From Candidatus Latescibacterota bacterium (lineage in GTDB: Bacteria; Latescibacterota; UBA2968; UBA8231): a stretch of DNA of 64,000 nt. The stretch is taken from the NCBI GenBank assembly GCA_965223905.1, contig CBDCXV010000010.1, positions 736,001-800,000 on the forward strand, given 5' to 3'. Positions 1 through 64,000 of this stretch are shown piece after piece. A program made the position numbers and the translations under genes. The notes beneath the pieces were generated by a model. The model was not told where the DNA came from. It did no database searches and saw only the letters and a program-made list of their open reading frames with translations. Every line of letters starts with the position of its first letter. Position 1 is the first letter of the stretch.

Positions 1-225
1 CAATGGAGGGACGACCACCATCGCGCCGAGGCGATGCGGCTGTGGTGCGAGAAGCGGGGCCTGTCGCTGCTGCAGCTGGCGATTCAGTTCTGCCTGCGCG
101 AGCCGCGCATACACGGGAACCCGATCGGCAGCCTCACCATCGAGCAGCTGGAGATGAACGTGCGCGCCGCGGCCACGACGATCGACGACGGAGTGATCGC
201 CGAGTTCGAACGCGCCGCCCTGTAG
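1..225 (+). CDS. Aldo/keto reductase, C-terminal fragment (runs off the window start)
   Basis: Frame open from base 1; SLLQLAIQFCLREPRIHGNPIGSLTIEQLEMNV resembles the AKR C-terminal QLAL..L......IPG....EQL..N motif. Confidence 0.75.
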   Translation, partial: QWRDDHHRAEAMRLWCEKRGLSLLQLAIQFCLREPRIHGNPIGSLTIEQLEMNVRAAATTIDDGVIAEFERAAL

Positions 226-539
226 CCCCCACCTGAAGTGCCTGCAGTCGCGGACGGGACCTCGTCCGGGGACCCACCTGCGGTTCGACCCGTCTCCTCC
301 GCTGTACGATCTTACCCTCGAGCTGCCGAAGACAGGGCGCGTCCGCGAGATGGGTTGGGTACCCACCAAGAGGAGCGCATTGCTGAACTCGGCTTCAGCG
401 GGCGTTTGCGACCGCGCAATTCCTTTCCCGTCACATCGCCGGAAGGGCTGGCTGCCGAGTGAACGCGGACCGAGACGGGCTTTTTAACGGACTCACCGGC
501 GCAGGCGTCAGCCTGCCAACACACCAAAGAGGAATGACC

Positions 540-1559
540 ATGAAGCTGGCCATGCTGTACGGGCCGCAGGACCTGCATATCGAGGAGCGGGAGCTGGACA
601 CCGCGAACCTCGGGCCCACCGAAATCCACGTGCGCACTCTGATTTCCGCCCTCAAGATCGGGACCGACCGGGGCAACTACGAAGGAGCGGAGCGGGTTCC
701 GGGGGCCCCGGACTACCCGCGCCAAGTCGGCGACAGCAACCTCGGGGTCGTCGAGGCGGTCGGCGAGCAGGTTACGAGGTTCAAGCCCGGCGACCGGGTC
801 GTGTCACGCGTCTGGCACCAGTCGGAGTACGTCGCCGAGGCGGACGGCTCCTGGCAGATCGTCAAGGTGCCGGAAGGCGTCGACCCGGAAGACGCCGTAT
901 GGTCGCAGCTGTACACCCTCAGCGCCCACTGTTACCGCAAGGCCTGGTTCACCCCCGGAGAAACCGTCGCCGTCGTCGGCCTGGGCATCCTCGGCATGGG
1001 GGCGGTGGCGCTGGGACCCTGCTTCGGGGCACGGGTCATCGGCCTGGGCAACAGCCCCGTGCGCATGGACACGGCGCGCAGGATGGGCGCCCACGCCTGC
1101 TTCGCATCGGGCGATCCCGGACTGGCGGAGAAGATCGGCGCCTTCACCGACGGCATCGGGGTCGACCTCGTGATCCTCACCGCCAACCCGTGGCCGGCCC
1201 TGCGCACGTCGCTCGACGTGGTGCGCAGCAACGGCCGCGTCTCCATCGTCAGCCTTCCCGGCCGCGGCGAGCAGCCCCTCGACCACAACCCGCTGGCGAT
1301 GGAGCGCTTCTATATCAAGGGGATCTCGCTGATCGCGGTTTCGGAGCAGAGCGGCTATCTCTTCCCCACCGGCGGGGACCGCTTCGCCTGGCGCACAGCC
1401 TGCGCCCACACCCTGTCGCTGATGGCCGACGGCAGGCTGGAGCCCCGGCACACGATCACGCACCGGCTGAGCTACACAGAAATGAAGACCGCCTACGACA
1501 AGATCTTCAGCCGCGACAAGGACATGCTGGGGGTGATCTTCGACTGGCGCGACGCCTGA
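540..1559 (+). CDS. Zinc-binding/MDR-family dehydrogenase
   Basis: AGAGGA RBS before ATG 540; GroES-like N-domain (G.VEAVGEQVTRFKPGDRV) and Rossmann VVGLGILG. Confidence 0.85.
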   Translation: MKLAMLYGPQDLHIEERELDTANLGPTEIHVRTLISALKIGTDRGNYEGAERVPGAPDYPRQVGDSNLGVVEAVGEQVTRFKPGDRVVSRVWHQSEYVAEADGSWQIVKVPEGVDPEDAVWSQLYTLSAHCYRKAWFTPGETVAVVGLGILGMGAVALGPCFGARVIGLGNSPVRMDTARRMGAHACFASGDPGLAEKIGAFTDGIGVDLVILTANPWPALRTSLDVVRSNGRVSIVSLPGRGEQPLDHNPLAMERFYIKGISLIAVSEQSGYLFPTGGDRFAWRTACAHTLSLMADGRLEPRHTITHRLSYTEMKTAYDKIFSRDKDMLGVIFDWRDA

Positions 1560-1581
1560 GAGGCCTCCGCGCCACATGGCG

Positions 1582-2379
1582 CTACCGGTAGGCGGCCACC
1601 GCCTGCGCCGCCCCGTGACCGATCAGCTCGATCTCGGTCTCCATCTCGAAATAGCGGCAGCCTTTTTCGATCCAGCGCCTGCCTGCCTCCGGACTCGACG
1701 CGGTGGTACCGAAGGCGATGCCGCGCGAGAGGCAGACCTGCAGGACCCTCTCCATCCCTGCGAGCACGTCGGGATGGTCGTAGTCTCCGGGGTGCCCCAT
1801 TTCGATGGCGAAGTCGTAGGGGCCGACGTAGATGACGTCGAGATGGGGGGTTGCTGCGATCTCCTCGACGTTCTCCAGCCCGCACGCCGTCTCGATGTGG
1901 GCGACGACCACGGTCGCCTGGTTGGCCTTGCGCAGCCAGGCGGCGTGATCGTCGGGCAGGGCGTAGTCGGTGTTGCCGTATCCGGGCGCTCCAGCCCGGG
2001 TTCCGAGAGGCGGGAACTTCACGTAGTCGACGACGGCGGCCAGCTGCTCGCGGCTCTCCGTCCTCGGCAGCTGAATTCCCGTTACTCCGGCTTCGAGGAG
2101 ACGCCCTGTCTCGGCGCGGTTGAGCTCCCCGAGCTTCGAGATCGCAGGCAGGCGGTTGTCGCGGGCGGCGAGCACGAAATCGGTCAGCTCGGGGCCGTCG
2201 AAGAGCCCGTGCTCCTTCTCGATGTAGACGAAGTCCATGCCGGCGAGGGCGTACAGCTTGGCGAGCGATGGCCGCAGGTACTCCATCGCCGTCAGGCCGA
2301 GGGAAACCTCTCCCGACTTCAGGCGGCGTTTGAAGCCGCGGCCGAGGGCGGTCGGGTCGGGCTGTCTGGTTCGGGGCAT
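1582..2379 (-). CDS. HpcH/HpaI aldolase family protein
   Basis: DFVYIEKEHG, KFPPLGTRG, VAHIET, IYVGPYDF motifs. Confidence 0.9.
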   Translation of the reverse strand: MPRTRQPDPTALGRGFKRRLKSGEVSLGLTAMEYLRPSLAKLYALAGMDFVYIEKEHGLFDGPELTDFVLAARDNRLPAISKLGELNRAETGRLLEAGVTGIQLPRTESREQLAAVVDYVKFPPLGTRAGAPGYGNTDYALPDDHAAWLRKANQATVVVAHIETACGLENVEEIAATPHLDVIYVGPYDFAIEMGHPGDYDHPDVLAGMERVLQVCLSRGIAFGTTASSPEAGRRWIEKGCRYFEMETEIELIGHGAAQAVAAYR

Positions 2380-2402
2380 CGGTCCTTACTCCAGTGGTCG
2401 GG

Positions 2403-3236
2403 TCAGTACGCTTCCGGCACGAACGTCTGGTCCCCTACCGGTGTGCGCACGTAGCTGTCGTCCTCCTGCATCGGCGGCAACTCGAGCTCGTCGGGCAGCA
2501 CGTTCTTGTAGGAGATCATGCTCAGCAGGTGGGATATGCAGTTGAGGCGGGCGCGGCGCTTGTCGTTGGAGTCGACGACGTACCACGGCGCCTGCTTGAT
2601 GTCGGTATGCCGGAACATGTCGTCCTTTGCCCGCGAGTAGTCGACCCAGCGCCGGCGCGACTCCAGGTCCATGCCGCTGAGCTTCCAGCGCCGGGTCGGG
2701 TCGGAGATACGCCGCCGGAAGCGCCGTTCCTGTTCCTCCTCGGAAACCGAGAACCAGTACTTGATCAGGATGATCCCGGAGCGCACCAGCATGCGCTCGA
2801 ACTCGGGACAGGTGCGGAAGAACTCCTCCACCTCTTCCTCGGTGCAGAACCCCATCACCCTCTCGACGCCGGCGCGGTTGTACCAACTGCGGTCGAACAG
2901 AACCATCTCTCCGGCCGCGGGGAGCTCCTCGACGTAACGTTGGAAGTACCACTGCGTCTTCTGCCGTTCCGTGGGGGTGCCGAGGGCGACGACCCGACAG
3001 ATGCGGGGATTGAGCGACTCGGTGATGCGCCGGATGACGCCCCCCTTACCGGCGGCGTCGCGGCCCTCGAAGACAACGACCACTTTCAGTCCATTCTGGC
3101 GTATCCACTCCTGCAGCTTGGCCAGCTCGACCTGGAGCTTGGCCAGCTCCTTCTCGTAGTACTGGCGGTCCAGGTTCTTTATTTTCTTCCTGCTGGAGGA
3201 ATCGGAGGAGGAATTACCGCCCCTCGCTTTCGCCAT
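2403..3236 (-). CDS. ppk2: Polyphosphate kinase 2
   Basis: FEGRDAAGKGG Walker A, FDRSWYNRAGVERVMGF, W(K)LS.MD motifs. Confidence 0.95.
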   Translation of the reverse strand: MAKARGGNSSSDSSSRKKIKNLDRQYYEKELAKLQVELAKLQEWIRQNGLKVVVVFEGRDAAGKGGVIRRITESLNPRICRVVALGTPTERQKTQWYFQRYVEELPAAGEMVLFDRSWYNRAGVERVMGFCTEEEVEEFFRTCPEFERMLVRSGIILIKYWFSVSEEEQERRFRRRISDPTRRWKLSGMDLESRRRWVDYSRAKDDMFRHTDIKQAPWYVVDSNDKRRARLNCISHLLSMISYKNVLPDELELPPMQEDDSYVRTPVGDQTFVPEAY

Positions 3237-3394
3237 TCTGTCTCCCTATCGAATTCGCGGCCCGACAATTTGGCGCCATCGGGACGCCTCAGCAAGAAAG
3301 ACAGGCGACTTGCCCCGGTACCGGGCATGCCATTAGTTGATGCGCCGGCGCCACACCGAGGCGCCGGGCAGCTCCCGATCCCCCCTTTCGCGCG

Positions 3395-6238
3395 ATGACC
3401 GATTCCCTTACAGCCGGCGGCCCCGCCTCGCCCCGGACTGCCGCTCTCCCCGGCCTCGAAGAAGTGCCCCCGATCCTCTACCTCCTCGACGGGATGGCCC
3501 TGGCGTATCGCGGCTATTTCGCCATGATCAACAACCCGCCGACGACCGCGGCGGGGGTCAACACCGCGGCGCCGTTCGTGTTCACCTCGACGCTGCTGGA
3601 AATCCTCGACAAGTACCACCCGACCCACATCGCCGTCGTCTTCGACGCCCCGGGCCCGACCCACCGCCACGAGGAGTACGCCGAGTACAAGGCGCAGCGC
3701 GAGGCCATGCCGGACGATCTCGGGCAGGCGATGCCGTTCGTTTTCCGGATCTGCGAGGGCTTCCGCATCCCCGTGATCAGGGAGCCGGGGTGGGAGGCCG
3801 ACGACGTCATCGGAACCTTGGCCAAGCGCGCCGAAGCCGCCGGGGCGACGACCTACATGGTGACCCCGGACAAGGACTTCGCCCAGCTGGTCTCGGAGCG
3901 CACCTACCTGTACCGGCCCGGGCGCTCCGGGAGCGGCACCGAGATTCTCGGCGACGCCGAGGTGCGGGAGAAATGGCAGATCGAGTCGGCCGACCAGGTA
4001 CGCGACATCCTCGGACTGATGGGGGACGCGATCGACAACGTTCCCGGTGTTCCGGGGATAGGGCAGAAAACCGCGACCAGGCTGATCCAGGAGTTCGGTT
4101 CGGTCGAGAACCTCCTCGGACGGCTGGAGGAAATCAAAGGAAAACGGCGCGCCGTGCTGGAGGAGCACCGCGAGCAGGCCCTGCTCTCGAAGAAGCTCGT
4201 CACCATCGTCAGGGACGTTCCCGTCCCCGGGTCGCTCCCCGACTTCGAGCGCAAGCCGATCGACGCGGAGATGCTGAAGCAGATCTTCGTCGAGCTCGAG
4301 TTCAACATGTTCGGCAAGCGCCTGTTCGGGGACGGCTTCCACGCGGCGCCGCGGCAGGTGCGGGCCGCTTCGCAGGCTCCCGGGGACAGCGCCCAGCTGG
4401 AAGTTCAGGAGGCAGAGGAGCTCAGGACCATCGCCGACGTCGAGCACGACTACCGCCTGGTGTCCGACCCCGAGGGCCGGGCGGAGCTGATCGCTGCGCT
4501 TCTGGGCAGCTCGAGGGTCAGCATCGATTTAGAGACCACCGGGCTCGACGCCAAATCCTGCGACATCGCCGGTATCGCCGTTGCCCTCGAGTCCCACTCC
4601 GGGTTCTACGTGCCCCTCCCGGAACCTCGCGAGGAAGCCGCCGGGGTGCTGGAGGAATTCCGCCCCGTCCTCGAAAACAGCGAGATCGCCAAGATCGGCC
4701 ACAACCTGAAATTCGACGTTGTCACCCTTCTATGGCACGGCATCGAGGTCCGGGGGAAGCTGTTCGACACCATGGTCGCCGCCTTCCTGGCGGTTCCCGA
4801 CATGCGGCGGAGCCTCGACTACCTGTCGCAGGCCCTGCTCGGGTACCGCCCGATTCCGATTTCCGAGCTGATCGGGGAAAAGGGCTCCGAGCAGCGCAGC
4901 ATCCGCGAGGTGCCGCTCGAGGAGCTCGTCGAGTACTCCGTCGAGGACGCCGACGTCGCCCTGCGGCTCGCAGGCATTCTCGAGGGCCTGCTGGCTGAGA
5001 AGAACCAGGCCGCGGTCTACGAGCAGGTGGAGGCGCCGCTGATCCCGGTGCTCGCCCACATGGAGACCGCCGGCGTCCGCGTCGACGCCCCATCCCTCGA
5101 CCAGCTCTCCGGGGAGATGGAGGCGGATATCGAGGCCGCGGCCCGGCGCATCGAGGAGCTGGCCGGAGAGCCGTTCAACCTCAATTCCCCCAGCCAGCTC
5201 GGCAACATCCTTTTCGACAAGCTCAAGCTCGATCCCCACGCGCGCCGCACCCAGAAATCCAAGCAGTACAAGACCGACGAGCTGGTGCTGACACGGCTGT
5301 CGCACGAGCACGAGATCGCGCGCCAGATTCTCGACTACCGGCTGTGCACGAAGCTGAAGTCGACCTACCTCGACATGCTTCCCGGGGCCATTTTCTCCAG
5401 AACCGGACGCATCCACACCAACTACGAGCAGGCAGTCGCCGCCACCGGCCGCATGCAGTCGAGCGGTCCCAATCTGCAGAACATCCCGATCCGCACCGAA
5501 AGGGGAAGGGAGATCCGCAAGGCCTTCGTCCCCAGCCCCGGCGGCTTCACCCTGCTGTCGGCGGACTACTCGCAGATCGAGCTGCGCATCATCGCCGAGA
5601 TCAGCGGGGACGAGCGCATGACACGGGCCTTCGCCACCGGCGAGGACATCCACACGGTGACGGCCAGCCGCGTCTACGGCGTCCCCCCGGAGATGGTGAC
5701 CGCCGACATGCGGCGCCAGTCGAAGACCGTCAACTTCGGCATCATCTACGGGATCTCCGCCTTCGGTCTGTCCGAGCGCCTCGGATTGCCGCGCAAGCTG
5801 GCAGGGGAAATGATCGAACAGTATTTCGAGGAATACCCGGGGGTCCGGACCTACATGGACGAAACCGTGGAATTCGCGCGCGCCAACGGCTTCGTCGAGA
5901 CCATGATGGGGAGACGCCGCTACCTGAGGGACATCAACTCCCGCAGCGTGGCGGCGCGCAAGGCTGCCGAGCGCAACGCCATCAACTCGCCTATCCAGGG
6001 ATCGGCCGCCGACATGATCAAGATCGCCATGGCGAGGATCCACCGTGAGCAGCAGGAGCGCGGTTGGAAGACGAGGATGCTGCTGCAGGTCCACGACGAG
6101 CTGGTCTTCGACCTCTACCTCGAGGAGGAGGAGGAGGTCAGGGAAGTCGTCGAGGAGGCGATGAAAACGGCGATCCCGCTGAAGGTGCCCGTCGTCGTCG
6201 AGATGGGGATCGGTCCCACCTGGCTCGACGCCCATTGA
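3395..6238 (+). CDS. polA: DNA polymerase I
   Basis: 5'-3' exonuclease (EADDVIG, DNVPGVPGIG), 3'-5' exonuclease (DLETTG) and polymerase motifs (DYSQIELR, KTVNFGIIYG, QVHDEL). Confidence 0.98.
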   Translation: MTDSLTAGGPASPRTAALPGLEEVPPILYLLDGMALAYRGYFAMINNPPTTAAGVNTAAPFVFTSTLLEILDKYHPTHIAVVFDAPGPTHRHEEYAEYKAQREAMPDDLGQAMPFVFRICEGFRIPVIREPGWEADDVIGTLAKRAEAAGATTYMVTPDKDFAQLVSERTYLYRPGRSGSGTEILGDAEVREKWQIESADQVRDILGLMGDAIDNVPGVPGIGQKTATRLIQEFGSVENLLGRLEEIKGKRRAVLEEHREQALLSKKLVTIVRDVPVPGSLPDFERKPIDAEMLKQIFVELEFNMFGKRLFGDGFHAAPRQVRAASQAPGDSAQLEVQEAEELRTIADVEHDYRLVSDPEGRAELIAALLGSSRVSIDLETTGLDAKSCDIAGIAVALESHSGFYVPLPEPREEAAGVLEEFRPVLENSEIAKIGHNLKFDVVTLLWHGIEVRGKLFDTMVAAFLAVPDMRRSLDYLSQALLGYRPIPISELIGEKGSEQRSIREVPLEELVEYSVEDADVALRLAGILEGLLAEKNQAAVYEQVEAPLIPVLAHMETAGVRVDAPSLDQLSGEMEADIEAAARRIEELAGEPFNLNSPSQLGNILFDKLKLDPHARRTQKSKQYKTDELVLTRLSHEHEIARQILDYRLCTKLKSTYLDMLPGAIFSRTGRIHTNYEQAVAATGRMQSSGPNLQNIPIRTERGREIRKAFVPSPGGFTLLSADYSQIELRIIAEISGDERMTRAFATGEDIHTVTASRVYGVPPEMVTADMRRQSKTVNFGIIYGISAFGLSERLGLPRKLAGEMIEQYFEEYPGVRTYMDETVEFARANGFVETMMGRRRYLRDINSRSVAARKAAERNAINSPIQGSAADMIKIAMARIHREQQERGWKTRMLLQVHDELVFDLYLEEEEEVREVVEEAMKTAIPLKVPVVVEMGIGPTWLDAH

Positions 6239-6240
6239 AA

Positions 6241-6384
6241 CCGGCGGTGGATAACCTGTAGAAGCACACCCTTTCCGGGCAGGCTGAGTTGCCTTCGCTC
6301 GCCGGATACCCTGGTTTGACTCGCTCAGGCCCTTGCGTGGCCGGGTTCCCCGGTGGCCGGTTGTTGTAACTGTTTTCGGGACGT
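6241..6384. ncRNA. Candidate structured non-coding RNA (unassigned)
   Basis: Nested pairings in the intergenic region: GGCGGT/ACTGTT, ATAACC/GGTTGT, GGGC-agg-CTGAG/CTCAG-GCCC, plus hairpin GCCGGG-TTC-CCCGGT. Confidence 0.3.
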
Positions 6385-6481
6385 ACATCGGCATCGCGGA
6401 GCTCGGCCGGCAACCCATGCCCGGCCCGGGTCCTGGAAATCCGTCCTCGCGGGACAAACCCTCGAATCAAGGAGCCGCACG

Positions 6482-7333
6482 ATGATCATCGATACCCACA
6501 CCCACTTCTACGACCCTGCCCGTCCTCAGGGAGTGCCCTGGCCGGGGGCCGACGAGGACCTCCTCTACCGCACCGTGCTGCCGGAGCACCACCGCGAGCT
6601 CGCCGTTCCCGAGGGGGTGACCGGAACCGTCGTCGTCGAGGCCAGCGCCTGGCTGGAGGACAACCAGTGGGTGCTCGATCTCGCTGCAGCCGATTCCTGG
6701 ATCGTCGGCCTGGTGGGACACGTCGACCCCGACCGGGACGGGTTCGCAGCCGACATCGACCGCTTCGCCGCCAACCCCCTGTTCCGGGGAATCAGGGTAG
6801 GTGGCGGCTCTTTCGAGGAGATCGAATCCGGCAGCTTCCTGGCCGACATGGAGCTGCTGCCCGCTCGCGACCTGGAGCTCGACGTGCTGATGAACACCGA
6901 CAACTTCGAGGGTCTCTGTTCCCTGGCGGAACGAATGCCGGACCTGCGCATCGTCATCAACCACTTGGCCAGCGTCCCGATCGACGGCAACGCCCCCGAC
7001 TCGCGCTGGGCGGAGTGCATGCAGCGGGCCGGGGCGTTGTCGCAGGTGTACATGAAAGTCTCCGGGCTGGTGGAGCTGGCCGCGGCCAAACCGGCGCCCA
7101 CCGAGCTCGCATACTACGAGCCCACCCTCGACCTGCTCTGGGAGACGTTCGGAGAGGACCGCCTGATTTACGGCAGCAACTGGCCCGTATCCGACGTCGG
7201 GGGGGACTACGGAACCGTGATCGGCCTGGTGCGCAGGTATTTCGAAAGCAAGGGAGAAAGGGCCGCGGCCAAGTACTGGTCGGAGAACGCCAGGGCGGCC
7301 TACAAGTGGGTCGATCGGTCGGCCGAGCCTTAG
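6482..7333 (+). CDS. Amidohydrolase family 2 protein (sugar-lactonase-like)
   Basis: AAGGAG RBS; IIDTHTHFYD, VINHL, MKVSG, RLIYGSNWPV motifs. Confidence 0.9.
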   Translation: MIIDTHTHFYDPARPQGVPWPGADEDLLYRTVLPEHHRELAVPEGVTGTVVVEASAWLEDNQWVLDLAAADSWIVGLVGHVDPDRDGFAADIDRFAANPLFRGIRVGGGSFEEIESGSFLADMELLPARDLELDVLMNTDNFEGLCSLAERMPDLRIVINHLASVPIDGNAPDSRWAECMQRAGALSQVYMKVSGLVELAAAKPAPTELAYYEPTLDLLWETFGEDRLIYGSNWPVSDVGGDYGTVIGLVRRYFESKGERAAAKYWSENARAAYKWVDRSAEP

Positions 7334-7393
7334 CAGCCCGTTGAAAAAGTCCATCCGGGCTGCGGCCTACAGAGCAACTAAATCAACGGGCTG
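7334..7393. mobile_element. MITE-like element / IS-end remnant with 11-bp terminal inverted repeats
   Basis: CAGCCCGTTGA (7334-7344, followed by AAAA) and its exact complement TCAACGGGCTG (7383-7393), starting right after a TAG stop codon. Confidence 0.45.
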
Positions 7394-7491
7394 TTTGTTG
7401 ACCGATCCCGGGGTTTGCCTTTGGTTTGCCGGTCTGCACCTTTGAGACCGGGAGTCCGTTCATGATCAACCATATCACAAGGGAGGGAGAT

Positions 7492-8865
7492 ATGGAATCG
7501 CCTCGCGCCGTACAGGCGTACCGCGGCCGCCGGAGTACCCGCCGGTTGCCAAGCCGGGGGTTCCTCGTTTTCGCCGCCTTGGCCTTGCTTCTGGTGCTGC
7601 CGGGGGCAGCCAGCGCGGACGAGCTCGACTCCGGCGACACTGCGTGGATGCTGACGTCTACGGTGCTGGTCCTGTTCATGACCATCCCGGGGTTGTCACT
7701 TTTCTACGGCGGGCTGGTGCGCACCAAGAACGTGCTGTCCGTCCTGATGCAGTGCTTCGCCATCACCGGCCTGATTTCGATCATCTGGGTCCTGTGGGGC
7801 TACAGCATCGCCTTCGACACCACCGGCATGGAAGCAGGGGTGACCAACTTCGCCTCGTTCGCCGGCGGCCTGTCCAAGGCATTCCTGTCCGGGGTTGGCA
7901 AAGACTCGATGTCCGGCACGATCCCGGAGACGGTTTTCGTCACCTTTCAGATGACCTTCGCCATCATCACCCCGGCCCTGATCGTCGGCGCCTTCGCCGA
8001 GCGCATGAAGTTCACGGCGACCCTGCTGTTCATGGCGATCTGGTCGACGGTCGTGTACGCCCCGGTCTGCCACATGGCGTGGAGCGGCGACGGCTCCTTC
8101 TTCGGCGACCGCGGGGTACTCGATTTCGCCGGGGGCACGGTCGTTCACATCAACGCCGGCGTAGCGGCCCTCGTCGTCGCCCTCGTGATCGGCAAGCGCA
8201 AGGGATACCCCGACAAGGTGATCCCGCCCCACAGTACGGTGCTGACCGTCGTCGGCGCCTCGATGCTGTGGGTCGGCTGGTTCGGCTTCAACGCGGGTAG
8301 CGCGGTGGCCGCGGACGGCGCCGCGGGCATGGCGATGCTGGTGACGCAGGTGGCCACCGCTTCGGCCGCCCTAGGCTGGATGATCGCCGAGTGGATCAAA
8401 CACGGCAAAGCGAGCGTGCTGGGCATGGCCACCGGAGCGGTCGCCGGTCTGGTGGCGATCACCCCTGCCTCCGGCAGCGTCGGCCCGATGGGCGCCATCG
8501 CAATCGGGCTGGCTTCCGGACTCATCTGCTTCTGGGCGGCGACGAGTCTCAAGCAGTCGCTGGGTTACGACGATTCGCTCGATGCCTTCGGCGTGCACGC
8601 GGTAGGGGGTATCGTCGGCGCACTTCTGACCGGCGTCTTCGCCGCGGAGAGCCTCGGAGGCATGGGGCTCGCGAAGGACTCGGTGGGTGGTCAGCTCGGC
8701 GCGCAGATCCTCGGCGTCGTGTTCACCATCGTCTACTGCGCGGTGCTGTCTTACATCATCCTCAAGATCGTGGACGCCATCGTGGGATTGCGCGTTTCCG
8801 ACGAGGACGAGGACCGCGGACTCGATATCTCGCTGCACAACGAGCAGGGATATTACTCGGACTGA
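7492..8865 (+). CDS. amtB: Ammonium transporter
   Basis: GGAGGGAG RBS; FQMTFAIIT, DFAGGTVVHINAG, LWVGWFGFNAGS, DDSLDAFGVH; N-terminal signal-like segment. Confidence 0.97.
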   Translation: MESPRAVQAYRGRRSTRRLPSRGFLVFAALALLLVLPGAASADELDSGDTAWMLTSTVLVLFMTIPGLSLFYGGLVRTKNVLSVLMQCFAITGLISIIWVLWGYSIAFDTTGMEAGVTNFASFAGGLSKAFLSGVGKDSMSGTIPETVFVTFQMTFAIITPALIVGAFAERMKFTATLLFMAIWSTVVYAPVCHMAWSGDGSFFGDRGVLDFAGGTVVHINAGVAALVVALVIGKRKGYPDKVIPPHSTVLTVVGASMLWVGWFGFNAGSAVAADGAAGMAMLVTQVATASAALGWMIAEWIKHGKASVLGMATGAVAGLVAITPASGSVGPMGAIAIGLASGLICFWAATSLKQSLGYDDSLDAFGVHAVGGIVGALLTGVFAAESLGGMGLAKDSVGGQLGAQILGVVFTIVYCAVLSYIILKIVDAIVGLRVSDEDEDRGLDISLHNEQGYYSD

Positions 8866-8982
8866 TCCCGGCGGGGGGCGCTCGCGTGGCCGAGTTCCCC
8901 CCCGGCCGTCACCACCGATAGCACCAACAGGACACCGCTCATTCGCAATTCCACGAGCGACGCAGGAAGGAAGGCACAAAAG

Positions 8983-9321
8983 ATGAAACTGTTGAAATGC
9001 ATCGTCCGGCCGAACGCCCTGGACAAGGTCAAGGAAGCCCTGAGCTCCCTCGGCGTGGTCGGAATGACCGTCAGTGAAGTAAAGGGCTTCGGGCGGCAGA
9101 AAGGTCACCAGGAAGTCTACCGCGGTGCCGAATACCATATCGACTTCACGCCAAAGCTCGAGATCGAGGTGGTCGTCGGCGACGGCACCGCCTCCCAGGC
9201 GATCGACGCCGTCAAGGAAGCCGCGAATACCGGCAACATCGGCGACGGCAAGATTTTCGTCCTGTCGGTCGACGAGGTTGTGCGGATTCGCACCGGGGAG
9301 ACCGGCGAATCGGCCGTGTAG
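8983..9321 (+). CDS. glnK: P-II nitrogen regulatory protein
   Basis: 112 aa; VKGFGRQKG, YRGAEY T-loop, GDGKIFV, RIRTGE; adjacent to amtB. Confidence 0.95.
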   Translation: MKLLKCIVRPNALDKVKEALSSLGVVGMTVSEVKGFGRQKGHQEVYRGAEYHIDFTPKLEIEVVVGDGTASQAIDAVKEAANTGNIGDGKIFVLSVDEVVRIRTGETGESAV

Positions 9322-9344
9322 CAGAAATCGGCCTGCGGATAGTG

Positions 9345-9381
9345 AGAGCGGCTGCATCACCGATGCGGCCGCTCTTTTTTT
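9345..9381 (+). terminator. Rho-independent terminator after glnK
   Basis: AGAGCGGCTGCATC-acc-GATGCGGCCGCTCT stem followed by a T run. Confidence 0.85.
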
Positions 9382-9444
9382 GGGCCCTCCCTCGGCCTAT
9401 CCCGCGGCTCGGGCAGCCTTTATATTCAGCCCCTGACCCCTGAC

Positions 9445-10911
9445 ATGTCCGATAGCGTACGCCACAACTGCGGTTTCTGCGTCGCCCACACCCTCCACGA
9501 CGTCTACTCTTTCATTCGCTCCCTCCAGCACCGGGGCCGGGAGGCCGCGGGCATCGCCGCGGTCGGCGAATCCAGCATCGATGTCATCAAGTGGGAAGGG
9601 CCGGTCGATCGTTTCGACGTCACCGATCTGCACAAGATCTTCCCCAGCCCGCGCTACCACACCTACATGGCCCACATCCGCTACGCCACCAGCGGGCGCA
9701 AGGACGAGATCCTCAAGGACGCGCATCCCCACACCCTCGGCGGCTTCACCGAAGATCGCGGTACTCACCTGTTGATACGGGGCTGTGAGATCGTCGCCGT
9801 GCACAACGGCCAGGTCGAAGAGCGCTATTTCTCGGAAATCGACCCTGCGGCAATGAAATCGCAGTGCGACACGGAAGCCCTGCTGTATATATACCGCCGC
9901 GATGGCGAGCAAAGCATGCTGAAGGAGGTCCCGGGGGCTTACACCATGGCGCTGGCGGACTGGCGCAAGCGGGACGTGCTGGTGATGAGGGATCGCACCG
10001 GCATCAAACCCGGGGTGCTGGGATGGAAGGACGGCAAGTACGGCGTCGCCTCCGAGGACATCGCCTTTCGCAAGAACGGCGGGGAATACATAGAGGACCT
10101 CGAGCCGGGCTCGGTCTACTACCTGACACCCGAAGGGGACTACAGCAAGGAAACCCTCGTCGAATCGAGCCCGGCCTACTGTTTCTTCGAGTGGAACTAC
10201 ATCGTAAACGTCGACTCGATCATCAACCACGTCAGCGCCCGCAAGATCCGCGAGTCCCTCGGGGAAATGCTTGCCGAGGAGTTCCATCCCGAGGATGCCG
10301 ACTTCGTCACCTTCCTGCCCCGATGCCCCGAGGTCGCGGCGCGCAGCTACGCCAAGAAGGTGGGGCTGCCGTTCCGGCACGTTTTCTACAAGATGCGAGG
10401 GGAACGCTCTTTCCAGGGTTCGACCGCGGACGACCGCAGGAAGTCGATCGACGACAACCTTCACCTGCTCCCCGGCCTCAAGCCGCAGCTGCAGGGGAAG
10501 ACTGTCGTCATGATCGACGACAGCATAATACGGGGCAACAACTCGATTCGCGCCCGGCAGCTCCTCTACGGGGACCTGGGAGTAAAAAAGGCGTATCTCG
10601 TAAGCTACACCCCGCCCATCGGGATTACGGGAGAGGACGACGTCGGCCGGGGTTGCATGTTCGGGGTGGACATGCCGCCGGATCCGCCCAAAGGAGAGGA
10701 GTTCATCGCCAGGGGGCGAACCCGGGAGCAGATCAGCGACAAGATGGGGATGCCGGTGGTCTACCTGTCACCGGAAAGCATGCTGGCGGCCTTCCGTCAG
10801 GCCGGTATTCCGGAGACGAACCTGTGCACCTTCTGCATCGGGGGATGTCACCCCTTCGCCAAGCTCGCCCTGGAAGCAGAGACGGGCGACGGTCAGCTCG
10901 GCCTGCTGTAG
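9445..10911 (+). CDS. purF: Amidophosphoribosyltransferase-like protein (divergent PurF, Fe-S type)
   Basis: Short propeptide then CG; LQHRG, HIRYATSG, HNG, CFFEWNY, IDDSIIRG PRPP loop, CMFGVDMP, CTFC. Confidence 0.75.
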   Translation: MSDSVRHNCGFCVAHTLHDVYSFIRSLQHRGREAAGIAAVGESSIDVIKWEGPVDRFDVTDLHKIFPSPRYHTYMAHIRYATSGRKDEILKDAHPHTLGGFTEDRGTHLLIRGCEIVAVHNGQVEERYFSEIDPAAMKSQCDTEALLYIYRRDGEQSMLKEVPGAYTMALADWRKRDVLVMRDRTGIKPGVLGWKDGKYGVASEDIAFRKNGGEYIEDLEPGSVYYLTPEGDYSKETLVESSPAYCFFEWNYIVNVDSIINHVSARKIRESLGEMLAEEFHPEDADFVTFLPRCPEVAARSYAKKVGLPFRHVFYKMRGERSFQGSTADDRRKSIDDNLHLLPGLKPQLQGKTVVMIDDSIIRGNNSIRARQLLYGDLGVKKAYLVSYTPPIGITGEDDVGRGCMFGVDMPPDPPKGEEFIARGRTREQISDKMGMPVVYLSPESMLAAFRQAGIPETNLCTFCIGGCHPFAKLALEAETGDGQLGLL

Positions 10912-10925
10912 CGCCTGCATCCTTC

Positions 10926-10945
10926 AGGCGGGGGTCCCCCTGCCT
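10926..10945. terminator. Hairpin between convergent genes, possible terminator
   Basis: AGGCGGGG-gt-CCCCCTGCCT self-complementary segment between the purF-like stop and the selenoprotein stop. Confidence 0.4.
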
Positions 10946-11171
10946 ACAAGTGCGCCTTGATCTCGTCGTGCTCCGGGAAGCGGTTCTCGGCGAGCTTTGA
11001 GAATACGAGCACGCCGTCGACCGTCACCTCGAAACGGCCGCCGTCGGACGGCAGGATCACCAGCTGGGACAGGTCCATTTTCCGATCTTCGAGAATATCT
11101 TCCGCCAAACTGACGGCTGTCTTCAGATACCCTCAGGAAGTGCAGTACTGAATCGATACTTCCCTGGCCAC
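10944..11171 (-). CDS. SelW/SelT/SelH (Rdx family) selenoprotein, 75 aa, UGA read as Sec at codon 13
   Basis: AAGGAGG RBS, GTG start; translation MAREVSIQYCTS(U)GYLKTAVSLAEDILEDRKMDLSQLVILPSDGGRFEVTVDGVLVFSKLAENRFPEHDEIKAHL has CxxU, GG.FEV.VDG and FSK...RFP Rdx signatures. Confidence 0.92.
11093..11132 (-). promoter_or_regulatory. Bacterial SECIS-like stem-loop directly 3' of the Sec UGA
   Basis: After TGA: GGG TATCT gaagacag CCGTCA-GTT-TGGCGG a AGATA TTC; lower stem TATCT/AGATA and upper 6-bp stem with a G-first apical loop about 22 nt from the UGA. Confidence 0.7.
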
Positions 11172-11228
11172 GATTTTCCTCCTTCGTGTTGGCGAGCTCA
11201 ACTGCGACGATGCCGGTTTTGAACCTAA

Positions 11229-12287
11229 TCAGCTTCCCCTACCTGTGCCAACCGTCCGGGATTCGTATTCAAACGAGCTCAACAGCACCCGCACCGCCTC
11301 GCCCATTGTGGCGATGTCGTACCCCCCTTCCTGAACGAACAACGCCGGCCTGCCGAAATCTGCGAGGGTTTTTCCGACCGCTGAAAACCCGTCGAGGGTG
11401 AGCTCGAAGTCTCCCAGCGGGTCGTTCGCGGAGGTGTCCACTCCCAGCGAGACGACGATTTGCGATGGGGAGAACCGGTTGAGGTAGTCGAGCGCGCGCC
11501 GGAGCTCCTCGCAGTACTGCCTGTCGCCGGTGCCGGCGGGCAGGGGAAAATTGCGATTGCCCCCGGCTCCCGGCCCGGCGCCGGTTTCCTCGGGATACCC
11601 CCAGAAGAACGGGTAGGCCCGGTTCGGGTCGGCGTGCAGGGAGGCGGTCATGACCTCCTCCGATTCGTAGAAAATCTCCTGAGTGCCATTGCCGTGGTGG
11701 TAGTCGATGTCGAGGATGACCAGCGACTTGCCCGAGACCCTGGCAAGCAGCGAGGCAGCCGCGGCGGCGTTGTTCAAATAGCAGTACCCCCCGTATGCGG
11801 ACCGCGAGGCGTGGTGCCCCGGGGGGCGGCAGAGGGCGTAAGCGGATCGCTTTCCCCGGAGGAGCAGGCTGGCAGCGGTGAGAGCGCAGCCGGCCGAGAT
11901 GAAAGCTGCGTCGCGAGTGCCGGCTGTTATCGGGGTCTGGGCGTCGAAACAGTAAAAACCAGTCTGAGCAAGCAGATCCTCGGGTAGCGTCGCCTGCGGA
12001 TGCAGGGCGAACGAATCGGGGATGACCCCTGCCTCCGGCCTCCCCGCTTCCACCCAGCGGGGATAGATCGCATCGAGAAAACCGAGGTACCCGGGATCGT
12101 GGATCGCGGCCAGCAACCCGGGTTCGAACCCCTCCGGTTCCGCAAAACGAAAGCGCGGGTCTGCCGCCAGGGCGCGACGGATCGCTTCGGCGCGACCGGG
12201 AGCCTCTGAATACGGATACATCCCGTCCGCGGCGAATTCGAACGGCGGGTCGTGGCCGCGGTGGCTGTCGCTGAAGATGACGTCCAA
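11229..12287 (-). CDS. Histone deacetylase family / acetylpolyamine amidohydrolase
   Basis: RPPGHHA, GGYCYLNNAA, LDIDYHHGNGTQ, SLGVD, VQEGGY motifs. Confidence 0.92.
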   Translation of the reverse strand: MDVIFSDSHRGHDPPFEFAADGMYPYSEAPGRAEAIRRALAADPRFRFAEPEGFEPGLLAAIHDPGYLGFLDAIYPRWVEAGRPEAGVIPDSFALHPQATLPEDLLAQTGFYCFDAQTPITAGTRDAAFISAGCALTAASLLLRGKRSAYALCRPPGHHASRSAYGGYCYLNNAAAAASLLARVSGKSLVILDIDYHHGNGTQEIFYESEEVMTASLHADPNRAYPFFWGYPEETGAGPGAGGNRNFPLPAGTGDRQYCEELRRALDYLNRFSPSQIVVSLGVDTSANDPLGDFELTLDGFSAVGKTLADFGRPALFVQEGGYDIATMGEAVRVLLSSFEYESRTVGTGRGS

Positions 12288-12355
12288 AGCCTGAGGGCCT
12301 TCCGGTAAGACCGGGAACCTGCCGCCGGAAGCGGCGCCAGCATCGGTAAGGCCGG

Positions 12356-13210
12356 TCAGCAGGTGGCGCCGCGGACGTCGCCACCGAAGACAGTCATCCG
12401 GTCTTCGGTGGTGGTCTCGGCGACACCGCGCGGCCTGAAATGCAGTTGCAACGCCCTTCGCCTAAGGCCGGATCGATTCCTGGGACTGCCGTGGTGGGTC
12501 ATGCCGTGCCAGAAGAGGACGCCGCCGGGTTTCAGGGGCACGGCGACGTCGCGCTCGACCGCCACATCGGAATCGCATATCTGCCAGTCGCGGCCCTTGA
12601 AGTGATTGATCGGGCCCTCGCGGTGCGATCCGGGAATGACGTGCAGAGCGCCGTTGGCGATGGTCGCCTCGTCGAGGGCGATCCAGACCCCGACAACCGG
12701 CGTCCCGAGGGGAAGGTTGAAGTAGGCACAGTCCTGGTGCCACGGCTTTTCCCGCCCGATATGCGGAGGTTTCAGCAGGGCCATCTCCTGGAAACGCTCC
12801 GGCTCGCCCCCCACAAGCCTGCGCACCACGTCGAGAATCGGGAGGTACTCGGCCAGGGCCAGCAGGCGCCGGTCGTAGGCGACATAGCTCATCAACTTGC
12901 GGACGCCGAGACGGCGCTGCTCCCGGCTCAGCTTCTTCTTGTCCCCCAGGCCGGCCTCGAACTGCAAGCCGCGAAAGTCGGAACGCCGCCCCTCGATCAA
13001 GTCGTCGATGGCGGTGCGGGCCGCAACGGTCATCTCTTCGGGGAATGCGCGCGCCACCGCGAGGTACCCGTATGTCTCGAAGAACCGGCAAGCTTCGGCG
13101 CCGACATCGCAGATATCGTCCGCGATTTCGGCAACCCGCGTTCCGGTGTAAAGGCCGGGATCGTGGTCCCGTATGTCAGACTCCCGCGGGAGTGCTGCCG
13201 CTTCTGTCAT
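12356..13210 (-). CDS. Phytanoyl-CoA dioxygenase (PhyH) family Fe/2OG enzyme
   Basis: WHQD, WIALD.AT..NG.L.VIPGSH, H(G)S..N.S...RR motifs. Confidence 0.9.
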   Translation of the reverse strand: MTEAAALPRESDIRDHDPGLYTGTRVAEIADDICDVGAEACRFFETYGYLAVARAFPEEMTVAARTAIDDLIEGRRSDFRGLQFEAGLGDKKKLSREQRRLGVRKLMSYVAYDRRLLALAEYLPILDVVRRLVGGEPERFQEMALLKPPHIGREKPWHQDCAYFNLPLGTPVVGVWIALDEATIANGALHVIPGSHREGPINHFKGRDWQICDSDVAVERDVAVPLKPGGVLFWHGMTHHGSPRNRSGLRRRALQLHFRPRGVAETTTEDRMTVFGGDVRGATC

Positions 13211-13224
13211 CCGGAATTCCCGGT

Positions 13225-13461
13225 TCAGCCGGCCCCCCGGTCCCCGGCCGGAGACTCCCTCGCTTCGGGATCCCTGTAGAGGATGGCCCAGGGGATGACG
13301 ACGCAGTAGCCGAGAACCAGCAGGATGGGGGCCATCGTCAGGGAGAGGAACCCGTCGGCTGGCGGAATGCTCAGCAGTCCATACCCGGCGGCGATGACGG
13401 CCACCCCGCCGCCGAGGATGATCCAGTTCCGGTTCGTAAACGGCAGGTCGCGCCGAGCCAT
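13225..13461 (-). CDS. Small two-TM membrane protein (DUF3098-like)
   Basis: LPFT.RNW.ILG.G..VI..GY and SLT.APILLV.GY pattern. Confidence 0.7.
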   Translation of the reverse strand: MARRDLPFTNRNWIILGGGVAVIAAGYGLLSIPPADGFLSLTMAPILLVLGYCVVIPWAILYRDPEARESPAGDRGAG

Positions 13462-13468
13462 GGGTGTG

Positions 13469-13816
13469 CTACCTCTTTTCCTTGATCCGTGCGGAACGAC
13501 CTTTGCGGGCGCGAAGATAGAACAGGCGGGCTCGCCTGACCTTGCCCCTGCGGATCGGTTCGATCCTCGCGATCCTCGGAGAATGCAGCGGAAAGATCCG
13601 TTCCACGGCGACGCCCTGGGTTACCTTGCGCACCGTGAAGGTCTCGTTGACTCCTCCGCCGCGACGCTGAATGACGTCTCCCTCGAAAACCTGGGTACGC
13701 TCCTTCTCCCCCTCGATCACGCGCACGTGAACCCGGAGGGTGTCTCCGGGGCCGAAGTCGGGAATATCCGTCCTCAGCTGCGAGGCAGTGATTTCGCGCA
13801 GCATGTTCATGTCCAT
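13469..13816 (-). CDS. rplS: 50S ribosomal protein L19
   Basis: [43 protein letters not shown]. Confidence 0.98.
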
Positions 13817-13862
13817 GGCGATCCTGCTACTCCTTTCGATGAAAACCAAACGGGCTGCAAAT

Positions 13863-14636
13863 TCATTTGTCGATCCGCTTCTGCCCGGGTAACGCGGCAG
13901 GAGTCGAATCGCGCGATTCCTCCCGCCGCCACTCGTCGATCAACCTCCGTTCCTCCGGGTCCAGCTCGGCCCTGGCGAGGATTTCGGGACGGCGGTCGAA
14001 GGTGCGCCTCAGGGACTGCCGGCGCCTCCATTCCACGACCTTTTCGTGATTGCCGCTCAGCAGCACGGGGGGAACCCCGACGCCGCGGAACTCCGCCGGC
14101 CGAGTGTACCAGGGGCAGTCGAGAAGCCCGTCGTGGAACGAATCGGAAAGGGCGGACGTGAAGTTTCCGAGCACCCCCGGGATCAAGCGCACGACGGTGT
14201 CGATCAACACCAGGGCAGCCGGTTCTCCGCCGGTGAGAACGTAGTCTCCGATCGACACTTCTCGATCGACGAACCGCCGCGCTCTCTCGTCGATACCCTT
14301 GTAGTGGCCGCACAGGAGCACGAGCTGCAATTCCAGGGACAGTAGCTCTGCCAGCGGTTGATTCAACGGCTCACCGTCAGCGGTGAGGTAGACACAGTGA
14401 CCGCGCGCCAAGTCGAGGAATTCCCACGCCGCGGCGACGGGCTCCGGTTTCATCACCATGCCGCCGCCTCCGCCGAAGGGGGTATCATCGACCGTCCTGT
14501 GGCGGTCGGCGGCGTATTGCCGCAAGTCGTGCACGCGGATCTCCGCATGCCCCGCGGCGACGGCCCGCTGCAGCATGCTCGTCTCCAGGGGGGTCCTGAA
14601 GAACTCGGGGAAAATCGTTACGACGTCGATTCTCAT
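13863..14636 (-). CDS. trmD: tRNA (guanine-N1)-methyltransferase
   Basis: [50 protein letters not shown]; true start 14636. Confidence 0.97.
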
Positions 14637-15301
14637 TTTCTGTCGCGCCCGGTTCTGACCAGTGTCCCGAGTGGCACCAACTCCTCGACGCCGGTTACCA
14701 CCACGCGATGTTCCGCCAGCAGCACCTGGAGGACGAAATCCCCCACCAGGGGAATCAGGACTTCTCGCTGACCATTGCGGACCACCAACAAGTCGGCTGT
14801 GGGCATCTCCTGCACACCCACCACCTCCCCAAGCCCATTGCCGCCTTCGTCTTCGACGCGACACCCGACGAGATCGAACACGTAAATGGTTCCCTCCGGC
14901 GGCTCCGGAACCTCGTCGCGCGGGATGGTCAGATAACCTTTGGCGACTTCCTCGGCTACCGTTTCGGGACTGTCGATGCCGGTGAACTTCATCAGAATTC
15001 CACGCCCATCGAGCCGCCATCCGGCAATTCGCAGTCGCTTCGGAGGCTGTCCGGAACGCTCCAAAATGACCTCTTCGACGTCGTCGAAACGACCGACATC
15101 TCCCGTCAGGGGCTCGACAACGGCCTCGCCGCGAACTCCTTTCGGACGCACCACGTACCCGATCGCAATGCGCTCATGCCCGTCTCCTCCCGTTTCCTCC
15201 CCTTCCCTGCCTTTCCCGTTCTTCGCGGTGGCCGCTCTTTGCGCCCGCCGCGGGGCCGATACCGCAGCCGGATCGTCAACCCGCATCTTCAGCCGGTCCA
15301 C
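14633..15301 (-). CDS. rimM: Ribosome maturation factor RimM (start uncertain, possible N-terminal extension)
   Basis: IG.VV.P.GVRGE, PRC-barrel (Y..DLVGC.V, LIP.V..FV); lies between rpsP and trmD with ATGA overlap. Confidence 0.92.
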   Translation of the reverse strand: MDRLKMRVDDPAAVSAPRRAQRAATAKNGKGREGEETGGDGHERIAIGYVVRPKGVRGEAVVEPLTGDVGRFDDVEEVILERSGQPPKRLRIAGWRLDGRGILMKFTGIDSPETVAEEVAKGYLTIPRDEVPEPPEGTIYVFDLVGCRVEDEGGNGLGEVVGVQEMPTADLLVVRNGQREVLIPLVGDFVLQVLLAEHRVVVTGVEELVPLGTLVRTGRDRK

Positions 15302-15345
15302 CCGCGGGAACCCCCACGCAACTCACCCCTGCGGAACCCGTCGCC

Positions 15346-15726
15346 TTATTCGGCGCCGTCCGCCTCCTCCTGTCCAGCCTCACCCTCCGCAGCCGCCACG
15401 GTCTGCTCTGCCCGCGCCAGATTCCGGCGCCGCTTCGGTTTGTCCCTGGTAAGGGCCCCTTCCCGAGCCAATCCTTCGAAACCGCGAAAACGTGCGAGTA
15501 TTCCCTGGCTTTTCAACAGATCCTGGACGGTTTTCGTCATCTGTGCGCCCTGTTTGAGCCATTTGACGGTCGCTTCTTCGTCAATCTCGACGCGGGCGTG
15601 AACGGGATCGTACGTGCCCACCTGCGACAAAGAGCGGCCCCCGCGCGCCAGGGTCGAATGCATGGCCACGATTCTGTAAAAGGGCCGCCCCTTGCGACCT
15701 GTTCTCTTCAAACGAAGCTTGACCAA
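15346..15726 (-). CDS. rpsP: 30S ribosomal protein S16
   Basis: AAAGGAG RBS + TTG start; VKLRLKR.G.K.RPFYRIVA, G.YDP, WL..GAQ.T.TV. Confidence 0.97.
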   Translation of the reverse strand: MVKLRLKRTGRKGRPFYRIVAMHSTLARGGRSLSQVGTYDPVHARVEIDEEATVKWLKQGAQMTKTVQDLLKSQGILARFRGFEGLAREGALTRDKPKRRRNLARAEQTVAAAEGEAGQEEADGAE

Positions 15727-15790
15727 ACGGATCTCCTTTTCTGCGATGGTGCGCCGTTCGCAAGGGGAGCGGCGCGGCGAAGTGTAGTCA

Positions 15791-17137
15791 TCATCCAAAC
15801 GCTGCGGGCAACTGAAATCTGGCGGCAGCGCCCCGGCCGCGACCGGGGCGGTTCACCTGCCTCATCATTTTCTGCATCGCCTGGAACTGTTTGAGAAGCC
15901 GGTTGACGTCCTGGATCTTCGTGCCGCTGCCGCGCGCGATGCGCCGCCGCCGGCTGCCGTTCAGAATCTGCGGCTGCACCCGTTCGGCCTTGGTCATCGA
16001 GTTGATGATCGCCTCGACCTGAACGAATGCCTTGTCGTCCACTTGCGCCTCCCTGAGGGCCTTGCCGGCACCGGGAATCATTCCCAGCAGCTGGTCGAGA
16101 GGGCCCATTTTCCGTATCGCCCGCAGCTGCTCGCGGAAGTCGTCGAAGGTGAAGGCATTCTGCCGGAGCCTGGCCTCCATCTTCCGCGCCTGGCCCTGAT
16201 CGAAGGCCTGCTGCGCCTTTTCGACCAGGGAAACCACATCTCCCATGCCCAGGATCCGGGACGCCACGCGCTGCGGATGGAACGGCTCCAGTGACTCGAC
16301 CCCCTCGCCCGCAGCGATGAATTTGACCGGCCGCCCGGTGACCTCGCGAATCGACAAGGCGGCGCCGCCACGCGCGTCGCCGTCCATCTTGGTGAGAATA
16401 CATCCGGTGAACTCCAGGCGTTCGCAGAACCTCCCCGCCGTCTCGACGGCGTCCTGCCCGAGCATGGCGTCGGCGACGAAAAGGACCTCATCCGGTTCGG
16501 TGGCGGACCGGACCGCCGTCAGTTCATCCATCATCTCGTCGTCGATGGCGAGACGCCCGGCGGTGTCGAGGATTACGGCGCTGCGGTTGCCTGACCGCGC
16601 CCTTTCCACTCCCTGCCGGCAGATCTCCACCGGATCCCCGTTTCCTTCGGAGGGACCGCCGAACGCCGGCACCGAGAGCCCGTCGGCGAGGGTGCGCAAC
16701 TGGTCGAACGCCGCTGGCCTGTACACGTCGGCGCCGACGAGAAAGGGAGGCCGGTTCCTTCCCTGCAGATGGGACGCCAGCTTTGCCGCCGCGGTCGTCT
16801 TGCCACATCCCTGCAGGCCGACCAGCAGGATCACCGTCGGCGGCCGCTCCGCCTGAGCGAGGGGGGAGCTGTCACCTCCCAGCAGGGACACGAGCTCGTC
16901 GTGAACGATCTTGATCACCTGCTGGCCCGGGGTCAGACTGCGCAACACCTCGCGGCCGACCGCCTGCTCTCGGACCCGTTTCAGAAAGCTCCTGGCGACG
17001 TCGAAATTGACGTCCGCCTCGAGCAGGGCGCGGCGGATTTCGCGCAGGGAGTCGTCGAGATCGCGGTCGCTGAGGCGCCCCTGTCCCCGCAGCTTGCGAA
17101 AGGCGTCGTCCAGACGCTCTGTCAAGCGATCGAACAT
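15791..17137 (-). CDS. ffh: Signal recognition particle protein
   Basis: MFDRL..RL, ALLEADV, GLQGCGKTT, DTAGR, TKMDGDARGGAALS, RILGMGD, M domain. Confidence 0.98.
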   Translation of the reverse strand: MFDRLTERLDDAFRKLRGQGRLSDRDLDDSLREIRRALLEADVNFDVARSFLKRVREQAVGREVLRSLTPGQQVIKIVHDELVSLLGGDSSPLAQAERPPTVILLVGLQGCGKTTAAAKLASHLQGRNRPPFLVGADVYRPAAFDQLRTLADGLSVPAFGGPSEGNGDPVEICRQGVERARSGNRSAVILDTAGRLAIDDEMMDELTAVRSATEPDEVLFVADAMLGQDAVETAGRFCERLEFTGCILTKMDGDARGGAALSIREVTGRPVKFIAAGEGVESLEPFHPQRVASRILGMGDVVSLVEKAQQAFDQGQARKMEARLRQNAFTFDDFREQLRAIRKMGPLDQLLGMIPGAGKALREAQVDDKAFVQVEAIINSMTKAERVQPQILNGSRRRRIARGSGTKIQDVNRLLKQFQAMQKMMRQVNRPGRGRGAAARFQLPAAFG

Positions 17138-17244
17138 CGACCCAACCGGTCCGGAAGAGGGAAAAACGAACTGACAAAAGTAGCTGAATATACGAGCACC
17201 GAAGACAACCGGCAATTTGAAGGCCGCCGGGGCCGGGCCGGAGG

Positions 17245-17940
17245 TCAGCCGCTTCCGCGGATTGCGCGGATGGCGGCAGCGGCGTCGTCAGCCCCGAATA
17301 CCGAGGAGCCTGCGACGAGGAGGCTGACCCCGGCATCGCGGCACTCCGCGGCGTTCTGCGGGGAGATGCCCCCGTCCATTTCGATCGGAACCTTCAGGCT
17401 GCGGGCATGCATCCAGGAGGAAAGGTCCCGGGCCTTGGAGAGGACTTCCCCTCGAAAGGACTGGCCGCCGAAACCGGGCTCGACCGACATGATCAGGACG
17501 AGATCGACGTCGGGAAGGAACGGCAGGAGCCCCTCGACCGGAGTGCGGGGGTTGACGGCGACTCCACAGCCGAGTCCCAGTTCCCTGATGCCGCCGATCA
17601 GCTCGGCAGGGTCCGGTGCCACTTCGAGGTGGACGGTAAGCGAATCGGCTCCTGCGTCCCGGAACGGTTTGAGGTACTGCCCCGGGGCGCTCAGCATCAA
17701 GTGGGTGTCGAGCTCGAGGCCGGTGGCTCGCCGAACTGCTTCGACCACCGGGATCCCGTAGCTCAGGTTGGGCACGAAATGGCCGTCCATGATGTCGAGA
17801 TGGAGAAAATCCGCGCCGCCGTCCTCCACTCTGCGGATGTCGTCCCCCAACCGGGAGAAATCAGCGGCCAACAGCGATGGGCCCACCTTGACTTCCGCGG
17901 CCTTCACGGCCCCTTTCGCTTTCAGGTCACGGAGTCTCAC
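17245..17940 (-). CDS. rpe: Ribulose-phosphate 3-epimerase
   Basis: PSLLAADF, HLDIMDGHFVPN, DTHLM, MSVEPGFGGQ, DGGI. Confidence 0.97.
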   Translation of the reverse strand: MRLRDLKAKGAVKAAEVKVGPSLLAADFSRLGDDIRRVEDGGADFLHLDIMDGHFVPNLSYGIPVVEAVRRATGLELDTHLMLSAPGQYLKPFRDAGADSLTVHLEVAPDPAELIGGIRELGLGCGVAVNPRTPVEGLLPFLPDVDLVLIMSVEPGFGGQSFRGEVLSKARDLSSWMHARSLKVPIEMDGGISPQNAAECRDAGVSLLVAGSSVFGADDAAAAIRAIRGSG

Positions 17941-18677
17941 TGCGGTCCTCCCCCGGAAGTTGCTACGGCGCTGACAATCAGCTCGACCGGAGTATTCCGG
18001 GCGACGCGGTCCCCGGCTGCGGGCCGCTGGCCGAGAACGATTCCGGGCCGTGAGACGTTGCCGGGGCGCTTGATGACCGCCCCCATGCTCATCTCGTACT
18101 TGCGGAGGGTGTCTCCTGCGGCGGCGACCGACAGCCCCTCGAGGTCGGGCACCCGCTGGAGTGCTGATGGAGAGCCGCTGCTGATCTCCAGGTAGAGCCG
18201 GCCTCCACGGGGGAGGCTGGTGCCCGCAGGCGGTTCCTGGCGCACCACGACCCCTCGCGGGACCTCCCTGGACGAGACGTACACCCAGTCACCCAGTCGC
18301 AGCTGGTGACCGGCAATCTGCAGACGGGCATCTCGAATGCTGCCTCCGGTGACGTTCGGCACTTCGTGGAGCCGCGGACCGCGGCTCAGATCGACGAACA
18401 CGCGGCGTCCTTTTTTGATCAGCTCTCCCGGGTCGGGGGACTGCTCGACGACGTGTCCGCGGGAGACGGCCTCGCTGAATACACTGTCGCGCACGGCCAT
18501 TCGCAGGCCCTCGCTCTGAAGGCGCATGGCGGCCTGGCGGGAAGACCGGCTGTCGACATCCGGCACACTGACCCGCTTCACGGTTACCACGTAAGGCATG
18601 ACGACACCGTCGAGGAGCAGAAAAAACAGAACCAATGAGGCGGCTGCAGTCGCCGCTATCAGAAAAATTTTGCGCAA
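17937..18677 (-). CDS. Membrane-anchored triple-PASTA-domain protein
   Basis: N-terminal TM then three VP.V.G...Q.P..G repeats. Confidence 0.88.
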   Translation of the reverse strand: MRKIFLIAATAAASLVLFFLLLDGVVMPYVVTVKRVSVPDVDSRSSRQAAMRLQSEGLRMAVRDSVFSEAVSRGHVVEQSPDPGELIKKGRRVFVDLSRGPRLHEVPNVTGGSIRDARLQIAGHQLRLGDWVYVSSREVPRGVVVRQEPPAGTSLPRGGRLYLEISSGSPSALQRVPDLEGLSVAAAGDTLRKYEMSMGAVIKRPGNVSRPGIVLGQRPAAGDRVARNTPVELIVSAVATSGGGPQ

Positions 18678-18685
18678 GAGACCTT

Positions 18686-20059
18686 TCAGCCGATCGGGAC
18701 CGGCTTCTTTTTGATGCGGGCGGCGAAGGCGCCATCGCCGACCTCGCGGCCGGGAACGGTCTGGACATACGCCGCGGCCCAGGGGGCGCGAAAAAACCGA
18801 TGCGCCGGTTCGAGTGCCGCATTCGGGGTCTGTTCCAGGAAGGCGGCGACCACCTGTTCGTTTTCTTCCGGCTCGAGCGAGCAGGTGCTGTAGACGAGAA
18901 CGCCGCCAGGCTTCAGAACTTCGTACCCCGCTCTGAGTATGTCGAGCTGTCGGGCCGAGTATCCCTTCAGGTCGCCCAGGCGGCGGCGCCAGCGGGCCTC
19001 CGGCAGGCGCGCCAGGACCCCGGTGCTGCTGCAGGACACATCGAGAAGCACGCGGTCGAAACCGCCCGGCCCCAAGGTGCCCGGAACAAAGGATGGCTCC
19101 GCCGCGTCCTGGGCGACGATGGCCACCGACTCGAGCCTCATGCGCCGGCAGGTTTCAGCGACGAAACGAAGCCTCGATGGCGCCGAGTCCGCGGCGACCA
19201 GCAATCCCCGACCTCGCATCGCCAGGGCGATTTGCACGGCCTTTCCGCCGGGAGCGCTGCAGGCATCGAGCACCCTTTCCCCCGGCTTCGGGTCGAGGAG
19301 GGAAGCGGCGATACCGGCGTTCACGTCCTGTATCCAGAACAGCCCCGCGCGAAAGGCGGGGGAATCGAACAGACCCTCGGCTTCCCGGATCCGGAAGCAG
19401 CCTTCGAAACCCGGCACCGGGTCGGGATGGAAGGCGCCTTGCGGGAGCTGTGCCGCGAGGTCGCCGGGGCGTCGCGCGTCGATCCTCGCGAACAGCGGCG
19501 GCGGGCGGTTGTTGGCCTCGAGCAGGGCTTCGGTTTCGCAGTCGCCCCATCGCTGCAGCCAGCGCTCCACCAGCCAGGGGGGATGGGAATGAGCGAGGGC
19601 CAGGTACCCTACCGGATCCCCGGCCCGGTCGGGAAGCGGCAGCGACGCCGCCTCGGTCGAGGCCCTGCGCAGCACGGCGTTGACCATCCCCGCGAGGTTT
19701 CCCCTGCGGCGGCTTTTTGCGAGCGCGACGGCAGTGTGCACGGCCGCCCTGGCCGGTACGCGGTCGAGCCACAGCAACTGGAAGAGCCCCAGCCTGAGGA
19801 GGTTGCGAACATCCCTGGGGAGCTTCTCGACAGGCTGCCTGGTGAACTGGTTCGCGCTCCAGTCGAGCCGCGCCCGCCACTTGACGACCCCGTGGACCAA
19901 CTGTCTGGCGAAGCGGCGGTCGCGGCTGTCGAGGTCCGCGGCCGCGCCTTGGAAGATCTGTTCCAGCGCTCCTTTCCCGGCGTCGAAGGCGCACAGGATC
20001 TCGAGCGCCGCGGAGCGCGCCCCGTCAACGGACCGGGCGGCGTCGGACCGGTGCTTCAC
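18686..20059 (-). CDS. rsmB: 16S rRNA m5C967 methyltransferase
   Basis: NusB-like N-domain; LDACSAPGGK, DRVLLDV.CS.TG, VYSTCSL. Confidence 0.93.
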   Translation of the reverse strand: MKHRSDAARSVDGARSAALEILCAFDAGKGALEQIFQGAAADLDSRDRRFARQLVHGVVKWRARLDWSANQFTRQPVEKLPRDVRNLLRLGLFQLLWLDRVPARAAVHTAVALAKSRRRGNLAGMVNAVLRRASTEAASLPLPDRAGDPVGYLALAHSHPPWLVERWLQRWGDCETEALLEANNRPPPLFARIDARRPGDLAAQLPQGAFHPDPVPGFEGCFRIREAEGLFDSPAFRAGLFWIQDVNAGIAASLLDPKPGERVLDACSAPGGKAVQIALAMRGRGLLVAADSAPSRLRFVAETCRRMRLESVAIVAQDAAEPSFVPGTLGPGGFDRVLLDVSCSSTGVLARLPEARWRRRLGDLKGYSARQLDILRAGYEVLKPGGVLVYSTCSLEPEENEQVVAAFLEQTPNAALEPAHRFFRAPWAAAYVQTVPGREVGDGAFAARIKKKPVPIG

Positions 20060-20149
20060 GAAATGCGAACAGGATAATGGAGAAGTGGTTGACGGCGATG
20101 CGGGGAGTGGTTCGAAGGGAGCAACTCGAGATCCGATTCGAATCTACAC

Positions 20150-20177
20150 TTGACCCGACGCACCTCCAAGGTATATT
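20150..20177 (+). promoter_or_regulatory. Putative sigma70 promoter for recJ
   Basis: TTGACC-16 nt-TATATT, about 50 nt upstream of the ATG. Confidence 0.5.
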
Positions 20178-20227
20178 GCCGCCCTCCCCCTTCAAACGCC
20201 CTCTCCCTCGGATCACCGGTACCCAAA

Positions 20228-22021
20228 ATGCGCCAATACCCAATCTGGGACATCCAGCGCGAGCCTCCCTATTCCTCGGTCCGCGAAGCCCTTCTGGAGT
20301 GCCGCGGCCTCGAGGGGAGCGATCTCGCGGTGGGAGCGGAGGCCCTGCACCCCCCCGAGCTTCTGAAAGACATGACCCGTGCAGTCGAACGGATCTCCCG
20401 GGCCGTTCGCGACAAGGAGCTGATCCTCGTTTTCGGCGACTACGACGCCGACGGCATCACGAGCACCGCCCTCCTCCTCGATTTCCTCGAATCGGTCGGG
20501 GCCGAATGCGACTACATGCTTCCCAACCGGCACCGCGACGGATACGGGATCAGCCCGCGTGCCGTCGCTACCGCCCTGGAGCGCGAGGCCGGGCTGATCA
20601 TCACCGTCGACAACGGCATCTCCGCCTTCGAGGCCCTGCAACTGGCGCACTCACATGATCTCGACGTCATCGTCCTCGATCACCACCGCCAGAACGAGGA
20701 GCTGCCGCCGGCCCACAGCATCGTCAATCCAAATCGCCGCGACTGCGACTATCCGTTCAAGGGTCTCGCCGGGGTCGGGGTCACCTTCAAGGTCGTGCAG
20801 GCTCTCTGCCCCACTTTCATGACACCGGAGAAGCGCAGGCGATACCTCAACCAGCTGCTCGAGTTCGTCGCCCTCGGCTCGGTCGCCGACGTCGCCCCCG
20901 TCCTCGACGAGAACCGCGTCATGATCCGGCGGGGGCTGCGGGCCATGCAGGCGTCCTCCCGGCCCGGGATAAACCAGCTGAAGGCGGCTGCCCGCTGCGA
21001 CAACGGACCGGTCGACACAACCTCGGTCGGTTTCTACCTGGGACCCAGGCTCAACTCCTCCGGTCGTCTGGCCTCGCCCGATCTCTCCCTGCGGCTCCTG
21101 CGGGCCAGGGACGAAGACACGGCAAAAACCCTGGCAGCGGAGCTCGAAGAGCTCAACAGCCGCCGCCGCGAGCTGCAGCGCGAAGGCACTCGCGAGGCGC
21201 AGAGCCTGGTGTCCGAAGACGACCTCGAGATGGATCGCATCCTCGTCCTCCTCGGCGAGGACTGGAACCCCGGGATCATCGGGTTGATCGCCGGTGCGGT
21301 GGTCGAGAAATACAACCGCCCCGCGGTCATCGTCACCGACGCGCGCCGCGACGGGGTCTACGTCGGATCGGCGCGCAGCATCAAGGCCTACGACATCAAT
21401 GCCGGTATCAGCTCCTGCGCCAAACACCTCACCACGTACGGAGGTCACCCCGGGGCGGCCGGGTTCTCGCTGCAGGGGGAGAACTTCGAGGCCTTCCGGG
21501 CCGACCTCATCCGGCATGCCAACGAGGGGCTGACCGAGGCGGACATGGCGCCGAATCTCCCGGTCGATCTTCTCCTCGACCCGTCCGACATCGGCAGACC
21601 GACGCTGGAGACCCTGGCGGAGATGGAGCCGTTCGGAAGCGGCAACGAATCACCGGTGTTCGCCGCCCTTGATCTCGAAGTGGCCGCCCGCGGCCGCATG
21701 GGGCAGGGAGGGGAGCACCTTCGCGTCGTCCTCAACGTCAACGGCAGGCCGACCACGGCCCTGTGGTGGAGAAACGGGGTCGCCGCGGACGAACTGGCCC
21801 CGGGAGACCACGTGGCCGTGGCTTTCGAGCTGAAGCCCGACATGTACGAAGGGGCAGTCACCGGAATTCAGCTCGTGGTTCGCGACATGTACCACACCCG
21901 CCGGTCTGTTCCCGTTTCATCCGAGCCGGGCCCTGAATCCTCTGGCGACGGCAACCGGGAAATCGACGCAGGCGTCGTCAGCACCTCTGGAGAGCCGGTG
22001 AGGGGAGACTTCGCGTTCTGA
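20228..22021 (+). CDS. recJ: Single-stranded DNA exonuclease RecJ
   Basis: GDYDADGITS, ITVDNG, DHH, GSVADV, GSARS, GGH..AAGF, EPFG.GN. Confidence 0.96.
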   Translation: MRQYPIWDIQREPPYSSVREALLECRGLEGSDLAVGAEALHPPELLKDMTRAVERISRAVRDKELILVFGDYDADGITSTALLLDFLESVGAECDYMLPNRHRDGYGISPRAVATALEREAGLIITVDNGISAFEALQLAHSHDLDVIVLDHHRQNEELPPAHSIVNPNRRDCDYPFKGLAGVGVTFKVVQALCPTFMTPEKRRRYLNQLLEFVALGSVADVAPVLDENRVMIRRGLRAMQASSRPGINQLKAAARCDNGPVDTTSVGFYLGPRLNSSGRLASPDLSLRLLRARDEDTAKTLAAELEELNSRRRELQREGTREAQSLVSEDDLEMDRILVLLGEDWNPGIIGLIAGAVVEKYNRPAVIVTDARRDGVYVGSARSIKAYDINAGISSCAKHLTTYGGHPGAAGFSLQGENFEAFRADLIRHANEGLTEADMAPNLPVDLLLDPSDIGRPTLETLAEMEPFGSGNESPVFAALDLEVAARGRMGQGGEHLRVVLNVNGRPTTALWWRNGVAADELAPGDHVAVAFELKPDMYEGAVTGIQLVVRDMYHTRRSVPVSSEPGPESSGDGNREIDAGVVSTSGEPVRGDFAF

Positions 22022-22036
22022 AAACGGCCACCATCC

Positions 22037-23245
22037 ATGATAAGCTCGGACCTCACCCGGCAGCTGCTGATCCCTGAAAGCGACAGCAAGATCGTCCTGC
22101 TCGTGATCGACGGACTTGGTGGTCTTCCCGATCCGGACACCGGCAGGTCGGAGCTCGACAGCGCGATGCTCCCGAACCTCGACCGCATCGCCCGCAGCGG
22201 TTCGTGCGGCTCGCTGACGCCCTTGGGGGCGGGATTCACACCGGGAAGCGGTCCCGCCCACCTGGCGCTGTTCGGCTACGATCCGTGGCACTGGCAGATC
22301 GGGCGCGGGGCCCTGTCGGCACTGGGAACGGGGATGGACTTTCGCCCTGGAGACCTGGCGGCGCGGCTCAATTTCTGCAACGTGGATTCCGACGGCAGAG
22401 TGACCGACCGGCGCGCCGGCCGCATCTCGACGGACCAGTGCCGGCACCTGTGCGCGCTCCTGGCCGATATCGACCTCCCCGGCACTGAGATCTCACTGGT
22501 TCCCGAGATGGAGTACCGGGCCGCAATCCTGTTTCGCGGCGACGGTCTCTCCGCTCGCCTGACAGAGTCGGACCCCCAGCAGACCGGTGTCGCCCCAAGG
22601 GCGGTTACGGCCCTTGAGGAGGAGGCATCGAGGGCGGCTGCCGCGGTAACGAGCTTTCTCCACCAGGCCGAAAAGCGGCTGCGGGATCAATCGCCCGCCA
22701 ACATGGTCCTGATAAGGGGATTCGGCACTATTCCCGAGATGCCGCGGTTCGGCGAGGTGTACGGACTCCGGGGTCTGGCGATCGCCGCCTACCCGATGTA
22801 CCGGGGGGTGGCGCAGGCGGTCGGCATGTCCGCGGTCCCATGCGGCAGCGACCTCTCCTCGTCGTGCGAACTGCTGCGCCGGCATTGGGACCTTCACGAC
22901 TTCTTCTTCATTCACTTCAAGAGTACGGACAGCGCCGGAGAGGACGGCGATTTCGGTGAAAAGGTCCGCCTTCTCGAAGGGGTGGATTCCTCTGTACCGA
23001 GCATTCAGGAACTCGAACCGGAAGTCTTCGCCATCACCGGAGATCACTCAACCCCGTCGCTGGTGAAAGGCCACAGCTGGCATCCGGTTCCGGTCGCCAT
23101 CGCCAGTACCTGGGCCCAGCCTCACGCCGGGGCGGCCTTCTCCGAGAGGGGGTGCCGCAACGGCAGCATCGGGAGCATACCGAGTTCCAGCCTGATGGCC
23201 CTTCTCCTCGCCCACGCCGGGAGGCTGCGCAAGTACGGTGCCTAG
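22037..23245 (+). CDS. apgM: 2,3-BPG-independent phosphoglycerate mutase, archaeal type
   Basis: VIDGLG, PGSGPAHLALFGYD, GRG, DRRAGRI, TGDHSTP, HSWHPVP. Confidence 0.92.
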   Translation: MISSDLTRQLLIPESDSKIVLLVIDGLGGLPDPDTGRSELDSAMLPNLDRIARSGSCGSLTPLGAGFTPGSGPAHLALFGYDPWHWQIGRGALSALGTGMDFRPGDLAARLNFCNVDSDGRVTDRRAGRISTDQCRHLCALLADIDLPGTEISLVPEMEYRAAILFRGDGLSARLTESDPQQTGVAPRAVTALEEEASRAAAAVTSFLHQAEKRLRDQSPANMVLIRGFGTIPEMPRFGEVYGLRGLAIAAYPMYRGVAQAVGMSAVPCGSDLSSSCELLRRHWDLHDFFFIHFKSTDSAGEDGDFGEKVRLLEGVDSSVPSIQELEPEVFAITGDHSTPSLVKGHSWHPVPVAIASTWAQPHAGAAFSERGCRNGSIGSIPSSSLMALLLAHAGRLRKYGA

Positions 23246-23377
23246 AAGGCCCCCGGCCGGCATATTTTCGCACGCGTTCCCATCGTGCTGCCGGCCCCCG
23301 CCGGTTAGCCGGCCATCCTCGACCGCCCTATACTTTCCCTCGTTTCGGACACCGATTCCAGGAGCGTAGCGACGGAA

Positions 23378-24219
23378 ATGATCCACCCGGTGCGCATCGC
23401 CCACCGCGGTGCTTCCGGCTCGGCACCGGAAAACACCGCCGCGGCCTTCGAGCGCGCCATCCGGATCGGAGTCGACGCGATCGAGATCGACGTTCACGGG
23501 ACGAGCGACGGCCGCGTGGTAGTCATCCACGACGCGACACTCGACCGAACCACCGACCGCCGCGGCTGGGTTCGACAGCAGACGCTCGATCAGATCCGCA
23601 GCGCGGACGCCGGAACCTGGTTCGGCAGAGAGTTCAAGGGTGCGCAGATCCCCCTGCTCGAAGAGGCGATCGAGACGACCCGCCACCGCGCTCTCCTTCT
23701 CGTCGAAATCAAAGGGGAATTCCTCGCCGAGAAGGTGCTGCAGATCGTCGACGACATGGAGGCGGCGGACCAGGTCGTCATCCAGTCCTTCAACCCGGAG
23801 ACGATCCGCCGCGTCAAGCTCCTCGATGCCGGCATTCCCACCGCCCTCCTGATCGGAAAGCTCCCGGCCGCTCCCTCCAGGGTCAGGGCGCGACGGCTGG
23901 TTAAACAGGTGCTCGAGGTGGGCGCCAACGCTCTGGCGATCTGGCACGCCACCCTCACGCCCCCCTTCTTCGAGGAAATGCGCAAACGAGCGGTTTCCGT
24001 CTGGGCCTGGACGGTGGACGAGGAACTCGTGATGCGCGACATGGTGCAGATGGAGTGCAGGGGATAATCACCAACCACCCGGAAAGGCTGAACGGCATTC
24101 TCGAAAACCTGGAAGCAGCCGGTCTCATTCAGGCGCCGCTGGGGCGACGGCAGCGCATCAAGCCGACCCGTTGGGGGCGCCGGCGGCGGCTGAGAAAGCT
24201 GGGCAAATCCCGGGCCTGA
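23378..24219 (+). pseudogene. Glycerophosphodiester phosphodiesterase with a 1-nt deletion near 24053 (or sequencing error)
   Basis: AHRG, PENT, EIDV, HD.TLDRTT, EIK, WTVD; the expected GV.GIITNHP continues in another frame from 24055 to TGA 24219. Confidence 0.8.
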
Positions 24220-24497
24220 ACCATGAGCCCTGAACTATTGGGAAATTCAAGGGGGAGCGAACTTCGCTGTCTTCGCTGTTCCTCATGTTTCCTCTCGACT
24301 TCTCCTTTCCAGACCGCAGGGGGCTTTCAGTGGCGGGGGACATTGCTGAATCGCGCGCCAGGGGACTGCCGGCAGCCGGTTTCCCGAGGCAGGTGGTCCC
24401 GGCCTGCAAGCTCGAGTCGCAAAACCGCGCGAAACGATCGTCCCCCGACAGGACGCGCCACTCGGGCAACCGGGAACCGTGAAAGACCCGACCTGCC

Positions 24498-24710
24498 GTG
24501 ACGACAACCCTTTACCTGCTGTTCGCCTTTCTGCTCCTGGTGGTTATCGCCTTTCGCTTTTTCCGCCGACCCCGACAGCGATGCCCGCAGTGCTTCAGTC
24601 CCAGGGAGGGAGATCACCCGCTGTGCCGGGAGTGCGGCTGGATTTACGATGACGATTCATCCGAAGACGACGATTACGGCGAGCTCGAGGAGCCTGAAAA
24701 CCAGCTGTGA
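24498..24710 (+). CDS. Small single-TM protein with zinc ribbon and acidic tail
   Basis: Hydrophobic N-terminus, CPQC...CRECG, DDDSSEDDDY tail. Confidence 0.65.
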   Translation: MTTTLYLLFAFLLLVVIAFRFFRRPRQRCPQCFSPREGDHPLCRECGWIYDDDSSEDDDYGELEEPENQL

Positions 24711-24772
24711 CCGACCCCCTCGCGAAGAGGCTAACCCCTCGGGGAACCGGTACCGGCTGGCAGGTTTTCTGC

Positions 24773-24837
24773 TTGACAACCGCAATGTCAAATTTTAGTT
24801 TGTTTTTATTCTATTTACGCCACTTTTTACGCCACTT
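24773..24837 (+). promoter_or_regulatory. Sigma70 promoter with overlapping inverted repeat and downstream tandem repeat
   Basis: TTGACA-17 nt-TAGTTT; TTGACA-N7-TGTCAA palindrome; TTTACGCCACTT twice (24814-24837); AT-rich island. Confidence 0.65.
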
Positions 24838-24882
24838 TCAGGTCTGCCGAGCGGACCTGTCAAGCAGGGTTCGGAGGAGGAT

Positions 24883-25515
24883 ATGAAAACGCGAGTATTT
24901 TCGTTGCTTGCAGTGCTTCTGGCCGTCGGACTGACACTGGGGTGCGGCGGCGATCCTCCCAAGGCGGATCTCGACGCTGCCAGTCAGGCCCTGCAAGCCG
25001 CCAGGGATGCGGGGGCGGAGAAGTACGCCGGTAGTGAGCTGGCCTCGGCGCAGCGCACCTTCGACGACGCCAAGAGCGCCTACGACGTCGAAGCCGAGAA
25101 GTGGTTCAAGAACTGGGACGAGGTGGTCAAACCCGGACTCGCCGACGCCCTCAGCAAGGCGAACGCCGCGGCAACCTCCGCAACCGAGGCCAAGAACGCA
25201 GCCATGAGCGCCGCGGAAGCGGCTATCGCCGAGGCTGCTGCCGCAGTCGAGCAAACGAGGGGAAGCCTCGAAGCCGCTCCCGCCGGCAAGGGAACCGAAG
25301 CGGACATCGAACAGTTGAAAACCGACCTCGGGGGTGCCGACTCCGACCTCGCTGCAGCCCGCGCCGCGGTCGACAGTGAAGAGTTCGAAGAAGCTACTGC
25401 CAAGGCGAACAGCGCCATGAGTACAGCGGAAGCGGTCGCCAGCGGGGTTGAGCAGGCGGTCGCCAGATACCATGACCTCGTCGAAAAGAACACACCCTGG
25501 TATCTCAAGATGTAG
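24883..25515 (+). CDS. Ala-rich helical lipoprotein (DUF4398-like)
   Basis: GGAGGAGG RBS; lipobox LTLGC; A..AGAEKYA..EL..A pattern; coiled-coil composition. Confidence 0.85.
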   Translation: MKTRVFSLLAVLLAVGLTLGCGGDPPKADLDAASQALQAARDAGAEKYAGSELASAQRTFDDAKSAYDVEAEKWFKNWDEVVKPGLADALSKANAAATSATEAKNAAMSAAEAAIAEAAAAVEQTRGSLEAAPAGKGTEADIEQLKTDLGGADSDLAAARAAVDSEEFEEATAKANSAMSTAEAVASGVEQAVARYHDLVEKNTPWYLKM

Positions 25516-25546
25516 TATGTAGGAAAGTTTTGGCGATGCGCCCAAG

Positions 25547-25581
25547 GGCCGGGGAGGATTTCCTCCCCGGCCTTTCTTGTT
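25547..25581 (+). terminator. Rho-independent terminator
   Basis: GGCCGGGGAGG-attt-CCTCCCCGGCC perfect stem followed by TTTCTTGTT. Confidence 0.85.
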
Positions 25582-25592
25582 CAGGTTTCCCC

Positions 25593-26168
25593 ATGCGCCT
25601 ACTAGTGGCGGCCTCGATAGGTCTCTGCTCCCTTCCGTATCCGGCGGCATCTGAAAGCCTGGAGGATCTGAGAAGGCAGCAGGCCATTCTGCTGCACAAG
25701 CTCTCCGAGCGGGAGCCGAATGCACCCTACCTCGTCGTCGATACTCACGACAACCGCCTGCTGCTGCGCTCCCGGGGGTACGAGATCCTGCGCCAGGCCG
25801 TCTGCGCCACGGGTGCCGCTCGCCGGTTCGAAGGGACCAAGGCGAGACACAGGTGGAATTTCGCCACTCCCATGGGGCGCTTTTCCATCTTGCGGAAGGA
25901 GCGCGACCCGATCTGGATCAAGCCGGAGTGGGCCTTTCTCGAATCGGAGGCGGCGGTGCCGATCTTCGCCGAGGACCGGCGCCGCTTTCAACGGGGTGTG
26001 CTGGGAGAATACGCCCTCTATTTCGCCAAGGACTACATGATCCACGGCACGCTCTACGAAACCAACCTCGGCAGGAACATCACCCACGGCTGCGTGCGGG
26101 TCGGCGCACGGGACCTGGCCTACCTGTTCGAAAACGTCGACCTGGGGACCCCGGTCTTCATCTACTGA
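25593..26168 (+). CDS. L,D-transpeptidase (YkuD family), secreted
   Basis: Signal peptide; TPMG.F.I..K..DP.W..P.W, IHGT and THGCVR catalytic motif. Confidence 0.92.
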   Translation: MRLLVAASIGLCSLPYPAASESLEDLRRQQAILLHKLSEREPNAPYLVVDTHDNRLLLRSRGYEILRQAVCATGAARRFEGTKARHRWNFATPMGRFSILRKERDPIWIKPEWAFLESEAAVPIFAEDRRRFQRGVLGEYALYFAKDYMIHGTLYETNLGRNITHGCVRVGARDLAYLFENVDLGTPVFIY

Positions 26169-26206
26169 CCCTCGCACCTGGCCGACTCACACAGCGAAAA
26201 AGAACC

Positions 26207-27149
26207 GTGAAAGGGTTGTGGCTCGAGGAGCGAAAGCTCACCCTGCGCTGCGACCTGCCGAGACCGGAGCCCGCCGCGGACGAGAGCCAGGTCAGGGTCC
26301 TCGTCGCCGGCATCTGCAACACCGACATCGAGCTGACCGGGGGCTACTACCCTTTCCGCGGTATACCGGGCCACGAGTTCGTCGGCGTCGTCGAGTCGGG
26401 CCCTCTCACCGGCCAACAGGTGGTCGGGGAGATAAACGCCGCATGCGGCTCCTGCTGCCGCTGCCGGTCGGGAGTGCCCGCCCACTGCGGCAATCGCACC
26501 GTTCTCGGAATCGCCGGGCGCGACGGCGCCTTCGCCGAACACCTCGTTCTTCCCTCGCGAAACCTGCACGTCGTCCCGGAAAGCCTCGACTCCTCCGAGG
26601 CGGTGTTCACCGAGCCCCTCGCAGCTGCCCTGCAGATTCAGGAGCAAGTCCGGGTCGGAGAAGATGACCGGGTACTGGTAGTGGGGGACGGCAAGCTCGG
26701 GCAGCTCATCGCCCAGACACTGGCCCTGGCCGGTTGCCGGCTTTCGGTCGTAGGCCAAGCTCGAGCTGCTGCGCAGGCGCGGCATCGCCACGGTAGCCCC
26801 CCAGGAGGTGGAGGGGGGCAGCTTCGGCCTCTCCGTGGAGTGCACCGGCTCTCCCCGAGGTTTCGAGCTCGCCCGCTCCGCCCTCAGACCACGGGGGACC
26901 TTGGTGATGAAAAGCACCTATTCCGGCCGCCTGAACCTCGACGCGGCACCTGTGGTCGTGGACGAGCTGACGATCATCGGTTCGCGCTGCGGCCCCTTTG
27001 CCCCCGCGGTCGACCTGTTGACCTTGAAAGCCGTCGATGTCGCCCCGCTGGTCAGCGACCGCCTCGCCATCGACGACGGGTTGGAGGCCTTCGAGCGGGC
27101 GACCCGGCCCGGGATCCTGAAGATACTCCTCGATATCGGGGAAAGCTGA
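26207..27149 (+). pseudogene. Zn-dependent alcohol dehydrogenase-like gene with frameshift near 26755
   Basis: GICNTD, GHEFVG, structural Zn C..C..C...C, GDGKLG in one frame; AKLELL...VECTG...GSRCGPF in another. Confidence 0.8.
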
Positions 27150-27156
27150 AACCGCC

Positions 27157-28098
27157 ATGCGCTATCGTCCTTTGGGCCGCACCGGGTTGCGGGTTTCGCT
27201 TCTCAGCCTGGGCACCGGTGGCCCCAGCCTGTTCGGCCAAGCCTCCGGCGTCGGCGAGGCCGCGGCAGGCCGGATGCTGCGCCGGGCGCTGGAGCTCGGG
27301 GTCAACTTCATCGACTCCTCGTCGCAATACGGCGACAGCGAGTCCCTCCTCGGCAGGATGCTCGCCGGCGTAACCAGGGACCAGTACCTGATCGCGACGA
27401 AGTTTCCCTCGGCGATCGACGGGCGCGTGCCGTCGGGCGATGAAGTGGTTGCGTCGGTGGAGGGGAGTCTACTGCGGCTCGGCGTCGACGTTATCGATCT
27501 GGTGCAGTTCCACGGCGTGATCCCGGAGCTGTATGACGAGGTCATGGAAACCCAGCTGCCAACCGCCATCCGCCTGGTCGAGCAGGGCAAGTGCCGATTC
27601 CTCGGACTTTCCGAGAACTACAGCAGGGACCACCACCACGAAGTTGTCGGGCGGGCGCTCGACATCGAGGCCATCGATGCGATGATGATCGCCTACGGGA
27701 TTCTAAGCCCCTCGGCAGAGGAGCTCGTCTTCGACCGCTGCCTGAAGCGGCAGGTCGGGGTTGTCGACATGGTGGCGGTCCGCCGCGGCCTCAGCCGTCC
27801 CGAACACCTGCGCGTGCGCATCCGGGACGCGGTGAAACGCGGGGTTATCGACGCCGGTTCCGTCGACCTGTCCGATCCCCTCGGATGGCTTCTCGAAGGG
27901 CACGTTCTCTCCCTGCCTGCGGCGGGGTACAAGTTTGCCGCCTCGCATCCGGCGGTGTCGACCGTTCTGACCGGAACCGCGAACATGCGCCATCTAGAGG
28001 CCAACGCAGCCGCCGTCAACGGCCCCCCGCTCAGCGCTGAAGCAATGGCGAGGATTCGCCGGATTTTCGGCCGGGTTCGCGAAAATCTCGGGGACTGA
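27157..28098 (+). CDS. Aldo/keto reductase
   Basis: MRYRPLGRTGL.VS..SLG, G.NFID....YG.SE, ATKF, SL.RLG.D.IDL.QFH. Confidence 0.92.
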   Translation: MRYRPLGRTGLRVSLLSLGTGGPSLFGQASGVGEAAAGRMLRRALELGVNFIDSSSQYGDSESLLGRMLAGVTRDQYLIATKFPSAIDGRVPSGDEVVASVEGSLLRLGVDVIDLVQFHGVIPELYDEVMETQLPTAIRLVEQGKCRFLGLSENYSRDHHHEVVGRALDIEAIDAMMIAYGILSPSAEELVFDRCLKRQVGVVDMVAVRRGLSRPEHLRVRIRDAVKRGVIDAGSVDLSDPLGWLLEGHVLSLPAAGYKFAASHPAVSTVLTGTANMRHLEANAAAVNGPPLSAEAMARIRRIFGRVRENLGD

Positions 28099-28103
28099 CC
28101 CCC

Positions 28104-28652
28104 ATGAGAAGGCTTCCGTTGTTTGCGGCAATCGCTTTCGCGGCGGCGGTTCCGTCGCCGGCCTGGAGCCCCCCCGCAGAGACCGCAGCTCTGAAATCGA
28201 TCAACAGCGCCCTGCAGGCCTGGGTGCAGGCGGTAGATGCCGGCAATCCCTATCTCCTGCTCGACCTCGAGACGGCGGAGGTGCGATTGATGCAGCAGAA
28301 TGCCCTGCTGCGCAGCTGCCCTGCAGTCGTCGACTCATTCACCGGAGGCAACGGCGAACGGGAAGTGCTGGGGAAGATCCGCCGCTACTGGCGCGCCCCG
28401 GAAGGCCGCGGGAGCACGGGGAATCCGCGGTCGGCATTCGACTGGGAGGACTACCTCGCCGAGGACGGCGACAGGGACTGCGCCCTGTGGTTTTCAGGTC
28501 GCCTGCTGATCTACGCCGCGCGGGAGTGGGGGACGGTTCGGGCGCCGAGTGTGCGCCTGAACGAAGGGGACATCCGCGCCCTCTACAACGCCGCCCGGCC
28601 CGGGATGCCGCTGATCGTCCTGCCGGCCGGATGGAACTCCGCGGGCCGATGA
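28104..28652 (+). CDS. Secreted protein, degenerate L,D-transpeptidase-like
   Basis: Signal peptide; PYLLLD, ALWF, VRL...D...LY.....G.PL parallel the LDT at 25593, but HG/HGC catalytic residues are absent. Confidence 0.5.
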   Translation: MRRLPLFAAIAFAAAVPSPAWSPPAETAALKSINSALQAWVQAVDAGNPYLLLDLETAEVRLMQQNALLRSCPAVVDSFTGGNGEREVLGKIRRYWRAPEGRGSTGNPRSAFDWEDYLAEDGDRDCALWFSGRLLIYAAREWGTVRAPSVRLNEGDIRALYNAARPGMPLIVLPAGWNSAGR

Positions 28653-28783
28653 TTCGTCGGCCTGCCTGTCCGACAGAAAGACCCGGTGATTCACTCCGCA
28701 TGACTGGACTTGCGGACTTCGCGACCGAACAGGCGTTCGCCGGGCGGTTTTCGCGGCGACCGCCTGCGGCCTCCGGATGCCCC

Positions 28784-29941
28784 CTACAGGTGGACGTTGA
28801 CGACCCCCGTGTCCATGAGGGTTCTGACAGTAATCCCCAGGCCGACGGCGATGATGATGACCGAGCTGACGACCGGAAGGCGTTGAATCCACTTGCTGTC
28901 CCCGGAAAAACGGTCGACGAGCGGACGCGCCTTCACCATGAGCACGCCGATGGCGATCAGGACCGCGGCCAGCCCGACGCTGAAAGCGAGCAGCAGCAGC
29001 AGCCCGAAGGCGATGCGATGCAGGGCCACGGCCAGCAGCAGGATCACCAGCGCCCCGTGACACGGGACGATACCGCCGGAAATTCCGAGGGCCAGGAGGC
29101 TTCCCAGGGTCACCCTGTCGGGAATCTCGTGGCTGTGGGAATGGCCGTGCCCATGGTGGTCATCCTCCTCTTCATGGCCGTGGTCATGGTGGCTGTGGTC
29201 GTGATGGTGCTCATGGTCACCGTGGTGGTCGTGATGGTGGTGACCGCGGGTGTCCAGCTTCCTCAAGTGACCGGCGAGGAGCCATATGCCGAGAGCCATG
29301 ATCAGAACTCCGGAGGCGGTTCCGAGCCAGGGGAAGATCTGCTCGGGTTGGACGTACTGGGTGGCGAAGAGCGCCACCAGGCCCAGCATGATCACACTGA
29401 AGGTGTGCGTGAAGGTGACTACTCCACCCAGAAACATGGCGTTGCCCACGGTACCCCGCGAGCCGACCAGGTAGGCAGCTACCACGGTCTTGCCGTGGCC
29501 CGGCTCAAGGCCGTGGGCGGCCCCGAGAAAGAGGGCCAGCGCCAGCGCCCCCATAATCAGGCCCAGGCTCAGCTCTTCCGAGCGCAGCAGATCGCTGAGT
29601 ACATCCGTGTCCTCCTCCGTGGCGGCGGCTGTCCCGCCCCGGCCCTCCTCCTGCCAGACGACGCGAACGGTCGCGGCGGCGGCCCTTCCCGGCGGCGGGC
29701 TCGCCAAATCCGAGCCGGCATCCCGGACGAACGCCCCCTCTGTCCCAGCGCCTGAAGGGTCCGCGGCCGGCACCTCTCCCCGGACCGGCGAAATGCCGGC
29801 GTCGAGAATCGGCGCTCCTCCGTTTCCAATGGCGGGCGACCTTCCGGGGACAGTGGGGCCGTAGAGGGTGAGATGATCCGTCCGGACCGGGAGGGCGCTC
29901 ATCAGCCCTGCGAGTATCAGGTACGTCAGTCGAATCCGCAT
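28784..29941 (-). CDS. RcnA-like nickel/cobalt efflux transporter with His-rich loop
   Basis: GGAGG RBS; HGLEPGHGKT, H(T)FSV, GGIVPC; His/Asp/Glu-rich loop; N-terminal exported extension. Confidence 0.88.
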   Translation of the reverse strand: MRIRLTYLILAGLMSALPVRTDHLTLYGPTVPGRSPAIGNGGAPILDAGISPVRGEVPAADPSGAGTEGAFVRDAGSDLASPPPGRAAAATVRVVWQEEGRGGTAAATEEDTDVLSDLLRSEELSLGLIMGALALALFLGAAHGLEPGHGKTVVAAYLVGSRGTVGNAMFLGGVVTFTHTFSVIMLGLVALFATQYVQPEQIFPWLGTASGVLIMALGIWLLAGHLRKLDTRGHHHHDHHGDHEHHHDHSHHDHGHEEEDDHHGHGHSHSHEIPDRVTLGSLLALGISGGIVPCHGALVILLLAVALHRIAFGLLLLLAFSVGLAAVLIAIGVLMVKARPLVDRFSGDSKWIQRLPVVSSVIIIAVGLGITVRTLMDTGVVNVHL

Positions 29942-30036
29942 CGTTTTCCTCCACCATAACTGCGGGGTTTGCCGTAAAAGAGTAAGGCAACGCGGTCTTG
30001 CGGGCATCCGATTCGTGTAATGACGCAGTAAAATAC

Positions 30037-30079
30037 TTGACTTCCTACAATATTAGTGTACTATATACATAGTAAACTA
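30037..30079 (+). promoter_or_regulatory. Promoter with YtrA-type operator palindrome
   Basis: TTGACT-16 nt-TACTAT; TAGTGTACTAT-atac-ATAGTAAACTA inverted repeat (1 mismatch) over the -10. Confidence 0.75.
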
Positions 30080-30211
30080 TGTCAATAGGACACCGATGTG
30101 GTCCCACCCGTTACCTCCCTTAATCCGATCGGCACAGCGCCGCCGCTGCGAAACGGGATCGACCGTCAATGGATGTCGAGATTGTGAGAGACATCGGAAT
30201 GGGGCGAATTG

Positions 30212-30583
30212 ATGGCCCTCGACTTTGATCCAACCCGTCCCATCTACCTGCAGATCATGGGGGAGGTGAAAAAACGCACCGCTCAGGGAGTCTATAGGGC
30301 CGGGGACCGTTTGCCGTCGGTGCGGGAGATGGCCGCTGAAATGGGGGTAAATCCCAACACCATGTCCAGGGCCTACATGGAGCTGGAGCGCGAGGGGTTC
30401 ATTACGACGCGACGCGGCCATGGATCTTCGATAACCGAAAGCACCGAACGGATCGACAGCGAGCGCCGCACCCTGGCCCGGAAGGCGCGGGACCGCTTCG
30501 TCTCGGAGGTCCGCGGCCTGGCGCTCTCACGAGCCCAGATCGAGGACCTGGTTGGCGGAATCCTAACGGAGGCAACCCGATGA
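30212..30583 (+). CDS. GntR family regulator, YtrA subfamily
   Basis: PIYLQI, LPSVRE.A....VNPNT..RAY.ELE.EG; short C-domain. Confidence 0.93.
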   Translation: MALDFDPTRPIYLQIMGEVKKRTAQGVYRAGDRLPSVREMAAEMGVNPNTMSRAYMELEREGFITTRRGHGSSITESTERIDSERRTLARKARDRFVSEVRGLALSRAQIEDLVGGILTEATR

Positions 30584-31269
30584 TAGAAGTGAAGAACCTG
30601 TGGAAGCGATATCCCGGTGTAACCGCCCTCGGGGGCATCTCCCTGACCGTCGCACGCGGACGGGTGATGGGCATCCTCGGAGAAAACGGGAGCGGCAAGA
30701 GCACGCTCTTCAAGATCCTGGCCGGGGTCGCCCGTCCCAGCGAAGGCAGCGCCCGCATCTCCGGACTCCCGGTGGGGGTCGAAACCCGCCGCATTACCGC
30801 CTACCTGCCCGAGGTCAGTCCCTTTTACGACTGGATGGGCGTAGTCGAGCAGCTCGAGTTCCTGGCCGCCTTCTTCCCGGGGTGGGACATGGAGAAGTCG
30901 CGCCGGCTTCTCGCCATCATGAACGTCGACGGCCACCGGAAGATCGGCTCCCTTTCCGACGGCCAGCGGGCGCGGCTCAAGGTGGCGGCCGCCTTCTCCT
31001 GGCCGAGTGAGGTAGTGCTGATGGACGAGCCGCTGGGGCGCATCGACCCGCCGTCGCGCCGGCGCATCCTGGAAACCTTGCTCAGTGAGTTCCGCTTCGG
31101 AGAGCAGACGATCCTGATCTCGACCCATCTCGTCGGCGAAGTGGAAGAGCTGATAGAGGAGGTCGCCTTCCTGCGGCATGGCGAAATCGCGGTCAGCGGC
31201 GACGTCGAGGATCTGAGGGAGAATCGCGGCATGTCCCTCGGCGACATTTTCGAGGAGGTGGTAGCGTGA
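30580..31269 (+). CDS. ABC transporter ATP-binding protein
   Basis: GENGSGKST, LSDGQ, MDEP, STH. Confidence 0.95.
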   Translation: MIEVKNLWKRYPGVTALGGISLTVARGRVMGILGENGSGKSTLFKILAGVARPSEGSARISGLPVGVETRRITAYLPEVSPFYDWMGVVEQLEFLAAFFPGWDMEKSRRLLAIMNVDGHRKIGSLSDGQRARLKVAAAFSWPSEVVLMDEPLGRIDPPSRRRILETLLSEFRFGEQTILISTHLVGEVEELIEEVAFLRHGEIAVSGDVEDLRENRGMSLGDIFEEVVA

Positions 31270-32042
31270 ATACCTGGAAGAGCCTGTACCTGAAAGAGAT
31301 CAAGGAGCACCGCACCCTGTTCGTTCTGCTGCCGCTGGTGACCGCCTTCCTGGAGATCATTGCGGTCCTGTCTTTCGACGATGCCCAGGTCCTCCCCTCC
31401 ATCCACGTCCTGTGGAGCTTCGTCCCCTACGCGTGGCTGCTGGTCCTGCCTTTCGCGTTCAGTCACTCGTTCACCCAGGAAGTGAAAGGACAGACCCATT
31501 TCCTGCTCCTCTCCCTGCCGGTATCCCGGGCCCGGATCTTCGCCGCCAAGGCCGCGGCGGTGGCGACCCTAGGCATCATCCTGTTCGGCATGAGCAGCGC
31601 CGGTCTCTTCGCCGTTCTCGGCGAATTGCGCGCCCTCGCCGACCGGGTGGCGGAGGTGCGAATCTCTCCCTTCACCGCCCTGGACGTCCTGGTGCTCAAC
31701 GGGGTCATCTACCTGTCTGCCATGGGGGTCATGCTGGGCATCGCCGGCGGTATCGCCGGCCTCAGGCTGTTGGTGCGGCGCTTTTCCGGACTGGCGTCCG
31801 CGGCCTTCACCATCTTCGTGCTGTACTGGTATATCCGCACCCTGCCCGAGGTGCTCGCCCTGCCGGCGGTCCTCGGGACCTACGAGCTGTCGCTGCGGAT
31901 CGACTCCGCCGCCGGCATCCCCCTGGCCGTGGGTCTGGATTCCGTCGAGGTCAATTTCATGATCGCCGCGTACTCGATCGCCGTCGGGGTCGTCTCCATG
32001 GGATTCGGAATGTGGCTCTTCGAGAAGAGGGCGGAAGCCTGA
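31266..32042 (+). CDS. ABC-2 type permease
   Basis: About six TM segments, KE.KE start, LLSLPVSR..IF.AK; coupled to the ATPase. Confidence 0.85.
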   Translation: MNTWKSLYLKEIKEHRTLFVLLPLVTAFLEIIAVLSFDDAQVLPSIHVLWSFVPYAWLLVLPFAFSHSFTQEVKGQTHFLLLSLPVSRARIFAAKAAAVATLGIILFGMSSAGLFAVLGELRALADRVAEVRISPFTALDVLVLNGVIYLSAMGVMLGIAGGIAGLRLLVRRFSGLASAAFTIFVLYWYIRTLPEVLALPAVLGTYELSLRIDSAAGIPLAVGLDSVEVNFMIAAYSIAVGVVSMGFGMWLFEKRAEA

Positions 32043-32108
32043 ACGGACCCCGCTCGAGGCAGATCCGCTTATGAGGGGCGAGAGCGAACGACCCCCCGAG
32101 ACAGCGGT

Positions 32109-33887
32109 TCAAGGGACGAAGAAGACGAAGAAGAGCCCGCCGACGATCAGGCCCGAGAGCCCGATCTCAACCGCCTTGTTCCCTGGATCCACGGAGACCC
32201 GGTCCACGGTTTCCGAACCGCCCAGCCACTGGTTTCCCACCGAGGGAACCGTTTCGACCCCGTATCCCCGTATTCTACTGATCCAGGACAGCTCGCGGTC
32301 GGCATTCTCGAAAGAGAGAAACAGGTCGCCGATCGCCTCCCGGCGGCGCTTTGCCGCCATCGGATTCCAGCCCTTCTGCGGCGAGTACACGACGCGGGCA
32401 TCGACGACCCGGTAGCTGAGGGCGGCCCCCGAATCCCCCCCGGAATCCGGAGATTTCACGGCCACGCGGTATCCTCTCCTGATAAGCTCTGCGGTCAGGA
32501 TGTCCTCTGCTATCCAGTTCCTGTCGTCTTCTTCCGCGGCCCCGAGCTCGATCCGGGAACCAGCGGCCAGCGGAAGGTCGACGAGCTCTCTACGCACCCG
32601 TGCCTGAAGCGCCGCCTGGACGGCTTCGAGGTCGGTCCTGGTTTCGACCCCCGCACCCCAGGCTTCCTCCCCGATCTGCGGCGGCTCCTCGACCACTCTC
32701 ACCACGACGTCTCCGGACAGGGGAACCGGATCCCCTCCGGCTTCGGGGTAGAATGCGCTCTCGCATGCGAACAGACCGGAGCGAATCGGCCGCAGCCCCA
32801 GGGAGACCTCGACCTGCCCCCCGGGGGCCAGCTCTTCGGATTCGGGGCGGACGACCAGGTGCGGCCAAGCGGATGGCCAGCCCGGGAAGGTGACTTGATC
32901 GGAAGGGGTGGATTCGACTTCCGCTCGCGCGGCCGGAGAGCCGTCCACGATGGCGATTTCACGAAAGCTGTCGGGAACCGGGGCGCGCAACTCCCGCACC
33001 GGGATCGAGGTCGGCGAGTCATTGCGCCAGGTGAACTTCAGCTCGGTACTGCTCCCCTTCACGGCATGGTCCCCTGAAAAAGCTGCCGACGCCTCGGGCA
33101 CGGGGAGAAGGTCGAGGTGGACGGCGGGCAGCGGCGACCCGTAGACAGAAGCCGAACCCGCCATGCCTTTCAGAGCAACGGTTTCCACCGCTCCGGTGCG
33201 CACCTGCAGATCGCAGGTGACGGCAACGCTGTCCCCCGCCTCCACGGGGGTGGCGAGCTCTGCTTCCGGCGCACCGTCGAGCACCTGCACCACCTCCGGC
33301 CACTCCCAGACCAGCGACTCGAGGGGACGCCCTTCCGTATCGAGGTTGCGAATGCTGATGGCCAGCTCGAACGGTATTCCGGGGTACACCGCGGTCGGCC
33401 GGGCGGAGACAGCGACGAGAACGGGGGATCGCACCTCGAGAGGGAATACGATTGCGTGCGCCGGGACAGCTTCCCCGTCCAGCGACGAGTAGGTGCGCAT
33501 ATCAAGAACCAGCGACGCCTCGGGAGTGGCGGTGATCCGGAGGGTATCCTCTGCAACTGCCGCAAGCGGGGCACTGCCGTAGTCTATCTCGATCCGGCCC
33601 GAATGCAGCGCGGCGGCCCCGGCCGTCGAGGTTGCCCCCGCCACCGCCAGCAGCTGCGGATCGAAGTCGATTTCGGTGAGCAGGACAGCCTCGCCGTCGC
33701 CGGGAAAGTAGCTGAGAACAAGCGTGAGGGAATGTTCCAGGCGGGGCCCCGCAACCGCGGAGTGGTCCGCCCGGACCGAGAAGGTGGTTCGCGCCTCAAC
33801 CGCCCCCAGCCAACAGATCAGGAGGGCGACCTGCAGTCCCCCTCTCCCTTTGGAAAATGCTATAAGCGTTTTCGGGAAATTGCTCAA
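32109..33887 (-). CDS. Exported beta-rich multidomain protein with C-terminal TM anchor (start uncertain)
   Basis: Signal-like segment, repeated Ig/CARDB-like motifs (I.N....PL, W.N.S...I, L.PG..V.V), terminal GLSGLIVGGLFFVFFVP. Confidence 0.65.
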   Translation of the reverse strand: MSNFPKTLIAFSKGRGGLQVALLICWLGAVEARTTFSVRADHSAVAGPRLEHSLTLVLSYFPGDGEAVLLTEIDFDPQLLAVAGATSTAGAAALHSGRIEIDYGSAPLAAVAEDTLRITATPEASLVLDMRTYSSLDGEAVPAHAIVFPLEVRSPVLVAVSARPTAVYPGIPFELAISIRNLDTEGRPLESLVWEWPEVVQVLDGAPEAELATPVEAGDSVAVTCDLQVRTGAVETVALKGMAGSASVYGSPLPAVHLDLLPVPEASAAFSGDHAVKGSSTELKFTWRNDSPTSIPVRELRAPVPDSFREIAIVDGSPAARAEVESTPSDQVTFPGWPSAWPHLVVRPESEELAPGGQVEVSLGLRPIRSGLFACESAFYPEAGGDPVPLSGDVVVRVVEEPPQIGEEAWGAGVETRTDLEAVQAALQARVRRELVDLPLAAGSRIELGAAEEDDRNWIAEDILTAELIRRGYRVAVKSPDSGGDSGAALSYRVVDARVVYSPQKGWNPMAAKRRREAIGDLFLSFENADRELSWISRIRGYGVETVPSVGNQWLGGSETVDRVSVDPGNKAVEIGLSGLIVGGLFFVFFVP

Positions 33888-34066
33888 GTCGTTTTCTTCA
33901 CTGCACTTGCGTCAACTCAACCTAACGAACGCGGGAATGCCCTAGCTGTCAAGCTGTCCGCCGGCCCCCCCTGCCTGGCGAAGCTGACGTTTCTTGACGC
34001 TCCCGGACCTGGGTTTCATTTTTCCCGGAATCGACTGCCTCGAGCGAGGGTCGATCTGATTCGGTT

Positions 34067-34798
34067 ATGTCGGAAATTGTCTTGGTCGTGTTAGGCGCCG
34101 CGCTGGCGCTGGTTTCCCTACCGGTCGCCTTGCGCATGCGAATCGACCGGCCCCTACCCGGGGTGGCGGTGGCGATGCGTGCCGACGCCTCGCTACTCCT
34201 CGGACTCGTCGGGGTCGCCGTCACAGGTCCGGGCTCCTGGAGATTGGGTCCGACCATTGGTAAGCGCTCCCTGCCAGGCATCTCCTTTCGCCTGAGGACC
34301 CGAAGCGAAACCGGGCCCCGGGGAGAACCGGTTCGCGGGCATCAGGGACGGGGGGGCGCCCAAAAGGCAGTCGATCCGGCACCGGAGCGGACAGCCCGGG
34401 AAAGGGGACGGGCCCAATCCAAGCGCCTGCGACGGGTCCCCATGCAGCCGGCATTGGGACTGCTGCGAGCGCTGCCGCGCTCCATCAACCTGCGCAGGCT
34501 CCGCGTCGACGCCCGCGTCGGCCTGGGTGATCCCGCGAAGACCGGATACCTGTTCGGTGTCGTCCAAGGCCTGGAAGCGGGCCTGCTGCAGCGGCGAAAA
34601 CAACTGCAGGTCCGGCTCGAACCCGATTTCCGGGAGCAGGTATTGTGCGGCCGCCTCGAGATCTGCATGCATCTGTCAGTGACGCGCCTTGCCGCCTACC
34701 TTCTGCGGTTTGGCCTCGAGGTGGGAGGCAGACGGCTCTCCGAGCGCATGCGGTCCGCTCGATGGCTTCCGTTCCGGCCGGGCCGGAGACCTTCATGA
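34067..34798 (+). CDS. DUF2953 (YtfI-like) membrane protein
   Basis: N-terminal TM; GLGDPAKTG.LFG and EPDF motifs; precedes a YtfJ-like gene. Confidence 0.7.
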   Translation: MSEIVLVVLGAALALVSLPVALRMRIDRPLPGVAVAMRADASLLLGLVGVAVTGPGSWRLGPTIGKRSLPGISFRLRTRSETGPRGEPVRGHQGRGGAQKAVDPAPERTARERGRAQSKRLRRVPMQPALGLLRALPRSINLRRLRVDARVGLGDPAKTGYLFGVVQGLEAGLLQRRKQLQVRLEPDFREQVLCGRLEICMHLSVTRLAAYLLRFGLEVGGRRLSERMRSARWLPFRPGRRPS

Positions 34799-34826
34799 CC
34801 GTCAACGATAACCGGGAAATACGCCA

Positions 34827-35213
34827 GTGACCTCCGTAGAAGGACTGATCGAGCGGGTGATGGGGGAGCTGCATCGAATAGTGCAGACCAAGACCGTCGT
34901 CGGGGAGCCGGTAGAGGCCGGAGACCTGACGCTCATTCCCGTGAGCAAGATAACCTTCGGCTTCGGAGCCGGGGGCGGGCAGGAAGGCAAGGGCCAGAGC
35001 GGCACCGGCGGCGGCGCCACCGTCGAGCCGATTGCCTTCGTCGTCATCGACCAGGACGGCAAAGCCCAGATTCTCACCCTTTCCGACAAGGATGTCTCCT
35101 GGAGTCAGATCCTCGGTCTGATGCCGGAGGCGGTGTCGAAGATCAAGTCGTTCGTCGACCGCAAAGCTCGGAAAGAGGACGCGGAGAGGGAGGGGGAAGT
35201 TCCCCCGGAATGA
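34827..35213 (+). CDS. GerW/YtfJ family protein
   Basis: TVVGEP......IPVSK..FGFGAGGG, GGG..VEPIAF.VI. Confidence 0.88.
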   Translation: MTSVEGLIERVMGELHRIVQTKTVVGEPVEAGDLTLIPVSKITFGFGAGGGQEGKGQSGTGGGATVEPIAFVVIDQDGKAQILTLSDKDVSWSQILGLMPEAVSKIKSFVDRKARKEDAEREGEVPPE

Positions 35214-35310
35214 CCGCGGTCTGCCTCGCCTGCGAAAGCTGAATCGCCGCGGCTGTTGGCTGGAACCGCTCCCTTCGCCTTGGAAGGCGACGTCGCGATT
35301 CCGCAGGAAG

Positions 35311-35817
35311 TCAGGAATTCTTCTCCTGGGGAAACACCCGGAACAGTCCGTCGAGAAACAGGTGGGTGTACCAGCCGGCGAGGGCGGCCCCGGCGAATCG
35401 CATCTCCAACCCCTGCGGCAGCCCCCGGATAACCGCAATCCACCCCCCGAGGCCTGAGCCGTCCAGCTTCCACCAGGCGTAGGCCGCAGCGGCGACCGCG
35501 GCCGCCGCGATCGGACTCAGACGATGGTGGGTCCAGCCGCGGTGGTGATCCAGCACCGGCAGGAGCGCGAGCGCCGCCACCGCGGTCGCAGTTCGATACT
35601 CCCCGGCCCAGGCGAGGTACAGCAAAGCGGCAAAAACGACCTTGAAGAACCAGCGCTGCGGGCGGGACGAGGTGTCGAGATCGGGAAACAGCGAAAAGAA
35701 CAAGGCGGTGGCGAAGAGGCCCAAGGTGGTTCCGGGACGCCCGCCGCTTACTTCCGCAGCTGCCGCCACCGCGGTAGCCACCAGAACTCCTCCGACCAGG
35801 TGGCCTTTGTAACTCAC
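35311..35817 (-). CDS. Inner-membrane metal-dependent hydrolase (YdjM-like)
   Basis: H..GG, PDLD, HRG.TH, H...D motifs. Confidence 0.8.
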   Translation of the reverse strand: MSYKGHLVGGVLVATAVAAAAEVSGGRPGTTLGLFATALFFSLFPDLDTSSRPQRWFFKVVFAALLYLAWAGEYRTATAVAALALLPVLDHHRGWTHHRLSPIAAAAVAAAAYAWWKLDGSGLGGWIAVIRGLPQGLEMRFAGAALAGWYTHLFLDGLFRVFPQEKNS

Positions 35818-35848
35818 TTCCCTTCGACCCGGCAGGCGCCGGACCTTC

Positions 35849-37024
35849 TCACCGGGACCGGGGGGAGGCAGGGCGCTTTTCGAGGCGCCGGTAGAGCTGC
35901 CCGCAGGCGGCGTCGATATCCCCGCCGCGGCTATCGCGGACGGTGACCGCGGTTTCGGTGTTGGCTCTGACCAGCCCGGTGAAGCGCCTGACTCGCTGCC
36001 GGGAAGGACGTTTGAAGACCTCCTCCCCGGCGGGCAGTCCGCTCAGCTCGTTGTAGGGAATGAGGTTGATCTTGCACGGCAGCTGCCGCGACAGCGAGGC
36101 CAGGCGCACGGCATCGCCGTCGCTGTCGGTGACCCCGGCCATCAGCACGTACTCGAAAGTCACCCGGCGCCCGCGGCGCTGGTAGAAGAGACGCGCCGCC
36201 TCGAGCAACTCGGCGATCGGGAACTTGCGGTTGATCGGCATCAGACGGGTTCGGGTTTCGTCGCTGGTGGCGTTCAGGGAGATCGCCAGGCCGACGTTGA
36301 GAGCCTCGCCCGCCAGCCGTCGAATCCCGGGAACGTACCCCGCCGTAGAGACCGTGATGCGGCGACCGCCGATCCCCCCTTCCTGGGAGCGGATGATGTG
36401 CAGCGCCCGCACCACCTCGTCGTAGTTCAGCAGCGGTTCCCCCATCCCCATCATCACGATGTGGGTCACCCTTTCCCCGAGGGACCTGGAGAAATCCTGG
36501 AGTTGAAGGAGTTGATCCACGATCTGGGCGGCGCCGAGGTTGCGCAGGAAACCCATCTTCGCGGTGGCGCAGAAACGGCAGTCCAGCGGGCACCCGACCT
36601 GGGAGGACAGGCAGGCGGTCCGCCGTGCGCCGTCGGTGATATAGACCGCTTCCACCTGTCCCCCGCCCGGCACCTCGAAGAGGAATTTCACCGCCTTTCC
36701 AGCCGGCGACCGCAGGCGCTCTCGCTGGGGCATTCCGGCGACGCTCGAGCGCTCCGCCAACCGTTCCCTGAAGTTTCGGGGCAGATCGGTCATGGCGTCG
36801 AAGTCCGCGGCTCCGCGGTCGTGGATCCAGGACCAGAGTTGGCGGCCCCGGTACGGTCTCTCCCCCAACTCGACGACCAGGGCGGCCAGCTCCTGCGGCG
36901 TCAGCCCCTTGAGGTCGAGGCAGGGATCGGTTCCGGCCTCCGCCGGGAGGGTCGAGGCAGCGGTTGTCGCGGGTTCCGCGGAACTTCGCTGCGCCTGTGA
37001 ATGGTATGGAATTTCTTGACGCAT
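35849..37024 (-). CDS. rlmN: Dual-specificity RNA methyltransferase RlmN (start uncertain)
   Basis: CLSSQVGC...C.FCAT, MGMGEPL.N, NLIPYN, DI.AACGQL. Confidence 0.95.
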   Translation of the reverse strand: MRQEIPYHSQAQRSSAEPATTAASTLPAEAGTDPCLDLKGLTPQELAALVVELGERPYRGRQLWSWIHDRGAADFDAMTDLPRNFRERLAERSSVAGMPQRERLRSPAGKAVKFLFEVPGGGQVEAVYITDGARRTACLSSQVGCPLDCRFCATAKMGFLRNLGAAQIVDQLLQLQDFSRSLGERVTHIVMMGMGEPLLNYDEVVRALHIIRSQEGGIGGRRITVSTAGYVPGIRRLAGEALNVGLAISLNATSDETRTRLMPINRKFPIAELLEAARLFYQRRGRRVTFEYVLMAGVTDSDGDAVRLASLSRQLPCKINLIPYNELSGLPAGEEVFKRPSRQRVRRFTGLVRANTETAVTVRDSRGGDIDAACGQLYRRLEKRPASPRSR

Positions 37025-37044
37025 TTTTTACGTAGGTGTATAAT
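37016..37044 (+). promoter_or_regulatory. Near-consensus sigma70 promoter
   Basis: TTGACG-17 nt-TATAAT upstream of the M23 peptidase operon. Confidence 0.75.
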
Positions 37045-37141
37045 AACAAACATGTTACGGCAATTGCAAAGCTCCCCGAAGGGCTGCACTTCCCCCCGGC
37101 GTCGGCGGCGTAACCGTTCCACCCCCGACCGCCGCCCGTAC

Positions 37142-38428
37142 ATGACCCGTTCCCCCTATTCCCTCTGGCTCTGGCCGGTGATTTCGGTACTGATGGCCCT
37201 GACCGCGGCAGCCGCCGTGATCCGCCTCGAGCGCTCGCCTGACGAACCGCAGGCAGCCGCCACGGGTACGGCCGTCCAACCTGTCCCGGCCCCGGCAACA
37301 GCCGATCCATCCGAAGCTGCGGCCCTGCTCGATACCATCGGCCGGAACGACACCATATACCTGTCCCTGAAGCGGCACGGAGTCTCCGATCTCGAGCTGG
37401 CGCACCTGAACGAGGCCATGCGGGACCTGTTCGATGCATCGGGCCTGAAACCGGGCGACAGCTACCGGCTCGTCGTCGGCCAGGAGGGTGAGGTAACCAG
37501 CTTTTCCTACGTGCAGCGCAACCAACCGGAACAGGTCCTGCACGTAGAGCGCACCGGCGGCGGCGGTTTTTCCGCGCGACGGATCACCGAACCTCTCGAC
37601 ACTTCGATTGTCGCGCTGCAGGTAACGATCGAGGACAACCTGTCCAACGCCATAGACGCCGCCGGCGAGAACGTGTTGCTTACCGACCTGCTCGCCGACC
37701 AGATCTTCGGGTCGGTGATCGACTTCCACAAGGACCCCAGGCAGGGGGACCGTCTCGGCCTCGTCCTTCGCAAGCTGTTCAAGGACGGGGTTTTCCTGCG
37801 CGACGACCGCGTCCTGCTGGCCCGCTACGACGGTGAGATCGTGTCGCAACTTGCGGTGTTCTACGAGACGGAGGAAGGCTCGGGCTACTACGACGAGAAC
37901 GGCACGTCCGTCGAGCGCATGTTTCTTCTCAGTCCCCTCTCCTACCGCCGCATCAGCTCCGGTTTCAGCCACAGGCGCTTCCACCCTGTCCTCAAGCGCC
38001 GCATGCCCCACCTCGGCATGGACTTCGCAGCCGACACGGGAACGAAAGTGTGGGCCACGGCGCGGGGAACGGTCAGCTACGCCGGCCGCAAGGGGGGGTA
38101 TGGAAAGCTGGTGGAGATCGAGCATCCAAACGGCTACAAGACCCGCTACGCCCATCTCAGCCGCATCTCGGTGCGCAAGGGCCAGCGGGTCGACAAGTTC
38201 AAAACCGTCGGGCGCGTCGGGGCCACCGGGCGCGCGACCGGCCCTCACCTGCACTACGAACTGCTGCGCAACGGCCGCCATCGCAACCCGGCCAGCGTCA
38301 ACAGGCAGGCCAAGGTCGCACCCCTTCCGGAGGATCAGATGGCCCTCTTCTTCGCTTACCGCGACCGGCTCGTCGCCCGGGCAGCCGCCGCCGGCACGGC
38401 AGTTGCCCTTCAGAACCCTGGGCGATGA
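37142..38428 (+). CDS. M23 family peptidoglycan DD-endopeptidase (MepM-like)
   Basis: N-terminal TM; H.G.DFA, GGYG..V.I.H, YAHL, G.TG.ATGPHLHYE. Confidence 0.93.
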   Translation: MTRSPYSLWLWPVISVLMALTAAAAVIRLERSPDEPQAAATGTAVQPVPAPATADPSEAAALLDTIGRNDTIYLSLKRHGVSDLELAHLNEAMRDLFDASGLKPGDSYRLVVGQEGEVTSFSYVQRNQPEQVLHVERTGGGGFSARRITEPLDTSIVALQVTIEDNLSNAIDAAGENVLLTDLLADQIFGSVIDFHKDPRQGDRLGLVLRKLFKDGVFLRDDRVLLARYDGEIVSQLAVFYETEEGSGYYDENGTSVERMFLLSPLSYRRISSGFSHRRFHPVLKRRMPHLGMDFAADTGTKVWATARGTVSYAGRKGGYGKLVEIEHPNGYKTRYAHLSRISVRKGQRVDKFKTVGRVGATGRATGPHLHYELLRNGRHRNPASVNRQAKVAPLPEDQMALFFAYRDRLVARAAAAGTAVALQNPGR

Positions 38429-38429
38429 A

Positions 38430-38837
38430 ATGGGCGACCATTTAACCCGCGAGAATGACCGCAAGGTCAACCGTCTGGTCGACCAGGACGGCCGCTACGC
38501 CAAGGATGCGTACTTGTTCGTGTTCGAGGCCCTGAACTACACGGTGAAGAGTCTCGGCAAGGCTGGTCTGCCCGACGATCAGCGGCACGTCTGCGGCGCC
38601 GATCTGCTCCGGGGAATCAGCGAGTTCGGGCTCAGCCGGTTCGGGCCGCTGACGCGTACCGTTTTCGAGCACTGGGGCGTCTACAAGACCGAGGACTTCG
38701 GCCACATCATCTTCAACCTGGTGTCGGCGAAGTTGATGAGGAAGACGGAAAAGGACTGCATCGAGGACTTCATCGAGGTCTACGATTTCGCCTCGGAGTT
38801 CGACTGGACCAAACGCAGGGCCGATTTCCGAAAATAG
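38430..38837 (+). CDS. Minf_1886-type conserved protein
   Basis: D.RY..DAY.FV.EAL, HV.G..LL, FG.L...V..HWGV..TEDFG.I.FNLV pattern. Confidence 0.75.
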   Translation: MGDHLTRENDRKVNRLVDQDGRYAKDAYLFVFEALNYTVKSLGKAGLPDDQRHVCGADLLRGISEFGLSRFGPLTRTVFEHWGVYKTEDFGHIIFNLVSAKLMRKTEKDCIEDFIEVYDFASEFDWTKRRADFRK

Positions 38838-38861
38838 AAGCCTCCGCGAAACCGAACACTC

Positions 38862-40106
38862 ATGCGTCTAGCCCATTTCGACTGTTTTTCGGGGATCAGC
38901 GGGGACATGGTCCTCGGGGCCCTGGTCGACGCCGGCCTCGACGTCGATCTCCTGCGCGCCGAGATCGCCAAACTCCGGCTGCCCGCAGACCTTCGGGTCG
39001 AAAGGGTCGAGCGCTGCGGACTGGGGGCCTTGCGCGTGCAGGTCCGCCTCGGCGAAAAAGCGATCGCACAAACCGATGAGCACCACATCCACTCGCATGC
39101 GGACGGGGGCGGCCACCGCCACCTGGCCGAACTCGAGGAACTGCTGGCCTCGAGCGACCTCGACGAGGAGGTCAGGAGCAGTTCCCTCCGGGTCTTTCGA
39201 AGGCTCGCCGAGGCGGAGGCGCAGGTTCACGGGGTCGGCGTCGAGGAGGTTCGGCTGCACGAAGCGGGAGCGTTGGACGCGGTGGTAGACGTGGTCGGAG
39301 CGGTGGCCGGTCTGCGGCTGCTGGGAGTCGCCGCCGTGCACTCCTCGCCGCTACGCTGCGGCACCGGGCTCGTCCAGTGCGCCCACGGCAGCTACCCGGT
39401 GCCGGTCCCCGGGGTCCTGGCGCTGTGCGAGGGCGTGCCCGGCCTGCGGCTGGTCCAGACCGGTGTCGAAGCGGAGCTGATCACCCCTACGGGAGCGGCC
39501 ATCATCACCACTCTTGCGGACTTCGGCGCTCCCCCGGAGTACCGCTTGCTCGAAGTCGGCTACGGCGCCGGAGCGCGGGATCTGCCCTCGGTCCCCAACG
39601 CCCTGCGGGTGCGCATCGGCGAGCTCGCGAAAGCGCCGCCCGATGGCCGTACAGGACTCGAGCGAGACGACGCACTGCTCATCGAAGCCAACATCGACGA
39701 CATGAACCCCGAGGTGTACGGCTACCTGTTCGACCTGCTGCTGGAGCGCGGAGCCAAGGACGTGTACATCACCCCGGTCTACATGAAGAAGGGGAGGCCC
39801 GGAAGCCTGCTGAGCGTGCTCGTCGACCCCGCCCGCGTCGAGGCGGCCGTCGAGACGATTCTCGGGGAAACGACCACAACGGGGGTGCGGTTTCACCCCG
39901 TGGAACGGCGCAAGCTGCAGCGCAGCTCCACCACCGTGTCGACTGCGCACGGGGATGTTCGCGTCAAGGTCTGCCACTTCGACGGCGGCCGGCGTCTCGC
40001 CCCCGAATACGAGGACTGCGCCGCGCGCGCCCGCGAGCGCAAGGTACCGATCCTCGCCGTGTACGAAGCGGCGAGGGCGGCCATCGGCGAGGAGAGCCAG
40101 GAATGA
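38862..40106 (+). CDS. larC: Nickel-pincer cofactor biosynthesis protein LarC
   Basis: DCFSGISGDM.LGAL, His-rich patch, AE..VHG, CAHG..PVP.P, TPTGAA, E.NIDD, MKKGRP, PEYED. Confidence 0.93.
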   Translation: MRLAHFDCFSGISGDMVLGALVDAGLDVDLLRAEIAKLRLPADLRVERVERCGLGALRVQVRLGEKAIAQTDEHHIHSHADGGGHRHLAELEELLASSDLDEEVRSSSLRVFRRLAEAEAQVHGVGVEEVRLHEAGALDAVVDVVGAVAGLRLLGVAAVHSSPLRCGTGLVQCAHGSYPVPVPGVLALCEGVPGLRLVQTGVEAELITPTGAAIITTLADFGAPPEYRLLEVGYGAGARDLPSVPNALRVRIGELAKAPPDGRTGLERDDALLIEANIDDMNPEVYGYLFDLLLERGAKDVYITPVYMKKGRPGSLLSVLVDPARVEAAVETILGETTTTGVRFHPVERRKLQRSSTTVSTAHGDVRVKVCHFDGGRRLAPEYEDCAARARERKVPILAVYEAARAAIGEESQE

Positions 40107-40912
40107 AACTGTCTGCACTCGGGATTGCGGCTGTGGCCGCTCTTTTCGGAGCGACCCTCGGAGCGGCCTGCGGAGCGGCCTCGCCGGCCGCGGCAGGGGA
40201 CTCCCTGTCGGTCCGGCTCGAAGAGAGCTGGTCGCTCGATGAATTCGACAACCTCAGTTGGCTGCCGCGTGCGCAGCCGGAAGACCCGGCGCGGCTCGTC
40301 CTCGGAGAGGCCCGGGGGTTCCTCCATGTATTCGAGGATCGGGGGGAGGCGTTCGAAGAGGTCTGGATCAGCGAGCATCTCGAAGGGCCGGTCGGCGGCC
40401 TCTTCGTCTCCGACGTCGACGCCGACGGCCTCTCCGAGCTCCTCGTCTACACCGAGACCGGGCGCATCCACGTGCTCGACGCCGCGGACTACCGCACCCT
40501 GTGGAGCAACCCTCCCAACGAGTACGAGGCGATCACCGCGATGATTCTCCACAACGTCGACGATGACGTGCAGCTCGAGATGGTGTTCTGCGGCGACGGC
40601 ATGCTCATCATCTACGACGGCCTCGACCGCTTCGAGGAATGGCGCTCGGACCAGACGAACATCGAAGCCGTGGAGATCGTCGCCGCCGATGTCGACGGGG
40701 ACGACGCCGAGGAGATCGTGCTCAACGACGGGTTCGTCTTCGACGCGCGCTTCCGCGACCTGGAGTGGCAGTCCCCCGAGCCGTTCGGGGAGCGCCTGGG
40801 AACCCTCGATCTCGACAACGACGGCATCGTCGAGCTGATCGGGGAGTTCCCCGGAGGCCAGCTGCGCATATTCGACGTCGACCTGCGGCGCCAGAAAGCG
40901 ATCCGTCGTTGA
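40103..40912 (+). CDS. Secreted FG-GAP/VCBS-like repeat protein
   Basis: Signal peptide; four D(V/L)D.DG..E(L/I) Ca-binding-type repeats. Confidence 0.8.
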   Translation: MKLSALGIAAVAALFGATLGAACGAASPAAAGDSLSVRLEESWSLDEFDNLSWLPRAQPEDPARLVLGEARGFLHVFEDRGEAFEEVWISEHLEGPVGGLFVSDVDADGLSELLVYTETGRIHVLDAADYRTLWSNPPNEYEAITAMILHNVDDDVQLEMVFCGDGMLIIYDGLDRFEEWRSDQTNIEAVEIVAADVDGDDAEEIVLNDGFVFDARFRDLEWQSPEPFGERLGTLDLDNDGIVELIGEFPGGQLRIFDVDLRRQKAIRR

Positions 40913-41142
40913 CAGTCGGGGACATCCTGTGTCCACCCGGTGACTTTCCCCCACCGCGCCATCCTGCCCTCGCCTTTCAGGACTGAAGGGATTTCCCCGC
41001 TGGCTTCCGCTCACCCCGGCGGCGCTATTGACAGTCGCCGGAGCCCCCATCTACTTAGGGCCCGCCGGCCTTACCACTGCAAGTACCTGCCCCTCCTTCA
41101 CCTGGAGGGAGAATAAGCTTCCCCCCGATCAGGGAGTTCCCC

Positions 41143-42315
41143 ATGCCGAAACAGATCAACGTCGGACTCGTCGGCTACCAGTTCATGGGCAAGGCCCACA
41201 GTCACGCCTACAAGGACATGGGCTTCTTCTTCCCCGATGCCGGGGCGATGCCGGTGATGAAGGCCCTTTGCGGCCGCAACCGGGAGGCCGTGCAGGCCGC
41301 GGCCGATCAGTTCGGCTGGGAAGAGGTCGAGACGAGCTGGAAGCGCCTCGTGCAACGGGAGGACATCGACCTCGTCGACGTGTCGACGCCCGGGAACACC
41401 CACGCCGACATCGCCATCGCCGCCGCCGAAAACGGCAAGCACCTGTTCTGCGAGAAACCGCTGGCCAACAACCTCTCCCAAGCCCGGTCCATGCTCGCAG
41501 CGGTGCGCAAAGCCAAGGTCAAGCACATGGTGGCCTACAACTACCGGCGCGTCCCCGCGGTGGCCCTGGCGAGGCGGATCATCGACGAGGGGCGTCTGGG
41601 CGAGATCTACCACTGGCGCGCCGTCTACCTTCAGGACTGGATCATCGATCCGGAATTTCCGCTCGTCTGGCGGCTGCAGAAGAGCAAGGCAGGCTCCGGG
41701 CCGCACGGAGACCTGAACGCCCACATCATCGACCTCGCCCATTACCTGGTAGGAGACATCACCGAGGTCGTCGGGGCGGACGCGACCTTCATCAGGGAGC
41801 GGCCCCTGGCCGAAGAGATAGACGCCGCCCTCGGCGCCTCGCGCGGCAAGACCAGGAAAAAAGGCAGAGTCACCGTCGACGACGCGACCCTCTTTCTCGC
41901 CCGCTTCAGGAACGGCGCCCTGGGGTCTTTCGAGGCGACCCGGTTTGCCGCCGGCAGGCGCAACCACAACCGTTTCGAGATCAACGGCAGCAAGGGCTCG
42001 CTCAGCTTCAACCTCGAGAAGATGAACGAGCTGCAGTTCTACGACCGCGAGGATCCGGACCACATGCAGGGGTTTCGCGAGATCATCGTCAACGAAGGGG
42101 GGGCGCACCCGTACATGGATGCCTGGTGGCCCCCCGGACACATAATCGGTTGGGAGCACACCTTCATCCACGAGGTCTACGACCTGATGCAGGGGATAGC
42201 GTCGGACGGAAAGGTGCATCCGGATTTCGCCGACGGAGTCAAGACGCAGGCGGTGCTTGAAGCGGTATCGTTGTCGGCGAGGGAACGCGGCTGGATCCGC
42301 ATCCGGGACCTTTAA
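41143..42315 (+). CDS. Gfo/Idh/MocA family oxidoreductase
   Basis: G..FMG..H, CEKPLA, NYRR.PA, G..GDL.AH.IDL. Confidence 0.93.
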   Translation: MPKQINVGLVGYQFMGKAHSHAYKDMGFFFPDAGAMPVMKALCGRNREAVQAAADQFGWEEVETSWKRLVQREDIDLVDVSTPGNTHADIAIAAAENGKHLFCEKPLANNLSQARSMLAAVRKAKVKHMVAYNYRRVPAVALARRIIDEGRLGEIYHWRAVYLQDWIIDPEFPLVWRLQKSKAGSGPHGDLNAHIIDLAHYLVGDITEVVGADATFIRERPLAEEIDAALGASRGKTRKKGRVTVDDATLFLARFRNGALGSFEATRFAAGRRNHNRFEINGSKGSLSFNLEKMNELQFYDREDPDHMQGFREIIVNEGGAHPYMDAWWPPGHIIGWEHTFIHEVYDLMQGIASDGKVHPDFADGVKTQAVLEAVSLSARERGWIRIRDL

Positions 42316-42339
42316 AAGCAAACACGAGCGGAGAACATC

Positions 42340-43332
42340 ATGGCGCGACCTGTCACATTGTTCACCGGCCAATGGGCCGATCTCGACATCCGGACCATGT
42401 GCGAGAAAGCGGTTTCCTTCGGATACGACGGGGTCGAGCTCGCCTGCTGGGGAGACCACTTCGAGGTCGACAAGGCCGACGAAGAGTACTGCAAGGCGAG
42501 GCGTGCGCTGCTCGAAAAGCACGGCCTGCAGCTCTTCTCGATTTCCGCCCATCTCGTCGGGCAGGCGGTGTGCGACAACATCGACGGCCGCCACGAGGCG
42601 ATCCTGCCGCCCCACGTCTGGGGGGACGGGGACCCCGGTGGGGTGCGCGAGCGCGCCGCCGCGGAGCTGATCGCCACGGCCCATGCTGCCAAGCGCCTCG
42701 GCGTCGACGTCGTCAACGGGTTCACCGGCAGTCCGATCTGGCACCTGCTGTACTCCTTTCCGCCCACTCCGCCCGAAATGATCGATGACGGGTTCGCCGA
42801 ATTCGGATCCCGGTTCAAACCCATCATGGACGAGTTCGAGAAGGTGGGGGTCAGGTTCGCACTCGAGGTCCACCCCACGGAGATCGCCTTCGACATCGCT
42901 TCGGCGGAGCGCGCCGTCGCCGCCCTGGACGGCCACCCCGCGTTCGGCTTCAACTACGACCCGAGCCACCTCGGGTACCAGGGCGTCGACTACGTCGAGT
43001 TCATCTACCGGTTCGCGGAGCGGATCTTCCACGTACACATGAAGGACGTCGCCTGGTCGGCCACTCCGACCGAAGCCGGGGTGTTCGGCGGCCACGTCGA
43101 TTTCGGCGACCGCCGGCGCTACTGGGACTTCCGCTCGCTCGGCAGGGGCAACATCGACTTCGAGGAGATCATCCGCGCCCTCAACCGCATCGACTACCAG
43201 GGTCCGCTCTCGGTCGAGTGGGAGGACGGCGGCATGGACCGCGAGCACGGCGCCGCCGAGGCCTGCGCCTTCGTGAAGGAAGTCGACTTCGAGCCGTCCG
43301 CGGCGGCGTTCGACGCCGCCTTCTCCGAGTGA
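42340..43332 (+). CDS. Sugar phosphate isomerase/epimerase (AP endonuclease 2 TIM barrel)
   Basis: [42 protein letters not shown]. Confidence 0.9.
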
Positions 43333-44999
43333 GACGGCGAGCCGTTTCCGTCGCGACACCCCGGCGGCGACCGACTCCGCTCCCGAAGGCCGCGGCCCCC
43401 GTCCCCATTTCCCCACGCGGCGCACCCTTCACCAGACCGGCGCTGCCTCTCCTCCGATACTTGCTGTCAGCTGCCCTGCTGCTGGCCGCTTGCGCGCGCG
43501 AGGCGGATCAGGTGCTGGTTTTCGGCCGCGGCTCCGACTCCGTCGGACTCGACCCGGCGCTGGAGGGGGACGGCGAATCCTTCAAGGTCTGCGACAACGT
43601 CTACGAAAATCTGGTCACCTACGAGGCGGGCTCGACCACGGTGGTTCCTCAGCTGGCCAAAAGCTGGGATGTGTCCGAGGATCGCCTGACCTGGACCTTC
43701 CACCTGCGCACCGGGGTCCGCTTCCACGACGGCACTCCCTTCGACGCCGAGGCGATGCTGTTCTCCCTGGCGCGCCAGTTCGATGAGGACCACCCCTACC
43801 ACAAGGTGCAGGGCGCCTACAACTACTGGAACTCCATGGGCATGAGCGACGTCGTCGCGACGATGGAGGCCGCCGACGACTCGACCTTCGTCGTGCGCCT
43901 CGCCGAGCCTAACGCCACCTTCCTCGCGACCCTGGGAATGAACTTCTGCGCCGCGGTCAGCCCGACCGCGGTCGCCACGCACGGCCCCGAGTTCTTCAAG
44001 AACCCCGTCGGCACGGGACCGTTCAAGTTCGTCGAGTGGCGCAAGGACGAGCGCATCGTACTCGACCGCAACGACAGCTACTGGGGGGAGCCCCCGCTCC
44101 TGAAGCGCCTGATCTTCCGGCCGATACAGGACGCTTCGGTCCGTTTCCTCGAGCTCAGGACGGGAGCCATCCAGGGGATCGACAACGTCAGCCCGGAGTT
44201 CATCCAGGCCATCCGCGAAAACCCCGACCTGCAGCTGCTGACCCAGCCCGGCATGAACGTCGGCTACCTGGCGATGAACATGGACCGGCCCCCGTTCGGC
44301 AACCGCCTCGTCCGCGTCGCCATCAACTGCGCCGTCGACAAGCAGGCCCTGGTCGACAACTTCTACTCCGGGCTGGCCGTTCCTGCGAAGAACCCGCTGC
44401 CCCCCCTGATGTGGGGGTACGACGACAGCGTCGAGCCGTATCCCTACGACCCCGACCGTGCCCGCAGGCTGCTCGCCGAGGCGGGGTTTCCCGACGGCTT
44501 CGAGACCGAACTGTGGGCGATGCCGGCGCCGCGGCCCTACATGCCTCAGCCGGAGAAGATCGCCGTCGCCGTCAAGGCCAACCTCGACGCCGTCGGCGTC
44601 AGGGCCAAAATCGTGCGCTGGGAGTGGGGCACCTACCTCGACAAGGTGTTCGCCGGGGAGCACCCGATGTGCCTGCTGGGATGGACCGGGGACAACGGGG
44701 ACCCAGACAACTTCCTCTACGTTCTGCTCGACAAGACCGCGGCGGTCAAGCCGGCCAACAACGTCTCCTTCTACCGCAGCGACCCACTGCACGAGCTGCT
44801 CGTCGTCGCCCGCCGCAGCGGCGACATGGCCGAGCGCGCCTCCCTCTACAGGAAGGCGCAGCAGATCATCCACACGGATGCCCCGTGGGTTCCGCTGGTG
44901 CACGCCACCCAGACCGCGGCCTTCCGGTCGAACGTGCGCGGCTTCGCGCTGCATCCGACCGGCAGCAAGTGGTTCCACCGCGTAGTCCTCTCGAACTGA
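43329..44999 (+). CDS. dppA: Dipeptide/oligopeptide ABC substrate-binding lipoprotein (start uncertain, may be 43461)
   Basis: Lipobox LLAAC; family 5 SBP motifs [35 protein letters not shown]. Confidence 0.9.
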
Positions 45000-45033
45000 G
45001 CGGCCCTCGGGGGCCGTTTGCCGAAGCACCCCG

Positions 45034-46041
45034 TTGACCGGTTTCGTCCTGCGGCGGCTGGCGCTGCTGGTGCCGACGCTGATCGGGATTTCCCTCCTGG
45101 TTTTCCTGATGATCCACCTGGTTCCCGGGGATCCGGCGCAGATCATGCTAGGGGAGCGCGCCGACGCCGCCAGCATCGCGGCGCTGCGCCTCGAGATGGG
45201 GCTGGACCAGCCCTTCCACGTGCAGTTCGCCCGGTTCTTCGGCGACCTCCTGCGCGGTGATCTCGGCCGCTCCTTCCGCACCCACGAGCTGATCAGCACC
45301 GAGATCCTGCAGCGCTTCCCCGCCACCTGCGAGCTGACCCTGGCGGCGATGATTATCGCCATCGCCGGCGGCATCGGCCTCGGGGTCCTCGCCGCCCTGT
45401 CACAGGGCAAGGTCGCCGACTACGTCAGCATGGTGGCGGCCACGGCAGGAATTTCGATTCCCGTCTTCTGGCTCGGATTGATGCTGATGCTGCTGCTCGC
45501 GGTGCAGTTTCCCCTGTTCCCGGTATCGGGGCGCCTCGGCGCCGCGGTCCAGGTCGAGGCGATCACCGGTTTCTACCTCTTCGACGCGGTCCTGAGAGCC
45601 AACTGGGACGGCTTCGTCGACGCGCTCTGGCACCTCGCCCTGCCGGCCCTCACCCTGGCTACGATCCCCCTCGCCTTCATAGCGCGTATGACCCGCGCCA
45701 GTCTGCTCGAGGTTCTCGGAGAGGAGTACGTGCGCACCGCCCGTGCAAAGGGCCTGCCGCCGCGGCTCGTCGTTCTTCGCCACGCCTTGAGGAACGCCTT
45801 CGTGCCGACTCTGACCGTGATCGCTCTCGAATTCGGCTACCTGCTGGGAGGCGCCGTCATCACCGAGACGATCTTCGCCTGGCCGGGCATGGGTCGCTGG
45901 GTCTTCCTGGCGGTGCAGGCGCGCGACTTCCGCGCCGTTCAGGGAGGGGTGCTGCTGCTGGCGACGGTGTTCATGGTCGTCAACCTGATCGCCGACATCC
46001 TCTACGCCTGCCTCGACCCGCGCATCCGCTACCGCCGCTGA
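45034..46041 (+). CDS. dppB: Dipeptide ABC permease
   Basis: PGDPA, GLDQP, GDLG.S, EYVRTARAKGL, HALRNA, LDPRIR. Confidence 0.93.
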   Translation: MTGFVLRRLALLVPTLIGISLLVFLMIHLVPGDPAQIMLGERADAASIAALRLEMGLDQPFHVQFARFFGDLLRGDLGRSFRTHELISTEILQRFPATCELTLAAMIIAIAGGIGLGVLAALSQGKVADYVSMVAATAGISIPVFWLGLMLMLLLAVQFPLFPVSGRLGAAVQVEAITGFYLFDAVLRANWDGFVDALWHLALPALTLATIPLAFIARMTRASLLEVLGEEYVRTARAKGLPPRLVVLRHALRNAFVPTLTVIALEFGYLLGGAVITETIFAWPGMGRWVFLAVQARDFRAVQGGVLLLATVFMVVNLIADILYACLDPRIRYRR

Positions 46042-46059
46042 GAACGGCGCCCCGGCGGT

Positions 46060-46797
46060 TCAGGGCTCCGGGGCGGAAATGGCGACCCGGTAGCTGCGCA
46101 CGTCGATCTCCAGGGTCGTTTCCGGCTGCACGATACGCACCAGTCCCGGCAGGTACAGGGGGACGGCCGCGTCCCCGGGAATGGGAATCTTGCGGTAGCG
46201 CTCCAGGTCGCGGCGCCACGAACCGCCATCGGCGGCGACCGATTCCTCGCGGAACACGAAGCCGCGGTGGAGATCCGCCCATATCGACCGACTTCCCCGG
46301 TCCCCGCCAACCGTCGCGACGACGCGGTCCCCCCTCGGGTGCGACAGGGACGGCACCTCGTACGGCTGCCAGGGAGCGACGATGCCGAACAAGAGGTAGC
46401 GCAGATCGTACCCCCCTAGGTCGAGAACCGGCAGGTAGCGGTGCAGCCCCCGCGAGGTCGATCCGCGCCAGGTTTCCCCGCCGGCGAGGACCTCCATCGA
46501 ATCCCCGCGGACGACCGCGGAAAGCACCTGTCTGAACAGCGGATCCTTGACCTCGAGCCGCAGCTCGCGCGGTCTGCGGTAGAGGATGGCCGCGGTCGCC
46601 CTGCCGCTCCCCTCGGGGCTGCGAAACCTTATCTCCGCCTCCGCGGTCAGGCCTTCGAGCTGCTCGAAGCTCCGCTGCGACAACGCCAGCAGCTCGCCGA
46701 TGTCCGCCCCGGACTGCCAGCCCTGGCGCGGAGCGCGGGGGGCGCATCCGAGCAGGCCGGCGACGCAGAGGAGAAGGAGGGCTCGGATTGCCGGCAA
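46060..46797 (-). CDS. Lipoprotein of LolA/LolB-like fold (DUF4292-like)
   Basis: Lipobox LLGC; beta-rich pattern; follows the TPR gene. Confidence 0.55.
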   Translation of the reverse strand: MPAIRALLLLCVAGLLGCAPRAPRQGWQSGADIGELLALSQRSFEQLEGLTAEAEIRFRSPEGSGRATAAILYRRPRELRLEVKDPLFRQVLSAVVRGDSMEVLAGGETWRGSTSRGLHRYLPVLDLGGYDLRYLLFGIVAPWQPYEVPSLSHPRGDRVVATVGGDRGSRSIWADLHRGFVFREESVAADGGSWRRDLERYRKIPIPGDAAVPLYLPGLVRIVQPETTLEIDVRSYRVAISAPEP

Positions 46798-46855
46798 GGG
46801 GCTGCGCCTGCAGGTGAACGGGGAAATCGAGTGGCGAAGGTTCAGTGGCCGGCGT

Positions 46856-48787
46856 TCAGGGGATCCCGGCGCCGAGCTTGCGCCGGAGTTCCTCGTCGTC
46901 CGGCGTCAGCTCGAGAGCGCGCCGCCAGTGGGATGCCGCCTCCCCTTGTTTGCCGAGGGCCCTGGCGATGTCGCCGGCGTGATCGTAGATGATCGCCTGA
47001 TCCTCGTCGTCCTGATCGACGAGTCGTTCCATCGCCTTGGCGAGGAAGCGCTCGGCTTTCTCGAACTCGCCGAGGCGATAGTATGCCCATCCCAGGCTGT
47101 CGAGGAACGCCCCGTTTTGCGGATCGAGCGCCACCGCGCGGATCAACAGGCCCACAGCTTCCTCGAGGTGGATGCCTCGCTCCGCGTACATGTACCCGAG
47201 GTAGTTGAGGGCGTAGGCATCGCCGGGGTCGAGCTTGATCAGACGTTCGAAGGCGGCGATGGCGGCATCGAAGTGAGCGGCGGAGTCGGGCAGGCTGCGC
47301 GACGCCTGCTCCAGGCAGCTGCCGAGGTAGAACAGCGGGATCGTGTCTGAGCTGTCCAGCTCGGTCGCCTGCCTCAGCTTCTCTATTGCTTCCTGCCAGC
47401 GCCCCAGGTTCTCCAGGGCGATCCCGGAGTGCAGGTAGGCTTCGCCGAGGCTGAAATCGTCGGACGCCTCCCCGGCAGCCTTGCTGAAGCTTCCGAGCGC
47501 CTCGAGCCAGCGTTCCTGGCGTCCGAGGACGATTCCCCAGCGTATGTACATCGGTACCGGCGGGGCGCCGGCCGCGAGACCGTGGCGGTAGACATCGATC
47601 GCCTTCTCGTACTGCTCCTGCTGCTCGTAGGTGTAGCCCCAACGCTCGAGCAGATCGACGTTGCGGGGCTGCCGCTCCAGTCCGCCGCGGAAGGTGGCGA
47701 TCGCCTCTTCGTAGCGCTCCTGCCGGGCCAGGGCCTGTCCCCAGAAAAGGTAGAGATCGACGCTGTCCGGCATCGCCTCGATGGCTTCGCTCAAAAGCTC
47801 GTCGACGCGGTCGTGCTCCTCCAGGTGCAGGTAGTAGCGCGCCGGGTCGAGCCTGGCCTCGACCCGGTCGGGCTGCAGCCGGACGATGCGCTCGAAAACA
47901 GTCGCCGCGAGCTCATACCTCTCAACGGCTGCCAGGGCCTCGCCGAGCCGGTACAGGAACGCGGGATCCGCCCCGTCGAATCGGGACAGGTCCTCCGGAC
48001 CGTCGAGCAGGCGCGCGAGCTCCGACATGATCGCCGCGTTTTCCGGAAGATGATGCGCAGCGGCGACGAAATGCTCGATGGCGCGCTCGCGGTCCCCCCG
48101 CGACAGGTAAATCTCAGCGAGACCGATCCAGGCTTCCCCCGAGTCGGGGTTTTCCTTGAGGATTTCCCGAAAGATCCCCTCCGCCCGATCCGGTTGGCCG
48201 CTGCGGGAAAGGGTGTACGAAATGTTTATGCGAATATCCTCCGGCGTGTCCTCTCGCGACAGGAGATCGTCGAAGAGCCGATCTATGCGGCCGGTCTCCC
48301 CCGTCTCCTGGTAGAGGCGCGCCAAGTGGGAGTAGAACGGCCACCTGGCCGGCTGGTGCGCGATCAGCTGTTCGAGATGGACCGCCGCGGCCGCGGGGTT
48401 GTCCGCGGATTCGTACCAGCGGATCAGTTGCAACCGCAGCTCGTCGAGACCGGGATCGAGATCTAGCGCCTTGGCCCCGAAGACGATTGCCTGCTCGTAA
48501 TCCTCGATTTTTTCGTAGTGGTCGGCGAGGCGCGCGTAGATGGTCGGCGAGGTCGGATCGAGATCCGCAGCGCTGCGCAGTGCGACAATGGCTCCGAACG
48601 GGTTCTCCTGTTTCTCGAACACCTTCGCCTGCATGAAATACTGCATAGCCCGCTGGCGCTGCCGCGATTGCTCCTCTTCCGCGGCGCTGTCCTGATTGCC
48701 GGGCCACAGGGGGGCCCCACAGCCGCCGAGGGAGTGCCCCGCGGCCACCGCCGCGGTCCAGAAGAGAGCCAGGCCGCGCTTTCTCAC
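46856..48787 (-). CDS. Tetratricopeptide-repeat lipoprotein
   Basis: GTG overlapping the dppC stop; SLGGC lipobox-like; many TPRs; ALNYLGY.YA, DSLGWAYY.LG, DH.GD C-terminus. Confidence 0.9.
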   Translation of the reverse strand: MRKRGLALFWTAAVAAGHSLGGCGAPLWPGNQDSAAEEEQSRQRQRAMQYFMQAKVFEKQENPFGAIVALRSAADLDPTSPTIYARLADHYEKIEDYEQAIVFGAKALDLDPGLDELRLQLIRWYESADNPAAAAVHLEQLIAHQPARWPFYSHLARLYQETGETGRIDRLFDDLLSREDTPEDIRINISYTLSRSGQPDRAEGIFREILKENPDSGEAWIGLAEIYLSRGDRERAIEHFVAAAHHLPENAAIMSELARLLDGPEDLSRFDGADPAFLYRLGEALAAVERYELAATVFERIVRLQPDRVEARLDPARYYLHLEEHDRVDELLSEAIEAMPDSVDLYLFWGQALARQERYEEAIATFRGGLERQPRNVDLLERWGYTYEQQEQYEKAIDVYRHGLAAGAPPVPMYIRWGIVLGRQERWLEALGSFSKAAGEASDDFSLGEAYLHSGIALENLGRWQEAIEKLRQATELDSSDTIPLFYLGSCLEQASRSLPDSAAHFDAAIAAFERLIKLDPGDAYALNYLGYMYAERGIHLEEAVGLLIRAVALDPQNGAFLDSLGWAYYRLGEFEKAERFLAKAMERLVDQDDEDQAIIYDHAGDIARALGKQGEAASHWRRALELTPDDEELRRKLGAGIP

Positions 48788-49677
48788 GCCCTGGCCTCCG
48801 CGGCGATGCGGTCGCCGGCGCGCGGATCGAGGAGGTCGCGAAGGCCGTCGCCGAAGAGGTTGAACCCGAGAGCGACGACGAAGATCGCCAGTCCGGGGAA
48901 TACCATCACCCACGGCGCCACGATCAGGAGCTCGCGCCCGCTGTTCAGCATCGCCCCCCATTCGGGGGCCGGGGGCTGGGCGCCGAGTCCGAGAAAGCTG
49001 AGCCCCGCGGCGTCGAGGATGGCGGTGGCGAGGCTCAGGCTGCCCTGGACGATCAGGGGGGCCAGGCAGTTCGGCAGGATGGCGCGCAATACGATGCGCC
49101 GGTCCCCGGCTCCCAGGGCCCTGGCCGCCTCGACGTAGGGCATCTGCGCCACCGCGAGCACGGTCGCCCGCATCAGGCGCGCGAACTGCGGAACAAGAAC
49201 GATGCCGACGGCAACGATCGCGTTGTCGATGCCGGGGCCGATGACGGAGACCACCGCGATGGCGAGCAGAATGCTGGGAAAGGCGAGCATCAGGTCGACC
49301 ACCCTCATCAGGGCGGTGTCGACGGCGCCGCCGAAGTAGCCGGCGGTTACCCCGATCAGCGTGCCCGAGGTGAGGGCGATGGCGATGCAGACGATCCCGA
49401 TGCGCAGGGAAATGCGCGCTCCGTAGAGGATGCGGCTGAAGATGTCGCGCCCGAACTCGTCGGTGCCGAGCGGATTCGAAAGCGAGGGAGGGGCGAGCCG
49501 CTGGTAGAGGTTCTGCTCGAACGGATCGCTGGGAGCGAGAACCGGTGCGAACAGGGCCGCAACGACCAGCCCGGCGACGATCGCAGCCCCGCAGACGGCC
49601 AGCGGATGGCGGCGCAGAGACCGCTGCAGCGAACGGCCCCTCACCTGCACCGGCGCCCAGGCGCCGGCCGGGACCAT
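48784..49677 (-). CDS. dppC: Dipeptide ABC permease (start uncertain)
   Basis: LGTD..GRD.FSR..YGARISL, YVEAARALG, GLSFLGLG.QPP.PEWG, GDGLRD.LDP. Confidence 0.93.
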   Translation of the reverse strand: MVPAGAWAPVQVRGRSLQRSLRRHPLAVCGAAIVAGLVVAALFAPVLAPSDPFEQNLYQRLAPPSLSNPLGTDEFGRDIFSRILYGARISLRIGIVCIAIALTSGTLIGVTAGYFGGAVDTALMRVVDLMLAFPSILLAIAVVSVIGPGIDNAIVAVGIVLVPQFARLMRATVLAVAQMPYVEAARALGAGDRRIVLRAILPNCLAPLIVQGSLSLATAILDAAGLSFLGLGAQPPAPEWGAMLNSGRELLIVAPWVMVFPGLAIFVVALGFNLFGDGLRDLLDPRAGDRIAAEARA

Positions 49678-49834
49678 GACCGCGGCCCGGGGAGAATCTG
49701 TATCATGTCCGGCATGTCGAGGAACTCTTCTTTCCCTGTCGGCGCCCGTCCTCTCTTTGGGCACAGTCGCGCTGGCATGACAATCAATATACGGGTTGCC
49801 GCCCCGGCCTGGTTGGCGCAGGCCCCCGGGTGCG

Positions 49835-52065
49835 CTAGGCCTGGCTTCGCCTCAGTATCACCGCAGCCAGCGGCGGCAGGGTCACCGGCGCCGAGCAGTC
49901 CAGGCCGTGCCAGGGGTTCGGGGAAGCTTCCATCCCGGCGCCATTCCCGCCGCCGCCGCCGTAGACCTCTGCGTCCGTGTTGAGGAGCTCCTCGTACCGA
50001 CCCGGCATCGGCACCCCGAGCCGGTAACCCCGGCGCGTAACCGAAGAGAAGTTGCACGCAAACACGAGCTCTCCGTCCGCGGCCTCCTCCGACATGCGCC
50101 GGAACGACAGAGTGCTGCCGTCCGCGTCGTGGCAGTCGATCCACTCGAAGCCGGCAGGATCGGCGTCGAGGCGGTGGAGGCACGGGTACTCGCGGTAGAG
50201 GACATTGAGGTCCCTGGCCAGGCGCTGGATTCCCCGGTGGGGGGCGTGCTCGAGCAGATGCCAGTCGAGCGCCCGGTTGCAGTCCCACTCCGACCACTGC
50301 CCGAACTCGCCTCCCATGAACAGGAGCTTCTTCCCCGGGTGCCCGTACATGAAGGCGAGCAGCAGCCGCAGGTTGGCAAACCGCTCCCGATCGCTGCCCG
50401 GCATGCGCCCCAGCAGGGATCCCTTGCCGTGAACGACCTCGTCGTGCGACAGCGGCAGCACGAAGTTCCGCCATAGGCGTAGAGCATGCCGAAGGTGAGG
50501 TCGGACTGGTGGTGCCTGCGGTGCACCGGATCGCGCGACATGTAGCGCAGGACGTCGTTCATCCAGCCCATGTTCCACTTGTACCCGAACCCGAGCCCCC
50601 CATCCGCGGCAGGCCGCGAAACCCCCGGCCAGGAGGTCGACTCCTCGGCAATGGTCAGCGCTCCGGGAAATCGCTTCCCGATTTCAGTATTCATCCGTCT
50701 CATGAAATCGACCGCCTCGAGGTTTTCCCTCCCTCCCTGCGCGTTGGGAACCCACTCCCCCTCCCGGCGCGAGTAGTCGAGGTAGAGCATCGAGGCGACG
50801 GCGTCGACGCGCAGGCCGTCGACGTGATAGCGGTCGAACCAGAAGCGGGCGTTGGAGAGCAGGAAGCTCGCCACTTCCCGGCGTCCGGAATTGAAGATCG
50901 AGGTGCCCCAGTCCGGGTGCCGCCCCTGGCGTGGGTCGGCGTGCTCGTACAGGTGGGTTCCGTCGAAGCGGGCCAGCCCGTGGGCGTCGTCCGGAAAATG
51001 GCCCGGCACCCAGTCGATCAGCACGCCGATGCCGCGGCGGTGGCACAGATCGACGAACCAGGCGAAATCGGCCGGCTCCCCGAAACGGGCCGTCGGCGCG
51101 AAGTACCCGGAGACCTGGTATCCCCAGGAGCCTCCGAAGGGGTGCTCGGCCACCGGCATAAGCTCGACGTGGGTGTAGCCGAGCTCGGCGACGTAGTCGA
51201 CCAGCGGCTGCGCCAGCTCGCGGTATCCGAGGGTGCGGCCCCCCTCCCCGCGGCGCCACGATCCGAGGTGGACCTCGTAAATCGCGAGCGGCTCCCGCAG
51301 CCATTCGCGCTCGCCGCGGGTGCGCATCCAGTCTGCATCGCTCCACTGGAAGGCGGTGAGATCGCATGCGACCGAGGCGGTGCGCGGCGGCGCTTCGCTG
51401 CGGAAGGCATAGGGGTCGGCCTTGAGCAGGAGCTCTCCGCCCGCGGTCCTGATCTCGTACTTGTAGACAGCGCCGGCGCCCAGGTGGGGGACGAACAGTT
51501 CCCATAAGCCCGAGCCGCGGCGACGGCGCATGGGGTGGCGCCTTCCGTCCCAGCCGTTGTAGTCCCCGACGACGCTGACCCTCGAGGCGGCAGGTGCCCA
51601 GAGAGCGAACGCCACCCCGTCACAACCCTCCTTTGTGCACAGGTGGGCCTCCAGGAAGCGGTCGGCTTCGCAGTGGGTTCCTTCGTTGAACAGGTACTGG
51701 TCGTAGTCGCCGACGAACGGCGGGAAGGAATAGGGATCCCGCTCTACCGCCACCTCCCCGCGGCGGTCAGTGGTCTCCAGCTCGTAGGGAAACGGGTCGC
51801 GGCTGGCGATGACCGCCTCGAACAGACCCTCGGGATGGATGCGTCTGCCTTCGAAGCGGGCGCCGTCGGGGGCGCGCACGGTCACCGCGCGGGCATCCGG
51901 CCTGAAGACACGCACTCCGAGGGTGCCGTCCGGCCGCGGATGCATTCCGAGAAAGGAGAAAGGGTCGTCGTGCTCGGCAGCGAGGAGAAGCCGGATGTCC
52001 CGGGCATGCTCCCGCGCACCTGCTTCGCTCTGTCCGCCGGGGCGTTGGGAACCGCGCGAGGCCAT
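49835..52065 (-). pseudogene. glgB: 1,4-alpha-glucan branching enzyme with a 1-nt deletion near 50468 (or sequencing error)
   Basis: WAP.A..VSVVGD, YEVHLGSW, SWGYQ, RVDAVASM, AEEST; NFVLPLSHDEVVHGK resumes in another frame. Confidence 0.88.
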
Positions 52066-52087
52066 CGGGAGGCCATCGGATGGACTG

Positions 52088-54076
52088 TCAGTCGCGGAAC
52101 GGTGCCGGTTCGTGTCGCCCTTCCGCTGCCGGGGCGGCGCGGTTGCTGGCGCAGCAGTCATTCACCTCGGCGGCAGGCGGGGAGGAAACGACGTTCTCGT
52201 GGGAGCAACAGACCTGTTCCTCGACGGGAGGCGGGGTGTGGCCTGCATCCGCGTGGGCACAGCAGTCGCTGCCCTCCGCGGCAGGCGCCGCGTCCTCGTG
52301 GGCGCAACAGTCGCTTCCGTCGGGGGAAGCGGCGTCCCCGGCGCTTTCGGGATGGACGTACCCTCCCCCGGTAGCGAACAGCTGACCGACGAACCCGCGC
52401 GGACCCCGGCGCAGCAGTGAAGTGGCCACCATCAGGGCCAGCGCCGCCAGGGAGATCTCCTGCAGTCCGGTGGAAGAGGAGTGGGCGTGATGCAGGGGGG
52501 TTCCCGGGAGAGCCGGTCCCCAGGCGTTGACGACATGCCCTGCGAGCACGGCCAGGCAGGCGATCCCGGCCCCGAACGCCAGGGCGATCCGGCGGCCGTG
52601 CAGCTGCGTGAGAATTCCGAAGGTGGTGACGTTCGTCGCCGGGCCGGTGAGCAGGAAGGCGAGCGCCGCCCCGGGGGATACGCCCTTGTAGATCAGGATC
52701 GCAACCAGAGGGGTGGCCCCGGAGGCGCACACGTACACCGGCATGCCGAGCAGGGCGAACAGCTCCACCTGGCCGAATCCGGCCGGCAGCAAGTCGACCC
52801 AGGCGGAATGGCTGGGCTCGACGACCGCGGCCAGTGCGAGACCGACCAGGATCCAGGGGGCGGTGGTGTCGACGACGTCGCGGAAACTCTCCCGGAACCT
52901 CGACAGACGCTCGCCGGCGCCGGGTGCCGCCGGGGCCGGGGCCGCAGCAGGGACGGCTCTCGGGGCGACGAAACGGCCGAGCAGCCAGCCGATCGCCAGC
53001 GCCACGAAGCCGGCCGCGGCCACTCTCGCAACGGTCATCTCTCCCCCGAGAAGGGGCAGTGATATCAGCAGGGCGTCGAGGCTGAGCTCGGGAGTCGCAA
53101 CGAGAAAGGCCATCCCCGCGGTGGCCGGGACCCCCTGCATGACGAGGCTGCGATACACCGGCACCACCCCGCAGGAACAGATCGGCAACGGCAGGCCGAA
53201 CCCCATCCCGCGAGCCGACTGCGACAGCGGCGAGCCGCGCCGCATCCAGTTGACGGAGGCCGGCGGCAGCAGGGCGTACACCAGGGCCGCGGCGACGTAG
53301 GCGAGCACCAGGGCAGGCGCACTCTGCAACCCCAAAGTGACGAAGACCTCCAATCCCCGGGACACCGCCGCGTCGAAATCATGGTATCCGCCGATGAGGG
53401 CCAGCAGGGCGATACCGGCGAGGCCTCCGAGACCGGCCCCCAGGCGAGCCTTCCGCGACGACTCGCCGCGGTTCGCAGGATGCGACCGCCGGAACAGGAG
53501 GTACAGCAGCGAGCCTGCTGCCGCGGCCTGGAAGATCCCCCACCCCCGGTTCTGCAGGAGCGCGGCGGCATCGCCGAAAGCAAGACCCCCCGCTGCCGCC
53601 GAGGCCGTGATCGCGAGCGCACCGAGGGCCCATCCCATGCCGTACCTCGGCCGCAGCAGAAACCAGATCGCCAAACCGACCGGCAGGCGGTGGAGAATCA
53701 CGGCCACCACCTGCGTCTGCGGGGAATTCGAGGAAACCGGCGCCGTCCCGCCGGCGAAGGCGTGCAGGATCAGCGCCGCCAGTCCGAGAAACAGGGCCGC
53801 GGCACGAGCCGGGCGGGCGAAACCGCTCAGCCTGCGCCCAATCAGCGGCGCTACGACGAGACCGGCGAGGATCGCGGCCGCGGCGGTCCAGCCGGCCAGG
53901 GAGATGCTGCCTGGAATGACGTGGAGAAGCACCAGACCGCCGACGGCGACGACGGCGAACCCGTCGAGGGCGGCCAGCAGCGAACGAGCCCCGCGAGCGA
54001 GCTGGTACAGCAGCGGGCCCGCGGCGACGGCGATCAGACCGGTAAACAGGAGCACGTGGATGGATTGGTTCTGCAA
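52088..54076 (-). CDS. SO_0444-type / DUF318 metal permease with N-terminal membrane domain and Cys-His repeat tail
   Basis: PLPICSCGVVP, AFL.ATPE, P.YVCASGATP, GPATN motifs. Confidence 0.85.
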   Translation of the reverse strand: MQNQSIHVLLFTGLIAVAAGPLLYQLARGARSLLAALDGFAVVAVGGLVLLHVIPGSISLAGWTAAAAILAGLVVAPLIGRRLSGFARPARAAALFLGLAALILHAFAGGTAPVSSNSPQTQVVAVILHRLPVGLAIWFLLRPRYGMGWALGALAITASAAAGGLAFGDAAALLQNRGWGIFQAAAAGSLLYLLFRRSHPANRGESSRKARLGAGLGGLAGIALLALIGGYHDFDAAVSRGLEVFVTLGLQSAPALVLAYVAAALVYALLPPASVNWMRRGSPLSQSARGMGFGLPLPICSCGVVPVYRSLVMQGVPATAGMAFLVATPELSLDALLISLPLLGGEMTVARVAAAGFVALAIGWLLGRFVAPRAVPAAAPAPAAPGAGERLSRFRESFRDVVDTTAPWILVGLALAAVVEPSHSAWVDLLPAGFGQVELFALLGMPVYVCASGATPLVAILIYKGVSPGAALAFLLTGPATNVTTFGILTQLHGRRIALAFGAGIACLAVLAGHVVNAWGPALPGTPLHHAHSSSTGLQEISLAALALMVATSLLRRGPRGFVGQLFATGGGYVHPESAGDAASPDGSDCCAHEDAAPAAEGSDCCAHADAGHTPPPVEEQVCCSHENVVSSPPAAEVNDCCASNRAAPAAEGRHEPAPFRD
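52146..52322 (-). repeat. Four degenerate coding repeats (CC(A/S)H-type)
   Basis: DGSDCCAHED / EGSDCCAHAD / EQVCCSHEN / VNDCCASN. Confidence 0.8.
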
Positions 54077-54370
54077 CTCGAAAACCTTGGACGGGATTGG
54101 TCAGATGCGTGGAATATGGCGCTCGGCCGCGCCGGCCCGCCACCGCGGTGCCCCCGGTTCCGGCAGGCAACCCCAGGAAAGCACGGAATCGGATCCGCCC
54201 GAAATGCCGGAGACCCGTGCTCCACACCGACGGTTGACGTGGTTAATGTACTTGTCCACCCACTGGCCTGCCATTGGGGGATTTGCCGGGCCGGAAAAGG
54301 GAGTGTTATCATCATTGCCTCCCCGGTACTCCCCCACCTCGGCCATTTTCCAACCTTCCCAGGACCTGTC

Positions 54371-55696
54371 GTGAAAACGGAACGCCTCGCCGGCTGGGGC
54401 AATCACCCCGTCATCGCGGGAAAGAGAAGGAAGGCGCGCGCCCTGCGGGACCTGGTGCGTTTCGCACGCGGTGCCGAACCGGTGCTGCCGCAGGGAAACT
54501 GCCGCAGCTACGGCGATGCCTGCCTGTTCCCCTCCGTGGTATCGACGCTGGGCCTGGACCGCCTGCTGTCGTTCGACCCGGAGACGGGGGTGTTGCGCGC
54601 CGAGGCCGGGGCCACTCTTGAAAAGATCATCCGCTTCTCCCTGCCCCTCGGCTGGTTTCTCCCGGTGACACCCGGGACCAAGTTCCCCACCCTCGGCGGC
54701 TGCATCGCCGCGGACATCCACGGCAAGAACCACCATCGCGACGGCTGCCTGAGCAACTTCGTCGACGAGCTCGACATGGTTATCCCCGACGGCTCCGTCA
54801 TTCGCTGCTCCCGCCACGACCACCCCGGGCTCTTCCGGGCCACCTTCGGCGGCATGGGCCTCACTGGGTTCGTGTACTCCGCGGCCCTGCGCCTGCGCAA
54901 GGTCTCCAACTCCTTCCTGCGCACGCGCACGGTCAGGACCGGCAATCTCGCCGAGTCCTGCCGGGTTCTGGTCGACACCCAGGAGGAGTTCCTCTACTCG
55001 GTCGCCTGGATCGACTGCCTCTCCCGGAACCCGGGGCGCGGTCTCGTCTCCCTCGGCAGGCACGCGGCCGCGGACGAGGTGAGGGGAAATCCGCATGCTC
55101 TCCACCGGCCGCAGCGTTTCGACCTGCCGCTGCCGCTGCCCGGTCCCTTCGTCAACCGGCTGACCGCGCGGCTGTTCAACGCCGCGTACTACCGCCGGCA
55201 ATGGCGCCGTCAGGCCGACTCCCTGACCCATTACGACCCCTTCTTCTACCCGCTCGACGCCGTCGGCAACTGGAACCGGGCTTATGGCCGCCGCGGGTTT
55301 CTGCAGTACCAGTTCGCCGTCCCGTTCGCTGACGGCGAGGGGGTGATCGAAGAGTTCATCGCGCGCCTCGGAAGCGGCGGGCACCTCACCACACTGGCCG
55401 TGCTCAAGACCTTCGGCCCCGAGGGGATGGGGCCGCTCTCCTTTCCCCTGCCCGGGTTCACTCTCGCCCTCGACCTGCCGGTCGGAGACGGCGGCGCAAT
55501 CGCGGCACTGAGGGAGCTCACAGCCCTGGTGACAGAGGCCGGGGGAAGGGTCTACCTCGCCAAGGACGCCGTCCTCGAACCGGAGCAGTTCCGCCGCATG
55601 TACCCGCGGCTCGACGAGTTCCGGGGCATCAAGCAGCAGTACGATCCGCAATGCCGGCTGCGCTCGCTGCAGTCGGACCGCCTGGGACTGACGTGA
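54371..55696 (+). CDS. FAD-binding oxidoreductase, DprE1-like
   Basis: GWG, G..RSYGDA, PVTPGTK..TLGG.IAAD.HGKNHH, YG..GF.QYQF, GGRVYLAKD. Confidence 0.9.
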   Translation: MKTERLAGWGNHPVIAGKRRKARALRDLVRFARGAEPVLPQGNCRSYGDACLFPSVVSTLGLDRLLSFDPETGVLRAEAGATLEKIIRFSLPLGWFLPVTPGTKFPTLGGCIAADIHGKNHHRDGCLSNFVDELDMVIPDGSVIRCSRHDHPGLFRATFGGMGLTGFVYSAALRLRKVSNSFLRTRTVRTGNLAESCRVLVDTQEEFLYSVAWIDCLSRNPGRGLVSLGRHAAADEVRGNPHALHRPQRFDLPLPLPGPFVNRLTARLFNAAYYRRQWRRQADSLTHYDPFFYPLDAVGNWNRAYGRRGFLQYQFAVPFADGEGVIEEFIARLGSGGHLTTLAVLKTFGPEGMGPLSFPLPGFTLALDLPVGDGGAIAALRELTALVTEAGGRVYLAKDAVLEPEQFRRMYPRLDEFRGIKQQYDPQCRLRSLQSDRLGLT

Positions 55697-56430
55697 AGCG
55701 GGCCCTCGTACTCGGCGCGCGCTCCGAGATCGCCCAGGCCCTCGCCCGGCGCCTGGCCGCGCAAGGCTGGGGGCTCGTGCTGGCGGCGCGGCGCGTCGAG
55801 GAGCTCAGGCCCCTGGCCAGCGATCTCGAGCTGACCCTGAACTGCGAGGCGACCCTGCTCGAGTTCGACGCCCTCCAGTTCACGCAGCTTCCCCGTCTCG
55901 CCGCGCGGGTTCAGAAAGCGGCCGGGGAATTCGAGCTCGTCCTGCTCGTGTTCGGCTACATGGGAGACCAGGAGCAGGTGCGCCGCGACCCCGGGGAGAT
56001 GGTGCGCACCCTGGAGACCAACTTCACCGGGGCCGCCCTTACGCTCAGCCACCTCGCCAACTACCTCGAGGACCGGGGAAGCGGCGGGATCATCGCCGTC
56101 ACCTCGGTCGCCGGTGACCGCGGGCGCCAGTCGAACTACATGTACGGCGCCGCCAAGGGAGGCCTCGGCCTGTTCCTCCAGGGCCTGCGCAACCGCCTGC
56201 ATCGCGCCGGGGTTCACGTGCTCACCGTAAAACCGGGGTTCGTCGATACACCGATGACTGAAGGGCTGGAGGGGCTGTTTCTCGTGGCCTCTCCCGACCG
56301 CGTCGCCGGCGACATCCTGCGGGCCTGGGAGAAACGCCGCAACGTCGTCTACACCCCCTGGTTCTGGCGCTGGATCATGCTGGTGGTGCGGGTGCTGCCG
56401 GAGCGGATCTTCAAGAAGCTGTCGCTGTAG
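55693..56430 (+). CDS. Short-chain dehydrogenase, DprE2-like
   Basis: LGA.SEIA, SVAGDRGR.SNY.YG.AK, VKPGFVDT.MT; GTGA-coupled to the DprE1-like gene. Confidence 0.9.
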   Translation: MKRALVLGARSEIAQALARRLAAQGWGLVLAARRVEELRPLASDLELTLNCEATLLEFDALQFTQLPRLAARVQKAAGEFELVLLVFGYMGDQEQVRRDPGEMVRTLETNFTGAALTLSHLANYLEDRGSGGIIAVTSVAGDRGRQSNYMYGAAKGGLGLFLQGLRNRLHRAGVHVLTVKPGFVDTPMTEGLEGLFLVASPDRVAGDILRAWEKRRNVVYTPWFWRWIMLVVRVLPERIFKKLSL

Positions 56431-56601
56431 GCGCTGTCCCCCTCAAATCCGGCCGCTGCCCGAGCTCTCCCGTCGCAGATGAGCAGGGGCTTCCGACAGG
56501 TCCGCCGGGGGCGGATCGGAAGCGCTCCTAGAACGGATTGGATGCTGGCCGCAGCCCGACCGGGCACCGCAGCAGCCCGAGCGGCTACGTCCTGCAGGCT
56601 C

Positions 56602-58737
56602 TCAGTCCGTGGCCCGGAGCCGCTCGCCGAGGGCAGTGTAGCGCCTGGCGACCTCGTCGTTGGAAATCGCCCTGCCCAGGGCCCTCCTGCCGCCGACGAC
56701 CACCAGCAGGGAGCGGGCGCGCGTGACCGCCGTGTACAGCAGGTTGCGCTGCAGCATCGGGTAATGCTGGGTGGTCAGGGGCAGCACGACGACAGGGAAC
56801 TCCGAACCCTGGGCGCGGTGGACGCTGACGGCGTAGGCCAGCACGATCTCGTCGAGAGAGTTGGCCCCGTACTCGCATGAAACCCCGCTGTCGAAACGCA
56901 CCCGGATCGAGCCTTCCTCGGCGTCGAAAGCGAGTATGCGCCCGAGGTCGCCGTTGAAGACGGCGCGCTCGTAGTTGTTGCGGACCTGCAGAACCTTGTC
57001 GCCGACGCGCAGCTCCCGTTCCCCTTTCCGGCAGACCCTGCCGTCCGGGTTGAGCCGCTGCTGCAGCAGGCGGTTGAGGTTGATGGCCCCGGTCTCCCCC
57101 CGGTACATCGGGGTCAGCACCTGGATGTCGCCGACCGGGTCGTAGTCGCCGTGGGCAGGCAGGCGGCGTCCCACGAGATCGGAGATCGTGGCCGCGGCCT
57201 CCGGGGGATCCTCCTCCTCGACGAAGAAGAAGTCGCCGTCGCGGCTGTTGCTCAGCTCCGGCCAGTCGCCGGCGTTGATGCGGTGGGCGTTGACGACGAT
57301 GCGGCTGCGGCGCTCCTGCCGGTGAATCTCGGTCAGCCGCGCAACCGGTAAGCGCCGGGAGGAGATGACGTCCCCCATGACGTTGCCCGGGCCCACGGAC
57401 GGCAGCTGGTCCGCGTCGCCGACCAGCAGCAGGCGGACATGCGGCGACAGGGCGCGCAGCAGGGCGTGCATCAGCGGGATGTCGATCATCGAGGCTTCGT
57501 CGACGATAACGGCATCGGCTTCGACCGGGTCGTGCCGGCCGCGGCGGAACCTGCCTTCCGCGGGCATGAACTCCAGCAGCCGGTGGATGGTCTTCGCCTC
57601 GCGGCCGGTCGCCTCGGCGAGCCGCTTGGCCGCCCGCCCCGTGGGGGAACAGAGGGCGACCCGCAGGCCCGCTTGCTCGAAGTGGCGGAGGATCACCTGC
57701 GTAACCGTCGTCTTCCCGGTCCCGGGGCCGCCGGTCAGGACCATCACCTTTTCCCGCAGTGCCGTTTCGACCGCCCTGCGCTGACTGGCGCTGAGATCCA
57801 GCTCGGTCGCAGGGTCTTCGCCGAACTCCGCCTCGGCACCTTGGGTTCGCAGCAGCCGTTCCAGGGCCGCGGCGACCTTCACCTCCGCGTGGTAGAGATA
57901 TGGCAGGAAGCAGCGCTCCTGGTCGCGGACGATCTGGCGGTCGTCGTCCAGGGCCTCCAGGGCCGCGGGAAACAGCTCGGCGCCGACCTGCAGAAGCTCG
58001 CTCCCCTTCTCGACGACCTCGGCCTGCGGCAGGAACACGTGCCCCTCCCCGGCCGCGGATTCCAGGAGGTAGCGGATTCCCGCCTGTATCCTCTGCGGTG
58101 CGTCGCCCGCGATCCCCAGCTGCGAGGCGACGGCGTCTGCGGTCACGAAACCGATCCCGTCGATGTCACGCTGCAGCCTGTAGGGGTTCTCGCTCACCTT
58201 CGCGATCGCCTCCTGCTCGTACTTCTGGAAAATCTTCACCGCGGCCGCGGACCCGACACCGTGCGACTGCAGAAAGACCATGGTGTCCCTCATCCGGCGC
58301 TGCCCCGCCCAGGCCCGCGCCAGCATCCCCGCCCGCTTGCGGCCCAGCCCCGGTACCTCGAGCAGGCGCCGGGGATTCTCCTCGAGCACCTTGAGGGTGT
58401 CCCCGCCAAATTGGGCGACGATGCGCTCGGCGAACTTCTTCCCCACCCCCTTTACCAGTCCCGACCCGAGAAACCGCCGGATCCCCTCCTCGGTGGTGGG
58501 AAAGACCGCCCGGCAGGACTCGAGCTTGAGCTGCCTGCCGTACTTGGGATGGTCTTCCCAGGTGCCCGTGACCTCGACGGTCTGTCCCTCAGCAACAGTA
58601 GTCATGACCCCGACCACCGTAATCCCCTCGGATGGCCGTTCCCCTTTTTCTGGCTCCGGCTCGATCTGGGCGATCGTGTAGCCGTTGTCGGGATTGTGGA
58701 AGGTCAGGCGGCGGACCAGGCCGGTCACGGTGTGCAT
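56602..58737 (-). CDS. recD2: ATP-dependent RecD2-like DNA helicase
   Basis: W..HPKYG.Q, HhH GVG/GLG, TGGPGTGKTT, DEASM, GD.DQLPSVG.G, AYA.SVH.AQGSEF. Confidence 0.95.
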   Translation of the reverse strand: MHTVTGLVRRLTFHNPDNGYTIAQIEPEPEKGERPSEGITVVGVMTTVAEGQTVEVTGTWEDHPKYGRQLKLESCRAVFPTTEEGIRRFLGSGLVKGVGKKFAERIVAQFGGDTLKVLEENPRRLLEVPGLGRKRAGMLARAWAGQRRMRDTMVFLQSHGVGSAAAVKIFQKYEQEAIAKVSENPYRLQRDIDGIGFVTADAVASQLGIAGDAPQRIQAGIRYLLESAAGEGHVFLPQAEVVEKGSELLQVGAELFPAALEALDDDRQIVRDQERCFLPYLYHAEVKVAAALERLLRTQGAEAEFGEDPATELDLSASQRRAVETALREKVMVLTGGPGTGKTTVTQVILRHFEQAGLRVALCSPTGRAAKRLAEATGREAKTIHRLLEFMPAEGRFRRGRHDPVEADAVIVDEASMIDIPLMHALLRALSPHVRLLLVGDADQLPSVGPGNVMGDVISSRRLPVARLTEIHRQERRSRIVVNAHRINAGDWPELSNSRDGDFFFVEEEDPPEAAATISDLVGRRLPAHGDYDPVGDIQVLTPMYRGETGAINLNRLLQQRLNPDGRVCRKGERELRVGDKVLQVRNNYERAVFNGDLGRILAFDAEEGSIRVRFDSGVSCEYGANSLDEIVLAYAVSVHRAQGSEFPVVVLPLTTQHYPMLQRNLLYTAVTRARSLLVVVGGRRALGRAISNDEVARRYTALGERLRATD

Positions 58738-59330
58738 GGCGATCCGCGGAAATGGGGCAGGAGAAGGGCGGGCACCAGGGCTCCGAGCAGGATCCCCGCA
58801 AACAGCTGCGGGACCGTGTGCGCCCCGAGCCGCAGCCGCGCCCAGGCGACGAGGGGAGGGACGGCCAGCAGGGCCCACTGTCCGGCGCCGCCCACCGTCA
58901 CGAGTACGAACACCCCCGCGGCGACCCCGACCGAGTGAATGCTGATCTTCCAGAAGCGGTCGATCACCCGGACAGCGGCCGCGGCCAGGGTTATGGAGGC
59001 GGCGCTCCAGGTCATGGTCCAGGCCGCATCCACGGCCGAGAGAACCAGGAAACCAGTCAGGTAGCAGACTGTTCCCATCAGGAGGATGCGCTGCCTGAGG
59101 ACCGGCTCCGGGTCGTACGCGTCCTCGAGGCCGCGCCGGCGCAGCAGCACCATGACGGCGCAGGGAAGCAGGGTGAACAGGGCGAGGGCGATCCCCAGGG
59201 CCTTCCAGTCGGTCTCGCCTGGACGCAGGATCCCCAGTCCGGCGAACACCCAGACGGCCATGGCCGCCGGACTGAACAGGTGCGACAGAACCCTGGCGAA
59301 CCTGTGCTGCCAGTCGGGGGCTCCGGTCAT
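58725..59330 (-). CDS. PAP2-like multi-TM membrane protein
   Basis: KISIH and W(A)RL.LGAHT..Q...G motifs; about six TM segments. Confidence 0.7.
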   Translation of the reverse strand: MTGAPDWQHRFARVLSHLFSPAAMAVWVFAGLGILRPGETDWKALGIALALFTLLPCAVMVLLRRRGLEDAYDPEPVLRQRILLMGTVCYLTGFLVLSAVDAAWTMTWSAASITLAAAAVRVIDRFWKISIHSVGVAAGVFVLVTVGGAGQWALLAVPPLVAWARLRLGAHTVPQLFAGILLGALVPALLLPHFRGSPCTP

Positions 59331-59562
59331 GTCTTCCGGACCGGGCACCGGTTTCCTATCCAGAGGGGAAATGGTGGCAAGGGAGTGTCAGGGCCCGCCG
59401 TCGATGAGCGGGAGAACCGGGGACCGCGGGCAGCGGTCGGCGCCGCAAGCGATGCATCGGCGAAGAGACGCGGTTCCTCCCCCTCGTTTTTTAACTTGCC
59501 GCTCGCGGCCGGCGCTCTGAAGTATTCCAGACAATCAGCAGTTCGCAGGCGCCTCGGAATTA

Positions 59563-59585
59563 CAGATCCGCCTTTGGCGGATCTG
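59563..59585. repeat. Perfect palindromic hairpin (REP-like, or terminator of the minus-strand operon)
   Basis: CAGATCCGCC-TTT-GGCGGATCTG, about 35 nt past the PqqD-like stop. Confidence 0.6.
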
Positions 59586-59618
59586 CCGGTATCTCCGACA
59601 GGTTCTCCTGCTCGCTTC

Positions 59619-60056
59619 TCACTTATCCCACTTCTTGCCGCTCGAATTTGCCTTGGAATACTTCGGCTTCCGCTCGGAGCTCTCCGCCCCATCGAGGACG
59701 AAGCCGACGAAACGCTTCTGCCCCAGCGTCTTCAGGTACTGCAGCAGCGACACCTCCGCCTCCTTGCGGTCGAGCTTGTACTTGACGCGCAGCTCCTCGA
59801 TCATCTGCCCGACCGAGGTGCGGCCGTTGCACATCTGCCAGATCTCGGTGCCGACTTCGTCGAGAGTGATGGTGCGCTTCCTGGGGACGTAGAACAGCTT
59901 GGAAAGCAGCCGCACCTTCCAGGAGTCGATGCGGGTGACGGTTATGCGGGCCTCGCCGCTTTCCGTCTTATCCCACTGGAGCAGGTCGTTACGCGCCGGA
60001 CGCGAGTTGAGCATCGCCTCGCGCGTCAGCTTCGGTTTCTTGCGGGTGGCAAACAT
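59619..60056 (-). CDS. PqqD-family / RiPP-recognition-element-like protein
   Basis: LDEVG..IW.MCNG..SV.Q.IE.L...Y......E.SL..YL..L....FV winged-helix pattern. Confidence 0.85.
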   Translation of the reverse strand: MFATRKKPKLTREAMLNSRPARNDLLQWDKTESGEARITVTRIDSWKVRLLSKLFYVPRKRTITLDEVGTEIWQMCNGRTSVGQMIEELRVKYKLDRKEAEVSLLQYLKTLGQKRFVGFVLDGAESSERKPKYSKANSSGKKWDK

Positions 60057-60993
60057 AGACGGCGCTCAGGCGGTCGGTGAGGTCGTCGCGCTCCTTTACC
60101 CTCTTGTAAAGGTGTTCGACGACGCAGATGCGGTTCCCCTCCTCGCAGTGCCAGACGAGGGCGTCGAGGTGCTGGCGGGGGCGCGGGTTGAGCAGCGGCA
60201 GGGGCCGCAGCAGTTGGCGCCAACGGCTGCGCGGCCGCCCGGTCACCCGCAGTCCCTGGTGATCCCCCACCCCGGCCTCGGCGACGTCGTAGTTGAAATC
60301 GCGCAGCTGCTTGCGGAAGAAGTTGGGGTACCACTCCTCGAGGGTCGTCGCCTTGAGCAGCATCTGCGCCATGCTGAGGCGCTGAACCCGGCAGCTTTGG
60401 TTCTTCCTCTCGAAGGTCATCTGGATGTTGCCGGACTTGAGCTCGTGCTTGGAGAGGGCGAACTCCTCGGGCACGCAGAAGGACATGCCGTAGACGCTCC
60501 AGTAGCGCATCCTGTCGTCCCTGTGGCAGACGACGGAGCGGAAGACCCGGTCGGCGAGCTCTTCGAGGTTCTCCGTGAGCCGGGCGAGGACGCGCAGCAG
60601 CAGGATGCGCCCGCAGTCGGGACAGGCGCGCGCCAGGTTGTAGGCGAGGTAGTCGGCGCGCCAGGTAAAGGCCTCGTACTCCGCCCCCTCGAGCCAGCGC
60701 TTGTCGCGCAGGAACTTTGCCTGCCTCGTCACCGAGAAGGGAGTGTCCGCCTTCTCCGCTTTCTTCGCCAGCTTGTCGAGGTAGCGCTCTACGAGGTCGG
60801 GGACCGGCATTCTTCGCCCCCGGTCCGGCGTCTCCCGCCATTCGACTTCGGCGCGGACGATCTCGGCGTCGTCGAGACGGGCGTAGCCGCTCTTCGCGTC
60901 GCCGTCGACCTTGCCCAGGTTCCAGTCATCCGGCACGCGCAGACAGATCCCCTGCCATCCGAAGTCCGCCCAATCGACTCCACGGTCAGCCAT
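59989..60993 (-). CDS. Conserved hypothetical protein with two internal repeats
   Basis: Halves begin FGWQGICLRVPDDW and WSVYGMSFCVPEEF and end ACPDCGRILLL and WHCEEGNRICVV; strong GC3 bias. Confidence 0.75.
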   Translation of the reverse strand: MADRGVDWADFGWQGICLRVPDDWNLGKVDGDAKSGYARLDDAEIVRAEVEWRETPDRGRRMPVPDLVERYLDKLAKKAEKADTPFSVTRQAKFLRDKRWLEGAEYEAFTWRADYLAYNLARACPDCGRILLLRVLARLTENLEELADRVFRSVVCHRDDRMRYWSVYGMSFCVPEEFALSKHELKSGNIQMTFERKNQSCRVQRLSMAQMLLKATTLEEWYPNFFRKQLRDFNYDVAEAGVGDHQGLRVTGRPRSRWRQLLRPLPLLNPRPRQHLDALVWHCEEGNRICVVEHLYKRVKERDDLTDRLSAVYVCHPQETEADARGDAQLASGA

Positions 60994-61014
60994 TTGCAAC
61001 GCACCTGTGGCGAA

Positions 61015-63435
61015 TCAGAAGATGAGAACGGAAACCGACTTCTGGATCAGGGCGATGGAGATCGAGGCCATCCCCATGAGCGCCATGCCGCAGGCGAACC
61101 CGACCGCAAGCACCGGCGCGTACAGCCGCCACTCCTTCTTGCCGTACTTGCCCCAGAAATAGTAGCGGGCCAGCATGGCGCCGATGACCTCGGTAATCAT
61201 CCAGTGCGGGATCGTGGTCAGAGCCCGGACGTACCCGAAGACCAGCAGGATCGGCAGGCCGAAAATCGACAGCAGGATGTAGCTCCCCAGGCCGACGATG
61301 GCGCCGGCGGCGATGATGTTCGGCTTGATGGCGCGGAACAGCCACGGCTCGTCGGTAGTGCGCTGGATCCACGGACTGGAGAAGTTGGGGTCGGTGTCGA
61401 GGGCGAAGTAGTACTCCCAGCCCTCGGGAAGCGGTTCGTCGGAACGCACCACCATCTCCGGTCTCGGGGTGCGGACAATGCCGACTTCGGCTGCCGGGGA
61501 GACCGCGGTCACCCCCGGTCCGGTCAGGGCCACCGCCGCTGCGCCCGCATCCGGCACACCCTTCATGGCGCCGGGAGGATGCTCGGGAATCAGCTCCGGC
61601 TCCCCCTCGTCGAAATGGGTGAAGAAGGCCCGCTTCTCCGACCACCGCCCGGCCTGCCCCTGCTTGCCCTTCGACTCGAGCCAGGCGGGGTCGACGGCCC
61701 GCACCCGCCAGTACCACCACTCCCCCTCGACCAGGTTCGCCGGCATCCAGGCCGCTTCGGAGCGGTCGGGCAGGTACTCCATTTCGCTGCGCAGGGTCCC
61801 GGTGAACCAGAGACAGGTCTGCAGAGCCTGAAGCCTCCACATCACCTGGGCGTACGGGTACGACGCCGACGGAATCGGCGCCAGCTTCCAGACGTAGGAC
61901 GAGTACAGGAAGGTGGTGAACAGCACGATCGGCACCATGAAGACCTCGGCCTTGATGATGCTGGTGAAGCGGGTTCCGGTCAGCTCGATTTCGCGAAATT
62001 TCTGGCACTGGTTGCCGTAGTTCCCCAGGGGGAACGGTATGAACCAGATGTCGACCCCCTGGTACCCGGACAGAATGATGGTCGCTTCGCGTACGAACGG
62101 GATGTCGACGCTCTGCCCCACCATGCCGTACAGGCGGGCGTTGACGAACGACTGGAACGGGGTGAAGACGAAGCCGAAGAACAGGAAGAACCAGATGAAG
62201 CTCTTGAACGCCGGCAACAGGAAAGCGGCGATCAGGATCAGGCCGCTCGTGGCCACCGCGTACAGCCCCAGCGCCGTCCACAGCGAAAAATCTCCCCGGC
62301 CCTTCGGGACCTCCCAGCTGCGCCTTACTTCCCCGACCCTGCCTCCGGCATCGCGGGCGCGTATCAGGGCCTGGGCGACCTGGTAGAAACCGATGATGGC
62401 GATCGCCATGGTCGTCCCGATGCCGAAGCTCATCCAGAAATCGACGCTGTTGACGAAGAAGGTCTCGATCGCCCCCATCCCCGGCTGCCAGATCTCCAGA
62501 AGACCGTACTTGTAGAGGAAGGGGTTGGCGATAGAGTGCGCGACGACCCCGAGAAAGGTCCCGATCACCCCCCAGAAGGGGACCACCAGACCGGCGAAGA
62601 TCGGCCCGAGATGGGCGGTGAATCCCAGCGGCGTCGCCGGGATGAAGTTGCCGGTGACCTGGGTGAAGTCTACGAAGGGGATCGGTATCAGCTGGATCGG
62701 CTCGGTGAGCAGGGCGCCGGTGATCGCCGGGATGGCGACGTAGAGGGCGCCGAAGACGAGCCCGATCATCGCTCCTGCGGAAAACACCCGCCAGCGCCAG
62801 GACTCGACCCCCTGGGTGGTCTCGGCCAGCGCCGTGGCCCCCTGGGCCGCTACCGGGGCGAAGGGAAAGGGCAGGCGCTCGTAGTCGGAGCTGACGCGGA
62901 AGAGGGCGTACGCCGCGGTGAACCAGGAGACGCGCGCAATCAGCACGCCGGCGACCAGCAGGGCGATCGGCAGCAGCCAGTCGGAGTGCAGGAAGGTCCG
63001 CTGCAGCAGCGCGGCCGATTCGAGGGGTGGCGCGAACCAGTCGGGAATCAGGTTGGCGATACCGAACTGCTTGGCCGCCGGGGACTGGCGCAGGTACTGG
63101 TTCCACAGCAGGCCCTGGAAGGAGCCGGTCTCGGCGGCGATCAGCCCGGCCGCGACGTAGTAGAGGACGTAGACTTCCTGCTTTCTCAGCGACGAGAAAG
63201 AGCGCTTGGTGATCTCGGCGAACAGGATGATCGTCACCCACTCCGCGGCGGCGCCGAGATTGCCGCCGACCATCAGCCCCAGGTAGATGTTCCCGGGAAT
63301 CATGATGAAGGCGACGAAGAGGACGCCGAGGATCGTCTTGGTCGTAAACCCCTCTTCGAACTCGGTAGGGGTATCGAGAAGATCCCGGTACTCTTCTATT
63401 TCCGCGTTCGGGTTCCTGTCTTTGCGAAACAGCAC
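61015..63435 (-). CDS. OPT-like multi-pass membrane transporter with soluble insertion
   Basis: 806 aa, many TM segments; P..IYL.L..G, E.LPFP.A...A motif reminiscent of OPT-family (L.FP) proteins. Confidence 0.7.
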   Translation of the reverse strand: MLFRKDRNPNAEIEEYRDLLDTPTEFEEGFTTKTILGVLFVAFIMIPGNIYLGLMVGGNLGAAAEWVTIILFAEITKRSFSSLRKQEVYVLYYVAAGLIAAETGSFQGLLWNQYLRQSPAAKQFGIANLIPDWFAPPLESAALLQRTFLHSDWLLPIALLVAGVLIARVSWFTAAYALFRVSSDYERLPFPFAPVAAQGATALAETTQGVESWRWRVFSAGAMIGLVFGALYVAIPAITGALLTEPIQLIPIPFVDFTQVTGNFIPATPLGFTAHLGPIFAGLVVPFWGVIGTFLGVVAHSIANPFLYKYGLLEIWQPGMGAIETFFVNSVDFWMSFGIGTTMAIAIIGFYQVAQALIRARDAGGRVGEVRRSWEVPKGRGDFSLWTALGLYAVATSGLILIAAFLLPAFKSFIWFFLFFGFVFTPFQSFVNARLYGMVGQSVDIPFVREATIILSGYQGVDIWFIPFPLGNYGNQCQKFREIELTGTRFTSIIKAEVFMVPIVLFTTFLYSSYVWKLAPIPSASYPYAQVMWRLQALQTCLWFTGTLRSEMEYLPDRSEAAWMPANLVEGEWWYWRVRAVDPAWLESKGKQGQAGRWSEKRAFFTHFDEGEPELIPEHPPGAMKGVPDAGAAAVALTGPGVTAVSPAAEVGIVRTPRPEMVVRSDEPLPEGWEYYFALDTDPNFSSPWIQRTTDEPWLFRAIKPNIIAAGAIVGLGSYILLSIFGLPILLVFGYVRALTTIPHWMITEVIGAMLARYYFWGKYGKKEWRLYAPVLAVGFACGMALMGMASISIALIQKSVSVLIF

Positions 63436-63476
63436 TTAGATCCCCTTCGCTCGCTTCCTTCGCCGCGCCTTCCCTG

Positions 63477-64000
63477 TCAGGCCGTTACCTCGGTGCGCTC
63501 ACCAGCGAGGATCTCGACGCCCTGTTGGCGGTACGAGTCCTTGGCCTCGGAGTCGACGGTCCGCCAGATCAGAAACTGCTTGCGGATGACGTTCATGAAG
63601 CGCTGGTTGACCCGCCGCCAGGAGGCATCCTCGCCGCTGAGGCGGCGGATGTCCAGCGATATCGAGTAGATGTTGTGCTCGGATTCCGGGTTGGCCCGGA
63701 TGACGACGTGCTGACTCACCCCGAGGTCGAAGGGCGCCAGCCAGATGTTCATGTCGATCGAGTAACCTTCGCCGTGCTCAGAGTCGAAACGGCTCAGGCT
63801 CGCCCCGTCGGTGTAGAAGGTGCCGATCGACTCTTCGCTGTACGAGTCGAAGTAGCCGATAAGGAATACGCTGAGGCCGACGACTTCGTGCCCGCTGACC
63901 GTGAACGGGAACTCGAAATGCCACTCGTCCCCCGACGGCGGCGGCAGTCGCCACTTGCGGGTGACGTCGGGAACCGCCATCTGCGAGGCCTTGCGGGCCG
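63477..64000 (-). CDS. C-terminus of a large FtsX-like ABC permease protein (runs off the window end)
   Basis: Frame open to 64000; (P)ARKASQMAVPD resembles the FtsX/MacB terminal PAR.A motif, followed by a soluble domain (LAPFDLGVSQ, RKQFL.WR). Confidence 0.65.
   Translation of the reverse strand, partial: ARKASQMAVPDVTRKWRLPPPSGDEWHFEFPFTVSGHEVVGLSVFLIGYFDSYSEESIGTFYTDGASLSRFDSEHGEGYSIDMNIWLAPFDLGVSQHVVIRANPESEHNIYSISLDIRRLSGEDASWRRVNQRFMNVIRKQFLIWRTVDSEAKDSYRQQGVEILAGERTEVTA

Follow-up and report, generated by a model that had tools for sequence, protein, structure and literature searches.

The four genes at the end of the window (the whole stretch of DNA analysed, 64,000 nt from a Candidatus Latescibacterota bacterium) are very probably genes 1–4 of a conserved six-gene system, A-B-C-D-E-F. 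This set adds a member to the type VII ABC systems, one in which three of the partners are without precedent: an OPT-fold carrier, a PqqD domain and a protein of tandem PsbP-like domains. The known systems of this type (Lol, FtsEX, MacAB) play a central part in building the Gram-negative envelope; they are known for mechanical work in the periplasm, not for import, and each of them was surprising in that ATP is used without classical transport. Literature searches found no published description of the cluster, in line with the first-pass annotation, which knew of no characterised pathway of this composition.

Positions 59619–64000 hold four genes in one orientation, all on the minus strand in the ORF listing of the window (Table 1). 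The A/B gap is 41 nt, the B/C gap is 15 nt from the TTG start and 21 nt from the next ATG, and C and D overlap by 68 nt. The tight packing described at first (gaps of 41 and 21 nt, then a 68-nt overlap) is thus borne out, the 21 nt being counted from the ATG. The terminal hairpin proposed with it is also present: it lies 33 nt past the stop codon of D, and the 51-nt stretch around it folds at -26.1 kcal/mol with a z of -4.8 (-4.78) against shuffles. The terminator scan called no site after D, because the hairpin is not followed by a T run. RNA-library contigs from four runs of one study span the A/B, B/C and C/D junctions. Contigs of this kind are no proof of a single transcript, DNA carry-over in the libraries is possible, and gaps in the cover by these contigs are without meaning. 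The four genes are genuine and beyond chance, with hundreds to thousands of homologues each.

Table 1. Features of the locus and of the encoded proteins (window positions for genes B, C, D, the in-window part of A and the hairpin; contig coordinates, genome G000, where a contig is named; residues for protein features)
Feature	Position	Strand	Basis or remark
Gene A, whole, 1594 aa	C10:799480-804261	-	far end equivalent to window position 68261
Gene A, last 173 codons	63477..>64000	-	open at window edge
Gene B, 806 aa	61015..63435	-	ORF
Gene C, 336 aa	59989..60999	-	ORF
Gene D, 145 aa	59619..60056	-	ORF; Pfam PqqD
Hairpin 3' of D, perfect 11-bp stem, 3-nt loop, no T tract	59562-59586	-	sequence and fold
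Gene F in the window's genome	C1:853469-854248		other contig, with E
Separate LolC/E-like pair with own ATPase, same genome	C10:908755-911034
A, signal peptide	N-terminus
A, PA and M28-like domain	37-325		Pfam, YwaD alignment
A, periplasmic stretch, ~550 aa	after M28-like domain		no Pfam family
A, three TM helices	887-965		hydropathy
A, single TM helix	1009-1029		hydropathy
A, MacB-type periplasmic core region	1021-1200		MacB_PCD, below cut-off
A, FtsX three TM helices	1307-1422		hydropathy, Pfam FtsX
A, C-terminal domain, ~170 aa	after FtsX helices
C, domain 1, PsbP/Mog1/DcrB-like	8-159		VIA Z 13.1, rmsd 3.1, 140 aligned (2xb3_A)
C, domain 2, PsbP/Mog1/DcrB-like	160-320		VIA Z 13.0 (3hlz_B, 161-325)
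D, conserved N-terminal extension	~55 aa		alignment A4
D, PqqD/RRE-type domain	56-117		Pfam PqqD
D, basic tail	C-terminal to PqqD domain		alignment A4

E and F directly follow D in all five deep Latescibacterota loci that were scanned downstream (L031, L033, L035, L036 and L037), and the window's own family keeps the order A-B-C-D in four of four loci, as do two deep lineages. Nine of 20 Armatimonadota loci hold A-B-C-D-E-F on one strand, and two more hold C-D-E-F. Co-occurrence across genomes had been set beforehand as the refuting test; the genes co-occur, and their order is kept in the two phyla. Among 121 genomes of the window's phylum, A and B were each found in 107, C in 102, D in 99 and E in 101, and family f10 has none of the five (0 of 13 genomes for each). 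With few exceptions C, D and E occur in a single copy, and the set is near-universal in most of Latescibacterota. By row count, 99 genomes of the phylum have both C and D, which lie on one contig within ∼2.2 kb in 94 of them and on separate contigs in five, and the C/D start–stop overlap is retained in the window's own family. Identity between the two phyla is 64–70% for F, ∼37–43% for E and 36–39% for A over ∼1550 residues; three quarters of the sampled Armatimonadota have the marker gene C. In several lineages the set is split, either into A-B and C-D or into C, D-E-F and A-B, and in the window's genome E-F has moved to another contig and is unlinked to A-D. Genes inserted within the operon in some Armatimonadota loci were rejected as core members, being lineage-specific. 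The components of the set were absent or unrecognised in 14 model genomes, which were controls for the related DUF6785 family.

The neighbours of the operon vary. C is located immediately 3' of a RodA/FtsW gene in five of the 20 Armatimonadota loci, in L047 and L048, and in one Latescibacterota genome, in which a PBP2-type transpeptidase gene precedes. This adjacency is a minority pattern, and in four of the 20 Armatimonadota loci C has neither RodA nor any such neighbour; we take the link of the set to RodA as a lead only. TPR proteins flank the operon in several lineages. A SPOR-domain gene is present near D in one Armatimonadota locus, and a D-Ala-D-Ala ligase gene lies 3' of the operon in L036. 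In the loci scanned, no membrane-fusion protein, outer-membrane or periplasmic adaptor, or known hydrolase partner is conserved beside the operon.

A is a large inner-membrane protein with one MacB/FtsX unit in its membrane part. Inside the window are its residues 1422–1594, which form the domain that follows the last FtsX helix, and the upstream part lies beyond the window edge as had been supposed. Reading this gene as FtsX-like was right as to its identity, with 55.2 bits to Pfam FtsX (PF02687, cut-off 25.5), but the matching FtsX domain (residues 1317–1428) is almost entirely past base 64000. A also matches MacB (5lil, E 3.3e-10) in a phmmer match spanning residues 1240–1428, and MacB_PCD at 20.5 bits (E 6.2e-4), which is under the cut-off of 27. 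Nearer the N-terminus, a match to Peptidase_M28 (PF04389, 32.5 bits, cut-off 21.3) covers residues 238–319 and the first part of the model only, and YwaD (6hc6) aligns with an E of 2.1e-8; the search beyond position 64000 for a peptidase domain, which had been recommended, thus ended in this PA/M28-like domain. Residues 325–860, 860–1000 and 1420–1594 have no Pfam match even at E 10. Compared with YwaD, the HYD of the M28 positions is YYD, the bridging D is E and EE is HH, and the last two ligands are not alignable. These metal and catalytic positions are replaced in 11 of 11 A-family sequences (H to Y, D to E or D, EE to HH or HF). By alignment, the M28-like domain of A lacks the canonical catalytic residues, yet it is conserved; with these residues replaced, peptide binding by the domain is a guess. 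We had also considered A as a duplicated FtsX permease, and this idea was dropped because the first cluster of three TM helices is not detectably FtsX.

E is a minimal FtsX protein of four TM helices with a loop of ∼35 residues. It scores 66–73 bits against Pfam FtsX, 48–55 bits against NCBIfam lolCE (cut-off 362) and 28.6–31.3 bits against FtsX_Gneg (cut-off 255). F is a LolD/MacB-type ABC ATPase that scores highest with the LolD, MacB and DevA models, in each case short of the cut-off (225–236 bits for NCBIfam LolD with a cut-off of 307.75, and 203–205 bits for FtsE with a cut-off of 264.85), and its likeness to the ATPases of bacteriocin and darobactin exporters is about the same as its likeness to LolD. 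The ABC ATPase that had been suggested for the region beyond 64000 is hence found as F in the ancestral operon, though unlinked in this genome. The set resembles MacAB-TolC, LolCDE and FtsEX in that the FtsX C-terminal domain is present in both A and E, A matches MacB chains and F is an ATPase of the LolD/MacB/DevA/FtsE type, and it resembles LolC/LolE/LolD2 in having a long and a short FtsX protein with one ATPase. It differs from them in the ∼850 extra periplasmic residues (PA/M28-like), three extra TM helices and C-terminal domain of A, in E being almost without a periplasmic loop, and in the presence of an OPT-fold partner and two cytoplasmic proteins. Moreover, no equivalog cut-off was reached, and neither a membrane-fusion protein nor a known hydrolase partner is conserved beside the set.

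B is a polytopic membrane protein with an inserted beta-sandwich domain at ∼549–694 and at least 4243 homologues. It matches no Pfam family at E<=0.1, OPT (PF03169) included, and no NCBIfam family, and a PDB profile search with it returned nothing usable. Its structure model is of moderate confidence (pLDDT 73.8). Foldseek matched this model to 7wst_A with E 4.8e-9 and TM 0.52 on query length and 0.67 on target length, the next match having E 0.023, and VIA-align matched it to 7wsr_A with Z 21.1 and rmsd 4.4 over 531 residues, the next Z being 6.8. B is accordingly modelled with an OPT/YSL fold, because the model matches barley YS1 (7wsr/7wst) only, and the OPT-like transporter of the first-pass annotation stands as a fold, though no OPT sequence model matches. 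Unlike YS1, to which its identity is 13–14%, B has the inserted domain and is fixed beside an FtsX protein. The fold reveals neither the substrate nor the direction of transport. There are 107 invariant columns in the B alignment (A2), paralogues included. B shares the short motif YERLxFP with DUF6785/DUF6784 proteins, which adjoin A paralogues at the position that B takes in the core operon. The hhalign comparison of B with these families (PF20581/PF20580), made with one sequence and then with a 3-sequence profile, gave matches too weak to establish homology (E 0.035 and 0.011, probability 1.5–3.8%).

C and D are predicted to be soluble and to have no export signal; C has no TM segment. The duplicated-domain protein of the first reading is C, in which two PsbP/Mog1-like halves follow each other in a model of high confidence (pLDDT 90.5). 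No Pfam or NCBIfam family matches C above cut-off, and a PDB profile search with it gave nothing usable. Its best Foldseek matches are the two-domain TplEi/Tli4 proteins of T6SS immunity, which its own tandem arrangement recalls; C differs from these in being cytoplasmic by prediction, in an identity of ∼10%, in a conserved Cys3-His set and in its genomic surroundings, where no T6SS context was seen. C126, C285, C317 and H318 are almost invariant across the wide C family. A homologue search with the wide C alignment returned close Latescibacterota relatives only and no new taxa, and a single C-family protein (P0291) as query returned two Armatimonadota records. In the Atlas, the nearest C clusters come most often from Gemmatimonadota, Armatimonadota and Poribacteria, of which Armatimonadota is the one examined here. 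A quick tree was used solely for choosing sequences.

D is the stand-alone PqqD/RRE protein that had been recognised from the start: it matches Pfam PqqD (PF05402) with E 4.6e-13 and 49.7 bits (cut-off 23.4). All NCBIfam PqqD subfamilies are below cut-off (best 32.2 bits against 80), and the weak top matches are lasso-peptide and PQQ chaperones. D is small and stand-alone as are PqqD and lasso B1, and it differs from them in having no partner enzyme or precursor in view, in its own conserved N-terminal extension and tail, and in its linkage with a PsbP-like protein and an ABC system. Scans of the genes next to D in the window, in L009 and in the Latescibacterota and Armatimonadota loci showed no radical SAM, PQQ or RiPP enzyme and no cyclase or protease; the absence of PQQ enzymes and radical SAM remarked on for the window thus extends to these loci.

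For the set as a whole we propose an FtsX motor, the import of peptide-like material by B and a cytoplasmic C-D pair, a mechanism that in our estimation comes slightly short of an even chance. By analogy with LolC-LolE-LolD2, the FtsX unit of A and E would form a heterodimer on which two F subunits hydrolyse ATP, the pairing of A with E being suggested by domain counting alone. The motion may be transmitted to the periplasmic domains of A, which would grip or unfold peptide-like envelope material, and the product would be taken across the inner membrane by B. D, as a peptide-binding module, and C would then receive the product, or they may gate the machine from the cytoplasm. The import of a peptide or glycopeptide with an RRE as cytoplasmic adaptor, proposed in the first-pass annotation, is an inference. 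The single-copy and near-universal occurrence of the set and its housekeeping neighbours fit a role in envelope housekeeping at least as well as nutrient uptake, and for the single conserved copy we favour recycling or housekeeping, with peptides from the cell wall or from elsewhere in the envelope as the substrate.

The same components may be read in the outward direction. A, E and two F would extract or hand on a lipoprotein, a surface protein or a polymer precursor as LolCDE and MacAB do, B would export or flip the precursor, and C-D would deliver or chaperone the cargo. To our knowledge every type VII ABC system characterised so far works outward or on a partner in the periplasm, and the best scores of F with LolD, MacB and DevA models, the single-copy, near-universal set with its very conserved ATPase, and the flanking TPR proteins agree with such assembly, as does the fold of C, which is common to Eag-type chaperones (SciW) and to the envelope proteins DcrB and LpqN. 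Against this, the sole solved relative of B, barley YS1, is an importer, no outer-membrane or periplasmic adaptor is conserved by the operon, and a separate LolC/E-like pair, served by an ATPase of its own, is present in the genome; we regard outward assembly as unlikely. A regulator like FtsEX is a lesser candidate still and in our view improbable: the degenerate peptidase domain of A would toggle a cell-wall enzyme of the Rod system, A and E would transport nothing, and B, C and D would be accessory. EnvC is a catalytically dead peptidase-fold activator under FtsX control, and A similarly joins an FtsX-type motor to a peptidase-fold domain that has lost its catalytic residues and is still conserved. 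The domain of A is of the M28/PA kind, whereas the degenerate domain of EnvC is LytM/M23; in A the domain and the permease form one chain instead of being bound to each other, and no amidase partner is known. The RodA/FtsW adjacency of C in two phyla and the SPOR-domain and ligase genes mentioned above would suit such a regulator, and the full-length FtsX model has no match in the window's genome or its congener. This reading leaves unexplained both the highly constrained OPT-fold B fixed beside A and the seven A paralogues in one genome, and E reaches only ∼28–31 bits against an FtsX cut-off of 255. Furthermore, a separate full-length FtsX-like gene is present in two genomes of Armatimonadota, including one in which the operon is complete; thus the set is not simply their FtsEX, and the identification of E-F with the FtsEX of Armatimonadota was rejected.

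That D presents a precursor to a modifying enzyme as an RRE, with the ABC system exporting the product of a RiPP or PQQ-type maturation, deserves very little credence. D is a genuine PqqD-family domain whose weak best NCBIfam matches are of this kind, and F is as close to exporter ATPases of bacteriocins and darobactin as to LolD; but D stays under every PqqD subfamily cut-off, the modifying enzymes were not found by D in the loci scanned, and a set that is single-copy, near-universal and constant in order across two phyla does not resemble a natural-product cluster. We conclude that the locus is not a PQQ or RiPP locus. It is scarcely credible that the genes are housekeeping genes merely travelling together without a joint function: the splitting of the set in several lineages speaks for it, but six genes share one order in two phyla, A–E are jointly absent from family f10, and the window's own family retains the C/D overlap.

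Returning to the proposed import of peptide-like material, a more specific form of it would make A–F one new envelope machine, in which an A.E.F2 motor with a dead-peptidase arm is mechanically coupled to B, is controlled from inside by the PqqD and PsbP-like proteins, and works with the Rod system (RodA/PBP2) on the uptake or turnover of cell-wall peptides. We consider this form doubtful. Against import in either form, the known type VII ABC systems (MacB, LolCDE, FtsEX) push outward or regulate, and none is known to feed an importer. If true, such a machine would be the first among them to do so, would contain the first RRE-type domain acting outside peptide natural-product synthesis, and would represent a housekeeping function of at least two phyla that has no counterpart in model bacteria. 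More generally, the set offers a testable function for a large family of hypothetical proteins (a profile search gave 1760 cluster representatives at E<=0.001 for C alone), a broader role for RRE/PqqD domains, and an entry to the envelope biology of phyla with few or no cultured members.

The window's genome has seven A paralogues, the core A included. No ABC ATPase was found among the 34 neighbouring genes scanned around the other six, which is consistent with one shared E-F. These paralogues adjoin B-like or DUF6785/DUF6784 proteins, and genes for a TonB-dependent receptor, ExbB, ExbD and an M42 peptidase lie near them, a setting that, like the OPT fold of B, favours import; the additional A-B copies in this genome probably serve nutrient uptake.

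Genes A–D, near one end of the window, are part of a conserved set that comprises long (A) and minimal (E) FtsX proteins, a MacB-type ATPase (F), an OPT-fold carrier (B) and two soluble proteins, C and D, that lack export signals. The ORF listing agreed with the first-pass annotation on four co-oriented minus-strand genes within 59619-64000 and on their spacings, which are 41 nt between A and B, 15 or 21 nt between B and C depending on the start codon, and a 68-nt overlap between C and D. The terminal hairpin of that annotation was also recovered by sequence and folding, and because it carries no T tract the terminator scan made no call there. As had been noted, the upstream part lies outside the window: on the same contig past base 64000, where gene calls come from an ORF heuristic, A extends to 1594 codons, of which only the last 173 lie inside. 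The window corresponds to C10:736001-800000 in a genome of 7.9 Mb and 11 contigs; the Atlas and the names given in public sources to near-identical homologues assign the organism to Candidatus Latescibacterota. Four RNA-library runs, all from one study and labelled sponge metagenome, contain 47–49% of the sampled words; the contigs of these runs, most of them ≥99% identical, include stretches of each of the four genes and cross all three junctions. This hints that A–D are expressed, and the bridging contigs do not amount to a single transcript, DNA carry-over being possible. Near-identical contigs occur over window 59300-64000 in all four libraries, and 96–98% of the sampled words are found in DNA runs from two other coded organisms; the source organism is probably sponge-associated.

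Features in and around the operon. Coordinates without a prefix are window positions; C1, C10 and C11 are contigs of the source genome, L numbers are fetched loci and X numbers are RNA-library runs.
Feature	Coordinates	Strand	Remark
Gene A (part)	63477..64000	-	
Gene B	61015..63435	-	
Gene C	59989..60999	-	
Gene D	59619..60056	-	
Hairpin	59562-59586		3' of D; strong, no T tract
PAP2-like membrane protein gene	58725-59348	-	weak match; downstream of operon
RecD2 helicase gene	56602-58878	-	TIGR01448, 851 bits; downstream of operon
Polytopic membrane ORF	52088-54076	-	662 aa
A/B junction contig	63196-63689		X4 record 31
B/C junction contig	60835-61442		X1 record 2
C/D junction contig	59954-60167		X1 record 1
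Hpre_diP_synt_I-type membrane protein and 475-aa NusG_II-domain protein genes	L009:9447-11391	-	directly upstream of A, beyond window
RelA/SpoT gene	L009:10411-12795	+	overlaps NusG_II ORF as called
E-F pair, source genome	C1:853469-854992		another contig than A–D
Closest A paralogue and the gene after it	C10:2120205-2127831 (L043:6143-13831)		69% identity; followed by 939-aa UPF0182 protein gene (PF03699, E 2.3e-288)
A paralogue (another copy)	C10:605828		beside DUF6785+DUF6784 protein gene (by coordinates)
DUF6785 genes (examples)	C10:1856376-1857863; C11:1746989-1748503		
Group II intron reverse transcriptase/maturase ORF	L118:3052-4014 (C10:960051-961013)		between two DUF6785 genes
Phosphoglycerate-mutase-like gene	L033:10547-11752; L037:8160-9368		just upstream of D, two Latescibacterota genomes
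Phosphoglycerate-mutase-like gene	L053:10694-11902		two genes from D, Armatimonadota genome

The assignment of A as an FtsX-like permease holds, with Pfam FtsX at 55.2 bits (residues 1317-1428) and a match to MacB chains (5lil, E 3.3e-10); the Pfam MacB periplasmic core domain scored 20.5 bits, below its threshold of 27. By hydropathy, A begins with a signal-like segment, has about 850 residues in the periplasm and three TM helices (887-965), and continues with a MacB-type unit (a TM helix at 1009-1029, a periplasmic domain and three TM helices at 1307-1422) and a C-terminal domain some 170 residues long. No Pfam family, even at E 10, matches this last domain, the middle of the periplasmic region or the three-helix cluster that comes first, and A thus has one detectable FtsX unit and not two. 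A peptidase domain, which the first-pass annotation had proposed to look for past base 64000, is present within A itself: residues 37-325 match the PA+M28 aminopeptidase YwaD (6hc6, E 2.1e-8), with Pfam Peptidase_M28 at 32.5 bits (residues 238-319). Aligned to YwaD, the His of the HYD motif is replaced by Tyr, the bridging Asp by Glu and the Glu-Glu pair by His-His, and the same replacements occur in all 11 aligned orthologues and paralogues; judged from these alignments, the canonical M28 site is lost and the domain kept.

Protein B has no Pfam or NCBIfam family. It has at least 4243 homologues, of which the best 120 are 67–94% identical and are nameless or ‘hypothetical protein’, and when it is aligned with its paralogues and deep orthologues, 107 columns are invariant, many of which hold charged residues. 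Its AlphaFold model (pLDDT 73.8) matched barley Yellow Stripe 1 at E 4.8e-9 in Foldseek (next entry E 0.023; TM 0.52 by query and 0.67 by target length) and at Z 21.1 over 531 residues in VIA-align (next entry 6.8), and neither search gave another structural match. The earlier label ‘OPT-like’ is thus right at the level of fold, and membership of Pfam OPT by sequence did not stand. In the model, a beta-sandwich is inserted at residues about 549-694.

Protein C, also without a family in Pfam or NCBIfam and with neither signal peptide nor hydrophobic segment by hydropathy, is the duplicated-domain protein that had been described: its model (pLDDT 90.5) consists of two predicted PsbP/Mog1/DcrB-like domains, with residues 8-159 matching 2xb3 (Z 13.1) and 161-325 matching 3hlz (Z 13.0), and when the whole chain is compared by Foldseek, the two-domain immunity proteins TplEi/Tli4 rank first. 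A profile of C found 1760 proteins at E≤0.001 among 1.84 billion representatives, 994 at 1e-10 and 248 at 1e-30. Among 94 distant sequences of the family, C126, C285, C317 and H318 hardly vary and may therefore form a metal site; they are replaced in some close Latescibacterota relatives. Protein D is a stand-alone PqqD/RRE protein as annotated (49.7 bits, cut-off 23.4), falls below the cut-off of every NCBIfam PqqD subfamily, and has a conserved N-terminal extension and a tail of its own.

Gene order in the phylum was compared by tblastn in 20 loci of other genomes that hold C or D. The order A-B-C-D was present in each of the four loci from the window's family and also in L031 and L036, which represent two deep lineages, C-D alone were adjacent in nine loci (L024-L030, L038, L039), and C and D lay on separate contigs in the genomes of five (L032-L035, L037). 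Directly after D, all five deep loci scanned (L031, L033, L035, L036, L037) carry E, of 216–239 aa with little beyond four TM helices with an FtsX domain, and F, an ABC ATPase whose top models (LolD, MacB, DevA, FtsE) each score below cut-off. The ABC ATPase sought by the first-pass annotation is thus F, after D in deep lineages and on another contig in the source genome, where E and F are 46–58% and 69–77% identical to the deep-lineage proteins. Among 121 phylum genomes, the source genome included, A (E≤1e-100) and B (E≤1e-20) were each found in 107, C and D (E≤0.001) in 102 and 99, and E (E≤1e-25) in 101; the genomes are related, so these counts are non-independent. A–E were each absent from all 13 genomes (64–97% complete) of one family, f10, and present in nearly all other families, with C, D and E single-copy almost everywhere. 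Of the 99 genomes with both C and D, 94 have the two genes on a single contig and no more than about 2.2 kb apart; the exceptions are G001, G004, G010, G015 and G025. In 10 deep-lineage genomes E adjoins D, and in the families where C-D stand apart A adjoins B, as seen by eye in examples such as G058, G007, G073 and G097.

Gemmatimonadota, Armatimonadota and Poribacteria were the commonest phyla among the nearest C clusters in the Atlas, which served as a lead; the first label may come from mislabelled MAGs, and the phyla verified are Latescibacterota and Armatimonadota. A scan of species genomes with P0291, a distant C relative, gave two Armatimonadota MAG records with one A (39% identity over about 1500–1550 residues), one B (E 1e-231), D (E 1e-40), E (41%) and an F 64–70% identical to that of Latescibacterota, all dispersed except E-F. 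C is present in 46 of 61 Armatimonadota genomes, one copy each, and its surroundings were compared by tblastn in 20 of these. Nine loci hold A-B-C-D-E-F in one order and strand (L080, L082, L085, L086, L087, L089, L091, L094, L095) and two hold C-D-E-F (L081, L097); a RodA/FtsW gene directly precedes C in five (L078, with A-B 2 kb upstream, L079, L083, L093, L096), with a TPR gene then after C in four of them, and C has none of these neighbours in four (L084, L088, L090, L092). Some lineages have additional genes within the operon, and these are not shared. Two phyla that are not closely related thus have the six-gene order in common, which answers the earlier question of whether the homologues co-occur, and by sequence comparison F is unusually conserved between them.

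The genes flanking the operon in and beyond the window are housekeeping genes. The RecD2 and PAP2-like ORFs as listed share about 150 nt, which makes a later start probable for one of them. The reported lack of PQQ enzymes and radical SAM proteins extends to every neighbourhood scanned (the window, its upstream and the loci of both phyla), and RiPP enzymes were likewise absent there. C directly follows RodA in two further Armatimonadota loci (L047, L048) and in Latescibacterota genome G015, which has a gene for a PBP2-type transpeptidase ahead of RodA. Next to uvrB there is a second orphan gene for a MacB-type ATPase. A full-length FtsX-like gene apart from E occurs in two Armatimonadota genomes, one with the complete operon, and none was found in the source genome or its congener. 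A gene for a cofactor-independent phosphoglycerate-mutase-like metalloenzyme lies near D in both phyla. The translation of the 662-aa membrane ORF repeats a Cys-rich motif in its C-terminal tail (DCCAH.., CCSHE.., DCCAS..).

Since A contains a single FtsX unit, E consists of such a unit alone and there is one E-F pair for seven A genes, the simplest assembly would be A.E.F2, after the LolC.LolE.LolD2 pattern. ATP hydrolysis would move the large periplasmic arm of A, whose PA/M28-like domain, inactive by canonical criteria, would bind and not cut. EnvC's dead LytM domain does so for FtsEX; both systems would pair a canonically inactive peptidase-like domain with an FtsX motor, that of EnvC being LytM. 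B, always beside A, would carry a small product across the membrane, inward by analogy with OPT proteins, and C and D, the latter with a peptide-binding fold, would take up the cargo or act as a gate for the motor. For the core copy we favour envelope or cell-wall peptides as substrate, because it is distributed almost universally in single copy, has housekeeping genes as neighbours and repeatedly lies beside RodA. The whole reading, from motor and binding arm through carrier and receivers to these peptides, is put forward tentatively, as a serious possibility somewhat short of probable; it draws on sequence, gene order and models, from which we infer the binding and transport steps. The set is of the type VII ABC kind; each of its parts is of a known kind and their combination is not, and no published description of it was found in the open full-text literature.

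The source genome has seven A-family and four B-family genes, and the neighbourhoods of the extra A genes suggest that these copies serve nutrient uptake. They adjoin B-like proteins, DUF6785+DUF6784 proteins (L041, L045, L046) or, for the closest paralogue, the UPF0182 protein in place of a B-like protein, with an ExbD gene upstream. Genes for ExbB, ExbD, a TonB-dependent receptor and an M42 peptidase lie near extra A genes, and none of the 34 genes scanned around them encodes an ABC ATPase. DUF6785 has 58 Pfam matches in this genome, roughly 45 of them full-length, and none in 14 control genomes, and looks like a greatly expanded uptake-carrier family. Its neighbours in 20 loci (L100-L119) are mostly catabolic or secreted proteins, including glycoside-hydrolase-like and BNR/sialidase-like proteins, aldose epimerases, an M20 peptidase, gamma-glutamyltranspeptidase, GDPD, GFO/IDH/MocA oxidoreductases, and T9SS-tagged and FG-GAP proteins; a group II intron ORF also lies between two of the DUF6785 genes.
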